A model generated the notes under the pieces. It was not told the DNA's origin. It was given only the letters and a program-made list of their open reading frames with translations, and ran no database searches. This document shows positions 1 to 34,636 of a stretch of 34,636 nt of DNA, in pieces. Source of the DNA: an uncultured Chloroflexota bacterium (GTDB lineage: Bacteria > Chloroflexota > Anaerolineae > B4-G1 > DUEL01); NCBI GenBank assembly GCA_937138275.1, contig CAKZOY010000355.1, forward strand, positions 1-34,636, in the 5' to 3' direction. Position 1 is the first letter of the stretch. The number at the start of each line of letters is the position of its first letter. Made by a program: the position numbers and the translations under genes.

Positions 1-354
1 CGTGGGCGTATGCGTCGGGGTGGCGGTGAGCGTGTGGGTTGGCGTCGCCGTGGGCGTGTGCGTCGGCGTGGGCGTGTGGGTCGGGGTGGCGGTGGGCGTG
101 TGCGTCGGCGTCGGCGTGGGCGTATGCGTTGGCGTCGCCGTGGGCGTGTGGGTCGGCGTGGCGGTGGGCGTGCTGGTCGGCGTCGCCGTGGGCGTATGCG
201 TCGGGGTGGCGGTGGGCGTGTGGGTTGGCGTCGCCGTGGGCGTGTGGGTCGGGGTGGCGGTGGGCGTATGGGTTGGCGTCGCCGTGGGCGTGTGGGTTGG
301 CGTCGCCGTGGGCGTGTGCGTTGGGGTGGCGGTGGGCGTATTGGTTGGCGTCGG
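1..354 (-). repeat. 24-bp coding tandem repeat (at least 14 units) encoding octapeptide P-T-H-T-P-T-A-T, continuing beyond the window edge
   Basis: Reverse-complement reading gives [16 protein letters not shown] (most units), [24 protein letters not shown]. Units differ mainly at synonymous third positions (acc/acg, cca/ccg/ccc, cac/cat). Confidence 0.9.
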
Positions 355-3183
355 GATAGAAACCGGCACCAGACGAATCCAGGCCCAACCCCAGAAGGGA
401 TAGTCGTTGCCCCCGGGCAGGGGATCGGCCCGCTGGACGAAGATTTCTAAGAGGCCGTTGGTTACGGTCACCGTCCCCAATGTGTACTCGGCAAAGTCGC
501 CGGGAGTACCGCTGGTCACGTCGTAATAGAACTCTTCGGGGTTGGATGCCGTCGTGCCCCAGTAGTAGCGCAGGTTATGGCTCCAGTAGAGATTGGCGAT
601 CAGCGTGTAGGTGCCGTTGGGCACGGCGCCGTAGAAGCGCATCAGTGGGGGCGTTTCGTTGTATCCGGCAAATACCCCCGGATAGGCCCGCGGTGGCCAC
701 CAGAACTCGGTCCATTGATTGTCGTTGGGGTTGAGATCGTACGTGCTGGTGGTGGTTGGGAGCACGGGGTCCTGGTGGTCATCTTCCCACAGGTTGATCC
801 GGATGAAGGACGGAGTTGCGGTAGGCATCGGGCTGACCGTCGGGGGAGGGGAGGTGCTGCCGACCCAGATGTCGTCAATGTACCATCCGGGGCTGGCGGT
901 CTGGTTGTTGCATGCCAGACGAAACCGCAGGAGGACGGTCTGTCCGGCATAGTTGGAAAGGTCAATGACCACTTCCTCCATCGTTTCCAGGTTCCTCCCT
1001 GTCCAGGCAGGTCGTCCGCCGATGGGGTTCCCGTAGCCATGGAGGATGACACCTGTATATCCCCCAGAAATGATGTGAGGTTCCAAATCTGTGAAAGTGG
1101 CCCCGTTGTCGGTGGAGATTTCCACGACAGCCCCATCTCCGTTCGCCTCCAGTTGGTAGGTGTGCCAGAAGGAAAGGCGAGGGTCTTCGGGGACGATGAT
1201 CGGCCGGGTGATAAGGTAATCGTCTTTGATGCTGGCTGTGCCGCTACTGAAATAAGAGTGGGTCGGGCTGCGGTAGTATGCGGCAGAAAGCCGCCAGTCG
1301 TTCGTGCCCTGGGCGGAATAGGACGTCCAGTGTTCTCTGACCGGGTCCAGGTCGTCCCAGAACCCCGGCGCTGCGGGAGGGGTCGTGGGGGTGGGGGACG
1401 CGGTAGGTGTGGGGGTGGGGGTGAAGATGGTGCCCAGGGGAACGGAGACAGAGGTGCTGCCGGAGAAGGCAGGGACGTTCACCGAGGCGCGCAGGATGGT
1501 GCCTTCGTCTTCTGAAAATAGGTAAAATATCGTCGGGATGTCGGCAGAACCGGTCATGGTGACCATCACGCTGTGCGAGAGGGGGTCGTAGATAGCGTCG
1601 GCGATGTCGGAGGTGAAGACAGCACGGGCATAGCGAGCGGCATCGTCCATAGTCACGTAGATGGGGTCGTACGAGGCGATGTTGGCGGCAATGCCAGCGA
1701 GGATGGCGTTCCAGTTGGAGGGGGTGATCCAGTGGATGTAATACTCGTGGGTGAAGAGGGTGGCGATGACCATACTGTCCAGCGCCCGTTTGAGTTGCGC
1801 GGTGCCCCGCTGGATGCTTCCCTCCACATCGTTGTCGGGATACCACTCGTAACCGGTCACATCGCGGATTTCGGTGAAGACGTTGAAGGAGCGGCCGTCG
1901 TGTTCGGGATATCCGGGCACGGCGAGGTAGTCAGCGTAGTAGAAGGGGGCAGCGTTGGCGCTATCAGGGGCGTCGTAGAGGCGATACGGCCGGAGGCGCA
2001 GGGCCGGGGCACCGTACTCCTCTCCCGGAGTCATCAGAGTGCCGACGAACTCCACACCTATCTGGGCCAGTCCGTCAAAGGCCGGGGGATCAAACCGGTA
2101 GTAATGGGGGGCGACGAAAGTGGAGTGGGTGATCCCATGAGTGCTGAACCAGGCCCGAGCCTCGGCGAAGTTGTCGGCGATCTCTTCGGGAGTGCCCGTA
2201 TAGAAGAAGACGTTGAAATCCAGGGAGTGGACACCGACCGTCGCCTGTCCAGCGTCCACCAGGTCCCTCAACTGGGCGATAGAGGTGGGGCTGAGAGTGC
2301 GCAGGAATATCCCCAGCCAGGGCTTGAATCCGTACCGGTTGGCGGTGACCACCCAGTCGTAGCCCCCGGTGGAGTCATCGTTCCGGAAAGTGACCAGGGG
2401 AGGCAGCCCTTGCATCACGAACGGCTTACGGGCAGCCCAGACGAACCCCCGCCAGACCAGGTCGTCAAACCCCTGGAGCGGGCCCCAGATATGCCGGTCT
2501 ATCCAGTTGTAAGAGGCCCACTGGAGGGCGCGCCCCTGACCGTAGGTGACGGCAATGAGCAAGGGTTGGCCGTTCAGGGAGGCAAGGGTCACACCGTCGG
2601 CTGGCGGGACAACGCCGGTGGGCATAATGTTCTGATCCATCACATAGGTTGCGCCGAGCGGCTGGGCGGCGATGATATAGTTCCATGGCGGGCCAACACT
2701 GGTGTGGATGGTCACCTGGTTGTGTGGAGTAGAAGAAGTGTATCCGAAGCGGAAGATGTTCTGGACGTAGGAGTAACTACCGTCGGCCAGGGCGTTGTCA
2801 AAGTTGACCAGTCCGGTGCCGGCAAAGACAGCGGCCGAAATGATGGACTGTTCGGTGGAATCCAAGTAAAGGTGACTGGGGTCCAGGTTGCGGTGGCCGA
2901 TGATGATGAGGGCATACTCCGCAATGGAGGAGGTCACCGGCGCGGAGGCAATATCCAGGACGGTGTAGGGGATGCCGAAGTGGTCCAGGTAGGGGCGGAT
3001 GTACTGAGCGAAATCGGTGTAATTGCTACTGGCGGAGTTGACCAGGACGACGGCACCTATCCGGCGCGTTTGGTTGTCCTGTCCCATTACCGGTTGGCGG
3101 GTCAGGTAAAGAAGGCCGTTGGCCGCCAGAGCGGTGGCGATGACCACGAGCAGCCAGCGTCGGAGGAAGGGTGATTGGGCCAT
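1..3183 (-). CDS. Large secreted/cell-surface protein, C-terminus cut by window edge (>=1061 aa): signal anchor, class-I-GATase-like plus hydrolase/deacetylase-like region, MAM/immune-inhibitor-A-like beta-sandwich, C-terminal PTHTPTAT repeats
   Basis: Not in the supplied ORF track because it has no stop inside the window. I read the frame by hand. Plus-strand triplets 1-3, 4-6 ... 3181-3183 contain no tta/cta/tca. The cat at 3181-3183 is the ATG. The next upstream in-frame stop is tta at 3238-3240, with no alternative start between. N-terminus [27 protein letters not shown] is a hydrophobic signal anchor. Internal motifs: [38 protein letters not shown] ... [25 protein letters not shown]. The plus-strand ORFs 577..1515 and 1573..3174 are its antisense shadows. 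Confidence 0.85.
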
Positions 3184-3193
3184 GATATCCGTC

Positions 3194-4153
3194 CTATCCG
3201 CTCTCCGGGGGGGCAGCCCGCCCGTTTTGAGCGTCCGTTAAGATTTGCCAGCAGCCCTCCCAGACTCGCCGCGCGGTGCGGAATTGGGCCCTTGCGGGGG
3301 CGCGACGGGCAGGGAAGGGCAAAGTCAGGGTCGCGATCGCAGTTTTCACTCCGTAGGCGGTCGCGATGGCTATGCCCAGCAGGAGGGCGGGCAGGAAGCC
3401 GTAGTGCTTGCGGAAAAAGCGCATTTTGCTCCGGTAGAGGCGTCCCACCGATTCGGGGCGGCATTGCTTGCTGCTGGCCCCGCCGAAGTGGACAATCTCT
3501 ACGTCGGGCAGGTAGTACACTTTCCACCCGGCCCGGTGGATGCGGTAGCACAGGTCCGTATCTTCGGAGTACATCCAGAAGCCCTCATCCAGTGGGCCGA
3601 CGGCCTCCAGGGCCATCCGGCGCAAGAGCAGGGATGCGCCGGGAACCCAATCCACCGGAGCGGGCCGGTCGTCGGGCCGGGGGGAGGGGCTGGGATGGTA
3701 CGGCCCATAAAGGCGGCGGTTCAGGCCGAAGGCGGAGAGGCTTTCCGAGAGTAGCGTCGGGAAGCGGGCGTAGGAGGCCTGGAAGGAACCGTCCGGGTTG
3801 ACCAGTTTGGGACCGGCTGCCCCGGCATCGGGGTGGTCTTCCATAAAAGCGACCATTCGGGCCAGGCTCCCGGGCGGGGCAACGGTGTCGCTATTGAGCA
3901 GAAGGACGTAACGCCCCCGGCTGAGGGTGATCCCCTGATTGGTGGCACGGACGAAACCGGCGTTTTCCCCATTTTCCACCAGATGAACCTGGGGGTAGTG
4001 GGCGCGCACCATAGCGGCGCTGCCGTCGGTGGAATTGTTATCCACCACGATGGTTTCAGCGCTCAGTCCTTCCGTTGCCGCGGGAAGGGAATCCAGGCAT
4101 CGGCGCAGAAGTTCCCTTGTGTTCCAGTTTACAACGACGATAGAGAGGTCCAT
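3194..4153 (-). CDS. Family 2 glycosyltransferase (GT-A fold)
   Basis: N-terminus [23 protein letters not shown]...[10 protein letters not shown]...NAGF...LLNSD and a later [10 protein letters not shown] are classic GT2 motifs. Hydrophobic C-terminal segment. Stop is 10 nt upstream of the next gene start. Confidence 0.85.
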
Positions 4154-4265
4154 ACGATGATCGTATCTTTCTGCCGGAGACCGAACCCTCGGCTCAAAGC
4201 GAGACCCGACTGGCGCAGGCTGAAGCGTTGCTCTGGTCTGAAAATAAACTGCGGTTCGGCTCGTG

Positions 4266-4373
4266 GGTGGTCACTCCGATAGGTAGTGATAAACCTGATC
4301 GTCCAGTTCTATGCCGGTTTCATTTGCCCCCCTTACCCCCTCCCCGTCGAGGGCGGACGGATTGTCCGCCTAC
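4266..4373. repeat. Dispersed intergenic repeat, copy A (inverted partner at 24795..24877)
   Basis: ggtggtcactccgataggtag ... tttcatttgcccc..ccttaccccctcccc..gagggcggacgg..tccgcc matches the reverse complement of 24795..24877. Copy A carries an extra 31 nt (4287-4317). Contains the hairpin ggcggac/gtccgcc. Confidence 0.8.
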
Positions 4374-4390
4374 GGCCGCACGGGGAGGAA

Positions 4391-4506
4391 AGGGCAAGGA
4401 CAAGCCTTGCCCTTACGGGGGTTTTGGCGCTGGCGGCCGAAGGCCGCCTGCGCCAAAACCTTTATTTTTCTCCCCCTTCTCCCCCGCCCGGCGGGGGAGA
4501 AGGGGG
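4391..4506. repeat. Cluster of three GC-rich palindromic (REP-like) hairpins
   Basis: agggcaagg/ccttgccct (4391-4413). ggttttggcgc...gcgccaaaacc (4420-4460), same family as 12855-12903. cccccttctcccccgcc/ggcgggggagaaggggg (4472-4506). Confidence 0.8.
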
Positions 4507-4699
4507 CTGGGGGGATGAGGGGGCGCTCATATCCGCCAACAGGTGATTCCTGGTATTGCTGGAATAATTTGTCCATTACAAGATGTCGTGGCCATGGGCC
4601 TGCAGGCCGGCGGCGGTTCGGCATGCACGCTGTTCGGCCCCTCCGCGGTAGCGCGGGGGAAAATGATGGGCGGCGACGACGATTTTCACGTTATCTGCG

Positions 4700-6298
4700 C
4701 TATCTGTTCTTGGCCGCGTACAATTCATAATAGATGAGCGTCCAACTGCTCTCAACGGTTGTGACTAACTGATACTCTTCCGCCAGGACCTCCGCCGGGT
4801 AGAGCGACACCCAGCGGGCGAACGGTCCCACGAGAACGTAATCGGGAGAGACGTGTTGACGAAAGTCGTACCATTCTGCCGGTGCGTGTTCGCCCAGCCA
4901 GATATGGCGGACAGCGATATTGAGTAATGCTGCAGGCGGGAAATGGTAGTTATGGTCGGTCAGGAACCCCATCTCCTGCTCCCAGGTTTCAATCAGGCTG
5001 TCGTGCGGCACATGCTCTTCCAGGTAGGCTGCCATTGCCGCAGGAGCATTGAAGGGGGGCGATGCAATCTGGCGCACGTAGTATGCCAGAGGGCGACCGA
5101 TCATCAGTATTAGCCAGAGCAGCGCCGCCCAGCGTAATGCCTCTTTTTGCGGGGTGACCTGTCCCCGGCGCAGGTCTTCCCACAGGGATTTCCCTCCAAA
5201 CTGAAAACTATTGGTCATGTCACGGAAAAAGCGGGCGGCGAACAGGCTGGCGATGGAAAGGCCCGGGAAGGCGTAGCGCGGCCAACTGACAGACGCAGCC
5301 ACGTACCAGCTCAGATTTACCGCTACCAGCCCCAGCAATGTTCCCCACCGCAACCCCTCCCGGCTACGGGGCAGCGCCGTGAAGAATCCGTAGGCCAGCA
5401 CGGGCACGATCGCCCCCATCTGCACCTCCAGGCTGAGTAGGTACTTAATGCTTTCTTTCATCAAGTTGGGGGAGAAAACCATCGCTGCTCCAGCCGTTTG
5501 CTCTCGCAGCATCTTCAGGTTCTCGCTGGCGGTCGTCGGACCCAGATAAATGAGCATATAAACCTGCCACAGGAGAAAACAGGTCATAGCGACAATCCCT
5601 GGGATAAGGAAAGCCCGCTGGGGGAGCGCGCGATAGTAGGTCAGGTTGGCAAGCCACATCAGGCCCAGCGCGGGGATCAGTACCAGCAGATACTGGTTTT
5701 TGGTGACCGTTGCAAGTCCCAGGAGCGCTCCGGCCAGCAACAGACGTTTCCGGTCAACGCTCTCCCACACTTTGAACCACACCGATAGTCCCACAATCAA
5801 GAAGAAGAGACCCGGCACTTCTCCCATAACCTGTCGCCCATACTCCAGCAAGGAGACCCCCCGGGAAGTCACCAGCAGGGCGGTTGCTGCTATCGCAAAT
5901 CCGTATCCGCCCAGTCCCCGAGCCAGCCGGTAGAAGGCGTAGACGGCCGCCAGCAGGTAGACGGCCATCACCAGGCGGGCTTGCAGCAGGCCGATGCCGA
6001 AAATCCGGAAGACTGCGGCGATGGGCAGCATCACCGTCGGACCGACGCCGACCGTCGGACCGTAGTAGCGGAAGCCATCGCTGCTGTAATCGGCGTAGAC
6101 CCCGAAACGCACGAGGGTTTTCGGGACGTGCAGGTGAGAGCCCTCGTCAAACCAGGTCAGCGGGTAATCGGTCAGGTTGTACAGGGCCAGGAATAGGAGG
6201 GCGGCGATGGCGAAGGCGGACGCAATGAGTTGCCCGGTAACGCCCACTTTCTGGCCGAGAAGGGCCTGGACTGCAAATCCTCGGGTATTGCTATTCAT
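4700..6298 (-). CDS. GT-C fold membrane glycosyltransferase, GT39/PMT_2-like (polyprenyl-phosphate-sugar dependent)
   Basis: About 12 hydrophobic segments. First extracytoplasmic loop has YPLTWFDEGSHLHV, resembling the FDE(V/K)H acidic motif of protein O-mannosyltransferases. Start moved to ATG 6298 (MNSNTRG), which has AGGAGGG 4-5 nt upstream. The track start at 6325 lacks an RBS and overlaps the upstream gene. Confidence 0.8.
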   Translation of the reverse strand: MNSNTRGFAVQALLGQKVGVTGQLIASAFAIAALLFLALYNLTDYPLTWFDEGSHLHVPKTLVRFGVYADYSSDGFRYYGPTVGVGPTVMLPIAAVFRIFGIGLLQARLVMAVYLLAAVYAFYRLARGLGGYGFAIAATALLVTSRGVSLLEYGRQVMGEVPGLFFLIVGLSVWFKVWESVDRKRLLLAGALLGLATVTKNQYLLVLIPALGLMWLANLTYYRALPQRAFLIPGIVAMTCFLLWQVYMLIYLGPTTASENLKMLREQTAGAAMVFSPNLMKESIKYLLSLEVQMGAIVPVLAYGFFTALPRSREGLRWGTLLGLVAVNLSWYVAASVSWPRYAFPGLSIASLFAARFFRDMTNSFQFGGKSLWEDLRRGQVTPQKEALRWAALLWLILMIGRPLAYYVRQIASPPFNAPAAMAAYLEEHVPHDSLIETWEQEMGFLTDHNYHFPPAALLNIAVRHIWLGEHAPAEWYDFRQHVSPDYVLVGPFARWVSLYPAEVLAEEYQLVTTVESSWTLIYYELYAAKNR

Positions 6299-6317
6299 AA
6301 TGCCCTCCTGCTCGCCT

Positions 6318-8342
6318 CTATGCATAGGTTGCTACCACGGAATATGAACCTGCCCGAACGGACATACACCCGTATGGGATTCCCCCCACTCTGCGCTCGC
6401 TATAGGGGACGGGTCGCCCCTCCACCTCCACCTGAGACAACCGGGCTCCCCCATGCTCCAAAGGGACCATCAGGGTCAGTTCCGCATCGGCGACTGCCTG
6501 AGTCACCAGTTGGAAACTCAGGCGTCGGGTCTCCGGATGCCATTGTACTTCTTCCAGAGCAGCGTCGTGCCGGACTTCGGTGAAGCGCAGCCATTCGGCT
6601 GCCGACCAGATGGGGATACCGTGGGTTGCTGCATATTCCAGCGTTCCCTCCATCCAGTGGCCTGCCTCGTTGGCAAGGTCGCTACCGCTTTGGATGAACG
6701 GGTCGGTGTGGAATTGGGCAACAATCGCAGCGGGAAAGCGGTCAAGGCTGCTGCGCAGAAGGTTTCTTGAGATCGTCACCGCATCTTCGGCCAGCAACCG
6801 TGCCGGCCCGTTGGCAAAGGCCAGCAGGTGCTCATCTGTTAATTGCGTCAGTTGCTGGTAAATGTTCAATACGCGGCCCTGTTCGTCCACGAACTTCATC
6901 GGTAGCCCGCTGCCGGTGAAATGCCCATAAACCCACTCCTCGGTTTCGGTGCGGAAGGCGGGGCCCCAATGGTAGTAGTCCAGATTCAGGCCAATCCCAT
7001 AGGAGACCTGAAGGCGAGCGGTTTCCACCCAACCGGTCCATAGGATGCGGTGAGTGCGCACTGTCGGCGAGATCGGGCCGTAGCCCAGGCCGGTGAACTC
7101 CCGCCAGTACGTGTCCCATCCCTGTTCCAGACCGTCGTCCACATAGGGGTGTACGGTGAATTCGTGTCCGCGCGCTCGCCAATTGGCGATATGAGAAGGT
7201 GTCGGAAGGGTGTACGGGCCAGCCAGTGCTTCTCCTACCAGAGGGAGCCCCTCCGCCCATCGCTTTGTCCGGCGGCCTGCACGGCGCCAGTGGCCGGGAG
7301 AGAGAGGCGGCGAGTAGTAGATGGACATCCGGCCGCCATACCGCTCCACCCGTTTCAGCGCATTCTCTATGGCCCAGGTCGGGTTGTTGTGCGAGTCACC
7401 AGTGGCGATGAGTATCGCCCTTGCCATGCCCGGGAGGTACCCCAACCGGGGCAGTGGCGGGCCCTCCTGGCTCATAAATGCCAGCAGATTGACCAGCAGC
7501 CGTTGCTGTTCATCGGCCTGGGGTATGGGGATACGCTCCGGGTCCATCCAGCCCACGAACATATCGCAGGCCCGTATGTAATTCGCTCCATCCTGTTCCT
7601 GGTTTGCCCAGGCCGGGTTGCCCTGGCGGGTATAGGCCACACTGCGGGCCAGGTCAAAGGCCCACATCGCTGCCCAGCCTTCTCCAGAACGGTAGATGGT
7701 CACGGCCGGGAAACTGGTCCGCGTGGCTCGGTCGCTATGTAGCCAGGCCACCGCATCCGCGCCCGCCAGGCGATAATGGTCGGCTACGCCGTGGAACTGC
7801 AAAGTCTCCGTTGCAATCCCCCTGCCCACCGGATGGCTCGCCTCCACCTGCAGGTATCCCTCTGCCGTGGTGCCTCCCGTCGGTTGCAGGCCAAGGAGGG
7901 GAGCCAGGCGGACGTCGGGCCGCATAGCGATCAGTCGCCCGCCTTGGGCGACATAACTTTCCAGTCGCTTCGCCTGGTTGGCGCTCAGCGGCCCCTCTGC
8001 AAGGAGAATCAGGTCAAATCGTTCCAGGGGGATCCGGTCCATGTCGGATAGGCGCGCGGTCCAGAAACAATTCAGTCCCTCGGCGCGCAGGATCTCTGCC
8101 AGGTAGAGCCCGAAGGGATTGTCGCTGCGTTCGTTGATCAGCAGCAGGATGGGGCGGACCGCTGCCGGAAGCGATGACCAGTTCTCCAGTATCTCTACGG
8201 GCGCGTAGGGAGAGAGGCGGGGGGGCGGATCGCCCTCCGCGTCCTGTAGCAGGTCGTAGCCCAGCAGGGTCGGTACAGCGAGGGTGCCGGCGATCCCTGC
8301 CAGTTTCAGGAATTGGCGACGGGTGAGTTTGGGAGCAGTCAT
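6318..8342 (-). CDS. Tat-exported protein of unknown function (GATase1-like N-domain plus hydrolase/deacetylase-like domain)
   Basis: Twin-arginine signal MTAPKLTRRQFLKLAGIAGTLAVPTLL. Domain order resembles the 1..3183 protein (ILLLINERSD...LILLAEG...GGRLIAM; ILIATGDSHNNP; HEFTVHPY). Confidence 0.7.
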   Translation of the reverse strand: MTAPKLTRRQFLKLAGIAGTLAVPTLLGYDLLQDAEGDPPPRLSPYAPVEILENWSSLPAAVRPILLLINERSDNPFGLYLAEILRAEGLNCFWTARLSDMDRIPLERFDLILLAEGPLSANQAKRLESYVAQGGRLIAMRPDVRLAPLLGLQPTGGTTAEGYLQVEASHPVGRGIATETLQFHGVADHYRLAGADAVAWLHSDRATRTSFPAVTIYRSGEGWAAMWAFDLARSVAYTRQGNPAWANQEQDGANYIRACDMFVGWMDPERIPIPQADEQQRLLVNLLAFMSQEGPPLPRLGYLPGMARAILIATGDSHNNPTWAIENALKRVERYGGRMSIYYSPPLSPGHWRRAGRRTKRWAEGLPLVGEALAGPYTLPTPSHIANWRARGHEFTVHPYVDDGLEQGWDTYWREFTGLGYGPISPTVRTHRILWTGWVETARLQVSYGIGLNLDYYHWGPAFRTETEEWVYGHFTGSGLPMKFVDEQGRVLNIYQQLTQLTDEHLLAFANGPARLLAEDAVTISRNLLRSSLDRFPAAIVAQFHTDPFIQSGSDLANEAGHWMEGTLEYAATHGIPIWSAAEWLRFTEVRHDAALEEVQWHPETRRLSFQLVTQAVADAELTLMVPLEHGGARLSQVEVEGRPVPYSERRVGGIPYGCMSVRAGSYSVVATYA

Positions 8343-8354
8343 TGCCGTTCTTCC

Positions 8355-9722
8355 CTATGATGCTGTATCGGTCACGAGTGCTCTCGCCACAGGGACGGCC
8401 GGCGAAGGGGCGAGGCCCCCGTTCTCCTCCAGGATATGCCGGGCCGTCCGCCGGGCATAGCGGGTCAACGATTCGCAGTTGGTCAGAGCGGGATAGACCT
8501 GCGCTGTGGTCGCCAGGTACAGGTTCCTGACCGGCGTTTTGACCTCGGGAATGAGATGGGCGGAGTTCAGCCCGTGGAGCGGCTCTACGTACCGTTCGCG
8601 GTGGACGAGAAAGTAGCGAACCCGGCGCCGGTCAAAATCCGGAAACATCTTTTCCAGGTTTTCCAGCCAGGTCTCCCGGATTTCTTCATCGCTGGCCTCC
8701 TGCCATTGGCTGCCAGGAGCGGTGTACTTGGGCAAATACACTAAGTGATGGCCTCCCACGAAGTCCGGATCTATGTAGGTTGTCGTCTCAATGATGCCGG
8801 TGAAGGGGACCCGGTCGTCGGTGATATTGAGAGTCCAGTAACCGGTCAACGGTCGGTCCAGCACCAACAGCGGGCAGACCACGCCCAGGTACTCGGTTCG
8901 GTCCAGAAAGGCGCGATACTCTTCCCCGGCGCCCGGGATCAACCGGCGAAAGAGGGGAACCTGGAGCGCTCCCACGACGGCGTCAAAGGGGTGTACCGCT
9001 TGCCCGACGCGCACGCCCCGGGCGCGTCCATCTTCAATCACGATCTCTTGAACGGGGCAACCGGGGTGAACTTTGCCGCCTGAGGCCTCAATCTGCTCAG
9101 CCATCGCCTCAATCAGTGTCATATATCCGCCGATGAGGTGTCCGGCTTCTTCTTTTTGACTGGCACCCTTTCGTGTGGACTTCATCCGCACCAGGCGCGC
9201 CCAGATGTATGTGGCGGGCGTATTCTCAAATCCTCCGTCAAATTTGGCCTTCAGCAGCGGTCGCCAGATATTCTGGAAGGTCTGCCGACCACTCCAGCGC
9301 ACCAGCCACTTCTCCACACTGATGCCCTCCAAACGGTGCCAGTCCTGCACGAACTGGGCATAAAGCACTGTGATCCCTAATCGGAAGCGGTCCATCCCGT
9401 TCAGCGGCGGGAAACGCAGGAACTCCACCAGGTTGTTCATAGAGTAGATGTTGCCCTGGTGGTAGAAGCCCATCCGGGTTTGGCGGAAGCGAAGGTGATC
9501 GGCGATGTTCAGTTCGGCGCACAACTGGCGCAGATGGCTGTCGCTGGAGAGGATCGTGTGGTAGAAACGGTCCACCAATGTGCCGTCGGGCAGAGGGACG
9601 GTGTTCGCCAGGCCTCCCAGGGTCGGGGCGGCCTCAAAGACCTCTACCTTCGCTCCTTGCCGGGAGAGGAAGTATCCCAAACTTATGCCCATTATTCCGC
9701 CGCCAGCGATGGCGATGTTCAC
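8355..9722 (-). CDS. NAD(P)/FAD-dependent oxidoreductase (amine-oxidase / phytoene-desaturase-like fold)
   Basis: Rossmann motif VNIAIAGGGIMGISLGYFLSRQGAKVEVFEAAPTLGGLA. Start set to GTG 9722, which has GGAGGAG upstream and a GTGA overlap with the wecB-like stop. The 177-nt N-terminal extension in the track (to 9899) lies inside the upstream gene. Confidence 0.8.
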   Translation of the reverse strand: MNIAIAGGGIMGISLGYFLSRQGAKVEVFEAAPTLGGLANTVPLPDGTLVDRFYHTILSSDSHLRQLCAELNIADHLRFRQTRMGFYHQGNIYSMNNLVEFLRFPPLNGMDRFRLGITVLYAQFVQDWHRLEGISVEKWLVRWSGRQTFQNIWRPLLKAKFDGGFENTPATYIWARLVRMKSTRKGASQKEEAGHLIGGYMTLIEAMAEQIEASGGKVHPGCPVQEIVIEDGRARGVRVGQAVHPFDAVVGALQVPLFRRLIPGAGEEYRAFLDRTEYLGVVCPLLVLDRPLTGYWTLNITDDRVPFTGIIETTTYIDPDFVGGHHLVYLPKYTAPGSQWQEASDEEIRETWLENLEKMFPDFDRRRVRYFLVHRERYVEPLHGLNSAHLIPEVKTPVRNLYLATTAQVYPALTNCESLTRYARRTARHILEENGGLAPSPAVPVARALVTDTAS

Positions 9723-10792
9723 TGGACGTCTCCTCCTGGGTTGCCGTTGAGAATCTGCGCAATGCGCCGGGCCGCCGTTCCGTTGCCGAAGATGGGGGGA
9801 CGCTCCCCCGATGGTGCGAAGTGCGTCCACGCCTCCACAATCCGCTCTGGCTCGGTGCCGACCAGTTTGTTCCAGCCGACCTTTACCGTCTCCACCCATT
9901 CGGTCTCATCCCGCAGGGTCAGGCAGGGGATGCCCAGAAAGTAGGCCTCCCGCTGGACCCCGCCGGAGTCGGTGGCGATGAGACGGGCGTTCTCCTCCAG
10001 GACGATCATATCCAGATAACCGACCGGTTCTATCAGGCGAACGTGGCGGGCGAACTGGACATCCAGTTGGCTGAGGGCTTTGCGAGTGCGCGGGTGGACG
10101 GGAAAGACGACGATTTCCGGTACCCGGTTCAGCGCGATGACGATTTGCCGGAGGCGCGCTGGGTCGTCGGTGTTGCCTGCGCGATGGATGGTGACCAGGG
10201 AATAACCACGCGGCTTCAAGTTCAGGCACTGCAGCACATTGGATTTGCGCTGAGCGATCGGGCGGTTCTGGAGCATCGCATCCAGCATCACATCGCCGAC
10301 CCAGTAGACAGAACCGGTGATCCCCTCCGCGGCCAGGTTTTCCACCGCCATTCGGCTGGCACAAAAGTGCAGGTCCGCTACCCGATCTGCCACCAGACGG
10401 TTGATCTCCTCCGGCATACGGCGGTTGAAGCTACGTTCTCCGGCCTCAATGTGGGCCACCGGAATGTGCAACTTGCTGGCTGCCAGGGCGCCGCCCAGGG
10501 TGGAATTGGTGTCGCCTCGCACAATTACCAGATCGGGGCGCTCCTTTAGCAGGACCTCTTCCAGCCGAACCATAATCTCCGCCGTTTGTCGGCCGTGGGA
10601 TCCCGAGCCCACTTCCAGGTTGTAGTCGGGCGCAGGAATCCCCAGGTCGTCAAAGAAGGCCTGGGACATCCGGTAATCGTAGTGCTGACCGGTGTGCACC
10701 AGGATTTCCTGATGGGTCTCGCGCAGAGCGCGGCTGACCGGCGCGACCTGGATGAACTCGGGGCGTGCCCCCACGACGGACACAATCTTCAT
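9719..10792 (-). CDS. wecB: UDP-N-acetylglucosamine 2-epimerase family (WecB/WbpI-like, non-hydrolysing)
   Basis: MKIVSVVGARPEFIQVAPVSRAL...LVHTGQHYDYRMSQAFFDDLGIP.PDYNL.VGSGSHG.QTA is the family signature. ATG 10792 is preferred (AGGTGG 5 nt upstream) over GTG 10801. Confidence 0.85.
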   Translation of the reverse strand: MKIVSVVGARPEFIQVAPVSRALRETHQEILVHTGQHYDYRMSQAFFDDLGIPAPDYNLEVGSGSHGRQTAEIMVRLEEVLLKERPDLVIVRGDTNSTLGGALAASKLHIPVAHIEAGERSFNRRMPEEINRLVADRVADLHFCASRMAVENLAAEGITGSVYWVGDVMLDAMLQNRPIAQRKSNVLQCLNLKPRGYSLVTIHRAGNTDDPARLRQIVIALNRVPEIVVFPVHPRTRKALSQLDVQFARHVRLIEPVGYLDMIVLEENARLIATDSGGVQREAYFLGIPCLTLRDETEWVETVKVGWNKLVGTEPERIVEAWTHFAPSGERPPIFGNGTAARRIAQILNGNPGGDVQ

Positions 10793-10804
10793 GCGGACCA
10801 CCTG

Positions 10805-11590
10805 TTAGCTGCCTGATGTCACGGGGATTTCCTGCCCTTGGGGCTGGTCCACGAGGGAAATACGTCCCAATCGGTGGAACAGGACGCGCGCCTGAAACCG
10901 AAGGTGCGCCAGAATCGTGCGCACCAGTTTCGCTTTGGACGTACCGAAGGCTCGCGAATGCAGCACTGCCGGATACTCAGCGACCTGGTACCCCATCAAC
11001 ATCGCTTTCACCATCAGTTCAGTGCCGGCCAGAAATCCGTCGGACTGAAAGGATATGCGCTCCACTACCTCCCGGCGGTAGGCCCGGAAGAGAGAGGTGT
11101 AGGTGTGGATGCGCCGGTTGACCAGCAGGCGGTAGATGAGCGACGAGCCTTTGCTGAGAACGAGCCGGTATGCCGGGACCCCCTCCACGCCGCCCAGCGG
11201 ATGGTATGGAGAGGCAGTGACAAGGCTGATGCCAGGCTTGAGATAGGACAAAAGGGCGGGAATTTCCACGAACTGATACGTACCATCGCTATCGGTGGTC
11301 ACAATGACCTCACCCCGGGCCACGGAGAAGCCGGTGCGGAGAGCCGCGCCCAATCCCCGGTTGGTCCCGTGGCGCTCAACCCGGAACGTCACCGGCCCGT
11401 CACTTTTATTGCCGAAGGTGTGGGTGAGCGCCTGCCAGGTCCCGTCAGTGCTCCCGTCGTCCACAAAGATCACCTCTACAGAGCGGGTCCTGGTCAGTCC
11501 GATGGCGACGGGTAGGAATTCCCTCTGGATTCGGGGGATGTTCTCCTCTTCGTTGTAGCAGGGTATGACAATGGAAATGTCCATTTCCAT
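10805..11590 (-). CDS. GT2 polyprenyl-phosphate glycosyltransferase (DPM1/GtrB/ArnC-like)
   Basis: MEMDISIVIPCYNEEENI...VIFVDDGSTDGT...TNRGLGAALRTGF..A.GEVIVTTDSDGTY. Start at 11590, with AGAGAGG upstream, 5 nt after the upstream stop. The track extension to 11764 overlaps the oxidoreductase gene. Confidence 0.8.
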   Translation of the reverse strand: MEMDISIVIPCYNEEENIPRIQREFLPVAIGLTRTRSVEVIFVDDGSTDGTWQALTHTFGNKSDGPVTFRVERHGTNRGLGAALRTGFSVARGEVIVTTDSDGTYQFVEIPALLSYLKPGISLVTASPYHPLGGVEGVPAYRLVLSKGSSLIYRLLVNRRIHTYTSLFRAYRREVVERISFQSDGFLAGTELMVKAMLMGYQVAEYPAVLHSRAFGTSKAKLVRTILAHLRFQARVLFHRLGRISLVDQPQGQEIPVTSGS

Positions 11591-11595
11591 CCTCT

Positions 11596-12630
11596 CTATG
11601 CAGGAATAACCGGAGACGGTGTTACGCTCTCCCGTAGAGTTTTCGGCGCTTTTGCCGGATTGGACATATTCGCCCGAATCCTGTCCCGGATGGTCAGCAC
11701 CAGGCGCAGTGCGTTGAGGCCATCCCGGGCGGAGACATCGGGTTGTTTGCGTTGCAGAATGCATTCCACGAAGTGCTGCAGTTCCAGAAAGAGTGGCTCT
11801 AAGGTGGGTACGTAAATCCGCTCTACGAGGCTTTCCTGCCGGTACTTGACTCCCCGATGGTTGTGGTTCAGGTACTCTCCGATCGTTCGTCGGTGGATGG
11901 AAACCTGCTTGTCCAGCAGGTCGGCCTCCACATAGGCCTCTAAGGCGGTGACTTCTACGGACCTGACCTTCTGCTCCGTGGTGCGGGATGCAATGAGAGT
12001 TAGAAGGGGGCCGGATTCGAAACTCAGGCAGGCCAGCGCGTGGTCCACGTCGCCGCTGAATGCGGTCAATCCGAAGGCATCCACCGACAAGGGCTCCTGC
12101 CCCATCAGGTCCAACGCCAGGTCAATGTCGTGGGTCATCAGGTCCAGGACCACATCCACATCCGTGTTGCTACCGACGTAAGGACTGAGACGGCGGAAAT
12201 GGGCAGCTAATATCGTTAAATCCTCCAACACGTGCTTCAGTTCTATGTAGGCAGGGTTGAAGCGCTCAATGTGCCCCACCTGGACGACCAGACCACTGGC
12301 CTCGGCAATCTGGGTCAGCGTTTCTGCTTGTTCCAGCGTCTCCGTCATTGGTTTTTCAATCAGGACGTGGACGCCGTGCTCCAGGCAGCGCATCGCCAGG
12401 CTGAAGTGGGACGGTGTGGGCGTTGCCAGACTGACCGCATCCACCCGTTTCAGCAGGTCTTCTGTATCCTCATAATAGGAGACCCCGTATTCCTGAGCCA
12501 GCGCGCGTCCCGAATCTGGTGCGGAATCGCAGACGCCCACCAGTTGGGCCTGGCGCAGAAAGGAATAGACCCGACAATGGCGCTGCCCCATTCTGCCGAC
12601 ACCGATCACACCGACTTTTACTTGACGCAT
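11596..12630 (-). CDS. Gfo/Idh/MocA-family NAD-dependent sugar-nucleotide oxidoreductase (WbpB/WlbA-like candidate)
   Basis: MRQVKVGVIGVGRMGQRHCRVY...EKP motif (VLIEKPMT). GAGGAGGA RBS upstream. Confidence 0.8.
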   Translation of the reverse strand: MRQVKVGVIGVGRMGQRHCRVYSFLRQAQLVGVCDSAPDSGRALAQEYGVSYYEDTEDLLKRVDAVSLATPTPSHFSLAMRCLEHGVHVLIEKPMTETLEQAETLTQIAEASGLVVQVGHIERFNPAYIELKHVLEDLTILAAHFRRLSPYVGSNTDVDVVLDLMTHDIDLALDLMGQEPLSVDAFGLTAFSGDVDHALACLSFESGPLLTLIASRTTEQKVRSVEVTALEAYVEADLLDKQVSIHRRTIGEYLNHNHRGVKYRQESLVERIYVPTLEPLFLELQHFVECILQRKQPDVSARDGLNALRLVLTIRDRIRANMSNPAKAPKTLRESVTPSPVIPA

Positions 12631-12701
12631 TGGACATCCTCCTCTAACTTAAACTTGCTGCCCGGTTCACCGAGATGGAAGCCCCTACCTGCCGGGGGCT
12701 T

Positions 12702-12730
12702 TCTATAGTATTCTAACGCGCTCCAGTCAA
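12702..12730 (-). promoter_or_regulatory. Sigma70-type promoter candidate for the 12630->4700 gene block
   Basis: On the minus strand: TTGACT (12730-12725), 17 nt spacer, TATAGA (12707-12702), about 70 nt upstream of ATG 12630. Lies in an AT-richer stretch. Confidence 0.45.
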
Positions 12731-12854
12731 GGGTCGGTTAATGAAAAACTGGAATTCTGTTAGAATTGATTCATAGTAACTACCCAGCCGGGGGAAATTT
12801 CTTGCTCCCGGCTCCCCGGTCCCCTTCCCCCGCTTGCGGGAGTGGAGAAAAAAT

Positions 12855-12903
12855 TATAGGTTTTGGCGCTGGCGGCTGAAGGCCGCCAGCGCCAAAACCT
12901 ATA
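12855..12903. repeat. Perfect 22-bp-stem palindrome (REP-like), same family as 4420-4460
   Basis: tataggttttggcgctggcggc tgaag gccgccagcgccaaaacctata. Confidence 0.85.
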
Positions 12904-13101
12904 CAAAAATCCCCCTGCGGTCGCAGCCCAGCGGGGAGGAGTATACGCGCCCTGTTGGGGGGTGAAGCGGCATCAATTCATCAGCCAAACACGCTGAACA
13001 GTTACAAGCGCACTACTTGAATATGGGCCACTCAATTTTCTTTCCCATTCCCCGATGACAAGAAGTCAGAAAACGAGGGGGAGTTAAAGCACTAACGAAG
13101 A

Positions 13102-13192
13102 GCAAGGTACGCCTTCGCTACCTTGCGCCTCGCCGCTTTTCAACACTTTCTAACGGACAGGGGAAAAGTGGGAAAAAGAGGGGAAATTTCCC
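13102..13192 (-). terminator. Possible termination region after the aminotransferase gene (hairpins plus C-rich/G-poor tract)
   Basis: Palindrome gggaaatttccc at 13181-13192, directly after stop 13196-13198. Minus-strand RNA then reads CUCUUUUUCCCACUUUUCCCC. An 8-bp stem gcaaggta/taccttgc lies at 13102-13126. There is no canonical U-tract directly after a strong stem. Confidence 0.3.
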
Positions 13193-13195
13193 ATT

Positions 13196-14275
13196 TCACA
13201 CTCTTGCACACACCTCGTTGATCGCTTCAACAATCATTTTCAGGTCGGTGGAACTCAATCCTGGGTGGACGGGCAGCGATAAAACCTCCTGCGCGGCCTT
13301 TTCGGCCTCAGGCAGCGTCTGATCATAGCCCAGGTCGCGGTAGAATTTCTGTTGATGGGTGGGTACGGGATAGAACACCGCCGTCCCGATGCCCCGTTCT
13401 TTTAATGCTTCCATCACCATATCCCGGCGTCCGTCTGGAATTCGGATTGTATATTGATGAAAGACATGTCGCCGGCCTTCTGGGACGATCGGTGTTACCA
13501 CTCCTTTCAGATGCTCGCTCAGATATCGGGCATTGGCGATTCGCCTCGCGTTGAATTGCTCCAGTTTCGCCAGTTGAGAGAGTCCGATGGCAGCGTGCAC
13601 ATCGGTCATTCGGAAGTTGAACCCCAACTCGTCGTGGTAGTACCTTCTCCGCATCCCATGTTGCCGGATTGTCCGGCATTTTTCGGCGATGTACTCATCG
13701 TTGGTGGTAATCATCCCTCCCTCGCCAGAGGTGATGTTCTTCGTGGGGTAAAAAGAGAAGCATCCGGTGCCGAAACTCCCCACCCGTTTTCCGTTATACT
13801 CCGCCCCATGCGCCTGACAGGCGTCCTCAATCACGATCAGCCCGTATCGTTCGGCGATCTCCATAATCGGTTGCATATCCGCAGGAAGCCCAAAGAGGTG
13901 CACAGGCATAATGGCCCGGGTGCGCGGAGTAATCGCTGCTTCTATCTGGTCAGGACGGATATTAAACGTAGCATAGTCAATGTCCACGAAGATGGGTCGG
14001 GCCCCGACGTACAGGATGGAGTTGGCGGAAGCGATGAAGGTGAAGGGGGTCGTAATCACTTCATCCCCAGGCCCAATCCCGTGGGCCAGCAGGGTGATAT
14101 GCAGCGCGGTGGTCCCGGATGAAGTGGCGATAGCGTATTTCACCCCACAATAAGGGGCAAATGCTTCTTCAAAAGTCTGTACCCTTGGCCCCTGGGCCAG
14201 CATTCCGGATTCCAGGACCTCCAGGACGGCCCGTTTCTCCTCCTCGCCGATCAGGGGTTTTGCTATGGGAATCAT
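13196..14275 (-). CDS. DegT/DnrJ/EryC1/StrS-family PLP-dependent sugar aminotransferase (WbpE-like candidate)
   Basis: [37 protein letters not shown]...[15 protein letters not shown] (Lys in YPTKN). Start 14275 has GGAGGTG upstream and an ATGA overlap with the upstream stop. The track extension to 14497 is rejected. Confidence 0.85.
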
Positions 14276-14895
14276 CGGCCCACCTCCAGGGGGCGAAAAA
14301 TTCCCGTCGGAATGGCGACCTCTGTCCCACATTGGGGGCATACCATCTGCACCATGTCGCCTTCGCATGGGCCCGTTGAGTGGAGTCGTTCGCCGCAGGG
14401 GCAGACAAATCCCCTGAGTCGGGCCGGGTTTCCCCAGACCAGGCCGTAGTCGGGCACATCTCGGGTCACTACCGATCCCGCGCCCACCATAGCCCACCGC
14501 CCGACCGTTGTGCCGCAGACGATCACGGAATGGGCACCGATAGAAGCGCCCTCCATCACCAGCGTTTCGCTCAGGACCCAGTCATCGCTTCCTTTCAGGG
14601 AACCGTCCGGGTTGACCGCGCGCGGCCGCCGGTCGTTGGTAAAACAAACATAAGGGCCGATGAACACACCGTCCTGAATGGTGACCCCGTGATAGACGGA
14701 AACGTAGTTCTGAATCTTCACCTTGTTGCCGATCCGAACGCCGAAGTCAATGTACACCCCCTTGCCGATTACACAATGGCGCCCGATATGAGCACCTTCC
14801 CGAACCTGGGCCTGGTGCCAGATACGGGTGCCCTCGCCGATCTGGGCCTCTGGGGAGACATCTGCCGTTGGGTGAATGCGTGCTGGTTCTCTCAT
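14272..14895 (-). CDS. Left-handed beta-helix (hexapeptide) N-acetyltransferase, WbpD/WlbB-like, with Cys4 C-terminal tail
   Basis: Hexapeptide repeats [45 protein letters not shown]...FTND. AAAGGAG RBS. Tail is CPCGERL...CPQCG. Confidence 0.8.
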
Positions 14896-14969
14896 ATGCT
14901 CCTTTTCAGATTTAGCGCAAGTATAGACCTGATCTTTCAGCCTTCACTGCTATCTCCTTGCCACTTTTT

Positions 14970-16361
14970 CTACTGTAGGCGGCCTTCGGTCGCTTGCTGT
15001 AAAACCGCTCTCGCCAGGCTGACCATCGCTCCCATCCAGACCCACGAATACACGGCGTAGTCAAAACCGGCGATAGTCTGAGTATAAACGAAGGGGATCA
15101 GCCAATCTCCCAGCGCCATCGCCAGGATGACGCCGCAGGTTCCTCCCAGCGTCCCCGCCGCCAGCCCTTCGGCGAAACCATTTTCGCCCCGGAGGGCCCG
15201 TTGCAATCGCCACCCGGTCACCAAACTCGTCCCCAGAAACCAGAGATAGCAGGCCAGGCCGACGATGCCCAGTTGGGAGAGAATGTCAATGTAGTTGGAG
15301 TGGGTGGCCATTGCCTCGCTGGGAAAATACGAGACGTAGTACACCGCATACCCGGCTGGGCCGGTACCGAAGAGAAAGTGGCGGCCGGTCACCCGCCAGT
15401 TGACGGCCCAGGCCGCCAGGCGAGTGATGCCGCTCTCCGTCGCCTCCCCGGAGATAATGGCCTGAATGTAATCTCCCCGATATGCTACCAGAAAGGTGAT
15501 GGCCGGGATAAGAAATACCAGAAAGCCCCGCCTGGACTTCAGGAAAGTCAGGACACCGATAGCCAGCATCGGAGGCACCCATCCGGCCAGCCAGTGAGTA
15601 TTGAGGATCATCCGGTCATACAACCAGAGGGCCAGGAGGCCGACAAAGCCCAACCGAAGCGGGGTGGGGAGTTTCTGGTTGAACAGAATCTGGCCGTACA
15701 GAAGAGAGACGAGCCAGAGAGAAAAGAGACCGCCGGTGTTGATCCAGCGGACGTCCGCTCTGGCCCATTTTGCCAGCATCGCTCCTGCGCCGATGCCGAT
15801 CATCGTCCACCAGAGAACCTTCATCCAGCGCAGATCGGGGACCGTATTGGCGGTCAGGATCAGCGCGCCGGGCAGGAGGAGCATCACTGCCAGCGCAGCG
15901 ATCTGGACAATTGGCCAGGTGCGCCAGGGGGTGACGAGGGGGTCGCGAAATATGAGGCCCCAGATGTATGAGAGGACGCTGACCACAAGAATTGCCATCA
16001 GCGGACGGTTGACGGAGGATGGTTTCAGAAGGGGGCGTTTTTCCATCAGCGCACGCCCCAGCCAGAGAAGGACGAGCAGGGCTGTCAGCACCAAACTGGC
16101 GACAATCCGGCTCTGTGTGCCGGTGGGCAGGGTCACCCGCACAAAGGCCGCCGTCAGCAGAAGGGCCAGGACGCCGGACTCCGGCCAGCGCAGGGCGATG
16201 AGAAGGGCGGGCAGCATCGCGACCGCAGCCAGGATGTAGGCGGGTTGCAGGCGCACAGTCAAGTAGCCCATCATCAGTCCGGCGGCCAGCACTCCGCCGA
16301 CAATCAGGACCTTGTAGGATTTCCCCACCCAGCGGGGGAACCTCATTGTCCAGAAACTCAT
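14970..16361 (-). CDS. O-antigen polymerase/ligase family (Wzy_C-like) polytopic membrane protein
   Basis: About 10-12 TM segments. Motif RHFLFGTGPAGY...THSNYIDILSQLGIVGL. Start 16361 has an ATGA overlap with the upstream stop. Confidence 0.75.
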   Translation of the reverse strand: MSFWTMRFPRWVGKSYKVLIVGGVLAAGLMMGYLTVRLQPAYILAAVAMLPALLIALRWPESGVLALLLTAAFVRVTLPTGTQSRIVASLVLTALLVLLWLGRALMEKRPLLKPSSVNRPLMAILVVSVLSYIWGLIFRDPLVTPWRTWPIVQIAALAVMLLLPGALILTANTVPDLRWMKVLWWTMIGIGAGAMLAKWARADVRWINTGGLFSLWLVSLLYGQILFNQKLPTPLRLGFVGLLALWLYDRMILNTHWLAGWVPPMLAIGVLTFLKSRRGFLVFLIPAITFLVAYRGDYIQAIISGEATESGITRLAAWAVNWRVTGRHFLFGTGPAGYAVYYVSYFPSEAMATHSNYIDILSQLGIVGLACYLWFLGTSLVTGWRLQRALRGENGFAEGLAAGTLGGTCGVILAMALGDWLIPFVYTQTIAGFDYAVYSWVWMGAMVSLARAVLQQATEGRLQ

Positions 16362-17554
16362 CGTTCTCTCTCGGCAATCTCTTCCAGAAAAGATACCAAC
16401 TGTGCCCCGATGCTCTGCCAATTGTACCGACGGACGGTCTGACGGGCGCGGGCGGAAATTTCGCTCCGCAGGGCGTCGTCGCTCAGGAGTCGCACCACCG
16501 CAGCGGCGAATTGGGCGGGGTCGTCGGCGATAAGGATGTCCCGCCCCGGCGTCACCTCCAGCCCTTCGGCCCCTTTGGAGGTCGCCACCACCGGTGTGCC
16601 CAAGGCCATCGCCTCCAGAATCTTGATGCGGGTGCCTCCGCCCAGCGTCAGCGGGGCCACGCAGATGGCGCTGCGGGCGATCCGGGGGCGCACATCCGGC
16701 AGATAGCCGGTCAGGATAACCCCATCCCCCAGGGGGAGAGAGCGCAGATCCACCCCGTCGGTGCGGCCGGTGATGTAGAGAGTCGCTGCGGGGCGGGCCT
16801 GGCGGATGTACGGGAAGACCTCCCGCAGGAAGAAGCGCATCGCCTCCCGGTTGGCCTCGTAGGTCAGCGCGCCGGGGAAGACGATGGTATCAGGCTCCTC
16901 CGGCCCGAAGCCCCCCGAATACCGCTCCGGGTCCAGGCCGTTGGGCACTACGGCGATCGGCGGACTGTTGGGGGCGATGTCGGTCAGAGCGCGCCGTTCC
17001 GTTTCCGATGCGACTGTGCATCCTTGAACCCGGCCCAGGAGTTCCCGCGTGTATCGGCGCTGCTTCCGCCAGGTCTGGCGGTAACGGAACCGGGCCAACG
17101 GGGAGCGGGCAGCCTGCATCTTTGCCCGGATCATAGAGACTTCCAGGTCTTCCACCACCCGCGCGACGTTACGGGCCTGGAACAGATAAGGGGCGATGGT
17201 TACCCCTGGCCCGTTCTCGCAAGCCAGGACCAGGTTGTAATGTCCATCGGTCAGGGCAGATTCCAGCCGAGCGGCCATTTCCGGGGTGTACTGCTCCGCG
17301 ATCGCGCGCGGGTAGGGGGAGAGCAATGTCCCCAGCGACGGTCGGGAACGGCGCTCCGTGGGGGCAGGTAATGCCCCCAGCAGCGAGACGCCCGAAGGCA
17401 GCGCACTTTCGGAAACGGTCTCGTCGGCATGAAAAAAGCAGAGCAGGTCCACCGCATGGGCCCTGCCGATTTCCCGGAGCAGGGAAAAGAGCCGGGCCCG
17501 TGCACCGACATCCGGCGGGTAGGGAAACCATCCGCTCAGGCAGAGGATTCTCAT
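16358..17554 (-). CDS. GT4 (GT-B fold) glycosyltransferase
   Basis: MRILCLSGWFPYPPDVGARAR... and C-terminal GGTRIKILEAMALGTPVVATSKGAEGL (E-x7-E type region). ATGA overlap upstream. Confidence 0.85.
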   Translation of the reverse strand: MRILCLSGWFPYPPDVGARARLFSLLREIGRAHAVDLLCFFHADETVSESALPSGVSLLGALPAPTERRSRPSLGTLLSPYPRAIAEQYTPEMAARLESALTDGHYNLVLACENGPGVTIAPYLFQARNVARVVEDLEVSMIRAKMQAARSPLARFRYRQTWRKQRRYTRELLGRVQGCTVASETERRALTDIAPNSPPIAVVPNGLDPERYSGGFGPEEPDTIVFPGALTYEANREAMRFFLREVFPYIRQARPAATLYITGRTDGVDLRSLPLGDGVILTGYLPDVRPRIARSAICVAPLTLGGGTRIKILEAMALGTPVVATSKGAEGLEVTPGRDILIADDPAQFAAAVVRLLSDDALRSEISARARQTVRRYNWQSIGAQLVSFLEEIAERER

Positions 17555-18477
17555 CGGCCCGCCTCCGCCTGTAATGGCCCCCAGTGTCCCCGCCAGGCGT
17601 CGGCGATGGCGCGAGCCATTGCCCGGCGTTGCTGCCCTTTATGTCGCCAGCGTGGGCGCAAACTCCAGGAGAGGAGCGTGCGGACGTAGTCGGCGGCAGT
17701 GGCGAGCCAGGCCCGCCCGCTGGCCCCGGTCAGTGCCAGGAACAGCAGCCGGTTGCGCGTCATGTAGTAGTGGATGGCGGGCGATTCCGCCTGCGCCTGC
17801 GGGGCAATCCGATGCCAGACCTTCGCCTGCGGAACGTGCAGGATGCGAAACCCTGCCCGCCGGGCCCGCACGCACCACTCCACCTCTTCGTAATAGAGGA
17901 AAAATCGCTCATCCAGCAGCCCAACGCACTCCAGCACGTCCCGCCGTATCAGCATCGCGCACCCGCTGACGAAATCCACCTCTCTGGGAACAGAACCGAA
18001 CTGTCCCTGGTCGGGTTGGTCCAGCCCGACCATGTGCGTATCCCCCCGGCGCCAGTCAATGGCCCCCCCGGCTGTCCAGATGACCTCCGGCCAGTCGGCG
18101 TAGTAGATGGTCGGTCCGGCGATGCCGACGGTCCGGTCCGCGGCGGCGTTGACCAGATGTGTCAGGAAGTCGGGGGCGACCAGGGTGTCGTTGTTCAGGA
18201 GCAGGATGTACGGGAATGGCCGGGCCAGGGCGACTTTCAGTCCCCAATTGTTGCCCCCGGCGTAACCCAGGTTCCTCCCCGTTTCCAGCACTTCGGCCTG
18301 CGGGAATGCCCGCCGGATCGCCTCCGGCGAACCGTCGGTGGAGCCGTTGTCCACCACGATGATGTGGGAGGACGGATATTCCAGGCGCGCCAGGCTATCC
18401 AGGCAGGCCAGTGTATCTTCCCGCCCGTTCCAGTTGAGGACGATGATGGCGACAGAGGGCCAATTGCAGCAGGACAT
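17551..18477 (-). CDS. Family 2 glycosyltransferase
   Basis: VAIIVLNWNGREDTLACLDSL...VVDNGSTDGS...NLGYAGGNN...LLNNDT...YYEEVEWC. Confidence 0.85.
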   Translation of the reverse strand: MSCCNWPSVAIIVLNWNGREDTLACLDSLARLEYPSSHIIVVDNGSTDGSPEAIRRAFPQAEVLETGRNLGYAGGNNWGLKVALARPFPYILLLNNDTLVAPDFLTHLVNAAADRTVGIAGPTIYYADWPEVIWTAGGAIDWRRGDTHMVGLDQPDQGQFGSVPREVDFVSGCAMLIRRDVLECVGLLDERFFLYYEEVEWCVRARRAGFRILHVPQAKVWHRIAPQAQAESPAIHYYMTRNRLLFLALTGASGRAWLATAADYVRTLLSWSLRPRWRHKGQQRRAMARAIADAWRGHWGPLQAEAGR

Positions 18478-18732
18478 CGGCTTGTTACCTTTTTATTTGT
18501 TATCTTGAAAAACGGTCGGCAAGAAAGAATTTCTCTGCGTCCTCTGCGACTCTGCGGTGAGCGGTTACGTTTGCGTACTGCGTCCTTCCGGTGCAGGATC
18601 GCCTGGACGCGGTGAATCAGGGCCATCCGTAGCCCCTGGCCGCGCAGCGAGAGTCCCAGCGCCACCAGCAGGGCCAGGAATAGAAGGACCAGAGCAGATA
18701 GCAAGATAGTGGGTACTGCGTTTCTCATACAC

Positions 18733-19368
18733 TTATCGCTCCCAACGCACGACTCTGCCCGCCGGGCGGGCCGGATTCCCGTAGACCAGCGTGTTGGGCG
18801 GCACATCCCGTCGTACCACCGACCCGGCGCCGATCACCGAGTTGTTCCCAATGGTCACGCCCTTCATAACAATGGAGTACGGGCCGATCCAGACATCGTC
18901 GCCAATCGTGATCGGCGCTTCAATCTCGGCTTCTCCGGTCTCTTCCAGCCACAGGCGGTGGCCGATGGAGTCAAAGATGCTGCAATTCCAGCTAATCATG
19001 CAGCGGTCGCCGATCCGAACCTGGGTGGCGGCCATAATGCGGGTGTAGGGGCCGATGATCGTCCGCGAGCCGATGGAGAGCAGGCCGTTCTTCCCGACGT
19101 CCAGGGAGCAGTGGTGAGCGATGCGGACGCCGCTGCCGGTGATCAGTCGTCCTCCCCGGTGGACAATTTGCACATCCCGTCCCAGGGCGACGATGTGGGG
19201 CGAATCAAACTGGTGTTTTCTCAGGATGCCGCGCAGGATCATCGGCAGAATCCACTTCCGGAAATCGCCCCCGAACTCCCAGAAGCGGTGCCAGTAATAA
19301 CGCAACCTCAGGGTGTCCCCGGTGCCCGTGTCCGAAAAAATTCCGTTCTGCGTCGCGGCCATTCTCAT
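18733..19368 (-). CDS. Hexapeptide-repeat O-acetyltransferase (WcaF/Maa-like)
   Basis: ITIGDDVWIGPYSIVMKGVTIGNNSVIGAGSVVRRDVPPNTLVYGNPARP. ATGA overlap with the upstream GT4 stop. Confidence 0.8.
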   Translation of the reverse strand: MRMAATQNGIFSDTGTGDTLRLRYYWHRFWEFGGDFRKWILPMILRGILRKHQFDSPHIVALGRDVQIVHRGGRLITGSGVRIAHHCSLDVGKNGLLSIGSRTIIGPYTRIMAATQVRIGDRCMISWNCSIFDSIGHRLWLEETGEAEIEAPITIGDDVWIGPYSIVMKGVTIGNNSVIGAGSVVRRDVPPNTLVYGNPARPAGRVVRWER

Positions 19369-20711
19369 CTTCCCTCCAGAATTTGCCGATAGACGGTCAG
19401 GAGTTCCGCCACCTCGTCGCGGATCAGGCGCTCCGGGCGAATTCCCCGCCGCAAGCGAGTGAAGAAGTCAGGTTCGTCCAGGAACTGCCGGATTTGGCGG
19501 GCCAGGTCCCGGTCATCGCCGGGGCGAAAACGAAGACCGTCCTGTGGATCCCGGACCATTTCGGCCATCCCCCCCAGGTCTGATGCGATGACCGGCACTC
19601 CCGCTGCGTGGGCCTCCAGGATGGTGAGCGGCGCGTTCTCGTACCAGAGGGAAGGCACCACCAGCACGTCCAGATCGGCCAGGACGGCGGGAATATGTCG
19701 GTTTTCCACCTGTCCCTCAAACCGAATGTGGGGATGTCCGCCCGCCAACCGTCGGAGATGTTGGGCATACTGAGGGAACCGGGTGGTATCCCCATAGATA
19801 CGCAGTTCCCAGGGTCCATCTGCATTTTCCAGTTGACGGACCGCCTTTAGCAGGACATGTACGCCTTTGTGGGGGGCGATCTGGCCGATGTACCCGATGC
19901 GCAAGCGACCGTTCGGGGAGTCCAATCGGGCGGGAGGTTGGGCCCACATATCATCCAGACCATAGCGGGAATAATAGAGCAGGTCCGGCACTACACCGCC
20001 CCGCTGGATAAATATGCGCTCCAGGAAACGGGAGGGGACGATCAGCAAGTCCATCGCGTGCAGGACCTCTGCCAACCGCTGCCGCCGTTCGTGCATCGTT
20101 TCCACCCGCGCCGACCATCCAGTGAGGTGGCCCGGAATAGAAGGCCGCAGCAAGTTCTGGGCCAGTCTTCCCACCAGGCCGCGGGACACCCGATCGGGTA
20201 GCCGGTAGCGGCGCTTTTCGGTCAGCAGGCACCAGGCACACTCGGCGGGGTCGTCTGGCACTTCGCAGAGCGTGCCGTCGGGCCGCTGCAGGTGGATGCG
20301 CGGGCAGAGAAACCAGAAGTCGTGCAGGGTCAGAATGACGGGGAGCCCCGCCGCCTGTGCCGCCCTGGCCACGCTGCCAGTCAGCAGATAGCCGCCCTGA
20401 AGATGGACCAGGTCGGGGCGGTGTTCCTCCAGGAAACGGCCGAACCACTCTCCCAGTTGAGGGTTCCAGAATTCCCAGCGCCGCGGGTCGGGGGCCAGGG
20501 CCAGGTTGAAGAGGAGCCGATGGACGGGAATCCCTTCGTATTCTTCGGAGACGCATTGGGGCTCCAGTGTGCCCTCGGAAACGGATTCCACGCATATCAC
20601 ATCCACCCGATGGCCCAGTTGCTGGAGATGGCGGGCCAGACGGTAGGTATACAATTCCGCTCCAGCCACATACCGGGGCGGGAAATGGTGGACGGGCAGG
20701 ACGATGTGCAT
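19365..20711 (-). CDS. GT4 (GT-B fold) glycosyltransferase
   Basis: MHIVLPVHHFPPRYVAGAELYTYRLARHL...; C-terminal YENAPLTILEAHAAGVPVIASDLGGMAEMV. Confidence 0.85.
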   Translation of the reverse strand: MHIVLPVHHFPPRYVAGAELYTYRLARHLQQLGHRVDVICVESVSEGTLEPQCVSEEYEGIPVHRLLFNLALAPDPRRWEFWNPQLGEWFGRFLEEHRPDLVHLQGGYLLTGSVARAAQAAGLPVILTLHDFWFLCPRIHLQRPDGTLCEVPDDPAECAWCLLTEKRRYRLPDRVSRGLVGRLAQNLLRPSIPGHLTGWSARVETMHERRQRLAEVLHAMDLLIVPSRFLERIFIQRGGVVPDLLYYSRYGLDDMWAQPPARLDSPNGRLRIGYIGQIAPHKGVHVLLKAVRQLENADGPWELRIYGDTTRFPQYAQHLRRLAGGHPHIRFEGQVENRHIPAVLADLDVLVVPSLWYENAPLTILEAHAAGVPVIASDLGGMAEMVRDPQDGLRFRPGDDRDLARQIRQFLDEPDFFTRLRRGIRPERLIRDEVAELLTVYRQILEGR

Positions 20712-22159
20712 CAGGAGACCTCCTGTGTTTTCGCGCGCTGGCGCACCAGGTCGCCCAGCAGGAGAATTTCCTGGCGGCCCAGCGAGCCGAACGCCGCCAG
20801 CAGGATCAGGTAGACCGCTGCTCCCAGCGCGACGACGAGGAAAAAGTTGGCCCCGCGGGCCAGGAACACGACGGCCCCCATCAGCCCCGCCGCGATACCG
20901 GGCTTTACCAGAACGGTCACTGTATCAACAGAGGCCAGTTCCCGACGCAGAAGCCAGAGGTACTGGCCGGCCAGAATCATTTCGGTGAGGACGGTGATAA
21001 CCGAGGCAGCCAGGAACCCCCAGCGGGGAATAAAGACCAGGTTGAGGCTCACGTTGAACGCTGTACTGACGAGGAGCGCCCGGGCTACTTTTTTCTCCTG
21101 GTCGTGGATCACGGTGATGTTTCCCAGCATTTCCGTCAGGAACATCAGCGGCAGCACCCAGATCAGGATGCGCAGAGCAAGGGCCGACGCCGCAAACTGG
21201 TCGGTGTAGAGCAGGTGCACCAGCGGTTCGGCCAGGACCGTCGCCCCCGCCGCGACCGGAAGGGCGATGAGGAGCAGGTATTTCAGCGCCTGCGTGTAGA
21301 GGGTGGGCATCCCCTGCGGGTTGACCGAATGCTGGCGGCACAGGGCCGGGTATAGGGCCAGATTGACGGAGTTGGAGACCATCGTCAGCAAAAAGATCAG
21401 GTTATAGGCGGCGCTATACCATCCGGTGACCGCGTCGCCGTGGAAGTACTGGAGGAGGACCGTATCCACTTTGTACGAGAGGCCCAGGGAAAAGCCGATA
21501 ACGCCGAAGGGGAGCGCGGCCTTTAGCAGCGCGGGCCACAGTTGTGGTTGCGGGTGCCAGGACACTCCGCTTGTGCTGCGAAGGAACCGCCACCCGATGG
21601 CCGTAGATATGCCCAGGCTGACCAGCGAAACGACCAGCAGTCCGATGAATCCCAGCCCGCCGAAGAGGACCAGAGTCCCTAATACGACGAATCCCATCTG
21701 GTTCAGGACGTTCATCGCCGATAGGAGGTCCAGCCGTTCGCGGGCGATCAGGAAACTCTCTATCGGGCCTCTCACCGCGTAGAGGAACAGCCCACAACCC
21801 CCGATAGCCGCGCCCAGGACCAGTTCCGGCAACCGCTTCAGCGCCAGTGCCGACCCGACGATGACAGCCAGTGTGCCGGTCGAAAGGATCAGGCGCAGGA
21901 GAACCCCGTTGGCGAACAGCATCGGTGCCCGTTCGGGCCTCTTGGCGACCTCACGCACGATATAGGGGGCCAGCCCCAGGTCGGAGAGGATGGCGAATAT
22001 CCCCACGTAGGCCAGCGCGGTGGCGTAGAGGCCGTAACTGGCATCCCCCAGACGGCGGACGATAAATATAGAGAAGGCCACGGATAAAACTTTGACCGTG
22101 ACCTGACCGGTCAGGCTGAACAGCGAATTTCTGGCAACGACAGCGGATATGCGCTTCAT
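20711..22159 (-). CDS. wzx: Oligosaccharide/polysaccharide flippase (MOP superfamily, Wzx-like)
   Basis: MKRISAVVARNSLFSLTGQVTVKVLSVAFSIFIVRRLGDASYGLYA..., about 12-14 TM segments. Start 22159 has an ATGA overlap. The track extension to 22291 is rejected. Confidence 0.8.
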   Translation of the reverse strand: MKRISAVVARNSLFSLTGQVTVKVLSVAFSIFIVRRLGDASYGLYATALAYVGIFAILSDLGLAPYIVREVAKRPERAPMLFANGVLLRLILSTGTLAVIVGSALALKRLPELVLGAAIGGCGLFLYAVRGPIESFLIARERLDLLSAMNVLNQMGFVVLGTLVLFGGLGFIGLLVVSLVSLGISTAIGWRFLRSTSGVSWHPQPQLWPALLKAALPFGVIGFSLGLSYKVDTVLLQYFHGDAVTGWYSAAYNLIFLLTMVSNSVNLALYPALCRQHSVNPQGMPTLYTQALKYLLLIALPVAAGATVLAEPLVHLLYTDQFAASALALRILIWVLPLMFLTEMLGNITVIHDQEKKVARALLVSTAFNVSLNLVFIPRWGFLAASVITVLTEMILAGQYLWLLRRELASVDTVTVLVKPGIAAGLMGAVVFLARGANFFLVVALGAAVYLILLAAFGSLGRQEILLLGDLVRQRAKTQEVS

Positions 22160-23961
22160 ACGGGAATGGTCTCTTGTGCTCTGGCAGCCATCTGGGTAGC
22201 CAGTGATTGGGCAATCAGTTGCTCCACATCTTCCGGGCGGATGCGCCACCAGAACCCCACCCGCCTGGCAGGCAGTTTCCCTGTCTGGCACCAGTGGCGG
22301 ACTGTCTCTTTGCTGACCCCCAGGCGGTCTGCCGCTTCGGCCATCGTGAGGAACTTCCGCTCCTTCCGATGGCGGGGGCGTTTCTTATCTTTGCCGTAAT
22401 AAGCGTAACCGTAACTATAACCGTAGGAAGAGGATTGGACCCGATTGAAGACCACTCCCAACAGGTTGACTCCCTCCTGCCCCATCAGCCGGTCCCGTGC
22501 CTTGCGGGCGGCGGTGTGGCTGGTGATGCCGTCGTCCACGACCAGAAGAGTGGCGTCGGCCATACTGGCCATCAGGGCAGCCTCGGGCGGGCCCAATACC
22601 GGAGGGCTGTCCAGCAGGATGACATCGGCATAGCGCTTGAGTTCGTCCAGCATGGTCCGGAAACGCCGGGAACTGACCAGCAGCGCCGGTTCCACCGAGG
22701 TCCGCCCGGCGGGAAGAAGCCACAGACGTTCTATCCCTGTGGACCGAAGTGCAATGGAGGGTTGCAGGTCTTCCTGCGAACCGTTCAACAGGTCGGCCAT
22801 CCCTACCACGTTGGGCTGCTCAAAGAACTCGTGCAGAGACGGTCGGCGCAGGTCCACATCCGCCACGATCACGCGGTACCCGGCCTCGGTCAGCGCCATC
22901 GCCAGATGGGCCAAGACGAAGCTCTTTCCCTCCTGTGCGCCCGGGCTGGTGACCAGAAGCGTTCGGGGAGCCCGGTTGGGGTGGGCGAAGAAAATCTGCG
23001 TCTGGATACCGTGGACGCTCTCCGATAGGATGGGAATACTGGCGTGGTGAACCGGGCCTCCGTTCCGCTGCCGCTGAGTGATTTGGGGGATGGCTCCCAG
23101 GATGGGCAGGCCCAGGCTGGCCTGGACGGTGTCGTTTTCCCACCGGATGGAAGTGTCCAGATAATCCATCAGAATCAGCGCCGCGATGGCCAGCCCCAGG
23201 CCAGCAACCCCGGCCACGGCGATGATGAGCCAGGTCTTGCGGGGGAGAGGGGTAGAGGGTTGCGACGCCGAATCAAACAATGAGAGCAGGTTCGGTGACT
23301 CCGGGTTGTAGACCTGCAAAAAATCGGCGTAACGGGCCTGGTAGGTGGTCTTCACCGTTTCCAGAGCCGCGATCCGGTCCTGGATTTCCTTGATCTCGGC
23401 CGCGGAGGTTAGAGTAGCCATCTGAGCGGTTAAACGGTCAATCTCCTGGTCTACTTCCTCTATCTTGGCGCGCAAACTGGCCATCTGGTTGCGGATGAAC
23501 GTCTGTTGTTCCGGGTCGCTGGCACCAGAAGCAGGACTACGGCGGATCAATTCGTCGGCCAGGGTGTTGGCGATCAGCGCGGCCGCCCGCGGGTCCGTGT
23601 CCACCACCCGAATCTCCAGAAGTTGTGCCCCGGAATAAATGCGGGTCTCTATTTGAACGGCCAGTTGCTCCGGCGTGCGGGGCAGGCCCAACCGCTCAAT
23701 GACTGCCTCCAGCACTGGCCGTTGTTTCGCCAGTTCGGCATATGCGCCAGCCAGGGTGGTGCTCAGGTTCATTTGCCACGGGTCGGGATTGAGGGTTTGC
23801 AGGCTGGTGCCCACCATCAGCGTCGCCCGGGCCTGGTACAGGGGGGGCTGCCGGGCGGTCAACTGGTAACTGACCAGCATCGGGACCAGCGTGCTCACCA
23901 CGAGCAACCACCACCATCGCCCGATCAGCCGGATATAGCGTTGCAGGATCTGTTCATTCAT
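22156..23961 (-). CDS. Wzz-type chain-length determinant fused to BY-kinase (CpsD/Etk-like P-loop) with Tyr cluster and an additional C-terminal excisionase-type HTH
   Basis: TM1 RWWWLLVVSTLVPMLV, coiled-coil region, TM2 WLIIAVAGVAGLGLAIAALIL. Walker A SPGAQEGKS, Walker A-prime VIVADVDLRRP, Walker B ILLDSPP. Tyr cluster SSSYGYSYGYAYYG. Then KKRPRHRKERK and FLTMAEAADRLGVSKETVRHWCQTGKLPARRVGFWWRIRPEDVEQLI. ATG 23961 (MNEQIL) is preferred; the alternative is ATG 23997. Confidence 0.85.
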   Translation of the reverse strand: MNEQILQRYIRLIGRWWWLLVVSTLVPMLVSYQLTARQPPLYQARATLMVGTSLQTLNPDPWQMNLSTTLAGAYAELAKQRPVLEAVIERLGLPRTPEQLAVQIETRIYSGAQLLEIRVVDTDPRAAALIANTLADELIRRSPASGASDPEQQTFIRNQMASLRAKIEEVDQEIDRLTAQMATLTSAAEIKEIQDRIAALETVKTTYQARYADFLQVYNPESPNLLSLFDSASQPSTPLPRKTWLIIAVAGVAGLGLAIAALILMDYLDTSIRWENDTVQASLGLPILGAIPQITQRQRNGGPVHHASIPILSESVHGIQTQIFFAHPNRAPRTLLVTSPGAQEGKSFVLAHLAMALTEAGYRVIVADVDLRRPSLHEFFEQPNVVGMADLLNGSQEDLQPSIALRSTGIERLWLLPAGRTSVEPALLVSSRRFRTMLDELKRYADVILLDSPPVLGPPEAALMASMADATLLVVDDGITSHTAARKARDRLMGQEGVNLLGVVFNRVQSSSYGYSYGYAYYGKDKKRPRHRKERKFLTMAEAADRLGVSKETVRHWCQTGKLPARRVGFWWRIRPEDVEQLIAQSLATQMAARAQETIPV

Positions 23962-24673
23962 CTCGTTGTCCCCCCGATGCGCCACCGTTTGCGACAAAGT
24001 AGTACCCTACTCGCCAGCGGGTGCGGATGTACCGAGGATTGGCGGGATCATCCTCAATTTTCTGCCGCAGGTATCGGATGTAGACACTCAGGTATCCCGT
24101 CTCGTCGGCGTAGGCGGGCCCCCAAACGCAGGCCAGCAACTCTTTGTGGGGGATAACCCGTCCCTCGTGACTGGCAAGGTAGAGCAACAGACGGGATTCG
24201 GTTGGGGTGAGAGGGACCGGTTCCCCATTTCGGGTGACCGTCCCCTCGGAGAAATCTATGTACAGATTCCCGTCGTCGTAGACATTCTGGCGCACCTTGC
24301 CGGATGTCCCCGCGGCCCGACGTAACAAAGCGCGGATACGGGCTTTCAGTTCCTCAAAGGTGCAGGGCTTCATAACGTAGTCGTCAGCGCCAATGGAGAG
24401 CCCTCGGATGACCCCGTCCCGCTCATCTACCGCGGTCAGGATAAGGATCGGTGTATCGCAGATGTACCGCAGCCGCTGACAGACCTCCCAGCCGTCCATC
24501 CCCGGCATGAGGATATCCAGGAGAATCACGTCGGGGCGGTTCTCGTAGGCCTGTCGCAGTCCTTCCTGCCCTCCCAGGGCGGTAATGACCTCGTACCCTT
24601 CTCGTTCCAGCCCCATCCGCAAAAGGGTGAGTAACCCGGGATCATCATCAATGATCAGGACCTTTTCGTTCAT
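23954..24673 (-). CDS. OmpR/PhoB-family response regulator (receiver plus winged helix)
   Basis: VLIIDDDPGLL...DVILLDILMPGMDG...ILTA...GADDYVMKP, and C-terminal LTPTESRLLLYL...YIRYLRQKIE...IRTRWRVGY. Confidence 0.9.
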   Translation of the reverse strand: MNEKVLIIDDDPGLLTLLRMGLEREGYEVITALGGQEGLRQAYENRPDVILLDILMPGMDGWEVCQRLRYICDTPILILTAVDERDGVIRGLSIGADDYVMKPCTFEELKARIRALLRRAAGTSGKVRQNVYDDGNLYIDFSEGTVTRNGEPVPLTPTESRLLLYLASHEGRVIPHKELLACVWGPAYADETGYLSVYIRYLRQKIEDDPANPRYIRTRWRVGYYFVANGGASGGQRDE

Positions 24674-24705
24674 TCTTCACCCCCCTTTTGTCTCTCCAAT
24701 GTGTT

Positions 24706-24714
24706 ATATTAGCA
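24706..24714 (-). promoter_or_regulatory. Possible extended -10 element (TGCTAATAT) for the response-regulator-led operon
   Basis: On the minus strand, TGC-TAATAT lies about 33 nt upstream of ATG 24673 in an AT-richer stretch. No convincing -35. Confidence 0.3.
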
Positions 24715-24794
24715 GGGACTCGTATGGGATAGGTGAAGAAAAGGTAAAGATGGGATAAAAATTGAGCCCATAGAAAAGAACGGGTAGTCACGTT

Positions 24795-24877
24795 GTAGGG
24801 GCGGACGGTCCGTCCGCCCTCCATGGGGAGGGGGTAAGGGGGAGGGGCAAATGAAACTACCTATCGGAGTGACCGCC
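24795..24877. repeat. Dispersed intergenic repeat, copy B (inverted relative to 4266..4373)
   Basis: gtaggggcggacggtccgtccgccctccatggggagggggtaagggggaggggcaaatgaaactacctatcggagtgaccgcc is the reverse complement of copy A, minus the 31-nt insert and a few mismatches/indels. Confidence 0.8.
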
Positions 24878-24884
24878 AAAAGAA

Positions 24885-25027
24885 CGGGCTTGTGCAGTAA
24901 ATCGTTTTGAGGGAACGGCGCGCCCGTGAAAAGAGGGAAAGGGGGGTTTGTGGGGGCGGCGGAGCCGCCCCCACAAACCCCACACCCCACCCTTTTCCCA
25001 GGCGGGGCGAATTGCTGCACAAGCCCG
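24885..25027. mobile_element. 143-bp MITE-like non-autonomous element (13-bp perfect terminal inverted repeats, AGAA flanks)
   Basis: cgggcttgtgcag at 24885-24897 and ctgcacaagcccg at 25015-25027 are perfect reverse complements. agaa lies immediately outside both ends (24881-24884 and 25028-25031). The interior folds as a long hairpin (ggggtttgtgggggcggc gga gccgcccccacaaacccc). No coding capacity. Confidence 0.6.
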
Positions 25028-25041
25028 AGAACGCCGCGTTT

Positions 25042-25070
25042 TTGACGTTTGCGTTTCCTTGTGGTATAAT
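25042..25070 (+). promoter_or_regulatory. Near-consensus sigma70-type promoter of the arsR-ATPase operon
   Basis: TTGACG (25042-25047), 17-nt spacer, TATAAT (25065-25070). Confidence 0.7.
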
Positions 25071-25078
25071 TTGAGCAG

Positions 25079-25107
25079 TTATTCAATTGAACACTTATTC
25101 AAATGTG
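25079..25107 (+). promoter_or_regulatory. ArsR/SmtB-type operator (12-2-12-like imperfect inverted repeat)
   Basis: TGAACA-CT-TATTCA core at 25088-25101, just downstream of the -10. Half sites ttcaattgaaca / tattcaaatgtg match 8 of 12 as an inverted repeat. Flanked by direct repeats TTATTCAA at 25079-25086 and 25095-25102. Confidence 0.6.
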
Positions 25108-25146
25108 GGTCGTTCCCTGCGGGATGGAGCGATCCGGAGGTGCGTG

Positions 25147-25437
25147 GTGGACGGTTCTCTCGCCCGCTCTATGGCCCGGACGTTCCGGGCTCTGGCCGAC
25201 CCGACGCGCGTGCGCATCCTGGCGGCCCTCTCGGAAGAGGAACTGTGCGTCGGTGCACTGGCAGCGCGCCTGGAGATGACGCCATCGGCGATCTCCCATC
25301 AGTTGCGCCTGCTCCGCCGGATGCATCTGGTACGGCGCAGGCGGGAGGGCAAGCGCGCCCTCTACGCCCTGGACGATAACCATGTGCGCGACCTGTTTGC
25401 CGTTGCGCGAGAACACGTGCTGGAGAAATACGGATGA
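25147..25437 (+). CDS. ArsR/SmtB-family metal-sensing transcriptional repressor (alpha5-site type)
   Basis: FRALADPTRVRILAAL..EELCVGALA..L.M..SAISHQLRLLR...LV..RREGKRALYAL, and alpha5-like ligand pattern DDNHVRDLFAVAREHVLE (D-x-H-x10-H-x2-E). Start GTG 25147 lies 6 nt after GGAGG. The TTG 25087 of the track lies inside the operator. ATG 25171 is an alternative start. Confidence 0.85.
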   Translation: MDGSLARSMARTFRALADPTRVRILAALSEEELCVGALAARLEMTPSAISHQLRLLRRMHLVRRRREGKRALYALDDNHVRDLFAVAREHVLEKYG

Positions 25438-27608
25438 GTTCGCAGGATAAGAAGACCTTTCTGCTGCGGGTGGAGGGGCTGGATTGCGCTGAGTGTGCGC
25501 TCCGTCTGGAGGAGGCCGCAGCGCGCCTGCCCGGTGTGGCACATGCCGAGGTCTCCTTCGCCACCGGACGGATGCGCCTGGTCGCCGAGGACGGGGACCG
25601 GGTGATCCCCCAGGTGCAGGACCTGGCCCGGAGGATGGGGTACGAGGTTGCGCCCCCGACCACTGCCGCCGAAGAGGCGGGATGGCGGGGCCTGCTTCGC
25701 CATCGGTCCCGCCTCCTGCCCACCGCGCTGGCGGGAGCGCTGCTCATGCTGGCGCTGGTAGTCCATCTGATGGGAGGCCCGGCGTATCTGCGGGATGGTA
25801 TGCTCATCGTGGCGGCGCTGGTCGGTGGATGGCCCGTCGCCCGGGCCGGGTGGGTGGCGCTCCGCGCGACCCGCCGCCCCGATATGAATGTCCTGATGAC
25901 CGTCGCCGTGCTGGGCGCGATCGCCATCGGCGAATATGCCGAGGGCGGGGTGGTGGTCTTTCTCTTCTCCGTGGGGGAACTGTTGGAGGCGCTGACGATG
26001 GACCGCGCCCGAAACGCCGTCCGCTCTCTGATGGCGCTGCGCCCTCTGGAGGCGACCCGTCTGACGGCCGATGGGGAGGAGCGGGTGCCGGTGGAGGCGC
26101 TGGCGGTGGGGGACCGGATTCTGATCCGCCCCGGCGAGCGCATCCCGGCCGACGGGCAGATTGTGGAGGGACGGTCGGCCGTAGATCAGGCCTCCATCAC
26201 GGGTGAAGGGTTGCCGGTGGAGAAGGGGCCGGGGGATGAGGTCTTTGCCGGGACGATCAACGGCCCCGGCGCGCTGACGGTGGAGGTCACGCGTCCGGCG
26301 TCGGATAGTACGCTGGCGCGGATGGTCCATCTGGTGGAGGAGGCGCAGGAGCAACGGGCGCCCAGCCAGCGGCTGGTGGACCGGTTTGCCGCCGTGTACA
26401 CCCCCGCGGTGGTGATCGGGGCGTTGCTGGTGGCGACCGTTCCACCGCTGCTGGGGGTGGGGCCGTTCCTGGCGTGGCTCTACCGCGCTCTGGTGCTGCT
26501 GGTGATCGCCTGCCCCTGCGCGCTGGTCATCTCCACGCCGGTGGCGGTGGTCAGCGGGCTGACCGCCGCCGCCCGCGCCGGCATCCTGGTGAAGGGCGGC
26601 ATCCATCTGGAGCAACTGGCCCGGGTGCGCGCCGTTGCCTTTGATAAGACGGGCACGCTCACGCGGGGACAGCCCCAACTGGTGGGCGGTCAGTGTGGGA
26701 ACCACGTTGCCGACCGCAGCCCGCAGGAGTGTGCGGATTGTCTGGACCTGCTGGCGAAGGCGGCAGCGGTAGAGTCCCGGTCGGAGCACCCACTGGCCCG
26801 GGCGGTGGTGCAGGCAGCCCGGGAGTTGGGCGTCGCCGAACGGTACGGCCCGGCGGAGGCAGTGGAGAGCGAGCCGGGCCGCGGGATACAGGGACGGGTC
26901 GCCGGTCACGTGGTCAAGGTCGGCAGTCACGCCTACGTCCACGGCACTCGGGCGGATGAAGATGCTTTCTGTCAGCAGGTGGAGGCCGTTTCCGCCCGCG
27001 GGCGGACCGCGGTGATGGTGGAGGACGTCTGCTGCGCCAACCGTGCCTATGGAGTGGTGGCGGATGCAGTGCGGCCGGAGGCGGCGGATGTGGTGGCGGC
27101 CCTGAAAACCTTAGGGGTCCGCCATACGGTGATGCTCACCGGCGACAGCCCGGCGGTGGCGGAGCGTATTGCGCGGGATGCCGGGGTGGACGAGGTGCGG
27201 GCGGGGCTCTTGCCCCAGCAGAAGGTGGAGGCGATCGGGGAATTGCTGACTCGCCACGGGACGGTCGTCATGGTGGGGGATGGGGTCAACGACGCCCCGG
27301 CGCTGGCGCGGGCCAGCGTGGGCATTGCTATGGGCGCGGCCGGCTCCGACATCGCCCTGGAGACGGCCGATGTGGCTCTGATGGGAGACGACTTGCGCGG
27401 GCTACCCTACGTCATCCATCTGAGCCGCCGGGTGGTTGCCATCATCCGGCAGAACGTGGCTTTCTCGCTGGCAGCCAAGGGGGCGTTCCTGGTGCTGGCG
27501 GTGGCGGGCGCGGCGACCCTCTGGATGGCGGTCTTCGCCGATGTGGGCGTCTCCCTGCTGGTCATTCTCAACGGGATGCGGCCGCTGGTTTTCTCCCGGC
27601 GCGGGTAA
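25434..27608 (+). CDS. P1B-type heavy-metal-translocating ATPase (Zn/Cd/Pb-type, CadA/ZntA-like)
   Basis: N-terminal HMA domain with GLDCAECA. TM6 has CPC (VIACPCALVISTP). DKTGTLT, GDGVNDAPAL. TM7 Lys (SLAAKGAF) and TM8 Asp (FADVGVSLLVILNGMR). ATGA overlap with the arsR stop. Confidence 0.9.
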   Translation: MSSQDKKTFLLRVEGLDCAECALRLEEAAARLPGVAHAEVSFATGRMRLVAEDGDRVIPQVQDLARRMGYEVAPPTTAAEEAGWRGLLRHRSRLLPTALAGALLMLALVVHLMGGPAYLRDGMLIVAALVGGWPVARAGWVALRATRRPDMNVLMTVAVLGAIAIGEYAEGGVVVFLFSVGELLEALTMDRARNAVRSLMALRPLEATRLTADGEERVPVEALAVGDRILIRPGERIPADGQIVEGRSAVDQASITGEGLPVEKGPGDEVFAGTINGPGALTVEVTRPASDSTLARMVHLVEEAQEQRAPSQRLVDRFAAVYTPAVVIGALLVATVPPLLGVGPFLAWLYRALVLLVIACPCALVISTPVAVVSGLTAAARAGILVKGGIHLEQLARVRAVAFDKTGTLTRGQPQLVGGQCGNHVADRSPQECADCLDLLAKAAAVESRSEHPLARAVVQAARELGVAERYGPAEAVESEPGRGIQGRVAGHVVKVGSHAYVHGTRADEDAFCQQVEAVSARGRTAVMVEDVCCANRAYGVVADAVRPEAADVVAALKTLGVRHTVMLTGDSPAVAERIARDAGVDEVRAGLLPQQKVEAIGELLTRHGTVVMVGDGVNDAPALARASVGIAMGAAGSDIALETADVALMGDDLRGLPYVIHLSRRVVAIIRQNVAFSLAAKGAFLVLAVAGAATLWMAVFADVGVSLLVILNGMRPLVFSRRG

Positions 27609-27630
27609 GCGAATTGCTGCGCAAGCCCGA
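27609..27630. repeat. Solo copy of the MITE right-end motif, filling the 22-nt gap between the convergent ATPase and argH stops
   Basis: gcgaattgctgcgcaagcccga versus gcgaattgctgcacaagcccga at 25007-25028: 21 of 22 identical, same orientation. Confidence 0.75.
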
Positions 27631-29004
<1,374 letters not shown>

Positions 29005-29039
29005 AGGTGCTTCCTGCATCAGCAGAGTTGATCTTTGAG

Positions 29040-29060
29040 CCGGAGGGTTCCAGCCTCCGG
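29040..29060 (-). other. 7-bp-stem hairpin between the GXGXG gene and argH
   Basis: ccggagg gttccag cctccgg. No U-tract follows on the minus-strand transcript. Confidence 0.4.
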
Positions 29061-29075
29061 TATGGTCAATCTAAT

Positions 29076-29825
29076 CTAATATGCGTACAGCCGTCCGTAG
29101 GGACGCGAAGACAGGGGTACCAGTTTGGTGAACGGCGCAGCCAGGATTTCTTCGGCGTCCCGATTAAAGTGGGCAGCGAATTCTTGTACCAGTTGCCGCA
29201 GCAAGGCCCAATCCCCATCCTCCAGCGGCACCGAAGCTACCTCTCGCCCCAATTGATAATCCGCCACCTTGCCACGCAAGTAGATGACACCACCGTGCAT
29301 CCCGGTGCCGATGTACGTGGCGGTGTGGCACTCCCCGGGGCGAAGGGTCAGACCGAGGACGACAAGCACACCCCCGGCCATATATTCGCCCAGGAAATGC
29401 TGGGCCGTTCCGCCGATCACGATGAACGGCCGTTGTTCCTGGTACTCTTTGATGTGAATCCCCACGCGGTAGCCCACATCATCGCGCACAAAGATTTTCC
29501 CCCCGCGTATGGAGTAACCGGTCACATCGCCCGCGCGTCCGTGGATCACCACCTCACCGCCGTTCATTGTGTTGCCACAGGCATCCTGGGCATTCCCGTA
29601 GACAATGATGCGAGGCCCGTCCATAAAGGCCGCCAGGTCGTTACCCGGTGTCCCGTAAATGTGAATCTCAACGGGGCGATGCAGATTGGCGCCGATGTAG
29701 CGCTGACCGCAGACGTTGCGCAGGACAATGCACTCCGCGCCGTTCTCCACCGCCTCGCGCAGGCGAGCATTGAGGGCGCGGTAGTGCATACCATTGGCGT
29801 CAATCTCCCATCTCCCGTCCCTCAT
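29076..29825 (-). CDS. Glutamate-synthase GXGXG-domain protein (GltB domain-3-like)
   Basis: Repeated G-x-G-x-G beta-helix motifs: YGTPGNDLAAFMDGPRIIVYGNAQDACGNTMNGGEVVIHGRAGDVTGYSIRGGKIFVRDDVGYRVG. Confidence 0.8.
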   Translation of the reverse strand: MRDGRWEIDANGMHYRALNARLREAVENGAECIVLRNVCGQRYIGANLHRPVEIHIYGTPGNDLAAFMDGPRIIVYGNAQDACGNTMNGGEVVIHGRAGDVTGYSIRGGKIFVRDDVGYRVGIHIKEYQEQRPFIVIGGTAQHFLGEYMAGGVLVVLGLTLRPGECHTATYIGTGMHGGVIYLRGKVADYQLGREVASVPLEDGDWALLRQLVQEFAAHFNRDAEEILAAPFTKLVPLSSRPYGRLYAY

Positions 29826-29834
29826 AGGTACCTC

Positions 29835-30959
29835 CTACGAGACACAGGTATAGAGGGAGCTTTCCACGCACCATACCGCCTCTTCCCGCGGGGATTCGCC
29901 CAGCCGTCCTATGATGGGTTCGCCCCCCACCGGGGTCCATACCCGCTCCGGCTGCGGGCAGATCAGGCGGATCGGCGCCTCCTCCGACGCCAGGTACAAT
30001 CGGTCGCCGTGGATGGCTGCCGTCAACGGCCGCAGGCGGATACGGTCGGTTAAGCCGATCATCTCCCCCTGACGGGCGATAATCACTGTGAAGGGGCCGT
30101 TGATCAGCAGGGGGCCGTACACCTGCCGCAGGGCACGCATCAGGGCTTGCTCCTCCGGATCCATCCGCGCGATCTCATCCCACAGGGGCGCCGCCATCAC
30201 CCGGACAGCTATCTCCACCGGCAGCCCCTGGCGACGCATCAGGAAATCGGCGGCATAGGCAATCACTTCCGTATCGGTCTGCATGGTGCAGTGATACCCC
30301 ATCATCTCCAGGTAGCGGCGGTTCGTGCCGTAAGAGGAGATCTCGCCGTTGTGTACCACTGTCCAATTCAGCAGGCCGAAGGGATGGGCACCGCCCCACC
30401 AGCCGGGGGTGTTGGTGGGGAAGCGCGTGTGGGCGGTCCACAGGTAGCCGCTGTATTCCTCCAGCCCGAAGTATTCGGCGATTTGCTGGGGATGCCCCAC
30501 CCCTTTGAAAACGCCCACATCTTTGCCGCTGGAGTAGATATAGGCACCCAGCCCCGCCGTATTGACCCGCATCACCCGATCCACGACGCATTCCGCTTCG
30601 TCAAAGGGGACCCTTCCCTTCGTCTGGAAGGAAAGATGGGCCGAATCTGGCAACTGTAGAAAATAGCGCCAGATCAACGGCGGGTTGGGCAGGTCGGTCA
30701 CAGGCTGGTGGGGCACTTCTTCGGCATGGACCCAGGTGAAATGCTCGCGCAGGAACGCTTCCACCTGGGAGCGGCTGTCGGGCCTGGTGTACATCACGTG
30801 GAAGGCATAGCAATCTGCATACTGGGGGTAGCAGCCGTAGACGGCGAACCCCGCGCCCAGCCCGTTGCCGCGTTCTTCCATATTGGAGATACCAACCACG
30901 ATATCGTGCCCGGAGAAGCACCGGCCGCTGGTATCCATAATACCGATGAGTCCGCACAT
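29835..30959 (-). CDS. Class II (Ntn) glutamine amidotransferase, GltB domain-1-like
   Basis: MCGLIGIMD... has the catalytic Cys directly after Met. RFPTNTPGWWGGAHPF...VVHNGEISSYG. Confidence 0.85.
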   Translation of the reverse strand: MCGLIGIMDTSGRCFSGHDIVVGISNMEERGNGLGAGFAVYGCYPQYADCYAFHVMYTRPDSRSQVEAFLREHFTWVHAEEVPHQPVTDLPNPPLIWRYFLQLPDSAHLSFQTKGRVPFDEAECVVDRVMRVNTAGLGAYIYSSGKDVGVFKGVGHPQQIAEYFGLEEYSGYLWTAHTRFPTNTPGWWGGAHPFGLLNWTVVHNGEISSYGTNRRYLEMMGYHCTMQTDTEVIAYAADFLMRRQGLPVEIAVRVMAAPLWDEIARMDPEEQALMRALRQVYGPLLINGPFTVIIARQGEMIGLTDRIRLRPLTAAIHGDRLYLASEEAPIRLICPQPERVWTPVGGEPIIGRLGESPREEAVWCVESSLYTCVS

Positions 30960-31007
30960 ATTTACCCTCCTTATCTGGCTGGATTTTGCTTTCGCTGCAG
31001 TGAGGGG

Positions 31008-32291
31008 TTACACCTCTATCCCTTCCCCTACCACCAGATGCTTGCGGTACTCCCGCGGCAGCGAGATCAAGCCGAATTTGCCGGTCAGCAGGTGGTCCTT
31101 AAACGGGGTGACATCCACCCGATCGCGGATCAGGCCTGTGTAAATACCGGCCCGGTCCACATCGCCGATGCAGATGACCCCCACCAGGCGATTGTCCCGC
31201 AGCACCAGGCGCTTGTAAATGGGCCTTTCGCGGTCATAGCGCTCCAGCACCTCGTAGGAATCGCGATCCGGGGGGTCGGTGATGCCGACCGAGATGGTGG
31301 GCACGCCGTGCACCTCCACCGAGTTCATGGGGAACCCCCCCGCGTATTCCCGGAGAACTCCGGCCATGTTACACCCGGCAATGTATCCCTGCCGGTAAGC
31401 ATTGGGCCAGATGGCAATGGGGCGATTCACCCCCAGTAGCATATCGTAGGCCTCGGCGCAATCTCCGGCAGCATAGACGTTAGGGACTGTCGTCTGCATA
31501 TGCTGGTCCACCAGAATTCCCCGGTTGATCTGGATGCCAGAGTCCGGCGGGATCAAATCCACATTGGGCCGCACGCCGATGGCCAGCACCACCAGGTCGC
31601 ATTCCACCCGTTCCCCATCCTGGAGCACAGCATGGTCCACGCGCCCCTCTCGTCCGATGATTTCGCTCACGGTCAGGCCGAGACGGATTTCGACGCCGGC
31701 ACGGCGCAGCAATGTCTCGGCCAGTTTGGATGCGGTGCGATCAAAAGTTGTGCTCAGAATCCGGTCAGCCAGTTCCACGATAGTGACCCGAAGCGAACGG
31801 GCTATGAGGGCCTCGGCTGTCTTGAGCCCGATCAGCCCGCCACCCACTACCAGGGCGGTACGCGCGCCGTATCTTTCTATTGCCTGCTCCAGACCCCGCA
31901 CGTCCTCCCAGCGGATGAAGGTGAACACGCCCTTCAAGGAGACGCCGGGGACGGAGGGGACGAATGGGCGCCCGCCCGTGGCAATCAACAGGCGGTCGTA
32001 GGAGACGGTTCCGCCGCCCGCCAGGGTGAGCGTCTGTTCCGCCGGGTTCACCCGCACCACCTGGACTCCCAGCATAGTCTCCACCCGATGGCGGGCGTAG
32101 AAGTCGCGCGGGCGATAGGCCATCTGGCTTTCATCTATCATTCCGCCCAGCAGGTAAGAGATAAGGGGGCGCGAGTAGACATGCCATGGCTCGTCGGCGA
32201 CAACAGTGATCGGGTTCTCCGGGTCATACTGACGGATGGCCTCTATAGCGCCTACGGCGGCAGCGGAGTTACCGATAATGACATACCGCAT
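31008..32291 (-). CDS. NAD(P)/FAD-dependent pyridine nucleotide-disulfide-family oxidoreductase
   Basis: MRYVIIGNSAAAVGAIEAIR (FAD Rossmann), LVVGGGLIGLKTAEAL (NAD Rossmann), VYAAGDCAE. Confidence 0.85.
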   Translation of the reverse strand: MRYVIIGNSAAAVGAIEAIRQYDPENPITVVADEPWHVYSRPLISYLLGGMIDESQMAYRPRDFYARHRVETMLGVQVVRVNPAEQTLTLAGGGTVSYDRLLIATGGRPFVPSVPGVSLKGVFTFIRWEDVRGLEQAIERYGARTALVVGGGLIGLKTAEALIARSLRVTIVELADRILSTTFDRTASKLAETLLRRAGVEIRLGLTVSEIIGREGRVDHAVLQDGERVECDLVVLAIGVRPNVDLIPPDSGIQINRGILVDQHMQTTVPNVYAAGDCAEAYDMLLGVNRPIAIWPNAYRQGYIAGCNMAGVLREYAGGFPMNSVEVHGVPTISVGITDPPDRDSYEVLERYDRERPIYKRLVLRDNRLVGVICIGDVDRAGIYTGLIRDRVDVTPFKDHLLTGKFGLISLPREYRKHLVVGEGIEV

Positions 32292-32301
32292 CTCTCATCC
32301 T

Positions 32302-32388
32302 CCCCACAAATTCTGCCGGGATGGGGATATAGACTGGCGGGGCGGTGTCGCCGCCCCGCCAGGTCCCTTTTTTCAGCCCCTTTGTGGG
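32302..32388. other. GC-rich 12-bp-stem hairpin nested in an outer ccccacaaa/tttgtggg inverted repeat; T6 tract on the plus (non-coding) strand
   Basis: ctggcggggcgg tgtcg ccgccccgccag (32334-32362), then gtccc tttttt (T-run 32368-32373). Outer arms at 32302-32310 and 32381-32388. Confidence 0.6.
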
Positions 32389-32394
32389 TTCTAC

Positions 32395-32832
32395 CTATTC
32401 TTCATATGTTAGGGCCTCGTTGGGGCAGTGGGCGACGCAGACCGGTACTTCTTCCCCATAACACAGGTCGCACTTGGAGGCGACCTTGCGTCCGGTAACG
32501 TTACGCAAAATGGCTCCGAATGGGCAGACCATGATACACGTCCAGCAGCCAACGCAACGCTTTTCATTGCATAACACCGCCCCGGTCCGCTCGTCGCGCT
32601 GCATCGCGCCGGTGAGACAGGCTTCCACGCAGGGGGCGTCCTCGCAATGGCGGCACGGCATCGCAAAAGAGAGCGGCCCGGCCTCCTCCACCACCAGCCG
32701 GGCCAGAGGCCGGGGGGTCTCTTCCTTAAAGGCTTTGATGATTTTCCTGGACTGGGAGTGTTGGGTCAAGCAATAAATCTCACACAGTCGGCAGCCGATG
32801 CAGTATTCTTCGTGGACGATAATGCGCTTCAT
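32395..32832 (-). CDS. 4Fe-4S multi-cluster ferredoxin-domain protein
   Basis: CIGCRLCEIYC, CRHCEDAPCVEAC, CVGCWTCIMVCP, CDLCYGEEVPVCVAHCP. Confidence 0.85.
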   Translation of the reverse strand: MKRIIVHEEYCIGCRLCEIYCLTQHSQSRKIIKAFKEETPRPLARLVVEEAGPLSFAMPCRHCEDAPCVEACLTGAMQRDERTGAVLCNEKRCVGCWTCIMVCPFGAILRNVTGRKVASKCDLCYGEEVPVCVAHCPNEALTYEE

Positions 32833-32858
32833 GGTCGCTTCCCGAATGGAAAAGTCTC

Positions 32859-34376
32859 TTAACTCTCTCCTGCAGCCTTAATCCCCAGGACTCTCAATTC
32901 CACTTCGTTCAATCCCACACCCCGCAGATGGTCCCGATTGCCGCGCAGGCTCTCAATGGCGTTGATGCCCATACCGCCCAGCATCTCCTTGATCTCCAGC
33001 GACCAGGCCCGAAGGAGATTGACCAGCCGACGGGCGCCGATGTTGGGATTCAGCCGCTTGGTTAAATACGGGTCCTGAGTGGCGATACCCCAGTTACATT
33101 TGCCCGTATAGCACTTCTGGCACAGGTGGCAGCCCATAGCGACCAGAGCGGCCGTGCCGATGTAGACCGCGTCAGCTCCCAGGGCGATGGCCTTGACTAC
33201 ATCGGCGCTGGAGCGAATGGAGCCAGCGGCGATGAGGGAGACCTGGTTGCGAATGCCCTCCTGGCGCAGGCGTTCGTCCACGGCAGCGATAGCCATTTCA
33301 ATGGGGATGCCCACGTTGTTGCGGATAACGGTGGGGGCGGCACCGGTGCCGCCGCGCAGACCATCTATGGCGATATAGTCAGCGCCAGCGCGGGCGATCC
33401 CGCTGGCAATGGGCGCAATATGATGCACGGCCGCGACCTTGACACCCACCGGCTTGGTGTAGTTCGTGGCCTCTTTCAGCGCGTAGATTAACTGGCGCAG
33501 GTCTTCTATGGAGTAAATGTCATGGTGCGGCGCAGGGGAGAGGGCGTCAGTGCCCTGGGGGATCATGCGCGTGCGGGAGACGTCTTCTGAGACCTTTTCG
33601 CCCGGCAGGTGACCACCGATCCCGGGCTTGGCCCCCTGGCCGATTTTTATCTCCAGCGCCGCAGCCGTCTCCAGATATGCGCGGTGTACGCCGAAACGGC
33701 CGGAAGCCACCTGGGCAATGGTGTAGGGACCGTATTCATATAACGTGGGATGCAAGCCGCCTTCACCCGTATTATAGAGAATCCCGCACTCCTTCGCCGC
33801 GCGCGCAAGGGATAGACAGGCATTGTAACTGATGGAGCCGTAGGACATCGCCGAGAAGAGAATAGGGGTCTCCAGCACCAGTTGTGGTGCCAGCCGCGTC
33901 TCCAGCCGCATATTATCCCGGTCCTGTACCACTCCCACCTGTTCCGGCTTGCGCCCGATAAAGGTGCGCAGTTCCATCGGCTCGCGCAACGGGTCAATAG
34001 AGGGATTGGTCACCTGCGCGGCATTGAGCAGGATATGGTCAAAATAAATCGGATAGGGCTGATCGCAGCCCATGCCGGTAAGGAGCACACCGCCGGTTTC
34101 CGCCTGCTTGAAGACGCTGGTAATAATAGAGGGACTCCAGTTCGCATTGGCGCGGAACTCCTGAGGGGTGCAGCGGATAGTAAGGGCGCGAGTGGGGCAG
34201 AGCGTCGCGCAGCGATGACAGCCCACGCAGCGCGTCTCATCGCTATACACCCGGTCATCATCGGGGTCATAGACATGCACATCGTTGGCGCATTGCCGCA
34301 CACAGACCTGGCAGGCGATGCAGCGGATCTCATCCCGTTCAACATGAAACTCAGCGGTCAATAAACTGAGGCTCAT
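32859..34376 (-). CDS. Glutamate-synthase FMN-binding domain protein (GltB domain-2-like) with N-terminal 2x[4Fe-4S] ferredoxin module
   Basis: CIACQVCVRQC, CVGCHRCATLCP, then FSAMSYGSIS...GEGG...EIKIGQGAKPGIGGHLPG.KV...PHHDIYSIEDL. Start set to ATG 34376 (MSLSLLTAEFHV). The track extension to 34496 has no homologous sense. Confidence 0.8.
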   Translation of the reverse strand: MSLSLLTAEFHVERDEIRCIACQVCVRQCANDVHVYDPDDDRVYSDETRCVGCHRCATLCPTRALTIRCTPQEFRANANWSPSIITSVFKQAETGGVLLTGMGCDQPYPIYFDHILLNAAQVTNPSIDPLREPMELRTFIGRKPEQVGVVQDRDNMRLETRLAPQLVLETPILFSAMSYGSISYNACLSLARAAKECGILYNTGEGGLHPTLYEYGPYTIAQVASGRFGVHRAYLETAAALEIKIGQGAKPGIGGHLPGEKVSEDVSRTRMIPQGTDALSPAPHHDIYSIEDLRQLIYALKEATNYTKPVGVKVAAVHHIAPIASGIARAGADYIAIDGLRGGTGAAPTVIRNNVGIPIEMAIAAVDERLRQEGIRNQVSLIAAGSIRSSADVVKAIALGADAVYIGTAALVAMGCHLCQKCYTGKCNWGIATQDPYLTKRLNPNIGARRLVNLLRAWSLEIKEMLGGMGINAIESLRGNRDHLRGVGLNEVELRVLGIKAAGES

Positions 34377-34484
34377 CGGACAATTCCCGCCCCGTTGATT
34401 GAATTGCTTATGACCCCGGCCATTGAACGATTTGGCCGGATGAGTGAAGTATCGGATGCGAAGGGAAAGGGATATTAAAGGATA

Positions 34485-34512
34485 AGGATACCACAAAAGC
34501 TAATTTTGTCAA
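34485..34512 (-). promoter_or_regulatory. Sigma70-type promoter candidate for the glutamate-synthase-like operon
   Basis: On the minus strand: TTGACA (34512-34507), 16 nt spacer, TATCCT (34490-34485), about 105 nt upstream of ATG 34376 in an AT-richer region. Confidence 0.4.
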
Positions 34513-34636
34513 GTCAACAACTACTGAGTTCGTGCAGCTGGCTACCTGACAGTTTTCCAAATAGGACGCGGATGGACGCGGACAAGCAGTGTGGCTCATG
34601 TTCAAAAGCAGTGCACTTTCTCAAGGACACCTTCAC

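Follow-up and report, generated by a model that had tools for sequence, protein, structure and literature searches.

We found that a BY-kinase encoded in a 34,636-nt stretch of DNA from an uncultured Chloroflexota bacterium (here called the window) runs on, in the same ORF, past its tyrosine cluster and into an HTH domain. This BY-kinase/HTH fusion is a real, conserved, and hitherto undescribed form within a known kinase family, and a full-text literature search found no paper describing a BY-kinase with a C-terminal HTH. Together with the adjacent gene for an OmpR/PhoB-family response regulator (RR-A), the architecture suggests an unstudied direct link between an exopolysaccharide assembly machine and gene control.

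An old fusion within one Chloroflexota lineage

Reading the sequence, we found 601 aa encoded by a single unbroken ORF (22156-23961, minus strand) running from ATG to TGA. An alternative longer TTG start at 23997 is conceivable and unnecessary. The initial annotation had described one uninterrupted ORF with a Wzz-like two-TM module, a BY-kinase, a Tyr cluster, a basic linker, and an HTH; the ORF, profiles, and motifs agree with this, and its coordinates were correct to within a few bases.

To compare homologues, we used the best 120, down to about 50% identity, and an alignment of 96 sequences (A3). PF12728 was present in all 120 (50 to 91% identity, about 590 to 610 aa), and the order kinase, tail, HTH was kept at the C terminus in 120/120. 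The in-frame fusion was also kept in more distant representatives of the 50%-identity clusters, which excludes an assembly artefact. In metagenomic Chloroflexota, the family forms at least 120 clusters when grouped at 90% identity and 15 when grouped at 50%, and the source names seen were all Chloroflexota/Anaerolineae. We concluded that the fusion is an old, conserved trait of one Chloroflexota (Anaerolineae) lineage. The initial annotation did not know the architecture as a described system. We found it to be widespread in metagenomic Chloroflexota, where source annotations give only the generic names "tyrosine autokinase" or "ExoP," without description.

A lost stop codon, a frameshift, a chimeric assembly, or a decaying, functionless excisionase remnant of a mobile element might also explain such an ORF. 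HTH_17 domains are found mostly in small phage or mobile-element proteins, and the closest solved relative of this HTH is a phage Xis. We consider this explanation very improbable, and the comparative data already contradict it. One and the same protein was recovered from four independent sources (NCBI, JGI, ENA, and Logan assemblies), and the in-frame conservation described above argues against it as well. Tail length is constant, some HTH positions are invariant and others nearly so, and no integrase or mobile-element gene was present among the called genes of loci with gene tables. In addition, the ATG for M540 within the HTH is not conserved, most members having Leu there.

The membrane and kinase parts resemble Wzc

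Profiles, homologues, and AF2 with Foldseek identified the whole ORF as a polysaccharide co-polymerase/BY-kinase with a C-terminal HTH_17 domain. The full AF2 model matched E. coli Wzc chains (Foldseek E value, 1e-26) and CapAB kinase domains (TMt, 0.82 to 0.89). All features below lie on the minus strand. Predicted TM helix 1 (aa 17 to 36, WWWLLVVSTLVPMLVSYQL; 23854..23913) was an AF2 helix and a hydrophobic run in the sequence. It is followed by a putative periplasmic Wzz-like domain, modeled as a long coiled helical hairpin (aa 37 to 242; 23236..23853) and assigned from AF2, Foldseek matches to Wzc, and a sub-cut-off Wzz profile, and then by TM helix 2 (aa 243 to 268; 23158..23235), an AF2 helix. 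The initial annotation had named Wzz, AAA_31/CbiA-type kinase, and HTH_17 domains. HTH_17 and CbiA passed their Pfam cut-offs, as did ParA and MipZ, but Wzz (aa 6 to 90; 23.1 versus 25.5) and AAA_31 (21.6 versus 27) fell slightly under theirs. The chain-length-determinant models TIGR03007 and TIGR01006 gave partial matches around aa 221 to 299, far under their cut-offs.

The catalytic domain (aa 316 to 523; 22393..23016) matched TIGR01007, "polysaccharide biosynthesis tyrosine autokinase," with 136.4 bits against a cut-off of 108.05. Its motifs were read in the sequence and are conserved in A3: Walker A TSPGAQEGKS (aa 338 to 347; 22921-22941), Walker A' VIVADVDLR (aa 364 to 372; 22846-22872), and Walker B VILLDSPP (aa 447 to 454; 22600-22623). 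In the full AF2 model, the kinase domain is confident, residues 511 to 533 are disordered, and the HTH is a separately folded unit. The motif ExxRxxR, defined as the oligomerization (O) motif, drives octamer formation by Wzc (PMC9800525). At this position (23002..23022; A3 column counts), the window protein instead has E314-x2-H317-x2-Q320. ExxRxxR occurs in 58/96 sequences of A3 and ExxHxxQ in 13/96, including the window's whole subclade there. Mechanisms based on a Wzc octamer are therefore less secure for the window protein.

The C-terminal segment is predicted to be an excisionase/MerR-like winged HTH

Profiles, AF2, and Foldseek placed a winged HTH of the HTH_17/excisionase/BldC type at aa 537 to 585, with a C-terminal helix to about aa 595 (22177..22353, minus strand). 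It starts at F537 (window position 22353). Pfam HTH_17 matched aa 537 to 585 with an E value of 6e-13 (49.3 bits versus a cut-off of 27) and scored 54.1 bits when only the final 71 aa were searched. TIGR01764, "excisionase family DNA-binding," also matched aa 537 to 585 (45.8 bits versus a cut-off of 28.8). A model of the domain alone had the order helix-helix-strand-strand-helix at a pLDDT of about 75 to 85. It superposed on the DNA-binding proteins Pukovnik Xis (4j2n; rmsd, 1.2 Å; 40% identity), BldC (6ama/6amk; rmsd, 1.3 to 1.4 Å; 39% identity), RacA, NmlR, and RdfS. By profile and predicted fold, the segment is a bona fide excisionase/MerR-like winged HTH; the initial annotation had assigned it to this type, and both the scores and the Xis/BldC-like model (rmsd, 1.2 to 1.4 Å) bear it out.

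We mapped the DNA-contacting residues of BldC (PMC5859096) onto the family. BldC W31 corresponds to W557, conserved in 96/96 sequences. Positions equivalent to T29 and R48 are R555 (78/96) and R573 (73/96), the R30 position (556) is R in 69/96, and the K33 position (559) is K or R in 86/96. The window protein itself has H556 and Q559 instead of R and K at two of these positions. The net charge of the HTH domain has a family median of +4.

The tail is family-wide, and its basic linker is not

Canonical BY-kinases end in a Y-cluster tail (PMC9800525), as the initial annotation had stated. Sequence and alignment place the window protein's cluster, YGYSYGYAYY, at 22396..22425 (minus strand), with six Tyr (Y513, Y515, Y517, Y519, Y521, and Y522). 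The tail is predicted to be flexible, since the AF2 pLDDT is about 34 over aa 511 to 533. A 13-aa basic linker, K524 to K536 (KDKKRPRHRKERK; 22354..22392, minus strand; sequence and alignment), leads to the HTH, and the 14 residues after the last Tyr (G523 to K536) carry a net charge of +7. The HTH segment (aa 537 to 601) contains no Tyr; those of the cluster lie 15 to 24 residues upstream in the same chain.

Across the 96 aligned sequences, the median tail length is 29 aa, and most members have 2 to 4 Tyr; six members have one Tyr and one has none. Members of the window's subclade have linkers with a net charge of +5 to +8, against a family median of +2 (range, -8 to +9). Of the architecture first described, the kinase/tail/HTH order thus holds family-wide, but the strongly basic linker and long YGY cluster are traits of the window's own subclade. 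Roughly one-third of the family has a non-basic linker, and 0 or 1 Tyr is present in seven members; an electrostatic switch therefore cannot be universal.

The fused kinase is coupled to an OmpR-family regulator and a conserved promoter

RR-A (239 aa; 23954..24673, minus strand) lies directly upstream of the kinase, with an 8-nt overlap between the RR-A stop and the kinase start (ATGAATGA). The kinase stop is in turn overlapped (ATGA) by the ATG of a Wzx-type flippase (20711..22159, minus strand), so that successive start and stop codons of the three genes overlap in the window. The downstream Wzx/Wzy-dependent polysaccharide genes begin with this flippase. In locus L003 the order is Wzx, GT4, acetyltransferase, GT2, GT4, Wzy, acetyltransferase, DegT aminotransferase, and oxidoreductase; more GT2 and epimerase genes extend down to about 3194. 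The window protein is a membrane-embedded polysaccharide co-polymerase/BY-kinase heading a Wzx/Wzy-type exopolysaccharide locus.

An RR-A orthologue was directly upstream of the kinase in 19/21 non-redundant fused loci (phmmer E value, about 1e-105 to 1e-131; 5e-50 in L035), versus 0/3 unfused relatives. The adjoining regulator is missing in two distant fused members. No histidine kinase gene adjoined RR-A in any locus listed.

A pattern search and 12-locus consensus defined a conserved promoter 5' of RR-A (24706..24760, minus strand). It contains three direct repeats with an 11-bp period (24755-24760, 24744-24749, and 24733-24738), a conserved CCATACG (24721-24727), and a -10-like TAATAT (24706-24711). 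The triple-repeat pattern occurred once in the window (0.00 expected by chance). Across 575 kb of loci, a two-box pattern matched 16 times. Fifteen matches are on the RR-A strand, 76 to 356 nt upstream of that gene; the remaining one, 1,445 nt upstream, is a second copy within L028. The promoter is conserved over about 45 nt between clades with a kinase identity of only about 50%. It has no properly spaced -35, and no sigma-70 consensus was found on the minus strand. CCATACG sits in an over-long spacer that separates the repeats from the -10. Regions downstream of the kinase had no common motif. We concluded that genetic coupling links the fused kinase with a single orthologous OmpR-family regulator and with the conserved promoter that precedes it. 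Since the repeats are of the type expected for such a regulator, no site can yet be assigned to the HTH.

These loci could also be read to mean that the HTH is mainly a protein-protein module binding RR-A, as in TorI-TorR. Depending on its phosphorylation state, the kinase would keep RR-A at the membrane, let it go, or modulate it there, and RR-A alone would bind DNA. RR-A adjacency follows HTH presence, the two genes overlap, a histidine kinase gene is absent beside RR-A, and the repeats fit RR-A alone. The C-terminal helix of TorI makes protein contacts (PMC3509656), and a long C-terminal helix also ends the HTH model here. We nevertheless think this reading rather unlikely. BldC-type DNA-contact residues, among them the invariant Trp and a recognition-helix Arg, are conserved without obvious need in a pure protein adaptor; the HhH and ParB-HTH domains of other BY-kinases (see below) point to a nucleic-acid ligand, not a regulator; and two fused members have no adjacent regulator. 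TorI also binds DNA, so both roles are compatible.

Other C-terminal domains occur in related BY-kinases

Related BY-kinases carry HhH, ParB-HTH, GAF, FHA, or TPR domains at the position of the HTH. The nucleic-acid-binding folds after the Tyr cluster were HHH_3 (P0233), HTH_ParB (P0244), and HTH_17 plus HHH_5 (P0076 and P0110); we count these as independent fusions. These alternative domains, the RR-A adjacency, and the 11-bp-repeat promoter are three points absent from the initial annotation. HhH domains usually bind DNA without sequence specificity, which suggests that the role of the C-terminal domain may not lie in recognizing a specific operator.

In line with this, DNA might serve as an input or anchor: the HTH and basic linker would bind the chromosome with little sequence preference, either concentrating the kinase and activating its trans-autophosphorylation or, RacA-like, anchoring the locus, or the nucleoid, where assembly takes place. 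RacA, which anchors chromosomes, ranks with the closest matches in both sequence and structure, and by profile BY-kinases fall in the MinD/ParA-like P-loop group, several members of which bind DNA. In the membrane-anchored kinase YabT, a basic juxtamembrane DNA-binding motif is reported to be essential for trans-autophosphorylation (PMC6333020). We find this reading doubtful, since unspecific anchoring does not explain why the kinase is so tightly tied to the gene for a transcription factor and to a conserved promoter, and the conserved recognition-helix Arg, base-contacting in BldC, suggests some specificity.

A possible mechanism

Our preferred, still tentative reading is that phosphorylation of the tail gates DNA binding by a membrane-held HTH at its own operon, together with RR-A. 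The HTH would be a cytoplasmic DNA-binding module kept at the membrane by the kinase. With the tail unphosphorylated, it would bind DNA at or near the promoter of the RR-A/kinase/wzx operon, the best candidate site being CCATACG in the over-long spacer, and would act jointly with RR-A sitting on the 11-bp repeats. Autophosphorylation would place up to six phosphates beside the linker and HTH and alter the oligomeric state of the kinase, and both changes could reduce DNA affinity or avidity. The working state of the polysaccharide assembly machine would thereby feed back on transcription of its own locus. The ExxHxxQ O-motif weakens the avidity-through-octamer step for the window protein.

Because RR-A is nearly always adjacent and the promoter has OmpR/PhoB-style repeats, the HTH most likely works with, or on, RR-A and not alone. 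The "one-component regulator" first proposed needs amending in this respect. Reported precedents are a BY-kinase governing DNA binding of a regulator in trans (PMC3814354) and B. subtilis EPS production self-regulated through the EpsAB kinase (PMC4117945).

Comparison with known systems

Wzc/ExoP-type BY-kinases (PCP-2a, with transmembrane activator and kinase on a single chain) are built like the window protein: an extracytoplasmic domain lies between two TM helices, and a P-loop kinase bearing Walker A, A', and B motifs precedes a Tyr cluster. They likewise stand at the head of a Wzx/Wzy polysaccharide locus, and the predicted overall fold matches Wzc chains. In contrast to Wzc, which ends in its Y-cluster tail (PMC9800525), the window protein has an internal tail that leads into a folded HTH, an extracytoplasmic domain of about 200 aa, and an ExxHxxQ O-motif. 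Another difference is that no Wza or phosphatase gene was found among the window ORFs scanned.

BldC and the phage/ICE excisionases Pukovnik Xis and RdfS (minimal MerR-like winged HTHs) belong, by profile and predicted fold, to the domain family of this HTH (39 to 40% identity over about 48 residues). Several of the residues through which BldC contacts DNA are also conserved in the fusion family. Those proteins are free-standing (about 55 to 70 aa) and oligomerize head-to-tail on direct repeats, whereas this HTH ends a 601-aa membrane enzyme. Unlike in excisionase systems, no recombinase lies near the window kinase.

ToxR, CadC, and TcpP, membrane one-component regulators, also join a DNA-binding-type domain at the cytoplasmic membrane face to an extracytoplasmic domain in one polypeptide. 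The ToxR family has an N-terminal OmpR-type winged helix, a single TM helix, and no enzymatic domain; here a C-terminal Xis/MerR-type HTH follows a kinase.

YabT is reported to be a membrane-anchored autophosphorylating kinase (PMC6333020), and its basic DNA-binding segment recalls our basic linker. Unlike the window protein, it is a Hanks-type Ser/Thr kinase without a folded HTH, with a role in spore development. The TorI-TorR pair offers a functional tie between an OmpR-family regulator and a winged helix of the excisionase family that has a C-terminal helix: TorI binds the C-terminal domain of TorR and inhibits it (PMC3509656). TorI is a prophage protein acting in trans, whereas the tie between the kinase HTH and RR-A is one of gene adjacency. 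Finally, Tyr phosphorylation by the B. subtilis BY-kinase PtkA is reported to control DNA binding by the HTH regulator FatR (PMC3814354), and comparable gating may operate in the window protein. The phosphorylated Tyr of FatR lies within the HTH of a separate protein, whereas the putative phosphosites of the window protein lie upstream of the HTH in the same chain.

A BY-kinase with an internal tyrosine tail and a C-terminal HTH

We found that positions 22156-23961 (−) form one open frame of 601 codons with an ATG start, which confirms the single uninterrupted ORF proposed in the initial annotation. A profile search placed a weak Wzz match, just below the Pfam cutoff, at the N terminus (aa 6 to 90). 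The kinase domain (aa 316 to 523) matched TIGR01007 (eps_fam) with 136.4 bits against a cutoff of 108.05, and matches to MinD/ParA-type P-loop profiles accompanied it. The quoted Walker motifs were all found in the sequence with the patterns GxxxxGK[ST] for Walker A (TSPGAQEGKS), hhhhDxDxR for Walker A' (VIVADVDLR), and hhhhDxxP for Walker B (VILLDSPP). Across 96 homologues, G345, D368, and H377 of the kinase are invariant and K346, D370, R372, D451, and P453-P454 are nearly so.

The proposed Tyr cluster consists of six Tyr residues within Y513-Y522 (22396-22425, −), modeled with a pLDDT of ~34, and is followed, as had been claimed, by the linker KDKKRPRHRKERK (22354-22392, −). The HTH starts at F537 (22353, −). 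The Tyr tail is internal and not C-terminal, and in this the protein departs from the canonical description of BY-kinases. The domain beyond it (aa 537 to 585) matched PF12728 (HTH_17; E value of 6e-13, 49.3 bits against a cutoff of 27) and TIGR01764 ("excisionase family DNA-binding protein"; 45.8 bits against 28.8). Both scores exceed the curated cutoffs, in agreement with the excisionase-type HTH first suggested, and a profile check on the C-terminal end alone (last 71 residues) gave still higher scores of 54.1 bits for PF12728 and 50.7 bits for TIGR01764. Pfam MerR stayed below its cutoff on the whole protein (26.1 against 28.2).

The profile matches, motifs, tail, and fold are all those of a BY-kinase; the canonical O-motif is absent from the window protein's subclade. 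Because this motif is described as conserved and not as defining, BY-kinase membership stands, and formation of a Wzc-like octamer is uncertain. The protein is predicted to autophosphorylate on tyrosine. The C-terminal domain has both the HTH_17 profile match and the fold. We are nearly certain that the window protein is a genuine BY-kinase/HTH fusion.

The fusion is conserved and its tail varies

The identical protein is recorded from NCBI, JGI, ENA, and Logan assemblies. We collected 725 homologues with E values below 1e-10 and found PF12728 in all of the best 120 (50 to 91% identity, mostly 585 to 610 aa). In these 120, the C terminus runs throughout from the kinase end through a Tyr-containing tail to the HTH, with a median tail of 29 residues in the 96-sequence alignment. 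This conservation, across four assembly sources and all 120 best homologues of the 725, contradicts an artefact or a decaying mobile-element remnant, which we regard as a very remote explanation of the fusion. An assembly artefact or lost stop codon was rejected on the in-frame fusion across homologues. A mobile-element remnant was rejected on the conserved junction and on the called genes of the window contig and of the related loci with gene tables, among which we found no integrase. We also rejected separate translation of the HTH from an internal ATG (M540) as a family feature, since that ATG is not conserved and most members have Leu there.

With an HMM for the HTH, we recognized a C-terminal copy of the domain in 15 of the 150 BY-kinases that scored best (50%-identity cluster representatives from an exhaustive search), some of them only 36 to 39% identical to the query. 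All source names attached to members are Chloroflexi/Chloroflexota, Anaerolineae, or Anaerolineales. A scan of GTDB genomes with narrow peptide patterns gave matches in two species genomes only, and the organisms of the family are known only as MAGs and metagenome contigs. The members are annotated only as "polysaccharide biosynthesis tyrosine autokinase," "ExoP," or "capsular exopolysaccharide synthesis family protein," and such annotation ("tyrosine autokinase," "ExoP") conceals the extra domain.

The 96-sequence alignment contains two groups. The window protein's subclade (73 to 91% identity to it) has 4 to 7 Tyr residues in YGY repeats and linkers of 14 to 19 residues with a net charge of +5 to +8. 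At the O-motif site (23002-23022, −), the window protein has E314-x2-H317-x2-Q320, compared with ExxRxxR on helix alpha-2 of Wzc. We observed ExxHxxQ throughout this subclade, in which Tyr clusters are also longest and linkers most basic. Canonical ExxRxxR occurs in 58 of the 96 sequences and predominates in the larger clade of ~50% identity, whose members mostly have 2 to 4 Tyr residues and linkers ranging from acidic to basic (family median net charge, +2). Tyr-poor tails are present in the alignment as well, with no Tyr in one member and a single Tyr in six.

Predicted structure and DNA contacts

We built an AlphaFold2 model of the window protein on the 96 homologues. Two long hydrophobic helices (aa 17 to 36 and 243 to 268) flank a helical extracytoplasmic domain; these helices and the Wzc fold bear out the Wzz-like two-TM module of the initial annotation, for which the Wzz profile itself is below the cutoff. 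The kinase domain was modeled confidently, residues 511 to 533 are disordered (pLDDT of ~34), and aa 538 to 595 form a separately folded helix-helix-hairpin-helix unit. In Foldseek, the whole model matched E. coli Wzc chains (9r62/7nhr) with E values of 1e-26 to 1e-23, and its kinase part resembled CapAB, Etk, and BceF.

Modeled alone, the HTH is predicted to adopt a winged-helix fold like that of Xis and BldC (H10-17, H21-30, E35-38, E41-44, H46-65), with ~20 helix residues and a short disordered end after the wing. This model superimposed on mycobacteriophage Pukovnik Xis (4j2n) with an rmsd of 1.2 Å over 48 residues (40% identity) and on BldC (6ama/6amk) with an rmsd of 1.3 to 1.4 Å (39% identity). 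Next among the structural matches came RacA, NmlR (a MerR protein lacking the sensor), and RdfS (an excisionase), and a sequence-only PDB search returned the same top three. The Foldseek E values for the HTH are only 1e-3 to 1e-2, which is modest because the domain is small.

We consider it likely by homology that the HTH binds DNA, since every one of its closest relatives binds DNA. BldC-DNA structures identify the contacting residues (PMC5859096), which we mapped to family positions through a HMMER alignment and counted over the 96 sequences. BldC W31, which contacts phosphate and kinks the DNA, corresponds to W557, present in 96/96. The base-contacting R30 corresponds to position 556 (R in 69/96; H in the window protein), and the phosphate-contacting K33 corresponds to position 559 (K/R in 86/96; Q in the window protein). 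The phosphate-contacting T29 aligns with R555 (78/96) and the wing residue R48 with R573 (73/96). The median net charge of the HTH domain in the family is +4.

Other domains after the Tyr cluster

A second, independent argument suggesting DNA binding comes from other nucleic-acid-binding folds, HhH and ParB-HTH, that occur after the Tyr cluster in related kinases. Among the 150 best representatives of BY-kinases, which we surveyed for domains at this position, P0233 has a ComEA-like HHH_3 (61.5 bits) and P0244 a ParB HTH (38.9 bits). Two members of the window protein's own family (P0076 and P0110) have HTH_17 and then HHH_5. A GAF domain is found at the C terminus of P0175, an FHA domain at that of P0188 and P0264, and a TPR domain at that of P0193. 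The C terminus of these BY-kinases is evidently an attachment point for accessory domains. P0174 was also among the BY-kinases with an extra domain after the Tyr cluster. P0013 (690 aa, 84% identical to the window protein) has a DNA_alkylation (PF08713) domain beyond the HTH; this extension, on a 4.8-kb contig, could be a further fusion or an artefact of gene calling or assembly.

The HhH variants at the same position and the basic linker would also suit a model in which DNA is the input or anchor, so that unspecific binding activates or localizes the kinase, as with YabT or RacA. YabT, a membrane-anchored kinase, needs a basic juxtamembrane DNA-binding motif to autophosphorylate in trans (PMC6333020). 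This model leaves the upstream regulator and promoter of the locus unexplained, and we think it unlikely.

A response regulator is associated with the fused kinase

The kinase gene heads a Wzx/Wzy-type polysaccharide locus. Downstream of it are, in order, genes for a flippase, a GT4, an acetyltransferase, a GT2, a GT4, Wzy, an acetyltransferase, an aminotransferase, and an oxidoreductase, followed by more glycosyltransferase and epimerase genes down to position ~3200. The flippase start overlaps the kinase stop (ATGA), with its ATG at 22157-22159, in agreement with the product of 482 aa that other assemblies give. The mechanically called flippase ORF (20711-22291, −) has a GTG start 132 nt inside the kinase gene.

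Directly upstream of the kinase gene, and overlapping its start by 8 nt, lies the gene for RR-A, a 239-aa response regulator of the OmpR/PhoB family (23954-24673, −). Related loci came from look-ups of exact proteins and from a single metagenome scan. The window's RR-A and kinase served as queries against the ORFs of these loci, and we collapsed loci with kinases at least 95% identical before counting. An RR-A orthologue was directly upstream in 19 of the 21 fused loci with enough upstream sequence and in 0 of the 3 closest unfused relatives available for look-up. In the fused loci it was on the same strand, with phmmer E values of ~1e-105 to 1e-131 (5e-50 in L035); the two fused loci without it are both distant members. 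Two of the three unfused relatives have a priming sugar transferase upstream. The association between HTH and RR-A gave a one-sided Fisher value of ~0.005, which is indicative only because the loci are phylogenetically related. The ~50%-identity clade has a second, paralogous regulator farther upstream.

The adjoining of RR-A and kinase in 19 of 21 fused loci would favor the HTH being a TorI-like protein module that binds RR-A. Against RR-A binding as its sole role stand the conservation of the DNA-contact positions and the variants with HhH and ParB domains, and we give the TorI-like reading only about one chance in five.

No histidine kinase gene was adjacent to RR-A in any locus listed, and no phosphatase gene was found among the scanned window ORFs. 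In L008 only, a PHP-domain gene (3378-4253 of that locus) was seen ~4 kb upstream of the kinase gene; the PHP-domain family includes CpsB-type tyrosine phosphatases.

Divergently from the regulator-kinase operon, the window has genes for an ArsR/SmtB-type metalloregulator (25087-25437, +) and a heavy-metal P-type ATPase (25434-27608, +), with a strong sigma-70-like promoter on their side (25042-25070, +). These neighbors recur in L011 and are absent from more distant loci, so the ArsR/ATPase unit is probably unrelated to the operon.

A conserved promoter block lies upstream of RR-A

We found a conserved non-coding block upstream of RR-A (24706-24760, −) that contains CTATCCCATACG as well as three direct repeats (TTTTAT, CTTTAC, and CTTCAC) with an exact 11-bp period. 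TAATAT, a TGn-extended −10-like hexamer preceded by TGC, lies 20 nt past the last repeat. An invariant-looking CCATACG sits inside the 20- to 21-nt spacer. In the window, the triple-repeat pattern has a single occurrence, against 0.00 expected by chance. The two-repeat pattern gave 16 matches on both strands of 575 kb of related loci, 15 of them 76 to 356 nt upstream of RR-A and on its strand; the remaining match, 1445 nt upstream of RR-A, is an additional copy in L028. In the related loci, the block is at L006 6732, L008 6602, L009 5195, L010 252, L011 3083, L014 3190, L017 3514, L019 3144, L023 1381, L026 289, and L028 3139. The consensus from 12 non-redundant loci of both clades is TTcACcTTTccTTtACCTATccCATACGgcTtttTGtTAnanT.

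A sigma-70 consensus scan found no promoter on the operon strand of the window. This is consistent with, and not proof of, an activator-dependent promoter that lacks a correctly spaced −35. OmpR/PhoB-family regulators use tandem repeats with an 11-bp period that overlap the −35 region, and because the repeats here are of this kind, we provisionally assign them as a putative RR-A site. CCATACG, which lies in the over-long spacer, is as conserved as the repeats; as speculation, it is the foremost candidate site for a second factor.

No common DNA motif was found 3' of the kinase gene in the loci, whose downstream genes differ. Searched against Rfam, the window and two related loci gave tRNAs only, so none of the conserved non-coding stretches corresponds to a described RNA family. 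One such stretch is ~110 nt immediately 5' of the kinase start, nearly identical in L006 (~7890-8000) and L008 (~7880-8000), two loci with a long regulator-kinase spacer; it had no Rfam match. Two perfect GC-rich inverted repeats lie in the 413 bp that separate the regulator from the divergent ArsR-type gene, one with 18-bp arms and a 3-nt loop (24943-24981, single copy in the window) and one with 10-bp arms and a 1-nt loop (24799-24819). In the two-regulator clade, we observed a leader hairpin just 5' of the RR-A ribosome-binding site (L008 6810-6860 and L006 6915-6965, and also in L014, L017, L019, L020, L026, and L028; alignment A7). Its arms show compensatory changes between loci (GGTCGCG/CGCGGTGACC, GGCCAC/GTGGCC, and GGTCACCA/TGGTGGCC), and it may be a leader RNA structure.

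A model for phosphorylation-gated DNA binding

As described in PMC9800525, tail autophosphorylation of BY-kinases takes place in trans between members of a ring, which comes apart above a phosphorylation threshold and is reset by dephosphorylation. In our model, the HTH, on its flexible tail, would bind DNA when the tail is unphosphorylated, and a likely site would be the operon's own promoter, beside RR-A. Phosphorylation would weaken binding in two ways: as many as twelve negative charges would come to lie next to the basic linker and the HTH, and the oligomeric state, and hence avidity, would be altered. Transcription of the locus could thereby track the state of the polysaccharide assembly machine. 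The logic has precedents in the control of FatR by PtkA (PMC3814354) and in EPS self-regulation through EpsAB (PMC4117945). Control through a Tyr inside the HTH, as with FatR, was rejected, as aa 537 to 601 contain no Tyr.

A regulatory role is plausible, because the response regulator and the promoter are co-conserved; the function itself is something that we infer. Taken as a whole, phospho-gated HTH binding that feeds back on its own locus is a tentative model, to which we give a little less than an even chance. This model, RR-A binding, and DNA as input or anchor are not mutually exclusive.

Meaning and comparison with known systems

In full-text searches, which covered a minority of subscription journals, no account of a BY-kinase fused to a DNA-binding domain came up. 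Term searches of a 2022 review and of a phylogenomic survey were negative as well. The BY-kinase/HTH fusion is apparently undescribed, in the sense of "not found" in the literature and not of "does not exist."

Read jointly, the data allow the possibility, somewhat doubtful in our estimate, that the BY-kinase of this Chloroflexota lineage, besides controlling polysaccharide export post-translationally, is a signaling protein with exchangeable C-terminal output domains (HTH_17, HhH, ParB-HTH, GAF, FHA, and TPR) and that, in the HTH_17 class, phosphorylation of the neighboring Tyr cluster directly switches the covalently attached HTH. If true, the kinase and its dedicated OmpR-type regulator would make up a membrane-anchored phosphotyrosine-to-transcription pathway, and we know of no such pathway in bacteria. 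The BY-kinase links to gene expression known to us go via separate substrate proteins. The fusion bears on how BY-kinases signal beyond the export machine, and a DNA-binding-type domain on the phospho-acceptor tail would be the shortest link from the state of an assembly machine to gene control. Natural variation within the family, whose linkers may be basic or acidic, whose Tyr residues number from 0 to 7, and whose O-motifs may be intact or altered, could help to dissect the mechanism. Anaerolineae are abundant filamentous bacteria of sediments and sludge that have received little study, and matrix production is important there when granules and flocs form.

The protein differs from each of the systems that its HTH calls to mind. 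Functional excisionases (recombination directionality factors) have a partner integrase and att sites; no recombinase is among the called genes of the window's contig or of the related loci with gene tables, and the window protein is therefore not a functional excisionase. A TorI-like anti-response-regulator binds the C-terminal domain of an OmpR-family regulator, and the corresponding relation here would be a putative one, suggested by gene adjacency. Classical MerR proteins join the HTH to a long coiled-coil dimerization helix and an effector domain, and because the window protein has neither, it is not a classical MerR protein. ToxR-like proteins have an N-terminal OmpR-type winged helix, one TM helix, and a periplasmic sensor. 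In contrast, the window protein has two TM helices, a C-terminal Xis/MerR-type HTH, and a kinase domain between these helices and the HTH, so it is not of the ToxR type, since order, HTH type, and topology all differ. We conclude that the fusion is a real, conserved variant of a well-known kinase family and that the window protein behaves like a Wzc/ExoP-type BY-kinase with an added BldC/Xis-type minimal winged helix.
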